A stretch of 64,000 nt of DNA. Source: Zygnema circumcarinatum SAG 698-1b. Its lineage: Eukaryota; Plantae; Zygnematophyceae. Positions 1 to 64,000 of this stretch are shown here, one piece after another. Positions within the stretch are counted from its first letter, which is position 1. Every line of letters starts with the position of its first letter. The DNA is taken from the NCBI GenBank assembly GCA_037447605.1, contig CM074816.1:2508525-2572524 (forward strand), in the 5' to 3' direction. The notes under the pieces were generated by a model that was not told where the DNA came from, ran no database searches, and was given only the letters and a program-made list of their open reading frames with translations. Made by a program: the position numbers and the translations under genes.

Positions 1-2655
1 TGTCAACTTCACTATCGGCTTCTTTGGTCTCTCTGATCTCCTCAATTCTGTTGCGCTGGAATCTCCTCTTGTCTCCCTTTGAGGCTGCTCCTCCTGCGCT
101 GTCTCCACTGGTCTTGTCTCCTTCCTTGCTGACTTCCTTGGTGTCTCTTCATCATCACTCTCATCTGTGTCCGTCTCCTCATCACTATCATCTGCGGGCT
201 GATAACTGAATCTCCTTGGCTGCTGCCTGTCCTCCTTCTGAATATACTCATCCTCATAGAACTGCACATTTCTGCTCGTGATAACCTGCTGCATCTGAGG
301 GTCATAAATCCTGTACTGGTAACTGTCCCGGCTATAGCCAACCATAAAACCTGTTCTCCCTCTAGCTGCCATCTTCCAACTTCTCTGATGTTGAGGGATC
401 CAAACAGTACACCTACTCCCCCACACTCTAAGATGAGAAATATTGGGCTTTGAACCTGCCCACCTTTCTTGTGGAGTCTGCTCCTTCAGCAAAGAGTTGT
501 AGCTCCTGTTCTTGATGTAGGCTGCTGCAGTGACTGCTTCAGCCCAGAGGTTTTCTGGAAGATTACTCTCCACCAGGTTGCACCTTGCAATGTCCATGAG
601 GGACTTGTTCATCCTCTCTGCAACTCCATTTTGCTGCGGTGTATAAGGGGCAGTGAATGCCTGCCTTATACCTGTCTCTGCACACATCTGTTCAAAACTC
701 CTGTTTTTGAATTCGCCCCCATTGTCAGTCTTTATCCTTTTCACTAACTCTCCACTCTCTCTCTCCACCATTGCTTTCCAGCCCAGAAAAGCTTTGAAGA
801 CTTCATGCTTATGCCGGATCATCCGCACCCAAACTTTCCTGCTGTAGTCATCAACAATAGTAAGGAAATAATGATTGCCGCCAATGCTCTCTACATCTGA
901 TGCGCACACATCCATGTGCACAAGCTCCAATCGTTTCCTTGTTCGAATGGTCTCATCCAGCCGCTTTAATGCTTTCTGCTTTAGTTTCCCTTCCTCACAT
1001 CCTTTACAACTATGCTGCATTTCCTTACTGCTCAAAGCCTCCAATCTTGCCACCATCTCCTTCTTACTCATTGCTACTAACGACCTCCAACTGAGATGGC
1101 CTAACCTCCTGTGCCATAAATCAGCATCTGCAGCGTATGCTCTCAACACATGTGACTCTATAAAATTCCTTCCTTTCTTGCCTCTTGCACATCTAACCCT
1201 ATAGAGATTCCCATCATCATATGCCTCCAAAGCCAAGTGCCCATTTGGCCTTCTCACTATGCATCTATCTCCAAAGAAATTAACATTCATGCCATTTCTA
1301 GCAAGCTGCCTCACTGACATTAGGTTCTTTTCAAGGCTTGGAGCATACATGACCTCTGAAACGAGTACTTCCTCTTGTTGTGGTCGCATCATCAAATTCA
1401 GCTTCACTGTCCCGACTTCATCCACGATCTCCTCTCCTCCATTGGCTGTCCGAAGGATCTTTGGAACTGCCAATTTCCTCATCTCCACAAATTCGTCTCT
1501 ATTTGCACAAATATGATGTGATGCGCCACTATCCACTATCCAATCTGCACGTTGCTCCTTCTCCTCCAAACGATAAGCTGACTCCTCATCTTCCTCTGCA
1601 CCTCCTTGAAGATTTCTCACTGAAGCTGCAAGTCCTCTAATGCCGCCTCTTCTACCATAGCCGCCTCTTCCTCTACCTTGCGGTTTATGAAAGCAATCCC
1701 GAGCAAAATGACCTGGCTTTCCACACACAAAACATCCTTCTCCTCTTGTGTCTTCATTCTGTCCACTATCGCCTCTCCAAACGCCTCTTCCGGTAGCTGC
1801 ACCATTTCCTGCTCCAGAACTCCTTGAACTGCTCCAGCAATCCTTGGCAAGATGTCCAGGTTTTCCACAATTGAAACATGCTGCCTGCTGGGCCTGGGCC
1901 TGACCTGTGCGTCCTCTTCCAAACGATGGACCTCCACGGAAGGCACCCCCTCTTGCTCCACGTCCTCTGCCTCTGTAGTTGGCTGCGTAGGCTTCCACCT
2001 GTTCTCCTCCATCCTCATCTCCGCTTTGACTGTGGAAGGCCTCACTAGTCTGAGGCCTATGACCTATGAACTTCTGAAACCTCTGCTTATCGTTCTGCTC
2101 AGATTCTGCTGCCCTTAAAATAGCTTTCACTGACTCTACATCGCTCAACTGTTGAGTTTTTATGTTCCCGACATCTCTGGAGGCTCTCTCTTCACAACAC
2201 CGTAAGATCGTATGGACCTGTTGTTCCTCAGAGATAGTTCCCCCTACATCCTCATACTGTCTTACCAGAACTTCAAATCTTAAAATAAACTCATCTATTG
2301 ACTCTCTCCTTGATAGACTTAAGGTCGTCAATTCTGTCCAGAGGGAATTTCTCACAGCCATAGACTTCTTCAAATAAATCTCCTTTAACTTATCCCACAT
2401 CTCCTTCGCAGTATCCTTGCCCCCTAGCAGAATAAGATGCTTCTTATCTACTAAGCTAGCAATCTGATATTTTGCCTCATCGTCTAATTCCTGCCATTTC
2501 TCCAACTCTGGTCCTGCCGCCGCTGGTTTAGCAGATGTACCTTCCACGATTTTCCAGCATCCTTTCTTCTGCAGCTTGATCTTCGCGAATATCTCCCATG
2601 CTGCATAGTTAGTTCCATCGAAGAATATTTTCCCTTCATCACTCCGCTTACTCAT
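1..2655 (-). CDS. Copia gag-pol polyprotein (partial, open to the window edge)
   Basis: ATG at 2655 gives MSKRSDEGKIFFDGTNYAAW. It continues through two CCHC knuckles (CFNCGKPGHLAKDC, CFVCGKPGHFARDC), protease WIVDSGASHH, GAG-pre-integrase LWHRRLGH, and integrase VHMDV...KTDNGGEF...PQQNGVAERMN. I saw no stop in 885 codons. It is absent from the ORF track, presumably because it has no stop inside the window. Confidence 0.93.
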   Translation of the reverse strand, partial: MSKRSDEGKIFFDGTNYAAWEIFAKIKLQKKGCWKIVEGTSAKPAAAGPELEKWQELDDEAKYQIASLVDKKHLILLGGKDTAKEMWDKLKEIYLKKSMAVRNSLWTELTTLSLSRRESIDEFILRFEVLVRQYEDVGGTISEEQQVHTILRCCEERASRDVGNIKTQQLSDVESVKAILRAAESEQNDKQRFQKFIGHRPQTSEAFHSQSGDEDGGEQVEAYAANYRGRGRGARGGAFRGGPSFGRGRTGQAQAQQAACFNCGKPGHLAKDCWSSSRSSGAGNGAATGRGVWRGDSGQNEDTRGEGCFVCGKPGHFARDCFHKPQGRGRGGYGRRGGIRGLAASVRNLQGGAEEDEESAYRLEEKEQRADWIVDSGASHHICANRDEFVEMRKLAVPKILRTANGGEEIVDEVGTVKLNLMMRPQQEEVLVSEVMYAPSLEKNLMSVRQLARNGMNVNFFGDRCIVRRPNGHLALEAYDDGNLYRVRCARGKKGRNFIESHVLRAYAADADLWHRRLGHLSWRSLVAMSKKEMVARLEALSSKEMQHSCKGCEEGKLKQKALKRLDETIRTRKRLELVHMDVCASDVESIGGNHYFLTIVDDYSRKVWVRMIRHKHEVFKAFLGWKAMVERESGELVKRIKTDNGGEFKNRSFEQMCAETGIRQAFTAPYTPQQNGVAERMNKSLMDIARCNLVESNLPENLWAEAVTAAAYIKNRSYNSLLKEQTPQERWAGSKPNISHLRVWGSRCTVWIPQHQRSWKMAARGRTGFMVGYSRDSYQYRIYDPQMQQVITSRNVQFYEDEYIQKEDRQQPRRFSYQPADDSDEETDTDESDDEETPRKSARKETRPVETAQEEQPQRETRGDSSATELRRSERPKKPIVKLT

Positions 2656-2749
2656 TTTCGATCTCACTCAGAATCACTCACTTGCTTACTCACTTGCTCT
2701 CTCAATAAATTATCAACCAGCTTTCTCTCACTCAGCTCTGATACCACAT

Positions 2750-3186
2750 TGTGACAGAAGAGAACACATTCAAGCTTGACATACAAAACACATGTTCTCA
2801 CAAGATCAACACACAACTCATAAACACTTCTTTATTTCATATGAGGCCTCATTACAGATCACTTCATCCTCTCTTCTCTCTTCCTGTTCTCTCTTCACTG
2901 TGTTCTACATCTGCGCAGCGCTACTGTTCTACCCAATGTCTAAGCTTCCAGAATTCTCCTTTCTGAATCCTCCTTCTTGAGCACCATACATTTGCGACGC
3001 TTCGCCAGACGCTTCTCCTCCGCCTGACACTTCTCTTCCTGCACAGACCTTCCTGAACTCTCTCACACGCGCAGTCTCTCTTTCGCCCGTACATATTCCG
3101 TACAGTATCCGTACACCTGTCCGTACAACCGCCCGTACAGTTTTCGTACAACAGTCCGTACAACCCGTAGCATCATCATCATCACA
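2750..3186 (-). repeat. 5' LTR (437 bp) with an internal CCGTACA-type repeat cluster at about 3085-3170
   Basis: TG...CA ends with a 5-bp terminal inverted repeat, adjacent to the PBS. Confidence 0.85.
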
Positions 3187-3411
3187 CAGGTAAGGCTCGT
3201 TCTATATTGTTTTGAGTTTGATTGTCTGACTCCGTGATTTCCTAATGGAGCTCAGAATTATATATGGCATAGGAGGGTTACAGCAGTTAGTTGGTTACTG
3301 GTGAGTAGTTTGATAGCTGGTGTGTTGGTCCTGCTATGAAGCAAGCACTCTGCTTGAGAAGCAGGAAATGGGATGGCCCACTCACTGTTTGCGCTTTTCT
3401 ATTGGGTTCAG

Positions 3412-4277
3412 CATCCAAGACCCCGACAATGTCCAGAACCCCGAAAACGAGACGGGAGGTTATTACGCGGGAGCCCAAATTATATTCGACATTTTCAAAG
3501 CGCGCTTCGGCTCGGGCAAAGGAGCGGTCGTTTTCATTGGAGCGATCGTGCTGTGCTTCCCCCTCTCCCTGTCAACAGGAGCCTGCGCTACGGCTCGCGT
3601 GGTGAGTCTCCCTCACCCCTCACTGTTTCGACTGGAAGGACCTGACTGGTTGACGAAGCTCCATTGGGCGTGTCGCTCACATCCCTCTCCCCTCTCCCCT
3701 CTCCCTTCTCCTCTCTCCCCTCTCCCCTCCTCCCCCCTCCCCCCCCCCCCTCCCTCTCCTGCAGTTATGGGCTATGAGCCGCGACGGCGCCACCCCATTC
3801 TCCTCCATCTGGATGAAACTGCACCCCAAAACCAAGGTCCCCATCATGGCCATCATCCTCACGTTCTCTGGCATGGTCATCGTCCTCCTCCCCGTTATTT
3901 GGAGCCCCGTCACCTTCACCGCCATCACCTCCTTCGGCATCATAGGCATCTTGTTGGGCTGCGGAGTCCCCATCCTCATGAAGGTCACGGTGTCCCGCAA
4001 CTCCTTCCAGCCGGGCCCCTTCAGCCTCGGCCCCTTCTACGGGCCCATCGTGAACTACGTCGCCCTCGCATGGATCGTGGCCATCACGGTCATGTTTTCG
4101 CTCCCCACCGTGTACCCCCTCACGGCGGAGTACTTTAACTATGCGCCGGTCGCGCTCGTGTCCCTCTTTGTGGCCCTCACCGTGCCGTGGCTGCTGCCGC
4201 GGAGCGTCTTCGACTTCCAGGGGCCGCGCTCGAACATGACCGACTTCGATATGAAGGAGGAGGGGGGGGGGCAGTAA
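3412..4277 (+). CDS. APC/ACT-family amino-acid (GABA) permease, BAT1-like; last two exons (3412-3601, 3765-4277), 5' part beyond the retrotransposon
   Basis: Spliced translation: (S)IQDPDNVQNPENETGGYYAGAQIIFDIFKARFGSG...ARV|LWAMSRDGATPFSSIW...FQPGPFSLG...LPTVYPLTAEYFNYAPVAL. This matches the BAT1-family motifs SRDGA, PGPFSLG and LPxxYPxTxxxxNYxPVA. Splice sites are GT-AG. Confidence 0.88.
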
Positions 4278-5654
4278 GGGGAGGAGGGGGAGGCAGGGAG
4301 GGGGAGGGGTTTAGGGTTTAGGGTTTTGAGGGTTTAAGGGAGGCTCGAGGGTGTTGGGTGGGGGTGGGGTGTGTGTGTGTGTGTGTGCTATTTACGTTTT
4401 TTTTCTATGATTTTTTTTTTTTTTTTTTTAGAAATATAAGATGGTGCCTAGTGCTTGGTGCTTAGTTTACTTGACCTTTTTTTAAATATAATGATAATAT
4501 GCTAATGTATCTTTCTTTTTCTTTTTGGGCCCGCTCGTGTTATCAAACAAAGTAAAAGGTTTTGGGGTTAGTGGCGCAATAGCATCGACGTGTCTTTACT
4601 GAGGGGGTTTGCACCCTGTCACTGTTAGCTTTAAGTGTAGACACGTGGCAGACGTTGGTTGGCCGCTTGTCCGTGAACCAATCACAAACGGACTTCAGAT
4701 CGTGTGAATCGACGTTTCTGTCACGTGGGCAGAGGGTACCGAAATTACCGGTCAAACGGCCGACCGGGCGGTAAAGCTCGTCGAGAAAGATGTGGACAAA
4801 TCAGGACCGTATGTTGCCGTATTAGAGTAACGTGCCACGTGGCTCACCAACCTGGCAGATGTCCTAGGCCACTACCTTAAAGAATGGAAATTGAGTGAGG
4901 ACAAATTTTTAGCACGTGGAGGTTCTTAGTGGCCCTGACCAGCGCCCCCGCCCCCGCCAGCGGACAGACAGCGACCAGCCAGAACTTACCGACAAACTGT
5001 CGGCTGACGCGATCGAAGATAGGACAGCCATATGTTGTCGTTTGGCCCTACGGTTGATTTGCCGTAAAACATTGAGTTCCATTGATCATAATTACCAAAA
5101 CGCTGGCGAGCTGACAACCTTTGGACTTTTGTAAAACGACGTGTAACTCAGCGGGACCGCGTCACAACTACATCAGCCCTTGCTGTACGAATTGATTGTC
5201 TGTATTGGTGTAGCTCGTCGGTGGCTCCTGATTGGTTGCAGATTTGTTTTTCATCCGGGAAGCTATTTGCACACCTTCTTTGCAATATGCACAACTTTTT
5301 TCAGCTGTCAGATTGTAGGGTTGAAGGGGTTTTATTTTTACCAAAAAGGTGTGTGTCTAGCTAAAAAAGGTGTGTAAATAATAAATTCCATTTTAATGAT
5401 GGCGTAAAGTCATTAGTTAATTAGTCAGAGTTTTAGTCATGTTTTGACTTGACTAAGAGGCTGGCATGACTTTGCTGGTTGGCTAGCCCGCTATTGTGAA
5501 CTGGAACAGTTAGTTTATTAGTCAGTCAGCCACCAGCGCCTAAATTAAACGGAACTGTCCCCATGGAACGGCAGAGCCCCTTGTCTGACCTTTGTCATTT
5601 CCACGTGGCGTCCTGCAGTTCATCCACGTGTGTTTGTGTTTGCCACGTGGCGCC

Positions 5655-7473
5655 ATGTCAGTGGAGGACGAGGCACGTGGCGAGGTGGAGGCGCTGCAGG
5701 CCATCCATGGCGCCGCGTGCGCTGTACGGCAGCCATGGCCGCCGCATGTCGAGGTCCTGCTGCTGCCCCTCACTGGAGAGGACGCCACGTGTCAGGCAGA
5801 GCTTCCTGAACCCTAAACCCTCAGCCCCGTTCTTTGGACCCTGAGAGCCCTGAACCCTGAACCCTGGACTTTGGAACTTAGCGCTCGTCCCTAAACCCTA
5901 AACCTTAAATCCTCTCTCTCTCTTTCACCCTCTCTCTTTCTCTCTCTCTCCCCCTCTCCCTCTCACTCTCTCTCTCTCTCTCTGTTTCTCTCTAGACCTA
6001 AAGCCCGAAAACCCTGAAATCCTTGTCCTGAACCCAACCCTTTACCCCGAAACCCTGAACTCTGAACTCTGAACCCTAAACCCTGAAATCCGATTTTTTT
6101 AGACCCTAAGCCTGTGACCCTGAACCTTAAACCCTACGACCTGGCTCTCCAACCCCAAGTCGCAAGATCCTGAACCCTGAGGTCTATCCTCAGCCAGTTG
6201 GCTCGGAACCCTACGGCTCCGATAGTCGCCCCTTAAACCCTGGACACGTGTCGCTATAGTTCTATGCTGCATGAATTCCTGAGCCTCCGTTCCTTTCCAT
6301 TTTGGGGGGGGGGGGGGTGGGGTCACATGTGTTCAGTTCGTTCAGGCGTGGCTGACGGTGAAGGCGTCGGAGCAGGTCCTTCTTTTCGCCTATCTCTGCC
6401 CGAAACGTTTTTTTTTTTTTTGGTTTTCCTCCTGTTGCTATGTTTTAACCCTTTCCATCCAACCATTCAATTTCTTCTTCCTTTTGATATTTTTTTCCTA
6501 TTTTTTTTTTTTTTTTTCTTACCTTTTTTCCAGTACCCGGAGGCGCTGCCCGAGCTCGGTCTGCGCGCAGTGAAGGGATTGGGCGACGACCGGCAGCGCT
6601 CGCTCCTGGGGAGCCTCCGCGATTGGATGGCCGCGCAGCCACGTGGCGCGCTCCTAGTGGCCCTCCTCGAGGTGCGCATGACGTGGCATGGGTATGGCAT
6701 GCATGACGATCCATGGCATGCATACATGCATGCCATGCCATGGGGGCATGTGCGGCCGTGGGCATACCATGCATGCTTCCCTGGGGACGAGCTCATTTCA
6801 AAAGGGGAGTTTGTTGGAACGGGCGGAGCTCGTTTTATGTCAAGTTTGAAGCGTGTTCTTGAAGAGGATACCCCAAAAGGAAGAGAGGGCGAGAGAGAAA
6901 GGGAGAGGGAGATGTGGGAGATTGAGACGGAGATGGAAAGGAAGAGTGAGCTTGCACAACATGCGAGCCAATTTCCGAGTGTCTATTTTAGGGTTAAAAT
7001 CTCGAGATATCTTTTTGTAATTGGCTGACGTGGCGCTATCCCCCCCCCCCCCCTTGTGCAGGAGGCTCGGGAGCAGCTGAGTTGTCGGAACGAGCCGGAG
7101 GGAGAGTGCTGCTTCTGCCGCCTCTCTCTCGCTCCCTCTCCCTCTCCCTCTCCCTTTCCCTCTCTCTCACAGGCGGAGGCCCTCCTAAAGCTGCCCTCCT
7201 GCTTCCACGCCTTCCACAGGTGCCCTTCAGCCTCCTTGCTTTTAATCATTTGGCACAGCTCCCACTTCCCTGTGAAATGATTTCCTTCTCCCCCTCCTTC
7301 CCCCTTTTTTGTTCGTCTTTTTTTTTCTCCTTTGCTGAACTTTGCAGTCGGCCATGCGAGTCTTTACCTAGTAATGAATGCTGGCATGTGGTTCTCTGAG
7401 AAACACAGGCAAACTTATCTGTATTTTTTTTTTCTCTTTGTAACATTGTTTCCTTTTGGGTTTTTCTCTCTCC

Positions 7474-7512
<39 letters not shown>

Positions 7513-8139
7513 ACGCTTTCCCTTCAGAGAGTGCTTCGCCCAGTGGTGGCGATGGGAGGTGTTTCATCAAAAAGAAGCGAAGCAGCCAATAGGGTGAGAG
7601 CTTGGATCCCTTATTACTGGCTTAAAAGAAACACAGAGAAAAATTAAGTGATAGATTGTCCTTCATAAAATTTCTCCCTTTTTTTTTATTATTTGCAAGC
7701 TTCCCTTTCTTTCTGCCTGACCCCCTGAAAAGAGAATTGTCAATTTTTCCAGGCCTCCTTTAGCAGTATGAACAGGTGACTGGCTGGGAGGGCGCCACGT
7801 GGCAGGAGCAGGAAAGCCGGGGAAAGTGCGGAGGTGGGGCCCACACTGCGCTGTCCCATCTGTCGCGTCGTGATTGGCCCGTCTGACGTGGCACACGTGT
7901 CGCATTATCTGGAATCTGCTGACTACGAGGTCTGTAACTCTTTACCTTTTGGGGTCCTTTTGCCCCCTTCCTTTTTGTAGGTCTCCCTCCTTACCTTTAG
8001 TGTTTGTTAGTCGGTCACATGTCTGCCATGTCTTGATGATCCATTTCTGTTTTCAGTCTTGTCCCTTCAATACGGACGACTCCACCTTCTCCCTCTCTGA
8101 AACTTTCATTCAGACTACGCCCCTCTACCTCTTTCTCTC

Positions 8140-8179
<40 letters not shown>

Positions 8180-8985
8180 CCTCTCTCTCACTCTCTCTCG
8201 CTGTCTCTCTCGCTGTCTCTCTCTCTCTCTCTCTCTCCCTCTCTCCCTCCCTCCCTCCCTCCCTCCNNNNNNNNNNCTCTCTCCCCCTCTCCCTCTCTCC
8301 CTCTCTCTCTCTCTCGCAGCCTGCAGCTGCCCTGTCGGATGAAGCCCGCCGCGTACCCTTGGAGCTCCTCTCCCCTGCCGAGCAGCAGCGGCGGGCCCTC
8401 TTCGCGGCGCAGTTGGAGGCCCAAAAGGTCCGCGGAGCCCTCGTGCCCGCCAGGCGCAAAGTCGTGCTTCCGGGGGTACACGTGGCGCGACCCCATAGGC
8501 TGGAGCCTGAGGAGGCCGATCCGAGTGAGGGTTCAGAGGAGGGTTTGAGGAAGAGAGAGACCAGCGAGGGGAGGTTTTGTAGTGTGAACACCGCCGCCTC
8601 GCCTTCAGGTGTGAACGCTCAAAGCGGAACCGGTTCGGAGTCGGTGAGCTGCATGGAGGATGTAGGGGTTGGGGAGGGTCCGAGGAGGGGAGTTTTGGGG
8701 TCTTATGAAGGGCAGTATATGCGGGGTAGAGGGAGAGGGGGGATGGGGGAGAGAGAGGGGATGGGAGGGAGAGAGGGGATGGGAGAGGGAGAGGGGATGG
8801 GAGGGAGAGAAGGGATGGGAGGGAGAGAGGGCAGAGGGAGAGGGAGTGGGAGGGCGTATGGGAGGGGGCGGGGTGGAATGTGGAGTGGGAGCGAGAGTGG
8901 GAGGAGGGGAGGGGGCAGAGGCAGAGGTGGGTCGAGGCATGGCTTTGGGGCCTCAAGGGGAGGGAGAGGGCCGGGAGGGCCCTAG
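5655..8985 (+). CDS. RWD + RING E3 ubiquitin ligase, RNF25-like
   Basis: Exons about 5655-5795, 6337-6375, 6534-6671, 7062-7219, 7528-7593, 7806-7929, 8320-8985. RWD: EVEALQAIHG...FVQAWLTV...YPEALP. RING: ECCFC...CFHAFHRECFAQWWRW...CPICR. C-terminus has RRALFAAQLEAQKVRGALV and an RGG-rich tail. The exon 6 acceptor is uncertain. Confidence 0.8.
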
Positions 8986-9613
8986 CGAGGGCCTCCTCGT
9001 GGTGATGAAGGAACGCGCCGACATTGGTCCAAACCATTGGTCCATGTTTGCATTATCTTTTAAGGTTCACTTTTCACTCTCGATCTGAGACATTCCTGTT
9101 TAGCTATTTGAGGTTGAGAATTTTTTAGGTTTACCAGACATAAAAAACTCTCTTGTTTTTCCTGACTTTCCCCTCGGTTTTCATATGCACCGCTGGAACT
9201 TGAAAATCCTTTTCTTAGTAAAAAAGCAGCACATGTGCCGCTCCGCTCACCGTCCAGTCCGCAGTTCGTCCCGTTCCGTTCCGTTCCATGCCGTGTCGTT
9301 TTGTCCGTTCTCGCAGTCCCTTCATCATACCTTCCTCAGCGTACACATGTCACAGTCAAGCGTTCGCCAACTGCTCAGAAAGCATGGAACTGCGCCGTTG
9401 CACCCTCCACAATAAAAAGTAATTGAGACAGAACAGTAACAGTTACAGACCGTATGATCAACGTCATTTCGTGACGTGGCCCTGTACTTTATCGTACAGG
9501 GCCATGTGTACGACAGGACAATCATTTGTACGGTCGTACGATTCCAGCGGGAAAGGTCCCGGGCTCGAACCTCGCTGTGGTCCCCCTTTCACTTCTTCAC
9601 GGCGCCGTCGGCC

Positions 9614-12600
9614 ATGGCGACTGCGGAAGGCTCTGTGCCGGAAAACGCCAACGAACGTACGGTCCTTTTGTCGCGTGTGATTTTGTCCTTAGCTTTTGAA
9701 AAGTGAATTGCGCACTAAATCCAAAAACCGAACTTTCGTTCGACGTGCAGATTGCCCCGGCACGGAGGCGGAGACAGCTGGCAGGGCGGCGGCCTGCGAG
9801 GGGTGCCCCAACCAGCAGATATGCGCGACCGCGCCCAAAGGGCCCGACCCGGGTGAGGCGGGGTGGGGGGAAGGGGATAGGGGGTGGGGGGTAGGGTTTA
9901 GGGGGTAGGGGGTTAGGGTTGTGGGGTTAGGGTTTAGGGTGTAAGGTTTAGGGGGTTAGGGTTGAAGGGTTAGGGTGTAGAGTTTGGGGTTTAGGGTTTT
10001 GGGTTGAAGTTGTAGGGTGTAGGGTGTAGGGTGTAGGGTGTAGGGTGTAGGGTGTAGGGAGTAGGGTTTAGGGTTTAAGGTTTAGGGGTTACGGTTTAGG
10101 GTGTAGGGTCTAGGGTTGAGGGTTAAGGGTTTAGGGGTTAGGGTTGAGGGATGAGTGTTTAGGGTTTAGGAGTTAGGGGTTAGGGTTGAGGGCTTAGGAT
10201 TTTAAGGCTTATGGTTAAGTGTAGCGTGTAAGGTCTAGGGTTTAGGGTTTAGGGTTGATGGTGTAGGGTTTGGGGTTTCGGGGTTAGGGTTGAGGGTTTA
10301 GGATTTTAAGGGCTTAGGGTTTTAGGGTTGAGTGTAGCGTGTAAGGTCTAGCGTTTAGGGTTCAGGGTTTAAGGTGTAGGTGTACGGGGCAGGGTTCCGG
10401 GTTAGGGTTTCAGGTTTTTATGCTTTATGGTTTTTAGGTGTAGAGTGTAGGGTTAAGGGTTCAGGGTTTAGGATGCAGGGTTACACCCTGAAATACTGGA
10501 AAAGAGACGTAAAACCCTAAACCCTTGCAGGACTCCTTAGCGCCCGAACCGCTCAAATCTCACCTTCTTTCGCGGCGCAGACGTGGCGGTGGTGGAGGAG
10601 AGGATGCGCGGCGTGAAGCACAAGATTCTCGTGCTCTCCGGAAAAGGCGGAGTCGGAAAAAGCACATTTTCGGCGCAGATGTCATTCGCGCTCGCAGCGC
10701 AGGACAAGCAGGTGACCGCCGAATGCACTCCCCTTCTTTATAAACTTGTATGTGCTTTATGTTATATTTGCATTGTTTTATGTCCCCCCCCCTCTTCACC
10801 CCGGGAAAAACCAAAAAATATTTAAAAAAATTGAACTTCCCCCCCCTCACATGCATGCATGCATGCAGGTGGGCCTGCTGGACATCGACATCTGCGGGCC
10901 GAGCATCCCCAAAATGTTGGGTCTCGAGGGCGAGGAGGTCCACCAGAGCGCGGCGGGCTGGTCCCCCGTCTACGTGACGGAGGGCCTCGGGGTCATGTCC
11001 GTCGGCTTCCTGCTCGCGAGCGCGGACGAGGCCGTCGTGTGGCGCGGCCCGCGCAAGAACGCGCTCATCAAGCAGGTCATGCTCAGGTCATGGGCAGGTC
11101 ATGGGCTCATGGGAAGGTCATGGGCTCATGGGAAGGTCATGGGCAGGTCATGGGCAGGTCATGGGCTCATGGGAAGGTCATGGGCAGGTCATGGGCAGGT
11201 CATGGGCAGGTCATGGTTAGGTCATGCTCAGGTCATGGGCAGGTCATGGCCAGGTCATGGACTCATGGGCAGGTCATGACCTAAGGGCGGGGCTCCTCTG
11301 GTATGCATGGGGGGGTGGTGAAGGGGCAGTAGGGTTGTTAGGGTTTTATGGTCTTCAGGGTCTTTTGGGTTTCTAGGGTTTTCACGGTTGTTAGGGTTTT
11401 TAGGGTCTTTAGGGTTTTCAGGGTTTCTAAGGTTTTCAGCGGGAGGTGTGGGGAAGAGGGAGGGGGGGAATGGACTGGGGTCCTTTGCCTTGGGATGTGG
11501 TCGTGAGAGGAGGGAGCGAGGAGAGGGGGAGGATGCGGTTACTCCCTCCCTTTGTTGAAGAGAGGGAGAGTTAGTTCTTCCTCCTTTTTGGTCGAACAAA
11601 GACCTTCTTCTTCTTCTTCTCCTTGCTGTCGTTCCAACACATGGAACGGGGCTCTCCGTGGTCTCTCAGTTCCTGCGTGACGTGGACTGGGGTGAGCTGG
11701 ACTACTTGATCGTGGACGCGCCACCTGGCACGTCCGACGAGCACATTTCGGTGGTGCAGTACCTCCAGGCGGGACACGTGGACGGGGCCGTCATCGTCAC
11801 CACGCCGCAGGTACACTACCTCACCAAAAATAGGCAAAAAAAAAAAAAAATGAAATGTAGAAAATAAGATGTAAATAAAAGCAAGGATTAAGGTCATACT
11901 GGGGATGATGATGTCATTGTTGAGCGTTGGCTTTTCTTTTTTCCCCCCCATTTTTTTTTCCCTTCGAAAGGGAGACGTAGACGAGAAAATACTTTTGCTG
12001 ACGGAGGGTCGGAGCATGCAGGAAGTTTCCATAATCGACGTTCGCAAAGAAATAAATTTCTGCAAAAAAGTGGGTCTGCGCGTTCTCGGAGTGGTCGAAA
12101 ACATGAGCGGTCTGCAACTGCCCCTCAGCGCGCTGCACTTCGCGAAGGTGGGGCCCACCGGGGAGGAGCGTGACGTCACGGAGGAGGTCCTAGAGGAGCT
12201 TAAGAAGGTGAGAGAGAGAGACAAATGTTACAGATGTCTTAACTTTATCGAGGTCCGAACAAATGAAGCGGACATCTTCTATTTTCTATTTGGTACATAT
12301 CTAGCGTTCACATCTACGGTTAGAAAGTTTTCGAAACGAATTTTCATGAAAAATTATCCTCTCTGGTAACACAGGTGGCGCCCCATTTATTGAATGGAAT
12401 AACGGCGAAATCTGAGATTTTTTATCAGAGTGGAGGAGGAGCGGAAGCCATGGCTCGGCAGTTCGGAGTTCCCTTCCTCGGAAGAATCCCAATGGACCCC
12501 TCTCTAAGCAGAGCGGCTGAGGAAGGGAGGTCTTGTTTCCCCTCCAAGGAGGACCTCTCCTCTCCTTCTCCAAGCGTAGCCGCTCTTCAGCGAATTATTT

Positions 12601-12641
12601 CACAAGTGGTTTCTAAGGTGGAGGGGCGGAAGGGCGCTTGA
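9614..12641 (+). CDS. NBP35: Cytosolic Fe-S cluster assembly factor NBP35
   Basis: Exons 9614-9656, 9751-9852, 10581-10711, 10869-11075, 11670-11810, 12022-12207, 12375-12641, all in phase. Motifs: N-terminal CPG...[12 protein letters not shown]-loop [44 protein letters not shown]. Confidence 0.96.
9890..10480 (+). repeat. Degenerate telomere-like (TTTAGGG/TTAGGG/GTAGGGT) array filling NBP35 intron 2
   Basis: Many GGGTTTAG/GGGTTAG units and a run of TAGGGTG at about 10012-10060. Confidence 0.9.
11073..11279 (+). repeat. 9-11 bp minisatellite (GGGCAGGTCAT) at the start of NBP35 intron 4
   Basis: About 20 tandem units. The first unit is the real exon/intron junction CAG|GTCATG. Confidence 0.9.
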
Positions 12642-14156
12642 TTTTGACTTTGGCGTTGTCGATCAATGTAAAAGTTGACTTTGTTTGACCCCTCCCTTGT
12701 ACAGGTCATGTAGCATGCGAGGAGGGAGGGAGGGTCTTTAGGCTTTTTGGTCTTTTGGCTTTTTGGGATTTAGGGTTTTTCTAAGACGTGTGTTGTACAA
12801 CATTTGAAGGGTCATGGAATTGAGGAGGAGCCGTTGCGAACATTTTCGGCAGCCAAGTTTTAACAAAGGGCTGAGAGGGGCTCCACAGTGCTCTCTGCAT
12901 GCTCAGACGCCTCCTTCATTATTGCGTTGACTTAATCATGGAAGGTACCATCATATATGCATGTCTGGACGCCATATTTTTCGACTGTGCCAAGTAACGC
13001 ATCCAACATAGAAATAAATAGATAGAAATTACAAACATGGGCCGTTCAAAACCAATCCGGACAACAGAGAAAAACAACATTATTGATCCGCAGTTCCTCA
13101 ATACCAACTGTGGACCAGCAACCCTAAAAACCATACCAAAGTAGCTCCCTTCGACACCTTCCGTGCGGCCCATCTGTCCCAACCTGACCGACGAGGGAGC
13201 AACGAAGCGTTGATGAACCGTACAATTCCCACAAGGGTAAGGGTTCAGAGTCTGGGGTTTGGGTTTTGGAACTACCGTTGCATGCGAGGGTTTTGGATCG
13301 TACGTTTTATGTTCAGGGATTGTGGTTTTAGGGTTGGAAATCGGAATTTTAAGGGAAATTTTGAGTTTAGAAAAAAAAAACATGTCTTCTCCATTCGAAT
13401 GCTTGTGGAAGTAAACCAAAGAAGCTGTCGACATTGCTGATAAAAAGTTTCAACAAAAGGCTGACAAAGGCTCCGTACTCGTATTGTGCAAAAAAGTGCT
13501 TTATTTTACTAACCCATAAAAACTAATATCATGACTAAAACAGCACAGTTATATTCGCTACAGCTCCCAAGTCTAACATAATTAATTCAGCGAGGCAAAG
13601 AAAAAAATGGGGTTTTCCATATCCACTACTACCAAAAACCGCCACCTCTAGCCGCCACTGCTGCCAAACAAAAGTAAAAGCTTTAATGTGTAAAATTCCT
13701 TAACCTTCAAGGAACTAGATAAAGTCAAAGCGCCCATTATCTGCTACACTCCCTGTCCTCTCACTCTCCGTTATTGAATGGGCAATAAATCGGAGCCTTT
13801 TATGGGGTAAATGGGGTTAATAGGAGCAATAGCGCTCTAGAAGGTCACTTTCCGGGGAGGCCCTCCCTCCCTCCATCCTCCGCGAGTGGCCTTCCCTCCG
13901 TCCCTCCCTCAGCGAGAAGGGCCTCCTTCCCTCCCTCCCTCCCTTTTCCTCTCCCTCCCTCCCTCCCACCCTCCCTTCCTCCCTCCTTCCCTCCCCCCAT
14001 ACCTCCCTCCTTCCCTCCCCCCCTACCTCCCTCCCTTCTCCTCTCCCTCCCTCCCTCCCTCCCTCCCTTCCTCCCTCCCTCACCTCCCTCCCTTTCTCCC
14101 CTCCCTTCCTCCCTCCCTCCCTCTCTCCCTCTCTCCCTCCCTTTCTCCCTCCCTCC

Positions 14157-17100
14157 TCAGAGGGGGAGCCCTCCCTCTCCCTCCTCCGTGGGAGGGCCCA
14201 CCAAGAGAGCCTTCGCGCCGATCCCTCCGTGGTGAGTGCTGATGAGCTCGAGGTCGTCCATGCTCTGAACCCTCTCCACAAGAAGCTCGCGAGTGTTCGC
14301 CTGCCCCTGGCTAGAGGCCTCCTGCACTCCTCTCACAAGGAGGATGTGAGAGAGCGAAAGAGGGAGGGAGAGAGGGAGGGAGGCGGGGGGGGGGGGGGGG
14401 GGGGGGGGGGGNNNNNNNNNNGGGGGGGGGGGGGGGGGGGGGGGGGGTGGGGGAGAAGAAGAGAGGTAAATGGCCGAAAAAAGTAAAGATAAAGGTAAAA
14501 TGAAACAAAAGAACAAAGGGGAAAAAGAAGAAACATCCACAGAGAAAGGGTCGCCTCTTTTCCTAGAAAGTGTTTTAGGGTTTCTTACCAGGTCCCACTT
14601 GCTGTTCCTCTGCGATCTGTTCTCTGCGCTGTGATCGAAAAAGAAGACCACAACTGTCATGTCGTCGTGGTACTCTCGCCGCTGCCCAGAGGACAACCGC
14701 AAAAGCTCTTGGTACGGAATCTGATGCCTCTCTGCCGCTTTATGTATGGCAGCGCGTATCAGTTTCCGTGCAACGTCCTGTCCGTAAAAGCATAGAACAG
14801 TCACACGAAACAGAAATAAGAACTGGAAAGCAACAAAAACGAAAGAGTGTAGAAGATAAACGGAGAAGGACATTCATTTTTCTGAGATCGAGCAATATTA
14901 GAAAGTGTTTAGACGAGAAGAAGGGAGGGAGATTGTGGACCTTTTTGGGAGAGGAGGCAACCATATCCACTGCTTCCTGATTGGAGATGTATTCAAAGAG
15001 ACCGTCGGAGGCAACAATCACAAAAGCATCGTGAGGAGAAAGGAGACGGACGGCAATGCTCGGTTCCGCTGTCAGTAACGGAGGGTTGAACGGTTCCGGA
15101 ACACGGAAACGTGCAAAAAGAGGATCTCTGTTGAACTCTTTTGACTTCAAGTAAAGGTCTCCAAATGCTCTCGTTACCTGTCACGGAGTGAAGCCACAGA
15201 GAACAGGTGAATTTGGAGTTTTTTATCACCGTTCCGACCGAAAATGCGACCAACCGATGAGATAAAGGGCGACGACAACGGGAGGGTCAAGCAGGAGGAG
15301 AAAGAAACGAAGGAATGAAACAGGATATTGGAAGGACACAAAGAGGCAAGAAAACGGAGGGAGGGAGGGGAGGGAANNNNNNNNNNGGAGGGTGGGAGGA
15401 GCGGAGGGTGGGAGGGGAGGGAGGGGAGGGAGGGGAGGGAGGGGAGGGGAGGAGAGGGGAGGGAAGGGGAGAGAGGGAGGGACGCACCGACACTTTCCCC
15501 TTAACGCGGTAGCGGCCGCCCTTCTCCACCACCGCGTCGGGCGTGTCGCAGTGTTCCGCGGCGAAGGCCTCCCTGATGGAGGGCGCGTTCACGTTGTGGT
15601 CCACCGACAGCTGGAGGGCGCGGCACTCGCGCTCGCCGCTGCTGCTGCGACGGACCTGCTCCGCTCAAAGGGGGGGGGAGGGGGAGGGGGAGGGTGAGAG
15701 CTCTCTCCCTCTGGGCCACTCTTTCTTTCTCTCCCTCTCCCTCTCTCTCGGTCTCTACTCTCTCGCTTACTCCGTCACTCCCTCGTCCTCACTGTCTTGC
15801 GCTCTCTCTCCCTTTCTTTCTAGGTCTCTTGCTCGTTCTCGCTCTTGGCCTCTCTCACTTTCTCGCTCCCCCTCTCTTTCTCGCTCCCCCTCTCTCCCTC
15901 TCTCGCTTTCTTGCTCTCTCGCTCTCGCTATCAATTTACATGAGAACACACACGCCCACACAAGAAGGTGGTGGGAATGTCATCTGACGGCAAGACTCCG
16001 CTAGAGAAGGACGAAGCAGGGAGACGGGAAGGGCAGACAGAAGGCAAAGGGGAGGTTAGAAAAAAGTTGGCTATAGGTGACTGTGAAAAGTTAAGGGGAA
16101 AGAAAGGAGAAGGTCACTCGAGAAGGTCGAGGGAAAGGGCACATCAAACACATACACACATATACACATATATGTATAACTCCTTAGTCTTTGTTATAGT
16201 CAGACAGAGTGCCCTGCCAGCCCCCACCTGTCCCAGCACCGCCCTGCAGTCCCCTGCATTGGCCACCCATATCGCGTTCGCCGTGACTATGGCCGCCGCG
16301 GAGCACGCCCCGACCGTGGCGAGGTGCGGGGCCGCCTCGAAGGCGGACTGCGCGGCGGCCTTGAAGGACCGCTCGGTCGCCGCAAAGGCCACGCGGAAGG
16401 CCTCCGCGGACACGCTGCCGCCGCGCTGACGGAACTCGTCTGAGGGAGGGGNNNNNNNNNNGGGAGGGGGAGGGGGAGGAGGAGAGGGAGGGCGTGAGAG
16501 AAAGTTGGACGAGGGAGTGAGAGGGAGAGGGAGAGGGACGGCGTGAGAAAGAGGGACAGGAGCGTTGTGGGAGAGAGAGAGAAAGAGAGAGAGAGAGACA
16601 GAAACGGAACGACCGAAACGAGTAAGAAACGAGGGAACGGAGTGATCAAAAGAAAAAAGAAGAGGCATGACAAAGAGAGTAAAGTAAGGGGAACAGAACA
16701 GAGATTCATCGAGCACGGTGAGGGAGTACGTGCCGGTGTGTTTGCAAGGGTCATTTGGACTTAGGGTTGTGTCGATTGGAGGGGGAGGTGGGAGGGGAGG
16801 GGAGGTGTGGGAAGAGATGGAGGCGAGGAGGAGGAGAGTGAAGTGGGGTTGGCAGGGGGTGAATGGATACAAGAATGATAGGAGCAGTTTAATGAAGCAG
16901 TTTATCAACGAATTTGAGCAGCTTACCAATTAGATTTTTGTAGAGATTGTCCCGAAGGAACTCTGCTACCTCTACCCCTCCATGCCCATCATGAATGCCA
17001 ATGTATACACCGCTAGAAGAAGATTCCACCTGCCACAAAAAACTCAATAAAAGATAACTTCAAGAAACACACTTAAATATCTGATTAAAAGAAGTCATCC

Positions 17101-17166
17101 GAAGACAATCATGTGGGCAGTACATGATCTTTCCAAAGTCCATCTGCCTTAAAACAGAGAGAGAGC

Positions 17167-17202
<36 letters not shown>

Positions 17203-19037
17203 AAGAGAGAGAAAAACGAGAGAGAGAGAGAGGGAGAGGGGGGAAGTGGGGAGGAAGAGAGGAACGACTCACCTCTCCTGTATCTTCCATAACGTAGTTT
17301 GCTTCGTACATAGCCAATGAGAAGTGGCCAAATGGCGTAGACTCAAGGGCTTTGTACCACACTTCTCTCCTGTTTCCACGGCTATATGCGTCCGCCTTAA
17401 CAGCGCCCCGTTTCAGTCTCCGTAAAAGGCCGCCCGTCACCCATGCGGACATGGAACTGCGTACTTGCCGTCTACGTGACTGCTTCATAAAGACTTGGCT
17501 TGGAGAGGACTCGGCACCGTCAACTTGCATGTCGTCATCTTCTCCTCCGTGGAAGGCAACGTCAAGCCCCACCTGCTCCAAAAAAACACAAATTGTTCAC
17601 AGTATAAATGATTTTTTTTGATGATGTTGTCAGAATGTTCTTGTTAGGGAACAAAGTCTTCATTATTTTTGGCAAAAAGGCTGCATCGAAAATTGCGGAT
17701 AGATTGTGAATTACAAGCATAGGTTGCTGTTCGAACCCACCTCTTCTTCCCGCCGCTTGACTCGCAAAACTCTGAAAAAGCTGAGTATGTAGAATAAGAT
17801 GAAAGTCGTCACACCGACCCACAGGTAAACCACGAGGAGACCCACAATCTGAGGGAAGATTTCAACCAAACCCTAAGCCCTAATTAAGAAATCAACGACG
17901 CAGAATGAATGCAAAATCCGGTACTTTTACCTGAACCCCACTCATACAATGCTCACTTTTGCTCATAATAAATTTCCATTTGCTGCCCACATTCTTTTTG
18001 GTGATCCATTTTAGTCCCTAAAAGTGATTTTTTTTTTTTTTTTTTTCTTACATCGAGCATGGAAACACAGAGCACAGTTCCGCAAACCTGAATCCCGAGA
18101 AGTTCCGGTCCTCCTCCGTAAAACAGTCCCCACGCTTGAGGGTTTTCTATGCTGTACGTTCTCGTAATGTCAGCCTTTGTGGCGAAAAACCCAACAGCAA
18201 GTGCTCCCCACGTTCCGCAAAAGAGGTGAGTGGGAGCTGCTTGTACGACATCGTCAATTTTTAATTTGCTTAAAACCCAAACCCCGGCTTGATACCAAAG
18301 GCCCGCCCCGACTCCTGCACAAAAATTTGCCCTAAATTCAATTCATTGTTTCTTTGTTTCTTTGTTTCTTTGTTCCTTTGTTCCTTGCAGGTTTTTGGGG
18401 TCAATGTATAGTCGTATTTCGCAAGTGAATGCGATGTCTGAGGTAAAAGAAAATGAAACTCCGATGAATAGGGCGGCTAATTTTGTGTTGGATATTCGGA
18501 CGGAAATCATGTGAGAGCGGGATGAGTGAGTGAGAAAGGGAATCAGAGAGATTGGGTGGGGGGAAGAGGGGGAGAGTGGAAAGAAGGGAGAGAGGGGGGG
18601 AAGAGAGGGGAGGATGATGGAAGCAGGTGTGGGTGTGACAACGAGAGGGCGATGAGTACAGGGGGTTGTGAAAAAGTGCGACGAGGGAGCAAGGGAAAGA
18701 GAGAGACAGAGAGAGGGAGAAAGAGAGGGGGAGAGAGAAGCTTAACAAGCGAAAGAGTGGGAAGAGGGAGAAAGGGAAAGAGTGAGTCAAAGAGAGGAGA
18801 GAGAAAGGAAGGTAGAAAGGGAAAGAGAGAAACCCACAAAAGGAAACGAATGCGAGGAGGGATCAAGGCAAATAGCGTGACAGAGAAACGGAGCGATGGA
18901 GGGACGGAGAGAGGGAGAGAGGAGGAGGGAGAGAGGGAATAGGAAACAGAGGGGGAGAGGGAGATGGAGACGGCGAGCGGGAGAGACGCAGAGAGAAAGA
19001 GCGACAGAGAGAGAGAGAGACAGAGAGAGAGAGAAAG

Positions 19038-19094
<57 letters not shown>

Positions 19095-19097
19095 GAC

Positions 19098-19142
<45 letters not shown>

Positions 19143-21813
19143 GAGAGACAGAGAGAGAGACAGAGAGAGGGAGACAGAGAGAGAGACAGAGAGAGAGAGA
19201 CAGAGAGAGAGACAGAGAGAGAGAGAGAGACAGAGAGAGGAGGAGAGAGAGAGAGGAAGACCCACCTATGATTGCAGACGCATAGGGCCGCACAATGCTG
19301 CTTGTCGCGCATGCTGCAACGAGCCCTCCTATGACCGCGTTGAAGGTGTCTTCAGGACTCGGCTCCGTCGTCCAAAAGGTGAGGGCGAAGGTGGTGAAGC
19401 CGGAAAACGCGGCAGAAATCGTGGTATTCACACACACGTGGGCGACGCTGTACACCCACGTGGCGGAGTCTTGGTTTATGAGGTCAACGGAGCCGCCGTT
19501 GAATCCGAAGAATCCGACCCATAGGATGATGGTTCCGGCAGCCATGTATACCTGCAAGAAGGATGAGAGAATGGAGGAAGCAAGGAAAAAAAAGTGAATG
19601 AAATTCCTGAGAGGAGGAGCCTGTAAGAGCCTGTGAAATAGTAAAAGACACTCGAAAACTCCCACAGAAACCCCAAAAACGAGTGAAAAAAACCCTAAAA
19701 TGTGCGAAATGAAGAGTCTAAAAGGACCTCAGGGTTTGTAGGGTTTTTAGAAAAAAACCCTAAAAGCCCTAAAAACCCTAAGAATCCCAAAAAAAGAATG
19801 AATAGGTCACCATGGAATGCCCTTTGAACGGAACGGGATTTCCTTCGATGTCATATCGCCCTATGCGTGGCCCCACCATCCATGCTCCAACCAGTGACGT
19901 CACGCCTCCGGTTACATGCACCACCATGGAACCTGCGTTGTCCAGGACTCCGTTCGTACTGAGAATTATGGCATTCCGACTGGCAGAAAGCAGCCCGTGC
20001 TGCGACCAAACAATGTGAGCGATCACGGGGTATATGAGGGAGCTCAGGAAAAAGCTGCAAGGAACAGAGGGAAAAAACGAGCACCCCAAAACGTTAGGGT
20101 TTGGTTGGTAGAGCAAATGGGGTATTTGAGGTTTTGGGGATCAAAAGGAAATTTTAGGGTTTGTAAGTTTTTTTAGGTGGTTAGGGCTTCTAGGGTTTCA
20201 GGGAAGTAAAGGATTTCAGCAGAGTTTCTAGATTAGGGATTGTGAGCTAAATTTCTAGCACTTCTAGGGTTTCCAATATTACTAGCTTTTCGGGGTTTCA
20301 GGGTTTTTCAGTTTGGTTTCCGGCTTTCAGGTTTTAGGGTTTCCGGGTTTCAGCGTTATAGGGATCTTAGACGTTCAGGTTTTTAGGGTTTCCGTGTTTT
20401 AATGTTTTAGGGTTTTCGGTTTTCATGGTTTTAGGGTTTTTACGACATCGGGCTTCAGAGTTGATGGGTTTTAGGGTTTAGGGTTTTTCGCACTTGTACA
20501 GCAGATAGGCCCACAGGTGTGTGCGCTCCGCCACGGCTCCTGCGATGATCGTTGTGGACGTAGCCGCGAACGTGAACTGAAAGAAGAACTGAACAGCATT
20601 GTCGCCGTTCATGTTGCCAAAGAACGCCACCTGGCAGCGCGCCATTGGACCAGAAAAAGGAGAAGTCCGCCTTAGTCAACGGCGCTTGCGGAAGGAACAC
20701 TGTTCTTTGCAGCACCGTGTTTGGGAACGGAACGGAGAACAGAACTGTGCAAGTAAACTGTGGAACTAGACACCTACAGAATGATGTATGGTTATGTCAT
20801 GGAACCATGGAACCATGGAACCATGGAATCATGGCATCATAGCATCATGGCATCATGGCATCATCACACATACATAAGGCATTACGGCATTATAGATACG
20901 TACGAAATGATTAGATTGTACATTGTAGACCGATGAAAGTTATGAAATTGTAGTGGTTGTACCTCATCGTTGTCGCCGTACATCCACCCGAAGAAGAGGG
21001 AGCCGTCTCCGAATCCGATGGCGTATCCGAACATCCAAAACGCAATGGCGCACACGCACGTGTCGAGAACATTCTTTATCATTATGTTGCGCGTGTTCTT
21101 GAACCGCACGGTGCCGGCCTCCAGCAGCGAGAACCCCAGCTGCGAGAGGGGGAGAGGGAGAGAGAGAGAGAGCGCGCGAGAGAGAGAGAGAGAGAGAGAG
21201 TGTGAGAGAGAGAGAGAGAGAGGGGTGGGGATGGAGGGATGGGTTGAGAAAGGGGATGAGAGGGTGGGAGGCGAGGGAGGAGGGGTTGAGGGAGGAGGTG
21301 GGAGGGAGGGGGAGAGAGCGAGGGATGGGTTGAAGGAGGAGATGAGAGGGTGGGAGGCGAGGGAAAAGGGGCCGAGAGAGGAGGTGAGAGGGAGGGGGGG
21401 AGTGGGGGAGAGAGGGAGGGATGCGTTGAAAGTGGGGATTAGAGACAGGGCGGAGAGGGAGGAGGGGTCGAGAGAGGAGGTCAGAGGGAGAAGGAGAGGG
21501 GGAGAAATGGGTTGAAAGAGGGGATGAGTGGGTGGGAGGCGAGGGAGGAGGGGTCGAGAGAGGAGGTGAGAGGGAGGGAAGGATGGGTTGAAAGAGGGGA
21601 TGGTTGCATTAGAATCCCAGGGTTCAGGGCCTTCCAACATTCCTAGGGTTCAGGACCGCGCACGCAGACCTGCATGAAGAAGACGAAGACGCTCGCCGTA
21701 ATTCGCCACACGTGCGCCATCGTCCGCTCATGCTGCGCCACCTGTCCGCTCACAGCCTCCAGAGCCGCGCTCAGCGCCGCCGTCTCATTCCGCAACGACG
21801 CCAGTTGATCCAT
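14157..21813 (-). CDS. AMT ammonium transporter - PP2C (clade D-like) phosphatase fusion protein, about 898 aa, 14 exons
   Basis: Exons: 21813-21670, 21139-20963, 20630-20494, 20054-19811, 19551-19266, 18314-18088, 17848-17741, 17572-17273, 17029-16927, 16439-16228, 15655-15488, 15177-14941, 14777-14589, 14321-14157. Total 2697 nt, all GT-AG with consistent phases. AMT motifs: FFMQ|[86 protein letters not shown]|[12 protein letters not shown]2C motifs: WYK...GHFSLA...[47 protein letters not shown]. Confidence 0.88.
18500..19260. repeat. Long (GA)n/(GAGACA)n polypurine tract in intron 5 of the AMT-PP2C gene
   Basis: Directly visible simple repeats, representative of many introns in the window. 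Confidence 0.9.
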
Positions 21814-21817
21814 CTGA

Positions 21818-22520
21818 TTTAGGGTTCAGGACATGGGATTAGGGATCAGGAAAATGGTTGGGCGCAGGGTGAGGGTTAGAGTTAGGGTTTAAGGTTCAGG
21901 GTTAGGGTTACTGTCGGGGTTCAGGATTAGAGTTAGGGTTCAGGGTAAGAAGTAGGGTTCAGGGAGCAGGGTTCAGGGTGAGGTTTAAGGGTGAGGGTTT
22001 AGGGAGCAGGGTTCAGGGTGAGGTTTAAGGGTGAGGGTTCAGGGAGCAGGGTTTAGGGTGAGGGTTCAGGGAGCAGGGTTTAGGGTGAGGGTTCAGGGAG
22101 CAGGGTTTAGGGTTAGGGTTCAGAGTCAGGGTTCAGGGTGAGGGTTCAGGGAGCAGGGTTCAGGGTTAGGGTTCAGGGTTGGGGTTCAGGTTAAGTGTCC
22201 AGGGAGCAGGGTACAGGGTTAGGGTTCAGGGTTGGGGTCCAGGGTGAGTGTTCAGGGAGCAGGGTACAGGGTTAAGGTTCAGGGTTAGGGGTCAAGGTGA
22301 GGTTTCAGGGAGCAGGGTTCAGGGTGAGGTTTATGGGTGAGGGTTCAGGGAGCAGGGTTCAGGGTGAGGGTTCAAGGTCAGGGTTCAGCGTTAGGGTTCA
22401 GTGTGAGGGTTCGGGGAGAAGGGTTCAGGGTGAGGTTTAAGGTCAGGGTTCAGCGTTAGGGTTCAGTGTGAGGGTTCGGGGAGCAGGGTTCAGGGTGAGG
22501 ATTCAAGGTGAAGGGGTTTA
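21818..22520 (+). repeat. Telomere-derived higher-order repeat (GGGTTCAGGGAGCAGGGTTCAGGGTGA-like), probably a 5'-UTR intron of AMT-PP2C
   Basis: Degenerate GGGTT(C/T)A units. On the minus strand a CAG acceptor lies immediately before the ATG at 21813. Confidence 0.8.
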
Positions 22521-23383
22521 CGATGGTCAACCGCCTGATGAGTCGACCTCCTCCCCTCCCCTGAAGCCTCAGTCAGGCGACACGTGGCCGTGACCCCCGT
22601 GCCCACGTGGCTCGCGGCCGACGGTCCCGCGTAGAGGCCCCCCGCCTTTCTCGCCGCCGCGGTCTGCTCGCAGTAACCGTTGCCGCCTACCGCGGGGCGT
22701 TGACTTCCGGTCGGTGCTGCCCGGGACAGTCGCCGTATCGGCAGTACGTATCGGATACCGCATCATGATGCTTGTACCGTATGGTGCGTCAGACAAAAAC
22801 AAAAGCGTCGATCCGTCAATCGGATAATAAGACCGAGTACTTTTACGAACGAGGATCTGCCTTTAAAAATGTACTTCTTCTCTTTTACAGGCATTTGTTG
22901 CCAAAGACTGTACGGAAAAATGCCAGCGAAGGAGGGGGACACCAGCAAATCATGAAAACGATCTCCAATATCAGATTCTGTAATAATAGCACACTTGCGA
23001 AAATGTCGGCCCGCCCTTCCAAAACAGCCCCCTACGGTGGACTGCAGAAACGACGAGTTATAGTACGACAAAACGTACAATGTCGTACAGGTACATTAAC
23101 AACAACACGTACGATCAGGGCGAAGAAGCGACAAACGGCGGTCAAGCTGGAGCTAAGATTAGGGTTAGGGTTAGGGTTAGGATTAGGGTTCAGGACTTGG
23201 GTTAGGGTACAGGAGTAGGGTTAGGGTCAGGATTAGGGTTAGGGTTCAGGATTAGGATAAGGGTCAGGATTAGGGTTGGGGTTCAGAATTAGGGTTAGGC
23301 TTCAGGATTAGGGTCAGGCTTCAGGATTAGGGTTAGGGTTCCGGATTCGGGTTAGGGTTACGTCCGCGGTTCAGCGCGGCGGC

Positions 23384-25831
23384 ATGGCAGCGCGCCACGT
23401 GGTGGCCGTGCGGAACGTGCCGGAGGCGCTCGAGCCGCGCGCGCTGGAGCGCGTGTTCGCGCACTTCGGGGCCGCGCGCGTCGCCAAGTGCGCGCTCAAC
23501 CCTCACGCGGCTCGGAACCTCACAGACTCTAAATTCTATTCCTCAACCCAAAGCTTAAAACCCTGAACCCTAACTCTTAACCCTGTAACTACTACCCGAA
23601 TCCGTTACTCTAAACCCTGAAGCCTAGACCCTAAACCCTAACTCTTAACCCTACAACTACCACCCGAATCCGTTACCCTAAACCCTAAATTCTGAACCCT
23701 GAAGCCTAACCCTAAACTCTAATCTCTAGACCCTAAACCCTAAACCCCTAACCCCAAACCCTGAACCCTAAACCGTAACCCTAACCCCATACTCTAAACC
23801 CTAAACCTTTAACCCTGAATCTTAAATCCTAAACCCTAAACCCTAAACCCTGACCCCTAAACCCTAAACCCTGAACCCTAAAGCCTAACCCTAAACTCTA
23901 AACCCTAAACCCTAAACCCTAAGTCCTTAACCCGAAACCCTAAACCCTAACCCTTAGCCTCTAACCCCTTAACCCTAAACCCTAAACCCTAAACCCGAAA
24001 CCCAAACCCCTAAACCCTAACCCCTAAACCCTAACCCCTGAACCCTAACCCCCTAAACCCTAACCCCTAAACCCTAACCCCTAAANNNNNNNNNNCTAAC
24101 CCCTAAACCCTAACCCCTAAATCCTAAACCCTAAACCCTAAACCCTAACCCCTAAACCCTAACCCCTAAATCCTAAACCCTAAACCCTAACCCCTAAACC
24201 CTCAACTCTAAAACCCTAAACCTTAAACCCTAAACCCTAACCCCTAGATCCTAACCCCCCTTTTTGCTCATCCCCAGAAAGCGCAACGTGGTGTTCGTTT
24301 ACTTCGCGGAGGAAGCCGAAGCCGACCGAGCTCGATCTCAGCTGCACAGGTCTGAAAATTCGAAATTCGAACTACTTCTCAGGAATTCCTAGATTCGTGA
24401 TTGGCTTTGCACGATATTCGATATTCGATATTCGATTCATTTAGATTTCTTTGATAAATTCTTCAACTGCTTTTCAGGCTTGAAGGTTTGAGGTTCTAGA
24501 GTTTCCGTGTTTTATAATTACGGAATTCGGAACGGAAAGCGTTAGAATTTTAAGTCAATTTAATCCAAGGGGACCTTCAAATTTTTTTTTGTGGAATTTA
24601 GATTTTTAGGTTTGGAGGGCTAATGGGCCTCTCCCACCGTGACACGTGGCGCATGCAGAGTGCGGCTCCTTGATAAAGTAATCTCTGTGGAGAAGGTCCC
24701 ATTGCAGCTCTCTCCTTCCGAATCAGAAAAAGAGAAAATTTCCGAAATTTCTGAAAACCCTAAAATTTCTTTGCACCCCAATTTACAAGAGCAAGGGGTA
24801 CCGATTTCAGTTCCACCGATAATTCCGCATTTTAATATTCCGTCCAATCTGAATGTGCCACGTGGCCACTCTACGCCAATTCCGACGAATGACGTGAGGG
24901 CGAAGGAGGTGCCCATAGCGCCCACTTTAGGGCTCGATCGTCCTTTTCCTCCACATTTAGAGTACGTTTACAACCCAAAATTACAAGTATTATTATGGTT
25001 ATTGTTATTTTAAATTCTGAAACTTGAACTTTGCAGCTTATTAGCCATTAGTCATTAGCCATTCTTGCATGCTGGGGGGGGCAGGTACATGTATCCTCCG
25101 CCCGACGGAAATATTTTGACAAACATCGTCAACACGCTGATTGCTGTTCCTCGCTTTTATACACAGGTCTCTCTCTCTCTTTCCCTCTCTCTCTCTCTCT
25201 CTATCTCCCCCTCTCTCTCTCTCTCTCCCTTTTCTCCCCCTTCCTTTCCGCCTTCGCTCTCACTCTGTCTCTTCTTCGCTCTCTCCCCTACTCACTCCCA
25301 CTATCCCTCTCTCCTTCTCCCCCACCGTCAACCCCTCTCTCTCCCTCCTCACCCCTCCCACCCTCTCCCTCTCTCCCCCCTCACTCCTTCCTCCCTCCCC
25401 CGTTTCTCTCTCCTCCCATTCCCCCACCACCCCTCGCGGCCTTGACATTGCTTCATGCTCTTTCCCAGAAATCTCTCCTTAGCAGAAACTGCCTTACTAA
25501 ATACGCACAGGCTTCTTTTGTTTCTTGTTCTTTTTTGGACTTTCATTTCGTTTTTTTTTTTTTTTCACCTGCCCGTTTCAAAGTTTTCAAATCCCTTCTC
25601 CCTGTGCGGCTGATTTTCCGTTGAAATTTTTTCTCAGGTTTTGCATCTTATGAACAAAATGAGTTTGCCGGCTCCGTTTTGTCCGGCTCTGCCTACCCCT
25701 CCTCTCCCTCCCCCAGTCGCGCCTCCCCCAGAAGAGACAAGACAGACCGTACCGCCCCCTCCAGCAGAAGAAGCTTCCACAAGCACGGAGTCTGAGATGC
25801 ATGACTCTGACACGGTCTCTCTCTCTCTCTC

Positions 25832-25918
<87 letters not shown>

Positions 25919-28279
25919 TCTCTCCCCATCCAAATCAATTCCAGTGTGCTTTCTATACCTACCTCGCTATACTTCCGACATATTTTGGCCGCCGTGCAAC
26001 GATGCCAGCTGTCACTTTTCTATTCGCTGAGAGCCGCTCCGATAGCCAATACCATCGTGCCACATGTCATTCTTTGCCTTTTTTTTTCATTTCACTTGTT
26101 TTCAGGAGGGAGGAAATGGCCCTTCCAGGTCCTCCAGAAAGAGGAGGAGAGCGGAGGAGGAGAGAGAGGCTCCCTCTGTGGGAGCGATGGAGGCGGCGGG
26201 AGTGAAAGCGGAGAAGATAGGAGCCCTAGGGGAGCAGCATATAGTTCGGAAGAAGCAGCAGATTATTCCGGTAACCTCTCCCTCCCTCTCTCCCTCTCCA
26301 TCTATCCCACTCCCTCGGCCTCCCTTCTCTTTCCTCGTCCTCTCTTCGCCGCTTCCTCTCCCTCTTCATCCCTCTCCTTCTCTCCCTCCCAATCGCTCTC
26401 CCCCTCCCCCTCCCTCTCTATCCTTCCCTCTGTGTGTCCCCTTTCTCCCTTTCTCGCCCCCCTCGCCCTCCTCCCTTCCCTTGCTCGTCGTCCCCTTCCC
26501 GCCTGCCTCTCCCTCGCCCTCCCCCTCCCTCTCCNNNNNNNNNNCCTCTCCCTCTCCCTCTCCCTCTCCCTCTCACTCTCTCTCTCCCTCGTCCTCTCCC
26601 TCTCCCTCTCGCTCTCCTTCTCCCTCTCCCTCTCCCTCTCCCTTGCCCTCTCCCTCTCCCTCTCCATGTCGAGCGTAGTTGAGAATGGAAATGAATGAGC
26701 AATTTTTTTTCTTGCGGATGTTTGCACTTTTGGACAGATCAAAATCGGAATTTCAAATAAAGCCAAGAAGAAAGGAGCCGCTGCTGCACACATAGACAGG
26801 AAAGGAGAGGAAGTCGGGAGGGAGGAGGGGAAGGGGACGGAGAGGGTGAGGGAGAGTGAGAGCGAGAGAGGGAGGGAGAGGAAGAGGGAGAGGGAGGGAG
26901 CAGGGGAAGAGGCTGAGAGTGGGGATATGCGAGAGAGGAGAGGTCAGGAGGAGAGCGGAGGAGAGAGAGAGGAGGGAGAGGAGGGAGAGAGGATGACCAA
27001 GGAGCAGCTCAGAGCCGGAAAGTTGCTACCGCGAGAACTCGTTACCATTCCTGCATTCAAGGTGTGGCGAATTTCCCTTTTTCTTTTGCCTATAGATATA
27101 ATATTTTTTCCTGGAGTTCCCCTTGTTTTGTTTGCCCATTTTCTCTTGTGGTGTTTTTTCCCTCCTTTTTCGTTTGTGTTTATAACTATTTTTATAATAT
27201 ATTTTTTGGTGTCATTATATACTTTCTGTTTACAGAATTATTCTCCCGGGGCTCCAACTGCAGTTCTTTATGTAAAAAATTTGGCAAAAACCGTTGCCGC
27301 AGAGGATCTATATCATACTTTCGGTACGAATTTGATTATTTTATATCAGCTTCTCAGTGATAAGTGATGTGATTGTTCAACGGAACGGAGAGCTGTTCAA
27401 GGAAAAGGCGACAAGGGATACTGATCATCTGTTTTTTTTTCCTAGAGATAGCCGATAAGAGTTTTGCTTTTCTTAATATTTGGAAATCAACGCTTTTTGG
27501 TGGGGATCAGCTGCGTTTTTCTCTTCTATGGCATCCGCACGTGCCTCTTTGGGAGTGAAACTAATGCAGGTAAGAGGGGACCTTATTTGAAGGCTCTTTA
27601 TCATGGGAGGGCGAGGAGGGGAGGGAGAGGGAGGACGAGGGAGGGAGAGGGAGGATGAGGGAGGGAGAGGGAGGACGAGGGAGGGAGACGGAGGAAGTGG
27701 GAGGAAGAGGGAGGGAGAGGATAAGGGAGGGAGCTGAGATGGATCGTTGCAAGTTGCGTGGTCGCAGGGGTTCTATGCGTGTGACATGTGGGTTGGTTCC
27801 GTTATGTGGGACGGAACAGGAAGGGCGGATGAAGGGGCAGGCGTTTGTGACGTTTCCATCGGTGGAACTTGCAGAGGAGGCGCTGGTGAGTGGAGGGAGG
27901 GAGAGGGAGAGAGGGAGAGAGGGAGAGAGGGAGGGAGGGAGAGGGGGGGGGTGAGGGGGAAGGATAGAGGGTTGGGAGAAGGGAGAGTGGGCCAGCCAAG
28001 GGACGGAGAGGAGGAGGAGGATGAGATGGAAAGGGAGAAACTGGAGGGCGAGGAAGTGACAAGAAGTCGTCTTCTCTCCCCCTCTCCCTAGTCATTCTTT
28101 CTTGTCCTTCGAAAGTATTTGACCTTCCATTGACATCTCATGGTGTTCCACGTTCCATGTTGTGTTGTGTTGTGTTGTGGGGTTACCGGCCCTCCTCCTT
28201 TCAGGAGGCGGCGCACGCCTTTGTGCTGAAGGGCAAGCCCTTAGTCGTGCAGTTTGGGCGGAAGCCGCCGTCCGGGTAA
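23384..28279 (+). CDS. RNPC3: U11/U12 snRNP 65K protein (RNPC3), two RRMs
   Basis: About 11 exons. RRM1: VAVRNVP...VFAHFGA|KRNVVFVYFAEE. Conserved middle: IAPTLGLDRPFPPHLEYMYPPPDGNILTNIVNTLIAVPRFYTQVLHLMNKMSLPAPF. RRM2: NYSPGAPTAVLYVKNLAK...VKLMQ|EGRMKGQAFVTFPS...LKGKPLVVQFGR. Confidence 0.93.
23560..24260 (+). repeat. (CCCTAAA)/(CCCTAA)-type telomere-like array in RNPC3 intron 1 (contains an assembly gap)
   Basis: Dense AAACCCT/AACCCCT units. A further TTAGGG-type array lies at 23155-23360, just upstream of the ATG. Confidence 0.9.
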
Positions 28280-29350
28280 AGCTTTCGAGGAGGGGGCAGA
28301 GGTGACAGTTCCAATTTTCGAAGGAATTTCAACTTTGTTACATAGTGATCACCACCGAGCCTGAAGAAAAAGGGCAAATAAATAAGTATAATGTGACGCT
28401 TTGTAAGTTGTTTCGGAAGAAACAGATATGAGGTTTCAGGCCGAATAATTTGTTTGTCTCCCATTGCCCATCAACTCTCATGAATTATCCATCTATTGCT
28501 CACAAAAGCAATCCAGTTTCAATGAAAAAGCCGTTCGATACTCGTTAAGTGGGCCCTGTGACGGCTCCTTTCTCGTGCTGGGAGCAATCAAAACTAAGTT
28601 TTTTGCCTTTCCAGTTACAGTTTCAGTCTCAATCGTCTGCAGAGTTTGGCGTCGAGTACTGACTACGCCCTGTTAGCTTGAACTATCGAAAGTAGCTAAA
28701 AAACTAAACGTGAAGACTGAAATAGAATGGAAACAAATATAGCTCTGAGAACGAGCAGGATGAAGGCAAGCATGGCAAATTCACAAACGTAGCCACAACA
28801 TAAGTTCAAAAAAGTTGATCCGTTCCGTTTTTTTAACAGTAAACTGAAAGCGCCGACGCCACATGTACAGAGAGCCACGCAGCCTATATTCTACACATGC
28901 AAAAAAAAACCCATTCCTACCAACCGTAATTCTCAGACTCTATGTCAGAGGAATGGCCTACAGTTAACCGTTGACTGTTAGCGACAACGGAAGTTTGAAG
29001 GCATCAAACCTCGCCTTTCCATGACACACTCGGAACTTCTGACCTTCAATAGAAACATTGAACTAGAGCTTTAAAAAAAAAAGTGGACAAACGAGCCTCC
29101 TGCTCCATCCAGCTCTATCAAATCTTGAATGTTCCTCAAAATAACAGGAAACCCTCTTGCGGTAGACAAATCTTCCCCTCTCTACGCACTCCTCTCCTCT
29201 CACTACCCTCACTCCCTCTCCCCTCCAACCTCTCCTATCTTTACTCCCCCCGCTTCTCCTCCCTCTCCCCTCCTCTCTCTACTCCCTTGTTTCTCCCCTT
29301 TCCTTTCCTCTCTCCTCTGTCTCCCTCTCGACATTCCTCTCATGCCCTAC

Positions 29351-32300
29351 TTACTGCCATCCGAGCACATAGTCCAGCACAGCTACAAGGCCTATAGATA
29401 AAGGGTAAAGGAGGATGGCGGGAATTGCATAGAAGAGAGGGAAGGTCGTTTTGATTCCTCCCACAGCTCCCACCAAAAAGGTGCACAAAAATATGATGGT
29501 AACTTCCGAGGAAAATTCCCATGTTAAATTACGGAAATAAACAATGGCCAGAAAGACGCCCAGGCACCTGCACATTCCCAAAAAGACAGTTAAAACTAAA
29601 AGGTTTTGTATGTATTCAGCATGTTAGGAGGGGGGGGGAACTTTAGCATGATATTATATTACGGAATTTGTCTATAGAAAGTAGTACCTTTGACTTCAGT
29701 TTAAACTACTAGGTTCGTGCGAAACCAATACTGGTTTCAAATTTCAAAAGTATGGAAAACTCTTTTCTGCGTCTGATCTGACCCCTCCTATTGCCGTTAT
29801 TGGGGAGATGTTTTTTTAGGTTCCTAGAACAGATAGGGTACAGTGAGGGTGTAATTTCAGGTCAAATTTTGTGCTTGAAAGACCTCTTTATAAGAAAAGA
29901 AAAAAATCTTAACCCTATCTTAATCTTCGCTAGGGTTGGGATAAGGGCGAGAGATTTTCGGCCCCGCTCACTCACATGGTGTTATTCATGGTGATGGCGC
30001 CGTACACCTGGCTATATGTGAGAGAAATCGTCCGTTTCCGTTTCTTCAGTGCAAACAGCAGCGAAGACACGAGCTCACTCGCATTCGAAGCTAAAGGAGT
30101 TACGACGAAAGCAACAAAGAACGCAGGAATACCCGAAACTCTGCAACATAGAACTACGGAATGTCAGAAATCAAAGAGATACAAGCTCAAGCTTATCTCC
30201 CTGCTTTTGTTTGATGCCAGCCTTTAGGGTTTTTAACATTTTGAGGCTTTCAAAAAGGATTAGGGTATTTAAAAAGTGAAGGTGGGAGGCAGTTCTAGGG
30301 ATAAGGGGAGTTGCGGTTTGCAAGTTGCAAAGAAAGTTCCATGAAAGAAACCGGGGCAAGGGGGGGGGGGGTGATGGGGAGGGTTGGGGGGAGTGAGAGA
30401 TTTGAATAAGAGAGAGAGGGAGAGAGAGAGAGAGGGCGAGGTGCAAAAGACCGCGAGGCAAGGGGGAGAGAGAGAGAGACAGATGAAAGGCTGCGAGGCA
30501 AGGGGGGGAAAGTGAGAGAAAGAGGAGGAGAGAGAGAGTGGGGGGGAGACAGAGAGAGAGAGAGGGAGACATGCAAGAGTTTAAAGCTTTGTACGCATAT
30601 GAATAGGCTTTTTCCATGAGTTTTGAAACGATACATTTGAATCATGCGTTCCCCGGGTTTTTCTGCAAAAACCATAAACCAGAAAACTCACGTGGAGAAA
30701 TTTGAGATGGCGTCCACCATGGGGTCCGCAAAGATTGCCACAAGGACCGCTCCGGCGAGCATGAGGAGGAAGGCCTGCACATGGGGAAGTCGCAGGTTCG
30801 AACCTTCTCAATTTCATGAATAGAACATTGTCATCATGAATAGCACATGGTTCTTTAACTTTCTCGTCTCTCTTCTTCAAAGGACGATCAAGTCCTCCAA
30901 AGATCATAGTGGAATGTTAAGAATAGACCAGCCTAGCCTTTATTAGTGGCAGCTGGAGACCTAGTATCCTCGGCTCAATACCAAATTCAGAATTACCCTC
31001 CTCCCCTCTCCCCCCTCCCCCTCTTCCCCCTCCCTCTCCCTCCCTCCCTCCCTTCCTCCCTCCCTCCCTCCCTCCCTCCCTCCCCCTCTCTCTCACCTGT
31101 CGGTAGATCTGTGCGGGAGTGAGAGGGGGCCTTTCCTCGTCCTCGTCCTCCTCCTCCTCCTGCATCTCCTGCACGAGCAGGAGGTCCATGTTCGCCTGCT
31201 TCGCATGGCCGGCAAACAAGTCCGTATGATGCCGCAACAATCTGCTAAGATTAAGCAATAATTAGACATAGAAAAAGGGAGAAAAAAAAAATAGAAAAAT
31301 GAAGGTTTGCGGTTTAGGTATTGAGTTCATAGTAAAGTACTTAAGGTTCGTGGGTTCTTTGAAAGTGAGAGGTTTTTAGGTGTTGAGTGTAGTGAGATTT
31401 TCTATACTTCGTTTGATTGTCAAAGCTTCGTATGTCCTGTCTCCCTGCCTCCTTCGTCTCTCACTACTCCTCTCCCTCTCTCTCTTACTGCCTCTCTCCC
31501 TTTCTTCTATCTCTCTCTCCCTCTCTCCCACTCGCACTCTCTCCCTCTTCTCCCCACTCTCTCTCTCGTACTCTCCTTGTAGCCCTTCTATCCCTCTTCT
31601 CCCTCTTTCCCTCTCTCTCTCTCTCCTCTCTCCCACTCTCTATTCTCTCCCTCTCTCACTCGCTCTCCCTCTCAAGTTATTAGGCTTGACCGGCTTACGA
31701 AGTTGTGCTCTCGAACTTTTTGTTTTTCGAGCTTTGAGTGACTCGGCTGATCCATCCGGCCATTCCCCGGGCGAATTCCTCCTGCAAAACAGATTTATAC
31801 CCCAATTCCCATTTCAACATGTAATTAACGGTAATTAGCAAGATAAAGATTGCCTTTTTTCAGTCAAAATACTCTTTCCTATCCTCTGAAAAGAAAAAAA
31901 ATTCCAAAAGATTGGTTCATCTCTCTAAAACCGTCAAGGAAATAGCCCTTCTTATAATCAAATTTACTCTTTTAAAAAAAAAAATCTTACTCTTCCAATT
32001 ACTCCATTTGCATCAGTGTCGAATTCCCGCAACCAATCCTGGAGTTCCTGGTATTCCGGCGGAGACCCCTGAAAGTTGAGCCCCAACAAAAAAAAAATAA
32101 AGAAAATTAAATTAAATGAAAATGTTAAAATTGAGAGTCTTAGGAAAGGCAGTTAACGGGAAAGTACAAACCAAACAATTTGGGACTCAGCCAAATTAGG
32201 GTTTGCAAGCTTGTTGGACTCTAGAGGGTTCATTTCTCAAAAATAATTCGATTTTTTGCACTTTTCTACTCTTCAAAAAACTCGCTGCCAAACACTGAAC

Positions 32301-35300
32301 CACAGAAACCCGAAACCCCCCCCACATCCCCAAAACCCACAAACCCCAAAACCTAAAACACCCAAAAAAACCCAAAAAGCCTTCAAACCGCAAAAAAACG
32401 CTTATTAGACAAATCCCAACCACCCCCCTCTTCCAAACCTGAAAAAAAAACAAAAAACTTCAGAAACTATTCTCTCGTCTTTCTTGCTTTCTTTCCTTCC
32501 TTCCTTCCTTCCTTCCTTTCCTTCCTTCTTCCTTTCCTTCTTTCCTTCTTTCCTTCCTTCCTTCCTTCCTTCCTTCCTTCCTTCCTTCCTTTGTTCCTTC
32601 CTTCCTTCCTTCCTTTCCTTCCTTCTTCCTTTCCTTCGTTCCTTCCTTCCTTCCTTCCTTTCCTTCCTTCTTCCTTTCCTTCTTTCCTTCTTTCCTTCCT
32701 TCCTTCTTCCTTCCTTCCTTCCTTCCTTCCTTCCTTCCTTCCTTCCTTCCTTCCTTCCTTCCTTTCCTTCTTTCCTCCTTGTTTCTTTCCTTTTTTCCCT
32801 CCCCCCCAGCCCTACAAACCCTAAAAACCCTAAAACCCTAAAACCCTAAACCCCTCATTCCCCCCCCCCCACCTCTCTCTGCATGGTCATCCCGTAGATG
32901 AGCGCCTTCAGTTCATGCTCCTGCAAGGTGCCGTCGTTGTTGTCGTCGAACTCGTCGAAGATTCGACCAATCGTGGCGCCGTTCGGCGTGACGCCGTCCT
33001 CCAATAGGAGGCCGCCCCAGGCCTTCTCCGCGGCCAGGTTGTGCATGTCCCGTACGGCGACCGTACGGATCAGGTGCATGCGCGCGTTGTCGATGCGCTT
33101 CGCTTGGAGCCACGGGGAGAGCACCTGCGCCGGATCACACCCGCCCCAGATAACGCCAAAACGGTACGGTCAGAAAGGGAAAGGGTATAAGGGTGAAGGA
33201 GAAAGGGGAAAGGGAAGGGTGAGGGTGAGGGCCGTTCCATGTGAGGGTTTCCGTTCCGTTGGGTCCTGTTGTGATGTGCTACTTTTGAGTTGGGTTGTGT
33301 TGTTATGGGTTTGGTTCGATCTGACAGTCCGCAGTTCTGTTGTGGGTTACAGAAGTTGTACAGCAAAAGGTTTGAGCTTTTTTGGAAACATGTTCTCCTC
33401 CCGCCCCATTCTTTCCCTTTCTCTCGCTCTCTCTCTTCTCCTCTCCTCCTCTCTCTTTCTCGCTCTCCCTCCCCATCTCTATCTCTCTGTATTCCTCCCT
33501 TCCTCCGGCCTCCCTCCCTCTCTCCCTACTCCCTCTCCTCCTCCCTCCGGCCCCCAATCCCACCTTCCCCAACTCTCCCTCCTCCCTCCCTCTCTTTTGC
33601 CTGTGGTGTCTCCCCTTCCCTTCATCCCAATTTTACTTCCAAGAATGATCGTCCTCAACCATCCTCCAAAACAGTAGTCAACATGTCCTTATAACAAGGC
33701 ATCAAGCTTACAAAACTTGAAACCTAAATAAAGCAACTCATTGTACCAACCATGAATGACAATTCGAAAGAAAACGAGACATAGATCCTGATCCAAGAAC
33801 AAGATCAACGGTTGAGATCAACGGTCATCGGCCTTCACCTGATAAGCGCAGTAGGCGACAAGCCCCACGAGGGAGACTACCATTCCAATGAGAGCTGCAA
33901 GATGGCCGTCCGTACTCTCCCTCCCGTCAATCAACGGAAGTTGAACTACAAGATAAGGGAGCACGGAAAGGATCATAATTCGAGCTCCCCATCGGGTCTG
34001 GTCATCGCTAGTTACACCTGCAAAAAGCAAAACAAAAGGAATATACACATATAAATATAACATTAATATACGAAATGAAAGAACGTAAAGCAAAATTTGC
34101 TAGAGAAGAGACGGATATCCTTCTCGCCCCGCTTCTTTCTCTACAGAAATTCAACCCCCCATCTTCATCTTCACGACCCTCCCTCTCCATCGAATCCCTC
34201 CCCCCTCCCTTCGCCATACTCCTATCTCCACTCCCATCTCTGCTCCCTCTCTGTCTCCCCATCCCTCTACTCCATCCTTCCCCTCACAACTCCCCCCCGT
34301 CCTCGTCCCCTTCCTTCCTACCCTCCTCCCTGTCCCTCATAGAACTACCATGCGTGCGTTTTATTTCTCTCGTCGTATTTGCTGTGAGAAACGACCTAAA
34401 CCGTATCATTCCCCTCCCAGCCTTTCCCCTTCATACCTCCACTCCCGCTCCCTCTCCTACTCCCTCTTTATCTCCCGCTCCCCTGCCTCTCCCATCACTC
34501 CTCGCCCCTCTGCTCTCTCCCCCCTCCCGTCTCCCGCCTCCCAACTCCCGTCTCCCGTCTCCCCGTTTCCCCGGCCCTCCGTCTCCCGGTCCCTCTCCGT
34601 CTCTCCCCTCTCCCCCTCTCTCCCCTCTCCCCGTCTCTCCCCTCTCCCCGTCTCTCCCCTCTCCCAGTCTCTCCCCTCTCCCCGCCTCTCCTCTCTCCCC
34701 TCTCTCCACTCCCCCCTCTCCCCGTCTCTCCACTCTCCCAGTCCCTCCCTTCTCCCCGCCTCTCCTCTCTCCCCTCCACTCTCCACTCCCCCCTCTCCCC
34801 GTCTCTCCCCTCTCCCAGTCCCTCCCCTCTCCCCGCCTCTCCTCTCTCCCCTCTCTCCCCTCTCCCCCTCCCCCCCTCCCCCCCACGCACCTGACCCCCA
34901 TAGGCTGAAGGCGGAGGTGAGCGTGCGGTCCTTGGCGGTCCCCCCCGGTCCCTGCAGGTCGCAGCGGCCGCATATGAGCGCGCCCCCCCACGCGGCCGTC
35001 AGCAGCATCACGGTGGACCCCGCCAACACGCCCATGCCCACCACCACCTGCTCCTGCGCCTCCTCGGCGGTGCCGCCCACGCCGGACACCTGCGGGGGGA
35101 GGGNNNNNNNNNNGGGGAGGGGAGGGGAGGGGAGGGAGGGGAGGGGAAGGGAGGAGGGTCAAAAGGGAGCAAGGAGAAGTGCAAAGGAAAGGCAGAGAGA
35201 GGGAGCAGAGAACAAAGGGATGATTGAGCGAGGGAAGAGTGTCCTTGCAGCACTGAGCATTGCGCTTTGAGTAAAGAACATTTACTGCATTTAAGGGCAT

Positions 35301-37312
35301 TGAAGAACGCTTACTGCAATGAGGAGAGTGTCGGGAAATGCGCCCAAAACAGGGAGCAGCAGACCACCAATAATGCCCGGGTTCAAAACCTGATAGTCAT
35401 ATACAAAGCGTGAGTTAGTTCAGTAAATAAAAGGGTAAAAGAAATAGAGGAGACAACAGTTTAGAAAGTCCCTCCGACTCTCTCCTTCTCCCTCTCGTTC
35501 CCCTCTCTCTCTCTCCACTCTCTCTCTTCCTGTCAGATTCCAATAAACATTTCGTCATTCAATGCAGTTATTTTGTCTCTGCTCTCCCCCTTCCGACCCT
35601 CCGACCCCTCCTCCTTCCTTCTTCTCCCTCTCCCCACAGGAAAAATGCAATATCCCATTTGCCATTGTAAGGACATATTCAACCTCGCTCTCCCTCGCTC
35701 AGCGTACTCCGAAAACAAAGGAACAAAGCAGGAGAAAGGAAAAAAATGAAAATGAAAATTATGAAAAGCCAGCAAAATACAAAGCCGATTTGATTTTTAT
35801 GAGTTACTTGATTTCATAAACTATTTGATTTGATAAATTATGTGTTCTCACCTGCAGGAGCATTTCGCTGCCCTCTGAAATGAGCTTCGCCGCTGTGAGG
35901 AGGAGGTAGCCATAGGCCGCCATAAGGAACAGGTTTCCCCCCAGACTCGTGGAGCAGGGGAGCAGTCCATAGGGCTCCCTGAAAGCAATCAAAGAGAGGA
36001 AAGAAAGAAAGAAAGAAAGAAAAGTGAAAAGAAATAAAAGCAAACAAAGAAAGGACTAAAAGAGACACTCAGAGGACAGCCTCTACATTTCCCCAAAAAC
36101 TCGAAATCTCGCAAATCTGAATCCTTCAAACCCCGGAAAGAGATTGGTTTCTGATTCAAAAATAGTGTAAAGTTTCATCCACTGTGCCCACAATTCCGAA
36201 GCTCATGCAAGCCATGGACGACTGGTCAAGCCCTCTCAAGACAAGTCAAGTCAAGTCAAGTCAAGTCAAAGTCAAGTCAAAGTCAAGTCAAGTCAAAGTC
36301 AAGTCAAAGGAGCTCACTCGCAGACAGCCTCTGTCGTTTCCTGCAGAGCGCGCCCATTGGAGGTCCCTTCAGGCCCCGAAGCGCCGGTCAGAAGCTCCAC
36401 CGAGGGCGAGGACCGGCCGGGCAGAACCTCTGCATGGAACCCGCCACGCTACCAGTTTAGCGTTAACTGTTAGCTGTAAGCGCGATTCAGTTACAATTGG
36501 CGGCTCACTTTTGCAGTTCAATCGTTCATTCTGCAGCTGCTGCACTGCCAGCGCAGAAAATGACAAAATGGGGGTCGCTTGCGGGGCATGGAGAGCTTCC
36601 AGTTCCAGTTCTCAGTTGCAGGTTCGGTTAGGGTTAGCGATTAACAAGGTTTAGTTTAGTTCGCAGTTTCCGTTTGGCGTCACAGAAAACAGGAGAGTCC
36701 ATGAATACCGTGGGGCAGTTTACTGTTACTGACGACGGTAGCATAGCGAGCGGCCCTAAGAGCTGGCTCGGAAAGGAGTGGAGAGGAGGGAGAGAGAGAG
36801 AGAGAGCGGGAGAGAGAGAGAGACGATGAACGAAATATTCTTCCAGACAAAAAAGACATGAAGAAAAATCAGCAAAAAAACCACAAGAAAGAACCTGCAT
36901 TTGACTAGATATCCAAAATAAAAGGACCCAGAAAAGAGAAAAAGGGAGGGATAATAAAGCAAAAATCAGATTTTTTTTTTCAGAAAAACGCAGCAAAAAT
37001 CGAAACCTCAGTATCCAAAAAGAAAAATTGAATAAAAAAAATCCATTCTCTCCCCCAGCGATCGTCTCTCAGTTTCTTTAAACTTTTCCTACAAACCCTA
37101 AATCCCTAAAACTATTAAAAAGACAAAATACCTGACGTCAGCAGGAGCCCTGCGCAGACGACAACAGCCAATCCGACGACGCCGAGCCACAGAGAGCGCC
37201 GCGTGGCCCGTACGGACGGCGCCTTCCGGGAAGCTTCCGCGGCCAGAACAATGGCGCCTCCTCCTCCTCCCGCCTGCTCCAGGAGGGCTTCGACATCGCC
37301 GCCGTCCGCCAT
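29351..37312 (-). CDS. NCL: EF-hand sodium/calcium exchanger-like protein (NCL / EFCAX family)
   Basis: At least 13 exons. CEEPYGLLPCSTSLGGNLFL...SEGSEMLLQ|VLNPGIIGGLLLPVLGAFPD. VGMGVLAGSTVMLLT. EF-hands FDDNNDGTLQEHE and FDTDANGVIGREE. FADPMVDAISNFS...FVVTPLASNASE...YGAITMNNTMCLGVFLAIVY...LDYVLGWQ*. Confidence 0.93.
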
Positions 37313-37978
37313 GGATTTTAGGGTTGCGATCTAGGGCCAAAATTTCAGCAAAAATTGCAAATGAATTCGCAGATTGAGCGTATTGCTATGGGAGAGGAAA
37401 TTACAATCTAGAAATGTGAAATATGAGGAGAAATCGACTTAAAAAATGGTCAAAATGGGCGCTCGGTCGACTTCAGGGCGTGCTCCCCGCGACGAGCCCA
37501 GGGCTTGCAAGAAAACGGAGCGGCAGGGAAAGGGAAAAAAAGGCGTTCAAAATTGGAACTCTATGTGCACTGTCCCGTTATTTGAACGATTCTATGACAG
37601 TAAAACCGCCGTTTGACGACATGAAATCACGGAGCTAGTCACTTACATGTGACACGTGTGACGGACGCATCGGTTTGGTCGAGAATCCGTCCCTGATTTG
37701 TCCGGTCCTGTGGGAGGTCGACCTGTGATGGCTCAATATTTACCGTTGGATAGTCAAAGTGATCTAAATCGACGGCTAAAAAGCGCCGTATCGGTCGTAC
37801 AGATAACACCCACCTCATCCTTAGTCCTTAGTTACCTGTCAGAATTTGCCTCGGACCTTGGTCCAATAAGGGACTGCCACGTCGGACGCATAATTTGTCC
37901 GCTAGTGCATCCCCGTATCTGGTGCCGTACAATTCCGTGTCCACTAGTTTTTTACATTTTGTACTGTACTGTACAATA

Positions 37979-38935
37979 CAGGGGACCCCCATGTTATTTT
38001 CGCCATGGTTTCGGCAAATACCGGGCGAAAATATTGTATTTTGCAAATATAAGGTCCGTGTTACCAATGGGCGAGCGGAATTATGTTAGAGTCCATGTAT
38101 GTCCGTACGTATCGTATCGTACCGTGATTGTAGATACACGAGCTCCTATTGGTGCCGTATGCATACCGTACGATTTAGAGATTCTATTCGTACTTATCGT
38201 ACAGCGTAATAGCGTGACCCATGTTCGAAAGTCGTTTCGATTAACAGATTTTGTACAGTAGACAGTCATATTTTCGCCATGGGTTTTGGCCAATATGAGG
38301 CGAAAATATTGATTTTGCAAATATAAGGTTCGTGTTACCAATAGACGGGCGGTATTATGTTAGAGTCATGTTGGACCGTACTTATCGTATCGTGTCATAT
38401 CGTATTGTATCGTTCAGCATCGTATCGTATCTTGACATATCGTAACGTATAGACGTAGTTTTCCGCTGTGTTGTTCGTCTCAGCTCGTACGGCTAGTACG
38501 GATGGTACCGTATCGTGGCGCTTCGTATCGTATCGTTTCGTATCGTATCGAATCTAAGAAGAAGGGCAGAAGAGCGAGCGCCTCTTACGGCGGCACGAGC
38601 GGGGAGATTAGGTGACTTTTGCGTAAGCCCGTAACGGCTAGTACAGCTAGTACGGCTAGTAAGGTTAGTACGGACAGTACGAATAGTACGGCTAACACAA
38701 AGTTACCATACAAAAAGGTGGTTTCGGCAAAATCGGGGCGAATTTCTTGGGGACGCACTCCTCAGGGCGGTAAATACGAGGACTGTTGACTGTATTGGAA
38801 AATAGGTCAGGTTAGGTTAACACCCCTAATACGTTAACACAGAGTTACCGTACAAAAAGGTTGTTTCGACAAAATCGGGGCGAATTTCTTGGGGACGCAC
38901 TGTACAAAGGTGGAAAATATGAAGAGGTCCCCCTG
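37979..38935. mobile_element. Non-autonomous TIR DNA element (MITE; TA target, Tc1/mariner/pogo-like), outer copy
   Basis: ta|CAGGGGACCCCCATGTTATTTTCGCC ... GGTGGAAAATATGAAGAGGTCCCCCTG|ta: imperfect TIRs of about 30 bp with TA flanks and no coding capacity. Confidence 0.75.
38256..38792. mobile_element. Related MITE nested inside the outer element
   Basis: ta|CAGTAGACAGTCATATTTTCGCC ... GGCGGTAAATACGAGGACTGTTGACTG|ta. Its subterminal blocks are homologous to those of the outer element. Confidence 0.72.
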
Positions 38936-39227
38936 TACAGTACAGTATGAGTACAGTACGGTCGTTGAGTGCCGGCATATCAGGTGGCGCGTTTACAGCC
39001 GTTAGATTATTTCCCCTGCCTTGGAGATCGCCCGTGTGATACTCCTCCACATGTGTGGTACGGCATGTACGGGGTCCACTCCCTTCCTTCCACGTTGCTC
39101 ATTCTTGCGCCATTCACAACCCTTACCTTAAGAAGGAGCCTAGAACCCAAAAATTTTAAACCCTAAAAATCTGGAACCCTAAAAACTGAAGCTTTAAAAG
39201 GTACTAGAATCAGCAAACACTCATACA

Positions 39228-39284
39228 ATGGCTTCCACCTGTGCCCATGCCATGGCCATACATGCCCATGCCCATGCCCATTCC

Positions 39285-39319
<35 letters not shown>

Positions 39320-41624
39320 AAGTCTGCATGGCAATACCATGCTCGGGCAAGGTTTAGGGTTTAGGGTTGAGGGCCGGAGGAGAGGTGGGCGGGCGGGAGC
39401 CGTCCGATGCGGCATCGCGGAGCCGGGCGGGCTGCCGGCGCCCATGGGGGAAACGACAAAGTACCAGGACTCGTGGTTTGACCGCGCGTTCATGGAACTG
39501 TTCGCGCGCAAAATGGAGCAATTCACGGGTGCGATTTTTTTATTTTTATTATGATTATTATTTTTTTAAAAATAAGATAATGCCGTTTTCTTATTGTTTC
39601 AGTTAAGGGGTTTTAGGATTTTAGGGTTACGTAATGTTTATTTACTTATTAAATTTTTTATTTATTCAGGCAAGCGAAGCTTCTTGCCGGGATATGAAGG
39701 GTTCGTGGACACATCACGAAAAGTGATGCAGGGCAGGTCCGCCGCGGAGCAGAGGGCAGCGGTCGGAAAAGTTTTAATTTCAATGCTGCCCCCAAACGCG
39801 CCTGCAACTGTAAGCTACCGCCGAAAACTAAATTTTCCAGCGCTGCCCTAGACTGACCTATCCTCCACCCTTTGCAGCTTTCCTATGCATGATTTTCTTA
39901 TTTTTCTATTATTATGCAGTTCCGGAGGCTGTTTCCTCCCACAAAGTTTTCGGCGGAGATCAATGCTGCGATCACAGTTCCGTTTTTTCAGTGGCTCGTT
40001 GGGCCCGCCGAGGTAAGGATTTTTAAAACTAAATTTCTACCCCCTAAAGGAGCTAAATGCTAAAAGTAACTCTTTTTTAAAGACCTCTAATGCAAACCAT
40101 AAGTTTCTTCTTTAGTTCATTACTTCCCAAATGTTAAAACTAAGAATTTCGAACCCTAAACAACCTTTATTTGAATGAGGTTTTGCAGCTGAAGGAGGTG
40201 GAAGTCAATGGGGTGAAGCAGTTCAGCGGAGTTCAAATAAAAAAGTGCAGGTAATCAAAGCTTCATATATGCCCACGTTTCATTAATGCATACAATCTAA
40301 CCTTTGAAGAGAGCGTGAGGGGGAGGGAGCGAGTGAGAGGTATGAGACAGGGCTGCAGGGTCAAGAGAGGGAGAGGATGTGTAGAGAGAGAGAGGGTCAA
40401 GTTGAAGTGTTTGAGAGGTTCAACCTATCAATGTAAGTGAGAGAGATCTCTGTCTTTCCCTATGTATGTTCCTATACTCTGAATTTTGCTGTTTTTTGCT
40501 TTGGTAGTTGGCCTTACCTTACAATGGGGAGTGGCAGGTATTTGGAGACAAGTGGGTGCGTGGGGATGTGTGTGAACATGTGCAAACTGCCAACGCAGGA
40601 CTTCTTCACCAACGAGTTCGGCCTGCCGCTCACCATGACTCCCAGTCAGCTCTCTCTCTCTCTCTCTCACTCTCTCTCTCTCTCACTGTCTCTCTCTCTC
40701 TCTCACTCTCTCTCTCTCACTGTCCCTCTCTCTCTCTCTCTCACTCTCTCTCTCTCTCGCTCTCTTTATTTCTGTTTTCCCTCTCTATTTCTCCTCTCGC
40801 GTTCTCTGTGCCCACCTTTCCCCTGCCTCTCCTGCCCTTCCTCTCCTCCCTGTCTCTCACTCCCCTCTCCTCCTTTCTCCCTGACTCTCCTTTCTCTGCC
40901 CCTCTCACTCTCCCCTTCTCCCCCCCCTCTCTTTCCCCTCCCCCCTCCCGTCTTTCTCCCCTACCCTCACTCCTTCCCCCCTCACTCTCCCTCTTTCTTT
41001 CTCGCTCTCTCCCCACCTTTCCCCCCTCCCCTCATGCCCTTTTTCTTTCTGTCTCTCACTCTCTCTCCCCCTCTCCCTGACTCCCCCTTCCCTCTCTCTG
41101 TCACCTTCCTACCCGTCTCCTGTTCCCGTCCTCTCTCCCTCCCCCTCTCTCTGCCCCCTCCCTTTCACCCTCTCCCTCTCTCTCACACACATCAGCACAC
41201 ATCCGCACAGATTGAGCAGAGATAGATACAAATAACTTCCAGGGAAACTTCTCTGATTGAACAATGACTTTGCTCTGACAAAACTCCTTCGGGCTACGGC
41301 GTTCTATGTGGGGGAAAAACTGAACAGATTTTGAGGACATGAGCTGCGAAATGATTTTTGGGCAGTCCCCTCCTCCACTTGAAGAGGATCCGGCTCTTCA
41401 ACAACCGTGCTATGCGGTTCTATGTAGGTCCTCAGTTCCAAAATCCGTAGATTTTATTTGCCTTTGCGTAGAACCTGTTCATGATGAAGAATGGGACGTG
41501 TTGCTATGCAGTTGTAAAGCTCCGTTTTCAGTTCCAGTTTCCGTTAATTTTCGCAGGTAACACAGCCCTCGCCGAGCCGGTTCGATGTCCAAAGTTGGTC
41601 CCAGTGAACGGTGGGACGTCCTGA
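39228..41624 (+). CDS. Beta-carotene isomerase D27 family protein (D27-like1 clade), plastid-targeted
   Basis: 7 exons: [67 protein letters not shown]...[13 protein letters not shown]|[48 protein letters not shown]. Confidence 0.92.
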
Positions 41625-42691
41625 ATGGGCTCGACTGACTCCATGCTGCAAAATTACTGTTTTAGTTTCAGTACAAGATTTGTAGGGTTTTTATGGTTTC
41701 TAGGGTTTTTAGGGTCTTCTATTTTTTTAGAGCGTGTGAGGTGGATATATTATATTAAGTCATACCCAACGATGATGCCCCATTCATGGCTGTACATAGT
41801 AAAGGTCCTCTCCTCCCTATAAGCAGAAAACCCGGTTTGCAGTTTGTCAGACCCAGGTTTGCTTTTCACTTCGAAGCCAAGAAGCAATTCTTGATCGCAG
41901 AAATCGATGCATCTTTTGCTCATAATAATGGTTTCGCTTTTGCGATTTTTTCATAAAAAAATCGAGAAGTGTTCTCATGGTTGGTCACGAAGCCAATAGT
42001 TAATTGACAATAGTTGGTTAGTTAGATCATTTGCTGGCAATGAGGGGACGAGACACCAATGATTGGTTTCACTTTCCAACGGTTGATTTTGGGACAGTGA
42101 TGTCATCCGGTAATAGTGTACATCAGCAAGTTTGCACATCCCCAAAAACCGTACCGGACTGAGTTTTCGGTTTCGAGCTCGAAAGGCATATTAACTCACG
42201 TAAATATTAACCCATCAGGTCGTGCCACGTCCGTTTTATGACACGTGGCAATACCAGTTGGTATCACGTAGAATGGTAGAATGGAACCAAGTGACCTCGT
42301 GTCACCGCCGTAGGATGTCACGTGTCACATTATTACTGGTCCATGTCATATATGACGTAAGAATTCTGCGCAGAATCTAGAATGAATCGCTGCCAAGTGA
42401 CATATTCTACCAGATTCTGTCCGAGATTCCTGGCCAATCAGTAACGCAGAAATGCCACGTGGAAGCCCAACCCAAAAAACTTTCGCCAAATTGAACCAAT
42501 CACCAAGTGCCACGTGTATTTTTTGATGACGTGTTTGGCCGCGATTGGTTCAAAGTGAGCAAATAGTGTACCTTAACCCGAAAATTTTGCATCTGTTGCA
42601 TGGACGGAAACGCGTTCACATCGAAACCCTAATTTTCCATAACCCTAATTTTCGCACGAGCTCCCTCACTCCCTTCCCCTCCCAATCGTGT

Positions 42692-42726
<35 letters not shown>

Positions 42727-42911
42727 CCCACTTCCTTCTTCCCCCACGCCCGTCCTTCACTGACGCTCTCTAACTCAGCATGTGAATACGTACAAGGCAG
42801 TGGGGGGTCCTCTCCCTCCCTCCCTCCCTCCCTCCCTCCCCCCCTCCCTCCCTCCCTCCCTCCCTCCCTCGTCCTTTCCTCGTAAATTATCTCTTCCCTC
42901 TCACTCTCTCC

Positions 42912-44084
42912 ATGTCACTGCACCTCTCCTCCCCCCGGCCATGGCTGCCCCTTCAGACCCTAATTCCTTCTTCGGATCTCCCCTCCATTCGGAGGGTCGC
43001 TGGCAGCCATGGCGGGGACGATGTAGCTCTTCCGAGATTCGGCTCTATCGGAGACGTGCGGTTGCGACGCGTGGCAGGCAGGCGAATAGTACGAGATCGC
43101 CACAACCCTTAAAAACCCTTCAAAGCGGGAAAATGCTACATTAGAATTGAAGTATCAAATTTGTAATAATATTAATGTTTTCATACTTTGGGGCCTTGAA
43201 AAAAAACTGCTCTGATCGTTTTTAAAAGGGAAATCTAGACCTTTTCTAAATTCAAGTACGAATGAAGAATGGCTCCATGGCTCTTTAAATTTACAACGAA
43301 GCTGAAAAAAAAAAACGCTTAAAGAGTGTGCTGGTTTTGATGAACGATGCCTCTCAATAAAAAGCAAAGCATGACAACTTGAGTGTCAATTCACTCTCAC
43401 TTTTTGCGAAATTCCTTTGCCATTTTCATTTTTGCTCTTATTTCTCTCTAGTTGCCAGAGAGCATCATGTCTACGAATCTGCTGAAAAGAAGGGTTTTAG
43501 GGTTCTTTCACTTTTTAGGCAACAGATGATCCCTCATTCTTTTCAAGTCTCTTTTTTTCATTTCTTCGCAGTCTGTCATTACTTGAGATCTTGCATTCAA
43601 GCGTTTCTCGAACCTTCATCTCACAAACTTCAAAACCCTTTGCTGCAGACTCACGCGCAAAGTGTTCGACCTTTGCTCGTTGAATGCCGGCGATATCGAG
43701 ATAGGGAGAGAGAGAGAGAGGCTCTTCCCTACATTGTGACAGTAATAACTCCTCCTCCGAGGGCTTTGGGAGTACATCATTTGCCGCCTGTAAGCACGTC
43801 ATAACCTGTTACATTCCTTCGGCGTGGTTTTTCTTTTTCAGTTTCAGTTGCTTGTTTAGTTTTTAGTTTATCTTAATGCAGAATTTGCTGTGTTGAATGT
43901 GCAGAATATGCAATGTGGGGAGACGGTAGAGGTGAAGGGCGAACCCTACATTGTCTCGAGTGTGACCTATCGATATCAGCTGAGACGAGGGCGGTACGAG
44001 CCGAGTCAAAAGCGGCTCGAGGTGCAGACCACGGGGCGGTACTTAGTCAACTTGTTTCTGGATAATCTTCTCGAGACATCTTGA
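42912..44084 (+). CDS. Small conserved plant/cyanobacterial-type protein of unknown function (DUF6464-like), probably plastid-targeted; N-terminal exons uncertain
   Basis: The last two exons (ending at 43789; 43905-44084) give EALPYIVTVITPPPRALGVHHLPP|NMQCGETVEVKGEPYIVSSVTYRYQLRRGRYEPSQKRLEV...LDNLLETS*, resembling a conserved green-plant protein. The start at 42912 is a guess based on transit-peptide-like sequence. Confidence 0.6.
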
Positions 44085-45452
44085 GAAGATGATGATGATG
44101 ATGATGATGATGATGGCATGCTTACCTCATGATCGTGACGATGATAATAATCCAATGCGGCAGGAGATCACGGTCGAACTCAATTGGGATTACCCTAACC
44201 CTAAAAAACCGTAAAAACCCTAAAATCCCTAAAAACTTCAGGGGCTGAACCCTTTACCTTACCATTGCTCGGACTTTAAGGCTATTGCGGCAACCGATGC
44301 AGTCTGTATTTTAAGTGGCCAACGCCAATTAGTGGCTTAAATTACAGATGAATATGGAGCAATCCATTATTCATGGAGTCATCATCTTGTGTTTAATACA
44401 TTTGGAACATAAAAACATGGGATCTGCCGGCCTTCTCGTTGTGCTCCAACGGTCACCCTCCCCCCCCCCCCCTCCCCTTCCTAAAGGGCTCCTTTTCAAG
44501 TTGCTGCCCCTCTCTAAAGTGGTGATGTGGTTCGTAAAATCGTTCCCTCTTATTGCCTGCTGATAGTATCGAACTTGTGCACAGAATGGCCCAAAACTTG
44601 GCACGTGTCAAACGTGAGGCTCACTCCCCTCCCTAACTTGAAGGCCGCCCATAATTGGGAGGGCCATTTAGAAGGGAGTATTGCAAAAGGGGGGGACGGA
44701 TACTGAGGGGGGTAAGGAAATGAGGGGCGGGAGAAAATTAAGGGAGTCAAGGAAGCGAGGAAAAACAAATGAGGGAGGACGATATGGAGGGAGGGAGGGA
44801 GAGAGAACGACGTCACGTGCGCCTTGTTCACACCAGCAAGTGCTGCCCGGCTAAAGTAAGACCGTCGGGACACATACACTACATGAAAACCAAAAAAAAA
44901 AAAAATCTAGAATGCAACCCACATGGTGGCAGCATTTTATTTTTTAAGAAACCTTGAGTTGTGTGTTCGAGTGCTCTTGAGCTCAACCTCGACGACTGGC
45001 GTGACACACAGCAACGGTGCCGTACCGTACGGTACTGAACGTACGGATGTATGTATGCATGTGCACGTGCAGTATTACTGTCAGCTTCACATACCGTTAC
45101 TGTCGAGAGAGAGAGAGGGGGGGGAGAGAGTGGGGAGAGAAGAGGGGGAGAGAGAGAGAGAGGGGGGAAGGCGAGAGATACAGAGGTGCGGTTTGAGCAG
45201 AATTCCAAGAGGGAGAGCGGGAGGGAAGAGAGAATGGGGAGAGAGAGAGGAAAGTAGAACGAGCGAGAGTGGGAGTTAGAGAGAGATGGATAGATAGATA
45301 GGGAGAGGGAAACAGATATGGAGAGTCTGTGTGTGAGAGAGAGGTATAGAGAGAGAGATAGGGAGAGGGAGACAGATAGGGAGAGATTGTCTGATTTTGA
45401 GAGAGAGAGGTATAGACAGAGTGATAGGGAGAGGGAGACCGATAGGGAGAGA

Positions 45453-45486
<34 letters not shown>

Positions 45487-46399
45487 GAGGGAGGGAGAGT
45501 GCGAGGTCCAGTCCTATACCGTACGGTATTGAGTCCATTGACCCGCGTCGTTCCGTTTGACAGTGACTTGCAGATGTCGGTCCGCACGTGCGAACCGTCT
45601 CAAATTTGTCGTTTTTTGTCGGCGGCGACCGCCAGGGGCGGGCTGTTATCCAACGGCGCAAAGGCGCCCACGGGAAGGAGATCCGGGCAGAAAAAAATAG
45701 AACCAGAATCTGCCCGTTCGATTAAAACCAGTCCAGCCGTCCGATTTCATCCAGGAACTGCTAGGACCGTCATCATTTCCTTTCGTAGCTGCCCGATCTG
45801 GCGGTCAGAATACACAAAAAAGTAACATCCGTCCGATTAGATCTCGCGATCTTTCCCATCACCCGACGGCCGTCGTGTCTCTTCGCACAAGTGCGAAGTG
45901 GAAACTCGTACCTTTTTTTTTTGCCCATAGGGCAGAGAAACAATCAGTTATCCTGCCCGATTTATAAGGCAAGGCTAAAAGAAGACGTTCTATTGGCCAC
46001 TTTTGAAACGCCATAGAGTGGACGGCTTGGAATGTTTGCGTTCGACTGCCCGAGAGATGCCCGAAAATATTTTCAAGTGTGACGGGCAGGCCTAAAGATA
46101 TATTCTGCCCGCAGTCAGTTTGTACGGCTCCTGCACTTAAAAGCAGAGGGCCTTCTTTCGAGAGCGGGTAGTTGGCTGCGGTGTGGGGGAAAATTTTAGG
46201 GCTAAAAAAACTACTTTTTTGGTCCCTGTTTGCAGATTCCTGCATAAGAACACTCTGTAATCTAAACCCAAGACTTCCATTTTCTCGACTTCATTTTTTT
46301 TGGGGTTTTTTTTGAGCTAGATTTGGGTCCTTTCTGCGTTTAAGATAATACAGTTCTTCGATTCGTTTTTTTTTTTTCTGAAAAAAAAAGGACCAAGCG

Positions 46400-49300
46400 A
46401 TGAGGGAGAAATTTGGTCCTAATTTTCTGCTTGCAGGAGCGCTTGTGCTGCTGCTGGCTGCCAGCTGTCATGGCAGTAAGTACCCCCTTTATTTTCGATT
46501 ATCTATGGATTTATTTGTTTATTTGTTTCTAATTCGATCGAGTTCAGTCATCGTTTTTTTCTACAGATCTGTGAAAGCATTACCCAAATCGCTGAAGTCA
46601 GCGATCCATGTTCACCTTTTATCTTATTTCTGATTTTTTATTTTTATAGCTTGGATTAAATCCGAGCATTAAACTTGTTCTGTGCAAACTCATCGTTTTT
46701 TGATTTTGCCTCGTGCATTCGATTTCGAGTTGTATCCAGCCCCATTTTTTTATTTTGCTGATGTGTGTCTTCGCACGAAGAAAGGGATCGGAGGGAGGAG
46801 AAAGGGGGAGAGGGAGAGAGAGGGAGAGAGAGGGAGAGGGAGGGAGGGAAAGGGAGGGAGAGGGAGGGAGAGAGGGAGGGAGAGGGAGGGAGAGGGAGGG
46901 AGAGAGGGAGGGAGAGGAGGGAGAGGGAGGGAGAGGGAGGGAGAGGGAAGGGGGATGGAAATGGGAGGCTGTGATGGAGGGGAGAGAGGAAAAAGGAAGC
47001 AGGCGTGTGGAAAGGGAGAGGGAGAGGGAGAGGGAGAGGGAGAGGGAGAGGGCGAGGGAGAGGGAGAGGGAGAGGGAGAGGGAGAGGGAGAGGGAGAGTG
47101 GGAGTGGGAGAGGGAGGTAGGGTTTGGGATAGGGACAGGGATGGAAGGCAAAAATGAAGCAAGGGAGGAGGGGAGGGAATTGTAATGGGAGAACGAGAGG
47201 AAACAGACAGAGGGAGAGGGAACGGGAGGCAGAGATGGAGAGAGGGATTGGGAGAGGGAGAGGGAAAGGGAAGGGTGTGTGCGTGGGGTGATGAAGAGTG
47301 AACTTTAACGTTGAGAACTTGTCCGTGAATACGCACAGAGTCTCTGATTCCGGAAACGCCTTTGAAATCTGCTTTGAGTGACTCACTGAATTTTTTAAAA
47401 GCAAAAATTAGATTGTTTCTTCCATTCCCTCTGTCAGACTGATCACAATTCTATTAGACTCTCCCCGCATGCCTATTTTTCTCCATCTGTGTATTTTTTC
47501 CACCTAATCTTTTTGAATTTTTCACATGGAAACAGGCATTTGGCCGAGGCGAGTTTTGAAGGACCCTCGAGTTCCGCGCCTTTTGGCGGAGGATTGGAAT
47601 AATGAGGTAGAGGGAGAGGATGAAGGAACAGCAAACAAGGGTCTTGCTCCATCGGAACAGCAGACTGCTATGGAGAACGGCGGAACATGGAGTGGGGCTG
47701 GGAGTGCGGAGGAGGGAGAGGGCGGTAATGGTGAGGGAGAGGAGGGAGAGGAGGGAGGGAGTGAAGAAGAGGGGAGCTCTGAAGAGGCCGGAACGACAGG
47801 GGAGGAAGAAGGATGGGGAAGGAAGGACGGGAGGGGGAAAGAGGGAGGAGGAGAAGGTGGAGAAGGTGAGGGAGAGGGAGAGAGCGGGAGCGGAGAGGCT
47901 ACCGAGAACAGGGGAGGCGATGAAGGAAAGGGCGAGGGAGAGGGAGAGGGAGAGGGAGAGGGCGAGGGAGAGAGCGGGAGCGGAGAGGCTACCGAGAACA
48001 GGGGAGGCGATGAAGGGAAGGGCGAGGGAGAGGGAGAGGGAGAGAGCGGGAGCGGAGAGACTACTGAAAACAGGGGAGGTGATGAAAGGAAGGGAGAGGG
48101 AGAGAGCGGGAGCGGAGAGGCTACCGAGAACAGGGGAGGCGATGAAGGGAAGGGAGAGGGAGAGGGAGAGAGAGAGGGAGAGGGAGAAGGAGAAGGAGAG
48201 GGAGAGAGCGGGAGCGGAGAGACTACTGAGAACAGGGGAGGTAATGTAGGGAAGGGAGAGAAAGAGGGAGAGGGAGAGGGAGAGGCTGAGGGAGCGGGTG
48301 AAGGAGAAAGTCAGGAACCACGTGAAGGTTCGGGCAAGGGGGATGCTGAGCAGAAAGGAGAGCAGGGAGGGGATAATGAGGGAGAGGGTGAGGGAGGGAG
48401 TGGAGAAGATAGACAAGGAGAGAATGCGGAAGGAAGTGAACGCTCCGGTGAAGGTCAAGGTGAATCAGCTTCGTGGGAGAATACAGATTTGGGAGATACG
48501 GAGAAGAGAATTCCCAGTCCCTCTCTCGTTGCTGCAGGCCCCTTAGCACCGGTACTCCCTCATCGGCTAGAGGGTTCAACAACAGAGGGAGAGAATTCAA
48601 ACACAGAGGGAGAGGGCTCAAACACAGAAAGTGCAGAAGAAAAACAGTTGGAAGCAGCTTTTGGAGGTGGAGAGGTGGCTGGAGGGGAAGAAGCGGGCAA
48701 GGGGGGCAACTCTGCGGAAGATTCGCAAGAGGGAGAGGGAGAGGGAGGAGAAGGAGGACGAGTGGCAGGAGGACGAGCTGGCTCGCAAGGGGGAGAGGGA
48801 GAGGGAGAGGGAGAGGGAGGAGAAGGAGAAAGAGTGGCAGGAGGCCGAGCTGGCTCGCAAGGGGGAGAGAGAGAGGGAGAGGGTGAGGGAGAGGGAGAGG
48901 GAGGAGAAGGAGGACGAGTGGCAGGAGGCCGAGCTGGCTCGCAAGGGGGAGAGGGAGAGGGAGAGGGAGAGGGAGTGGCAGGAGGTCGAGCTAACGAGGG
49001 TGGTGATGGAGATGCGGCAGAGAAAGCGGAGAAAGATTGGGAGGAGAGAACTGGTCAGAGGAATGGTGGCAATGGAGCTAATGGGGAGGAGAGTAAAGGA
49101 GGGAGTGGGAGAGAAGGTGAGAGCGAGGCGGGAGCAGGAGGGAATGATAAGCCTGCTCAGAGGGAGGGCCAGTCTGGAGAGGGAGAGGAGAGTGAGAGCG
49201 GATTCTCTCAGAGTGAAGGAGGGAAGGGAGAGAACCAGGAGGGAGAGGCAAGTAAGGAGGAAAATTTTGGTGGAGAACCTGCAGATAAAACTGGTAAGAT

Positions 49301-50264
49301 TTCTTCTCTTCTGCATCTTAAAACTCGAAACTCGAACTTTCAAACCCTAACTTTCTAAATTTCTTATGTCCTGATATGTGACTAGGATGTCGTGGAAACC
49401 CAGGGAAAGCATATTTTGATCTCTCTCTCTCTCGTTCTTTTCTCTCTCTGTCTCTCTATCTATCTGACTCCCTCCCTCTTTCTCTCTTTCTCTCTCTTTA
49501 TATATATATCTCTCTCTTTCTTCTCGTTAGATATGCTTTAATGACAGTTTGAGCATACCCTCCCTCTCGGCTTTCCCTTTCTTCTAATTTCAAACACTTT
49601 CCTTTGAAGTCAGACATGGGCAGCCCCATTCAGAGTCCTATCTTTTAGGGTCTCTCAGGTCACAGGCTTTTTTTCGTTAGAAGACAGTTCCGGGAGGAGG
49701 GCCCTCTCTCTTTCTCCCCCTCTCTCCCTCACTCACCCACACAAGCTAATTAATGCTGAGGATGTTCGGCTCAACTCCCCTTTTGAGTAGCTAATTTTTT
49801 ACTAATCAAAGTCAGATCATAACTCAAACTATTGGCCTGATTTTTTTTGGCCTTATTTTTCTACAGCTGAAGGAGAGAACGAGACACAAACAGCACAAGT
49901 GGCAGAGACCTCAAACTCGCACACAGAAGAAGAGGGGGGTGGGGCGGGTTCGACGGAGGGGGGAGCCACATTTTCGAAGAAGGAAGAGCCATCCTCTAAT
50001 GGTGATGGGTTCGGGGTGAAGTCAAGCAGTGAAGGAGGAAAGGGAGAGGGAGAGAGTGGGAGAGGAGGAGGAGGAGGAGGAGGAGGAGGAGGCTTTTGGA
50101 TCGCTTTCTTGGCTCTGGTCGCCCTGAGCGGAGTGGTGGGCTATGCGATATATTCCCGATACGGGAGCTCGCGGATGCAGGGGAGGGGCTGGAGACCCCT
50201 TCAGGACGTGGAGATGATATGGAACACGGGGAGGACGGACAGTCAGCAGAGCTTGATTCGGTGA
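46400..50264 (+). CDS. Type-I membrane protein with signal peptide, very acidic Gly/Glu-repeat ectodomain, single TM and short tail
   Basis: Exons 46400-46475, 47536-49293, 49867-50264, with compatible phases. Signal peptide MREKFGPNFLLAGALVLLLAASCHG. Repeats ESGSGEATENRGGDEGKGEG x5 and VAGGRAGSQGGEGEG x4. TM FWIAFLALVALSGVVGYAIY. Confidence 0.75.
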
Positions 50265-52115
50265 GGGAGAGAGAGAGAGAGGGAGGGAGAGAGGGTGAGA
50301 GGGTGAGGGGAGGGGGGGGAGGGGGGAGGGAGGAGGGAGAAGGACAGACAGGGTGGTTTATTGAATGGAGGGAGAGAGAGTGAGGGGGAGACGAAGAGGG
50401 AGATGACGGAGAGGGAGAGGGGAAGGGAGACTGATAGGCAGAGCTTGATTTGTTGAAAAGCAGATGGGAGAGAGTGAGGGAGAGGGCAGGGAGAGGGACA
50501 GGGAGAAGGAGAAGGAGAGAGTGCGGAAGGAGGAAGAGGGAAGACGAGGGCGGAGGGGGAGAAGGAGAAGGTCGGGAGGAGGGCCGGAGGGAGGGTGACA
50601 GGAGGGGGGGTGAGAGAAACAGGCAAGAGAGAGAGACGATGTAGGAGGGGGGAGGGAACTACTTTGTGACGTGAAGATTCAAGGTGCACATGTGTATGCA
50701 AAGTAGTTGGGAGTGTGCATAGGGTGGGAGGCTTTTAGGGTTTCTGTGGAGAGCTGATTTATTTATTTGACGGGGAAGAGAAAGCAGGCGGCTGAAATTA
50801 GGGTTCGGGTTTTCGAGTACAATGTTGCCGCGGCTGCAGAGGCGCTTTTCAGCTTTGATGCTTAAATTCTTTTTTAATATGATTTTGATTTTTGCTTTTC
50901 TTTTGTCCCTCTCTATCTCCAACTCCAGCTCCCTCTCCCCCATCCCCCCTCTTTGCTTGAATAAGGCACTGTTTCGATTCAAGCAAAAACCCTTCGAAGA
51001 CCAGACTACTACAATTTCTCAATCACGCGTGAGCAACACATGATTTTACGCAACACTAAGTATATTTTTATCTTACATTTCTGTTCTTCTCTGCCCTCGC
51101 CGGATAATTGAAATATGGGGATATTGTGTCATCATCCCCTGTATGTCGAGCCCCATGCAAGGGATGGATGGAGGGCGGGCGGGAGGGAGGGAGGGGGAGA
51201 GCGGAGGTCGAAAGAACTTTGCCAATACACACCAGTGTAGCAAGCTCCATAGTTCAGCAACATTTCCATAATGATTCGCAAACCCACATTCAGCAGTCCA
51301 AAAGTTTGCGACAAAAACACCTCACTGGCACCAGTCCACGCCTCCTTCCTCTGACTCCCACCCTCGCTCCTCTAATCCCTCCAGCCTTTCCCCCCTCCTC
51401 CCTCCACTCCTCCCTTTCTTCCTCTCTCCCCCTCATCCCTCATCTCTTCCCCCTTCTCCTCCCTCCGTCCTCTCTCCTCTCCTCCTCTCCCTCATATCCT
51501 CCCTTCTCTCCTCCCTCACCTCCTTTCTCATTTCCCCCTCCTTTCCTCCCACCTCTCCTCCTTCCGCTCCTCCCTCTCTTCCCTCCCTCCTTTCCCCCCT
51601 CTCCTCTCTCCCTACTCACCCACTTCTCCTTCCTCCTTCCTACCTACTCTCCTCCCTCCTCCCTCCTATCCTCCCTCTCCCTCTCACCTCTAGTTCCTCC
51701 TCTCATCCCTCCCACTCCTCCCTCGCCTTCCTCCCTCTTCCACTTCCTCCCTACCTCTTCTCCTTCTCTTACCTCCTCTCCCGCTGCTCTCCTCCCCACC
51801 TCCGTCTCATCCCCCCTCTCTCATCTCCTTCCTCTCCACTCCTCTCCTCGTCTCCTCCCTCCCTCCCTCTTCTCCTTCATTTTTACCGCGCGGAAAGGCC
51901 TCCCAAAAGGGCCCGGACTCTGTACAGCGCCAAAGAAAGGAAAGACAACACTGGAAGGCCCAAAACTTCATCATCATTTCACCTCCAAATTCATCGTCAA
52001 ATACATCTCAACATGCATGGGTAGATGTATGCCTGTCTGTACGTATGGTGGCAGCTGTGTGTGCTCCCCCAGCCCTCTCTCCCTCTTTCTCTTTCTCTCA
52101 CACTCTCTCTCTCTC

Positions 52116-53837
52116 CTATGTGTTGGTAGCGCGTGTGTAAATGGCCTGTGTGGCGTGGTGGGAGACAAGGCGGATGGTCCCTCTCGCCATGAGGTCCTGC
52201 ACAGCCTTGCGGGCCAAGGACCCGCTGATCTGCAGCCCGCACCCAAACCCTAAATGTCACAACCCTAAAGTAGAAGAAAGTCCACAATGTGGAAACCCAA
52301 CATGGAAAGACTTTACGATGTAGGAAGTTTCCCGCGATGCAACAGACCCTAAAGGGTAAATGTTTCCTGCAATGCAAAATGAAGAGCATTTCCTGCAAAA
52401 TCTTAAAAGAACCTGAAGTCCTCCACGCATGGAGAGGAGGGAAGAGGGGGGTAGAAATAGCGAGAGCGAGAGATTGGGAGAACTCTGAGACAGTCGGAGA
52501 GTACAGAGCAAGTGTCGTGAAAGAGAGCGAGACGGTGGAGAATAGCGAAGTGGGGAAAGGGAGCGACAGCGTTGAGAGTGCAGAACGAGTGCAAGTGAGA
52601 GCAAAAGGCGCACGAGATAGAGAGAAAGAGAGAGACAGAGGGAGGGAGAGAGGGAGAAAGAGGATCACTCACTCTGAGACGGTCGGAGAGCACGGAAGAA
52701 GTGATAAGCTTGTACTTGGGCGCCTCGCTGAGCAGCTTGTCGTAGGTGGCTTGGTCAAACAGCACCTGGTTAACCACCTTCTCCTTCTGCTTGCCCTTGC
52801 TCCACTTCTGCACTCGCATCCAAAAAATGCAAATTCAATATAAACCTTTCCTACCAAAACGAATCTCTCGAGGAAGGCGGATAAGATGACACTTTCTCTC
52901 TCTCTCTCTCCCTGCTTTTCCGATCAAAGTCTGTCTGTCTCTCTCTCTACATTTTGCTACGACAGGCAGAGCATTGTGAAGTATACCAAAAAAAACCTTT
53001 AAAAGTAGTGATTATGAACTAAAAAAAAGGGCCGTAGAGAGGTAGAAAATCTCGCCTTCTTCTTCTGCTTGCCTCCCCCGGACTTGGCGGGCTTGGCAGC
53101 GTTCTTGTCGGGCTTCTGCTCCTTCTTGGGAGCCTGCACAGCGCGACGACACAAAGGGCATGAGAGGGAGAACGAAAGGGCGAGAGATAAAGAGGGAGAG
53201 GAGGGGGGGAGAGGGAGGGAGAGAGAGGGGGAGAGAGAAGGGAAGGGAATTCATTGGGAAGACCTAAACAAGAAGTGCTACAGGCAAAGGCTTGTAAGTA
53301 AGCTCTCCTTCACTCTCCCCTCCTCTCTCTCTCCCTCTCTTTCTCTCTCTCTCTCCTTCTCTCCCAAATCCCAATTTTAGACCAGCTAGAAGCCCCCCAC
53401 CCAAACCCTAATTTCCGTACACCGCCTGCAACCATCCGTACAGACCCCTGGAAAGCCCCACAGGGCCTCCCTTCCATCCTCTACCCACTCATCATTCCCA
53501 ACACATGCATGCATGCATGCGTGCATCCATACATAGCAACAAGCATGCCCCACATCCCATCATCTTCAACAGGCATAAAGCAATTGCATTGAGCCCACGT
53601 CTCACAAAGCGTCACGCGCTTTGGTACGAGAAGACAGAGCATTAAGAAGCCGTTGACGGTCGATGGGAGCGTTTCCATGCAGCATTTACGCGGGACTGAA
53701 TGAGAGATAACGGCCCTCGGCCGCATGGAGGCGGCGAGGCGATGGGAGAGAAGGGGAGGCAGGCAGGCAGGCAGGCAGGCAGGGATGGAGGGAGGGAGGG
53801 AGGAAGGCAGGGAGAGAGGAGGGCGGAGGCTCACCAT
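52116..53837 (-). CDS. RPS25: 40S ribosomal protein eS25
   Basis: M|[26 protein letters not shown]|[45 protein letters not shown]|[37 protein letters not shown]. The first exon is ATG only and intron 2 is GC-AG. Confidence 0.96.
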
Positions 53838-55686
53838 GGCTGCTGGCCTGCGAGGCGGGCGCGGAGGGAGGGCCTCGCGGGGGGCAGCGCGGAAAGGGAC
53901 AGACGAGGGGCGGGGGCGCGCCCATATCGAGCCCAGGGAGGGGGCGGGGGGGTGGGGTTCAGATGAGGGATTTCTTTTAAAATAAATATTTTAAAAGCCG
54001 GGAAGAAAGATGCTGTTTTGCTAAGTAAATGGTAAAGGTTCACCGGCACGTGGACATTTTGGATGGAAACAGGTCTCCAGTTCGAATCTCGCTAGCGCCG
54101 TACGATCCTTGGCACTTTGCTGTCGCCGCTACGTCGTTCATTGCCATCACTTCCAAATTTTACGATTTTCATTCTTTCGAGTGAGAGGAGAGCAGTCTCT
54201 CGTCCTCCATTACATTGTTTTTCATAAATCAGAGGCTTCATATAACAAATTGTGCAAGCTTTTGTGAAAACAAAGACGAATGCATGCATGCATCGTTGCT
54301 TTGCATGCCTATCGCAGTGCATTGGGGAACATTGTTGCCCAACACGAGCAATTGCATGGGACATGCATGCATGCATGCATGCATGGGACGCTCTAACATG
54401 CGCATCACCGCCGGTCGCAACATACCCAACACGAGCCTCTAGAGCTCGACTTGGGTCTGCAACATAGGGTGGGTTTCCATCAGCGTTTGCCTGTACCGCC
54501 ACATCGGATCATGAGTCATGAAGGGAGAATTGCGGGTTCCATCAGAGGTCGCGCGAGCCAATCAGCGGACGCCATGTGGACACAAGTACTCGTCCACCGT
54601 GGCCCACCGCGGTTACCGTACGTGCGATTAGGGTTAGGGTTAGGGTTCAGGCAGGCAGGCAGTCGCGTGCCGCCACCCCGACCTACGGTCACCGCGCGTT
54701 GGCGGCTGTGCGCCAGCGTGGCCGCCGTACCCCCGTGGCATCTCGAACGGATCATCAACGCCACGCGGCGGCGCACGATTGGAAAACTCAGGCGTAGTTT
54801 TGGGAATTGCCCTCAGGGGGTGTGTTCTGGGGAACTACGCCTGTGCCTTTAGCGATCTTGTGTTTTGTGGGAGCTGCCGTTCTTAGATCAAGGTTTGTGT
54901 TGGTCGTGGTCGTTGTTTGGTTAACCGAGTACAATGTCAAGTGACGTCGGCATAAGGTCATGAAAACATGCTTGTGTGTGAGCCCAAACATGAATTGTTC
55001 GTCATGATGACGTAATTGGACAACAAGACACAACAAGAAGATGGACGAACGGTGCTGACCAAAAAAAGATTCTCATTACAAACATTCTGTCCAAAATTGG
55101 GCTACAGATTCCCTGTCTCCCTCCTCTGCTTCTAACGACGAATCACAGTTTTGCTTCTCCTACCTAAACCTCTCTTCCTTTCTCTCTCTCTCTCTCTCTG
55201 TCTCATTATCTCGTTCTTTCTCTCTCTCCCCCCCCATCTCCCTCTTTCTTTCTCTCTTGCTCTCGCGCCCTCTCTTCTCCCACCCTCTCTCCCCCTTCCT
55301 CACCCTCTTCCTCTCCTCTCCTCCCTTTCTCCCTCCCACCCTCCCTCCGTCCCTCCCTCCCTCCGTCCCTCCCTCCATCCCCCCCTCCCCCCCTACCTTG
55401 CTTAAAGTGCAAAACTCCACCCAATAACACAACGTGAGTATGCCTCCTCCCCCTCCTCCTCCTCCCCCCTCCTCCTCCCCCTCCTCTCCCTCCTCCCCCC
55501 TCCTCCCTCCTCCCTCCTCCTTCCCCCCCTCCTCTCCCTCCTCCCCCCTCCTCCCTCCTCCCTCCTCCTTNNNNNNNNNNAAAAAAAAAAAAAAAAAAAA
55601 AAAAATCAATAGGATGATGTGGTGGGTTTTTCCCCCTCCCTTCTCTCCCCCTCCTTAAAGGGATGCTTCTGCTAGAATTACCGTAC

Positions 55687-58600
55687 CTTGTCTCGTAGGG
55701 AATAAACTTGTCCGGGAAATGTTTTGAATTGTCATCCAACCAGTTGGTGAGTTGGGAGCCTCCCGCCCACATGCCCAAAACGTGGGTGGGCACTCTCTCT
55801 CCGGGCCACACTCCTCCATTGTTTCTCATAATGTTCAGATCTCTCTCCCTCCGAGCGAGAGCTGCTTCTTGGAGAGCTTGATAGGACTTTAATTCGTGGC
55901 CTTTGCGAGGACGGATGGGGTTCAATCCGCGAGAAATTCGGTGGAAGAATTTGGTTCCAAGGGCGGCGAGTTTGACTGCATATATGGGAGGGAGGAAGGA
56001 GGGAGAGAGAGTGGAGGGAAAAAGGAGTGCAGATTGAGTTTGAGGAGTAAGATAAGAGATTTGAGATAAGGGCTGTGGCAAGGGGAGGAGAGAGGGAAAA
56101 GAGAGAGGAGATGAAAGTGGGAGAGGTGAAAATGGGACAGATGAGGGGAGGAGGTGAGGAGAGAAAGAGAGAAAGGGAGGGGGGGGGTGTAAGAGAGAGA
56201 CGAGAGGAAGCAGAGGGAAAGAGATGGGGAGGAGATAAAGAGAGTGGCAAACATGGAACAGGGAAGAGGAGAGGCTGGGGAGGGAGGAGGAGAAGAAGAA
56301 GGGAGGGAGGAAGGAGGAGATTGTATGGAGAGAGAAAGGCACATTCTCTTTGACATTTTTTCACAGTCCTTTATTCAAAAAAAAAAAAAAGCGGACGAAG
56401 CACTTGAAACCGTAAACCTGCCAGGGAAAAAACTCAGATGCGGAAAAAATGAAAGCAGGTTCCATGAAGCCGGTATGGGGCAGTAAAACTGAAATCCGTA
56501 AACCGAAGCCGTAGAAGTGGATTCCGACAAGTAAAACTGATTCGTAAAAAACTGAGAGCATGCTTCAGTTGTGCTCTCACCGTCGGGAGTAGCGACGGCG
56601 GACTCCAGTCCGTACACCATCCCTATGGGAGCAAATTCGTCCATATCATCCCCCCAAATAAAAGTATTTTTGTCGATAATTCCGGCTGCCCAAGCGGTCT
56701 TCATTTGGATCAATTCCATTGGTCCCCTCGACCGGCCCAAACGGTCCTTATAATACCAACCCCCCCCTCGCAAAGCAACTGCAGAGAACAGAAAATGAAA
56801 GAAAAAAAAAAAACCCCAAGAAAAGGAGAGATACAATAAAGAAGTCAGTTTTGCGGGGAGGGTAAGGGAGAGGAGGAGAGGGGACGGAGTGGGGAGAGGG
56901 AAAGCAGGGAAGGGAGAAACAGAAGCGTTTCTAAGATATTTAAATGTGAAAGGGAGAAGAAGTACTTCTGAAAAATCTGTCTCCCTCTGCCCTGCCCCCT
57001 TTCTGCTTCCCTCCATAAACTCACTAACTAACTCACTCCCTCCTTCCCTCCCTGTTTATACCTGTCCCTCTCCCACCAAACCACTCTCAAATATCGCCCA
57101 GATCTCTCCATTTCAAGTCGTCATCCACCTTACTCCCATCTCTCCCCCCTACTCCCCTCCCCCCTCCTCATTCCCATAGTGGCTGCCTCGCCATTTCCGG
57201 CCACATAGACTGGTGTAGCCCCGGACACATCCTGCAACTCTTCCCCCCTCCCTCTCCCTCCCTTCTCTCTACCTCTCCCTTCCCACTCCCTCTCTCCCCC
57301 GTCTCCCTTTTCCCTCCCATTCCCTCTCCACCCCTTCCCTCTCCCTTGTCCCTTCCCCCCCCCCCATAAATCCTCCCTCTTCTCTCCCCCATTCCCTCTC
57401 TCTGTCTCCCCCTCCTCCCTCTCCCCCGTCTCTCTCCCTTCCTCCTCCCTCTCCCTTTCCACCCCTTCTCTCTCCCTCCCCCCTCACCCCCTCNNNNNNN
57501 NNNCCCCCCCCTCCCCCCCCTCCCTCCCCTCCCTCCCCCATCCCTCCGGGAAACGTACAGTCTCGGTAGCGGCGGTGCAGGAAGTCGAAGCCCAAAGCCT
57601 GCTGCGGGTCGAAGGGCTTCTCATTGGGGTACGGTCGCTGGCGGAATCCCCATAGGCCCAACTGCAGCTGCTGAAAGAATTCCAAAAACTTGGAGCTGCC
57701 CTCCTGCTTGCTCTTCATGGCTCGCCGGACCAAGGGGGGGCCGCCCAGGGGGTCTGCAGGGGGGGAGAGAGAGGGGAGGGAGGGAGACGGGGGGAGGGAG
57801 GGAGAGAATGGGGGAAAGGGGGAGAGGGAGAGAAAAGGAGGGGGGAGGAGAGAGGGAGAGACGGAGAGAGGAGGGGCATGACGGGAGGGAGAGAAGGGGG
57901 AAAGGAAGTGAGGGAGTGAGGGCGGGAGGAAGGGCATGACTTCACAATCAGTAACAATCCTTCGAATGATAAGTCCGCAATGGTAACCTTCCTTGGCAGA
58001 GTGGGAAGGATGGCATCAGTATAAGGTGAGTGCAAGGGTATGAAGGGAATTGGGAAAGAAGGGGTATTTTTGGATGTCATTTCTTGCATTTAGAAAAAAA
58101 ACCTCCCTTGAGATCTCCCTCTCCCTTCTTCCTGTGGCCTGCATCCCTCTTCACTAAGCCTCCACTAGTTCTCTCTTCCTCTCTCCCTCCACCCTCCCCC
58201 CTCCCTTTTTCGGCCTCTCCCCTCTCCTTCTGCTCTCTACTCTCTATCCCCAATCGCTCTCTCGCTCACTCTCTCACCCTCTTTCTCTCTCCCGTCCCTC
58301 TCTCGCTCTCTCTCTTTCCCGCTCGCTCCCCCCCCCCTCTGGTGTGTGTGTGCGTCTGCGTGCCTCCGTACCGGGCACAAAGGGAAGCTTTTTCCAGAGA
58401 GGCGCATCTTCCTTCCATAGCGGAGAACTGTTAGCTTTCCTCTCCTCTTCGATTTCTCGGAATTTTAATTGTTCGGATTTGAGCAAAAACTTGACCAAAT
58501 TGCTCTTTTCAAGAGCCTCCCTCAGCTGTTCGGCCCCCCCACCCACCCAACGAAAACAAAATTCATTTTTCTCGAATCTTGTTTCCTTTGAAAGAAAAAA

Positions 58601-59007
58601 AAGAAAAACAAATTGGAACCCTAACTTCAACCCTATTTCTGAACCCCACTTGAAAACCCCTTCAGACCCCAATTCAACTCCCATTACGAGCCACAATCCG
58701 ACCCGTTTTAACCCTAATTTTAACCCTAATTTTAGCCCTAATTTTAACCCTACCCAGTCCTCACAAACCCTGTCCTCGCGGAAAGCAGCCCCACCTTTCT
58801 GTTCTCTTCAACCTCTTTTTGGGTTGTCGGACCCGTTTTCCGCAAAATGAGCGAAGTGGGCGAGTCGTCCAAAACCACATTGTCTCTCGCAAGCAATTTC
58901 TTCCGAAAGACATTGCTCTCAACCGCCGGTTTGGCTGGCGCCTTCCGCCCCTCCGCTTCGCTTTGTTTGCCTCTCCTCCCTCTCAGCAGCCATGAGAGAA
59001 TGCCCAT
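55687..59007 (-). CDS. TIC56: Chloroplast translocon subunit TIC56 (3' end unresolved)
   Basis: 5 exons visible: FQQLQLGLWGFRQRPYP...RRYRDF, GGWYYKDRLGRSRGPMELIQMKTAWAAGIIDKNTFIWGDDMDEFAPI, GGVWPGERVPTHVLGMWAGGSQLT...PDKFIPYE. I did not find the final exon(s); there is an N-gap at 55571-55580. Confidence 0.88.
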
Positions 59008-60302
59008 GGCGGGGGCCCCCTCCCCCCTCTCCCTCTCTCCCTGCCTCTCCCTCTCCCCTCCTCTCTCTCTGTGTCCCCCTCTCTCTCTTCCCCTCTCTCT
59101 CTCAGACACTCCCTCTCTTTCTCTCTCTCTCTCTCCCTCTCTCTGTCTCTCCCTCTCTCTCTCTCTCTCTCTGTGTGCGGCACAAGGGGGGTAGACTTAG
59201 CGCCACGTGGCGGCTGGAAACGGCCCGGCGCTGAACTCCCCCAGGCGGATAAGGCTACCAAAGTGGCGCTGAGCCCCACATACCTCGGCCTGCTTGCTTC
59301 CAAATCCGTTCAACTGCGAATTTCACACGGACACCCCGTTTCGCCAAGTCGCAGTTCGCATGGTACGGTCCTTACAGTTTGAATCCGTACAGTACGGCTC
59401 CCTATGCATGTGGCAGAAGGCATCGATCTGGCGGTGGCGGTGCCATGGGACAAAGGGAACCACGAGAAATCACGAGGAACCACGAGGAACTACGAGGAAC
59501 TACGAGGAACTACGAGGAACCAATATCAACTGTGGCGAAAATTATAAGTCGTCTTCACCCGAGTCAATCACATGTAAATGGGCTGCTGCGAGCGGACATG
59601 TGGATCCGCAAGTTTTTGTTGGATCATGAGTTTTGGGAAAGCGAACCGTACCATAAACTTGTCCCTCGATTCAGCTATTAGACATGCGCATCGCCTCAAA
59701 GTTGATCCCCCGAATGAGGCGGTCATGGTTTCTTCTCATTGAAAATGTAGACATCGAACTCTGCTCACAGGATACCCCTCGAGAATAGTGAATAGGCATT
59801 GATCTCATACGAGTTGGAGGGCTTGGCCACCCCTCAGATTTTAATCGCATGTTGGTGTTTGTTATCCGCACATGGTGCTGCATGGTGAACATTGACATTG
59901 CATGCATGCATGCATGACATGGATATGGGCATGGTCCTCGCCATGCGTCCCACCTCGCCGTGTTGGTCAACGAAGGCGCTCCTAGAAAAGTGTACGTAAC
60001 CGACTGAACGTCGACCGCGGGCGACGTCGGTTGGCTTTCGCAGGTGCGGCGTCGCCTTTGACCGCCCCGTCGCCAGCTCGCGCGTCATACGGACGGCGGT
60101 GCGGCTAGCCGATCGGCGACACGTGGCGTCCCTTGACTCGCGTACGTCTGCCAGCCCACGACAACGCCCGTCGCGACAAAACAGCAATGCGTTGTGGCGC
60201 TGACGTGGAACGACCCACCAATGGCGCGCCGCTGCCGACATCGCCGGCGAGTACAAGAAGCGGCGGGCGGCGGGAGAGAGAGGAGAGGGAAGAGAGGCAG
60301 CC

Positions 60303-62237
60303 ATGGCGACCATGGCAGCAATGGCGGCAGCGATGGCCATGGCGGCGGTTCTGGCTATGGCGACCATGGGGAGCCTCCGCGGCGTGGCGGCGGTCTCTGA
60401 GGGCGGCTGCGGCGCGGCCGCTCTGCAGCGCTGCGACTTCCGCCTCGGCAGCGAGGCCAGGTCAGCGGCCGCCTCAGCCGCCGCGCCACTCAGAGTCCGC
60501 CACGTGGCAGCGTCGACGTTATGATTGCTTCTCCTGGCTTCTGAATTTTCAATAGGAAACTTAAATAACATTACAAGAAAAGAAAAAAAACGACGATGGT
60601 CTTTAACAAGTGACTGATTTCTGTGCAGTTGGGGGGGAGCCTCCGACTCGGCGTCGGAATGGAGCATGGAGGATTCCGTGAGCGGTGGAAAGGCCTTTGT
60701 CGGAAAGGACTCCATTACTGAATTGATCTGCACAAAATTGGAGTTCACTGACTTTTTCGGGGAGGTAAGGACATGCTTCGAACTGTGATCCCCACCGACA
60801 AAAATTGCGATTGTAGCTTTCGGAATCTGGGAGCTCAAGCGGAGCCTACTCTCCATTGCAGGGACCCTAGTTTTTTTGATAGATTTACTTCTCGCAAGAT
60901 TTCTCCGGCCTAAGTGGCAGATAGATTGCAAGCACTGCCGCTAACTGTATGCGCCTAGATGACTACTTGATGAGCTTCTTTCTCATTTCTGCTTTGTGCT
61001 ATTTTATTTGGAACAGTTGTTAACAGAATGGCTCTCAGAGAGCTGCCTGCTCGTCCCCCTTTCATCGATCCAAGTTGTAACATCCGAATGGACGAACAGT
61101 CTTCACTGGGGCGATACCAACCAGGATACGTACCCAGACGACCGTCGATGCTTTGTTTTTGACAAGGACACCTTCATTGAAGAAGAATTTTGCAAACGTC
61201 AGTCACCACCTCCTCCAATTCGTGAATCCCCACCTCCTCCTCCCCGTCGATCCCCACCTCCTCCTCCCCGTAGATCCCCACCTCCTCCTCCCCGTAGATC
61301 CCCACCTCCTCCTCCCCGTAGATCCCCACCTCCTCCTCCCCGTAGATCCCCACCTCCTCCTCACCGTGAATCCCCACCTCCTCCTCCCCGTCAATCCCCA
61401 CCTCCTCCTCCCCGTAGATCCCCACCTCCTCCTCCCCGTAGATCCCCACCTCCTCCTCCCCGTAGATCCCCACCTCCTCCTCCCCGTAGATCCCCACCTC
61501 CTCCTCACCGTGAATCCCCACCTCCTCCCCACCGAAAATCCCCACCTCCTCCCCACCGTGAATCCCCACCTCCTCCTCACCGTGAATCCCCACCACCTCC
61601 TCCCCGTGAATCCCCATCTCCTCCTCCCCGTGAATCCCCGCCTCCTCCTCACCGTGAATCGCCGCCTCCTCCTCCTCGTAAATCCCCCTCTCCTCCTCCT
61701 CGTGAATCCCCAATTCCTCCTCCCCGTGAATCCCCTCCCCGTGAATCCCCATCTCCTCCAGAGAGATCCCCATCACCTTCCCCATGCCAAATCGCCTGTC
61801 CCTCAAACCCACAAGAGTTTTGCGATCTTTTCTTCGCCGGCTTTGAGAAGGACGTTCCCACATTTCATTTGGTCAACAATGTGAGCAGTGACGAGTCGAA
61901 GCCTCTCAGTCCCGGCCTCCGTACATCGAAAATCGGTGGAGAGGTCACGGTGAAGGTGGAAGTCGATGAGTCCGGGAAAGGCGCGTTCATGGGCTGCCCT
62001 TATACCGACGAGTCTCCAGGAAATCAGTTTTATCTCAACGGGGAGGACGCCACTCTGAGGGCTCGCACTTATCAGAACGACCGCGGCGTCGACTTCTTCA
62101 TCAATCGTTGCATTGTTCTCCCTGTTGAGGCGTTCTCCGTCGTCTACAACGGAAACGGGCCGTACAATGTGCCTCCCGACACAGACGGCATGTTTCCATC
62201 GTCACGCCGCTGTGTTGTCTTCAAAACTGAATACTAG
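60303..62237 (+). CDS. Secreted hydroxyproline-rich glycoprotein: globular domain - (SPPPPPRR)n rod - homologous globular domain
   Basis: Exons 60303-60460, 60629-60764, 61017-62237 join in frame. Hydrophobic N-terminus MATMAAMAAAMAMAAVLAMA. 24-nt tandem repeat at about 61203-61780. Confidence 0.75.
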
Positions 62238-63132
62238 AGTTGGCAGGGAGCCCCGAGTGGGCTGTGTGATGAGAGTCTAAAGTAAAGGATCGACAAAATG
62301 ATTTTCTTTGAGTTTTGTAATTTGGGGGGGGGGAGGGGGGGAGGGGGAAAGGGGTTTGTTAAATCTGGAAACGAGTGCTCTGGCAAGAGTGACCTTCGAG
62401 CGCATTCTGAGGGATAGGAATGTTGTGCCGCATGGAAGCTCGCGATATGTACACATGACCATTGTAAAGAAGTTTGATTTTTTTCCTATTTCGCGAGATA
62501 CTCGTTACGAGTAACCTGATGACATGGCATTGATCATCGGATTCTTGCATGTGTGTGCTTGCTTTTCTGAGAACTTCTTTACGTAATTTGCAGCTTGTAA
62601 CCTTCGTGGTTTCAAATGATCTATCCATAGAACCATTATGCTTTCATTTCTATACATTTTCGCTGTAAACAAGACCCTTTTGATGCCTTCATGATAACTC
62701 CACATCAATTTATGGTCAACATAGTAAGAATAAGCCCAGAACATCACACATCTCTGTTGACGAATGTTTGGCGTTGCTTTGCAGCCCTACTTATCCCCTT
62801 CAAAGCAGCCCACTGCGCAGAGAACAAGTGCCACCCCCAATCCCAACGAAGCAAAAGATGCGATTCTATACGAGTCGAAAACATTTCCGCAACAAGTTTG
62901 GAAGCAGCCACAAAAGAAAAGTAGTCCGAACCTCAAATTCAAAACGGCAATCACAGACATCTTTCGATTATCCATGAAATCTTTATCTTATAAACCTCGA
63001 ATCCCAGAAACCTAAACCTTCAACCTCCACCGAACTCCTCCGACACTGAACATACATCCAAAGCCCAAAACCCCACCAGCCCTTACTCCCCCAAGACCCT
63101 AAAACCCTAACCCGGCTCCGAGATGTCTCCGT

Positions 63133-63802
63133 TTAGAAGCAGTAGTAGCCCGTGCAGTGGTTGCAGAGGAATATCTCCCCCTTGCAGGGGACCCCCGGGT
63201 AGCACCACTGCGGCTTGCAGGGCGAGCCCTTAGGGCAGCTCGTGGCCGTACAGTTGGGCTGCGCGCCGGGATTGACGCAGTGCCCGTTAAAGCAGTCCTT
63301 GCCGGCCGCGCACTTGAACCCGCACTTGCCGCAGTTATTCGTGTCACCAAACACCACATTGATGCACTTGTTGCTGCGAAGCCACCGCATTAAAAATGAG
63401 TGGAGGCCACCAAGACCGCATGTTCAGATGCATCCATGGATGCGGCAATTTCACGGAAGCAAGGTTAAGTGGGAGGAGAACAAGCCATGGGAGAGAGGCT
63501 CACTCGCAGCAGGTGATGGCGTTGGGGTCGTAGACGCCCTGCTTGGGTACGAGGAAGTGGTTGAAGCTGGGGTCGTAGCAGAGGGTGGCGTTATCTCGGC
63601 AGTACTTGTGTTTTCCCACTCCCGGCGGGTGCTTGCCTACGCCCGGCGGATGCCGACCCAGGAGGCGCCGCCCGAGGACGAGGGGCTCCTCCGCCATGGC
63701 GCCCTCCTCACTCGCGCTCTGCGGGAGGGCAGAGAGAGAGAGAAAGAGGAAAAGAAAGGGGAGCAGAAGGAGCTTTGCGGAGCTCGAAGGGAGGCCCGCC
63801 AT
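63133..63802 (-). CDS. Secreted Cys-rich STIG1-domain-like protein
   Basis: Exons 63802-63504 and 63373-63133. Signal peptide LLLLPFLFLFLSLSA, an RRLL site, then TCCD|NKCINVVFGDTNNCGKCGFKCAAGKDCFNGHCVN, which has STIG1-type spacing (CCxxxCxxxxxDxxNCGxCGxxC). Confidence 0.78.
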
Positions 63803-64000
63803 GGCTGCCGCTCGGCCGAACCACGCTCGCTCGATCAAAGCACGCACGTCGCGGTAGAGAGAGAGAGGGGGGGAGAGAGAGAGAGGGAGAGGGAGAGAGT
63901 GAGAAAGAACGCGAGAGGGGGAGAGTGAGACAGCGCGCGGAGCCGACGGAGCTTTCAGAGACGTCCCGCCGGCAGGGTGGGCGAGTCGAGTCCAACCCTT

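What the first reader, a model, noticed from the sequence alone, without database searches (positions are those of the whole stretch)
14157..21813. Ammonium transporter fused in frame to a PP2C phosphatase: candidate eukaryotic ammonium transceptor
Seen: 14 GT-AG exons join into one frame of about 898 aa. The AMT portion is complete through the last TM ([25 protein letters not shown]) and the C-terminal signature LRVKRREEE|[10 protein letters not shown]. That signature opens exon 17572-17273, which continues with no stop into the PP2C N-terminal motif (WYK...[16 protein letters not shown]), so the fusion junction is inside one exon and does not depend on a splice choice. Established: prokaryotic Amt proteins fused to signalling modules act as ammonium sensors (e.g. 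the histidine-kinase fusion Ks-Amt5). Land-plant PP2C.D enzymes dephosphorylate the penultimate Thr of the plasma-membrane H+-ATPase, and plant AMT1s are phospho-regulated in the C-tail. Inference: this could be a one-protein NH4+ sensor that links ammonium flux to dephosphorylation of the H+-ATPase or of other AMTs. I know of no described AMT-PP2C fusion in the green lineage, but I could not search.
Basis: partly seen in the sequence, partly recalled or inferred. Interest (0 to 1): 0.95.

Follow-up and report, generated by a model that had tools for sequence, protein, structure and literature searches.

The report
Algal ammonium transporter–phosphatase fusion (AMPC)
This alga has one real, expressed gene that joins an ammonium channel to a protein phosphatase; the combination was already named AMPC in 2024 in algae and bryophytes, but I found no test of whether it senses ammonium.

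Summary
Fourteen GT-AG exons give an 898-aa AMT–PP2C.D frame with no stop. All three assembly gaps are intronic. Spliced contigs from three studies carry AMT exons into the PP2C start; three of them join exons 6-7-8 in one piece.

It is not new. The architecture is AMPC (PMC11665922, PNAS 2024). Full-length orthologues occur in Klebsormidium, Chara, Closterium, Mesotaenium and Marchantia, and all ten Marchantia introns fall at this gene's intron positions. The scan reported another AMPC gene in this genome (s1-350926).

Function is untested in the papers I could search. The pore, most of the bacterial receptor site (Q48, E55, K70, N71, D74, T134, Y149), the catalytic aspartates and the two residues tied to PP2C.D dimer activation are intact. 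The plant AMT1 phospho-Thr is absent, which weakens the published self-regulation idea. The presumed SAUR motif is degenerate and the linker is disordered.

Best reading (0.5): an ammonium-responsive membrane phosphatase that probably also conducts ammonium. Main rival (0.33): a transporter with a tethered, ungated phosphatase.

The parts
14157..21813 (-). AMPC gene, coding span (14 exons, 898 aa)
   Evidence: splicing of exons 5-8; orthologues
21670..21813 (-). exon 1 (aa 1-48): N-terminal helix running into TM1; ends at Q48
20963..21139 (-). exon 2 (aa 49-107): receptor-site residues E55, K70, N71, D74
20494..20630 (-). exon 3 (aa 108-152): gate F128, T134, A137 (Ser in Sd-Amt1), Y149
19811..20054 (-). 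exon 4 (aa 153-234): W169, D191, AMPC-typical N192, first pore His H199
19266..19551 (-). exon 5 (aa 235-329): F248 (Trp in most Amts), gate F251, S255
   Evidence: joint to exon 6 seen as loose end
18088..18314 (-). exon 6 (aa 330-405): D350, D351, second pore His H359
17741..17848 (-). exon 7 (aa 406-441): last transmembrane helix and start of the AMT tail
17273..17572 (-). exon 8 (aa 442-541), fusion junction: AMT tail end without the phospho-Thr (A447), basic linker of about 60 aa, PP2C N-terminal strands with E537, D538
16927..17029 (-). exon 9 (aa 542-575): DGHGG metal-binding motif, D555
16228..16439 (-). exon 10 (aa 576-646): D639
15488..15655 (-). exon 11 (aa 647-702): S663, inferred equivalent of PP2C-D5 S190
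14941..15177 (-). exon 12 (aa 703-781): D709, Y711 (inferred equivalent of D5 Y238), D760
14589..14777 (-). exon 13 (aa 782-844): degenerate KREMRY segment, HDD motif D820
14157..14321 (-). exon 14 (aa 845-898, stop): weakly conserved C-tail
16452..16461 (.). assembly gap in intron 9, 12 nt before the exon 10 start
15377..15386 (.). assembly gap in intron 11
14412..14421 (.). assembly gap in intron 13

Best explanation
The gene is an AMPC orthologue: one polypeptide with an 11-helix Amt domain, a flexible basic linker of about 60 residues and an intact clade-D PP2C. That much is shown. The mechanism is inferred. Like other Amts it forms a trimer in the plasma membrane, which places three phosphatase domains close together on the cytosolic face. 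Ammonium entering the pore reaches the retained N1/N2-type pocket and shifts the AMT tail. That changes how the tethered PP2C.D domains pair or dock, and clade-D phosphatases are reported to be active as dimers. The output is ammonium-dependent dephosphorylation of neighbouring membrane proteins, most likely the H+-ATPase or other transporters and kinases, to handle the charge and acid load of ammonium uptake. The pore lacks two of the three bulky plug residues of Ks-Amt5, so some flux probably continues (a transceptor).
For: Single spliced transcript through the junction. Fusion kept from Klebsormidium to Marchantia with shared introns. Both domains under purifying selection against the two closest transcripts: dN 0.12-0.23 with synonymous sites saturated. 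E55, K70, N71 and D74 are invariant in 27 AMPC sequences, T134 and Y149 in 26 of 27; AtAMT1;1 has Cys at the Glu switch position and shows no ligand-dependent switching. Closest solved structures are the two characterised sensors, Ks-Amt5 and Sd-Amt1, whose fused enzymes respond to ammonium. PP2C-D2/D5 are activated by dimerisation via S193/S190 and Y241/Y238; the equivalents by spacing are kept. A stand-alone Chara PP2C.D binds the H+-ATPase. The two known plant control routes look weakened or absent: no T460 equivalent, degenerate KREMRY segment.
Against: No functional data exist in the papers searched. The N1/N2 residues are also in 80-99% of other Amts sampled, so they do not diagnose a sensor. 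One N1 ligand is lost: Sd S107 is Ala here and in 23 of 27 AMPC sequences. The linker varies from 48 to 89 aa, is 9-41% identical and is predicted disordered, with no HAMP-like helices, which argues against rigid coupling. The PDB similarity reflects which cluster-2 Amts have been deposited, not function. The interaction shown in Chara used the stand-alone PP2C.D, not the fusion.
Confidence: 0.5

Rival explanations
1. Ordinary ammonium transporter carrying a tethered phosphatase that is not gated by ammonium. The fusion only guarantees co-expression and proximity, keeping the transporter, neighbouring AMTs or the H+-ATPase dephosphorylated. This includes the autoregulation idea of PMC11665922.
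For: Complete pore: F128, F251, H199, H359, W169, S255, D191, D350, D351. The Ks-Amt5 plug residues Y30 and F34 are L54 and T58 here. Long, variable, disordered linker. A PP2C (ABI1) activates AMT1s in trans in Arabidopsis.
Against: The canonical phospho-Thr is missing and only one Ser/Thr column is even moderately shared in the linker, so self-regulation would need an unknown site. An intact pore core is also present in non-transporting Ks-Amt5. Entrance residues changed across AMPC (F161 to Asn in 26/27, W212 to Phe in 27/27).
Confidence: 0.33
2. The AMT domain is only a membrane anchor and trimer scaffold that localises and clusters the phosphatase; ammonium plays no part.
For: PP2C.D activity depends on dimerisation. 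Fixed substitutions at the vestibule could mean a reduced pore.
Against: The AMT domain is about as conserved as the catalytic domain or more so (67% vs 56% identity to Marchantia), and the pore and N1/N2 residues are near invariant.
Confidence: 0.12
3. The fused mRNA is real but the working products are separate, through alternative starts in exon 8, alternative AMT-only splicing, or cleavage in the basic linker.
For: Exon 8 has in-frame Met codons at aa 456, 470 and 482. The linker is exposed and disordered.
Against: No contig covers the interior of intron 7 and no other joints appear in 4 runs (contigs drop rare forms). The linker Met positions are not conserved. The frame has stayed open across streptophytes.
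Confidence: 0.05

Closest known systems
AMPC (AMT-PP2C) subtype of PP2C.D, PMC11665922 (PNAS 2024)
   Same: N-terminal AMT plus clade-D PP2C in one chain; streptophyte alga; 45-77% identical to orthologues; one AMT clade; shared introns.
   Different: Nothing in architecture. The paper ran no assay on the fusion in its main text and suggested autoregulation of AMT; the canonical phospho-site is absent here.
Bacterial ammonium receptors Ks-Amt5 (histidine kinase) and Sd-Amt1 (diguanylate cyclase), PMC5764959 and PMC11152129
   Same: Amt fused to a cytosolic enzyme; six of seven listed pocket and switch residues plus Q22 kept; top structural matches.
   Different: Eukaryotic Ser/Thr phosphatase output; S107 replaced by Ala; no HAMP; two of three Ks-Amt5 plug residues absent; about 30% identity; ammonium gating untested.
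Bacterial AMT-SpoIIE fusions
   Same: Amt plus a PP2C-fold phosphatase.
   Different: Independent origin per PMC11665922; a SpoIIE-bearing Amt (P0258) falls outside the AMPC clade.
Land-plant AMT1 transporters (AtAMT1;1, PMC13745463)
   Same: Cluster-2 Amt with Q, N, D pocket residues, twin His and Phe gate.
   Different: AMPC keeps the Glu switch (Cys in AtAMT1;1), has no T460 equivalent and no N-terminal Cys, and carries an enzyme.
Stand-alone PP2C.D of vascular plants
   Same: All catalytic motifs; S/Y pair linked to dimer activation; nearest relatives of the phosphatase domain.
   Different: Tethered by a whole AMT; KREMRY segment degenerate.

Membership tests
AMPC | Complete AMT domain N-terminal to a PP2C domain in one open frame | tested here: met
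AMPC | Phosphatase domain belongs with PP2C clade D | tested here: met
   Nearest stand-alone relatives are PP2C.D-type proteins, grouped with AMPC at 100/97 against a distant outgroup; PP2C.C was not sampled
AMPC | Orthology with the charophyte and bryophyte fusions | tested here: met
   AMT domains form one clade, support 1.0; 10 of 10 Marchantia introns and 6 Klebsormidium introns match
AMPC | Distinct from bacterial AMT-SpoIIE | tested here: met
   PF00481, not PF07228; P0258 lies outside the clade
Ammonium receptor (AmR) class | First half of the N1/N2 signature, QX6EX15NX2D[F/T] | tested here: met
   Q48, E55, N71, D74, T75
Ammonium receptor (AmR) class | Second half of the signature, TX2[S/T] (Sd T104, S107) | tested here: not met
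   In register it is T134 and A137; the regex hit was off register. Ser is present in Chara and one Klebsormidium copy
Ammonium receptor (AmR) class | Switch residues K44 and Y119 | tested here: met
   K70, Y149
Ammonium receptor (AmR) class | Fused enzyme activity changes with ammonium; binding dominates over transport | not testable with these tools
   needs enzyme assays and electrophysiology
Transporting Amt | Twin His, Phe gate, Trp/Ser vestibule, D160, D309/D310 | tested here: met
   not diagnostic, since Ks-Amt5 has them too
Land-plant AMT1 subfamily | Regulatory Thr at the T460 position of the C-tail | tested here: not met
   A447; Ala or Val in 26 of 27 AMPC. Register of T460 in the G-x-D-x-T-x-H motif is from my own knowledge
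Land-plant AMT1 subfamily | Grouping with land-plant AMT1 in a tree | not tested
   no sequence named as a land-plant AMT1 came up in the listed hits
PP2C.D | Metal-binding and catalytic acidic residues | tested here: met
   E537, D538, D555, D639, D709, D760, D820
PP2C.D | Ser/Tyr pair linked to dimer activation (D5 S190, Y238) | tested here: met
   S663 and Y711, 48 apart as in 69 of 71 stand-alone sequences; mapping is by spacing, not by aligning AtPP2C-D5
PP2C.D | SAUR-binding motif | tested here: inconclusive
   KREMRY reads RHQIPY here and is variable across AMPC. That this segment is the SAUR motif is from memory; the source paper was not held

The most novel reading that the evidence does not exclude
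AMPC is a eukaryotic one-component ammonium receptor: ammonium in the N1/N2 pocket of the AMT trimer toggles dimer-dependent activation of the fused PP2C.D. It may also be the ancestral form of clade D, so that the SAUR-controlled phosphatases of vascular plants arose by losing the AMT. The phosphatase tree leans that way (AMPC one clade in 0 of 200 bootstrap trees) but does not prove it (p-AU 0.07, distant outgroup).
Probability: 0.3. Interest if true: 0.75.

Novelty: new member of a known kind. Interest (0 to 1): 0.36.

Why it matters
Whether plant-lineage AMTs sense ammonium, and through what output, is still open; the 2026 AtAMT1;1 structures did not show a transceptor function. AMPC has the output enzyme built in, so sensing can be tested in one purified protein, and Marchantia has an orthologue (BBN10952.1) open to genetics. 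This locus adds a clean, transcribed member and specific residues to mutate. The architecture itself is published, so the discovery value is modest.

Tried and rejected
Gene-model artefact or two adjacent genes: rejected. Misassembly at the gaps: no sign; all are intronic and the flanking exons stay in register. Novel architecture: rejected. A full match to the AmR signature by regular expression: rejected as off register after alignment to Sd-Amt1. Aromatic plug at Ks Y30 as a sensor marker: uninformative, since the bacterial fusion Amts sampled also have Leu or Val. AMPC phosphatases as paraphyletic to stand-alone PP2C.D: suggestive only. Searches for follow-up work on AMPC or on the Marchantia gene found nothing. 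The PNAS supplement and the SAUR-motif paper were not held. Exons 8, 11 and 13 alone gave no Pfam hit. The joined 898-aa model was not sent to any search or folding tool; exons were searched by reference and the 77%-identical homologue P0024 served as the folding proxy.
Full report
Verdict. The fusion gene is real and transcribed, and it is a member of a family that already has a name, AMPC. Its function is untested in the literature I could search. The evidence modestly favours an ammonium-responsive phosphatase over a transporter with a passive tether.

Observation. The 14 exons on the minus strand (21813 to 14157) give 2697 nt, 898 aa and a stop, with GT..AG at every intron. Pfam places Ammonium_transp on exons 2, 4, 5, 6, 7 and PP2C on exons 10 and 12. 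Exon 8 (17572-17273) has no gap and no stop, and carries both the AMT tail end and the first PP2C motif.

Gaps. The three gaps named by the program lie in introns 9, 11 and 13. At the intron 9 and 11 junctions the protein aligns to orthologues with no missing or extra residues; at intron 13, in the weakly conserved tail, it does so with the two closest. Marchantia has introns at the 575 and 702 positions and Klebsormidium at 702 and 843-844. I did not lay reads across the gaps, so continuity there rests on this indirect evidence and on contig lengths.

Transcription. Seven runs hold exon 8; none is on record as RNA. Laid on 17270-18320, contigs of four runs from three studies cover only the exons and show no differing letters. 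X1, X2 and X5 skip the 239-nt and 168-nt introns exactly. X6 shows the first joint, and the second only as an 8-letter loose end. A loose end in three runs matches the 3' end of exon 5. By arithmetic, the 2868-nt contig of X1 fits a 277-nt leader plus the model up to about 59 nt into exon 14, and the 1396-nt contig of X6 ends about 12 nt past the stop; these are length fits, not alignments. Contigs cannot exclude rare isoforms, and they do not prove a single molecule.

Relatives. The junction exon alone finds Closterium proteins and Chara GBG59851.1. With the Chara protein as query, two-domain proteins appear in Klebsormidium (two), Marchantia polymorpha, several Closterium strains, Mesotaenium and unnamed run assemblies; M. 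paleacea is in the Marchantia cluster. No vascular-plant fusion was listed. The model is 77% identical to P0024 and 45-65% to the other full-length fusions. P0024, P0022 and P0004 each sit as one open frame on a 2-3.7 kb contig. All ten Marchantia introns fall at positions of this gene, and the two introns flanking the junction exon are shared with Marchantia and Klebsormidium. The AMT domains form one clade with a long stem, with this gene among Closterium and Mesotaenium relatives; no close stand-alone sister was resolved. This fits a single old fusion and a conjugating green alga as the source, which is an inference.

Prior description. PMC11665922 states that many PP2C.Ds of charophytes and bryophytes carry an N-terminal AMT, names them AMPC, finds them independent of bacterial AMT-SpoIIE and absent from vascular plants, and suggests they may autoregulate AMT activity. 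Its interaction tests used the stand-alone Chara PP2C.D. No other paper in the library mentions the fusion. An earlier scan note reports another AMPC gene 2.45 Mb away in this genome; I saw it after finding the paper and did not check that locus.

Anatomy. The model of homologue P0024 (mean pLDDT 88.7) shows a long N-terminal helix running into TM1, the Amt helices, a disordered linker at 452-517 and a PP2C fold. Its best structural matches are Ks-Amt5 and Sd-Amt1, then transporting Amts, then PDP1 and ABI1. Both domains are under purifying selection, while the linker and N-terminal helix drift.

AMT residues (27 AMPC and 204 other Amt sequences). The pore core is intact. The receptor pocket keeps Q48, E55, N71, D74 and T134 and the switch pair K70 and Y149, described for Sd-Amt1. 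The fifth N1 ligand, S107, is Ala here and in most AMPC, so the published signature is only partly met. These residues are common in cluster-2 Amts, so they permit sensing but do not show it. AtAMT1;1 has Cys at the Glu position and no switching. Two entrance residues are AMPC-typical: Asn for F161 (26 of 27; 3 of 204 others, one of them an unlabelled AMPC) and Phe for W212 (27 of 27; 32 of 204). Two of the three Ks-Amt5 plug residues are smaller here. The position I take from memory as equivalent to T460 is Ala or Val in 26 of 27.

Phosphatase residues. All catalytic acidic residues are present. PP2C-D2 and D5 are reported to be activated by dimerisation, with S193/S190 required and Y241/Y238 inhibitory when phosphorylated; by the conserved 48-residue spacing these are S663 and Y711, kept in 27 and 29 of 31 AMPC sequences. 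The KREMRY segment, which I recall as the SAUR-binding motif, is degenerate; the Chara SAUR did not bind PP2C.D. In the phosphatase tree, stand-alone PP2C.Ds fall among the AMPC domains, but a single AMPC clade is not rejected (p-AU 0.07) and the outgroup is distant.

Mechanism. Shown: one chain, both domains intact and conserved. From established knowledge: Amts are trimers, fused bacterial Amts gate their enzymes with ammonium, and PP2C.D acts on the H+-ATPase and works as a dimer. Inferred: ammonium binding alters pairing or docking of the tethered phosphatases, which then act on neighbouring membrane proteins (0.5). Rivals: transporter with an ungated tethered phosphatase (0.33), scaffold only (0.12), separate products (0.05). 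The disordered, variable linker is the main argument against gating, although Ks-Amt5 also couples without a HAMP.

Limits. The protein searches are word- and length-limited, so absence from mosses, hornworts or vascular plants is not shown here. No land-plant AMT1 or PP2C.C was knowingly in the trees.

Score. Interest 0.36: confirmed, new member of a named family, function open and now more sharply testable.

Noticed in passing
window 21840-24270: Degenerate telomere-like CCCTAA/TTAGGG arrays in both orientations upstream of the start codon, apparently within introns of a spliced leader; they give many imperfect inverted pairs. Similar tracts sit in introns 3 and 4 and near 10-12 kb.
   Followed up: partly
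window 1-2667 (-): Open 889-aa frame of a copia-type LTR retrotransposon (gag, zinc knuckles, protease-like, integrase), running off the window edge.
   Followed up: partly
window 10540-12640 (+): Nbp35/NUBP-type P-loop NTPase gene facing the AMPC gene tail to tail; no link to AMPC tested.
   Followed up: partly
window 3317-4274 (+): Amino-acid permease exon (PF13520), another nitrogen-transport gene about 10 kb away; linkage not tested.
   Followed up: partly
window 63136-63423 (-): Small Cys-rich STIG1-like frame.
   Followed up: partly
window 16228-16439 and 15488-15655: Exons 10 and 11 are 70-73% GC against 45-57% for most other exons, and both are flanked by CT- or C-rich introns.
   Followed up: no
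window 21670-21813: AMPC proteins share a 30-35 residue N-terminal helix continuous with TM1, poorly conserved in sequence; a candidate trimer coiled coil.
   Followed up: partly
P0001, P0002, P0013, P0027, P0029, P0031: Several public Closterium and Mesotaenium AMPC models are mis-spliced (skipped exon 7, retained intron pieces, split genes), so database counts of the fusion may be too low.
   Followed up: partly
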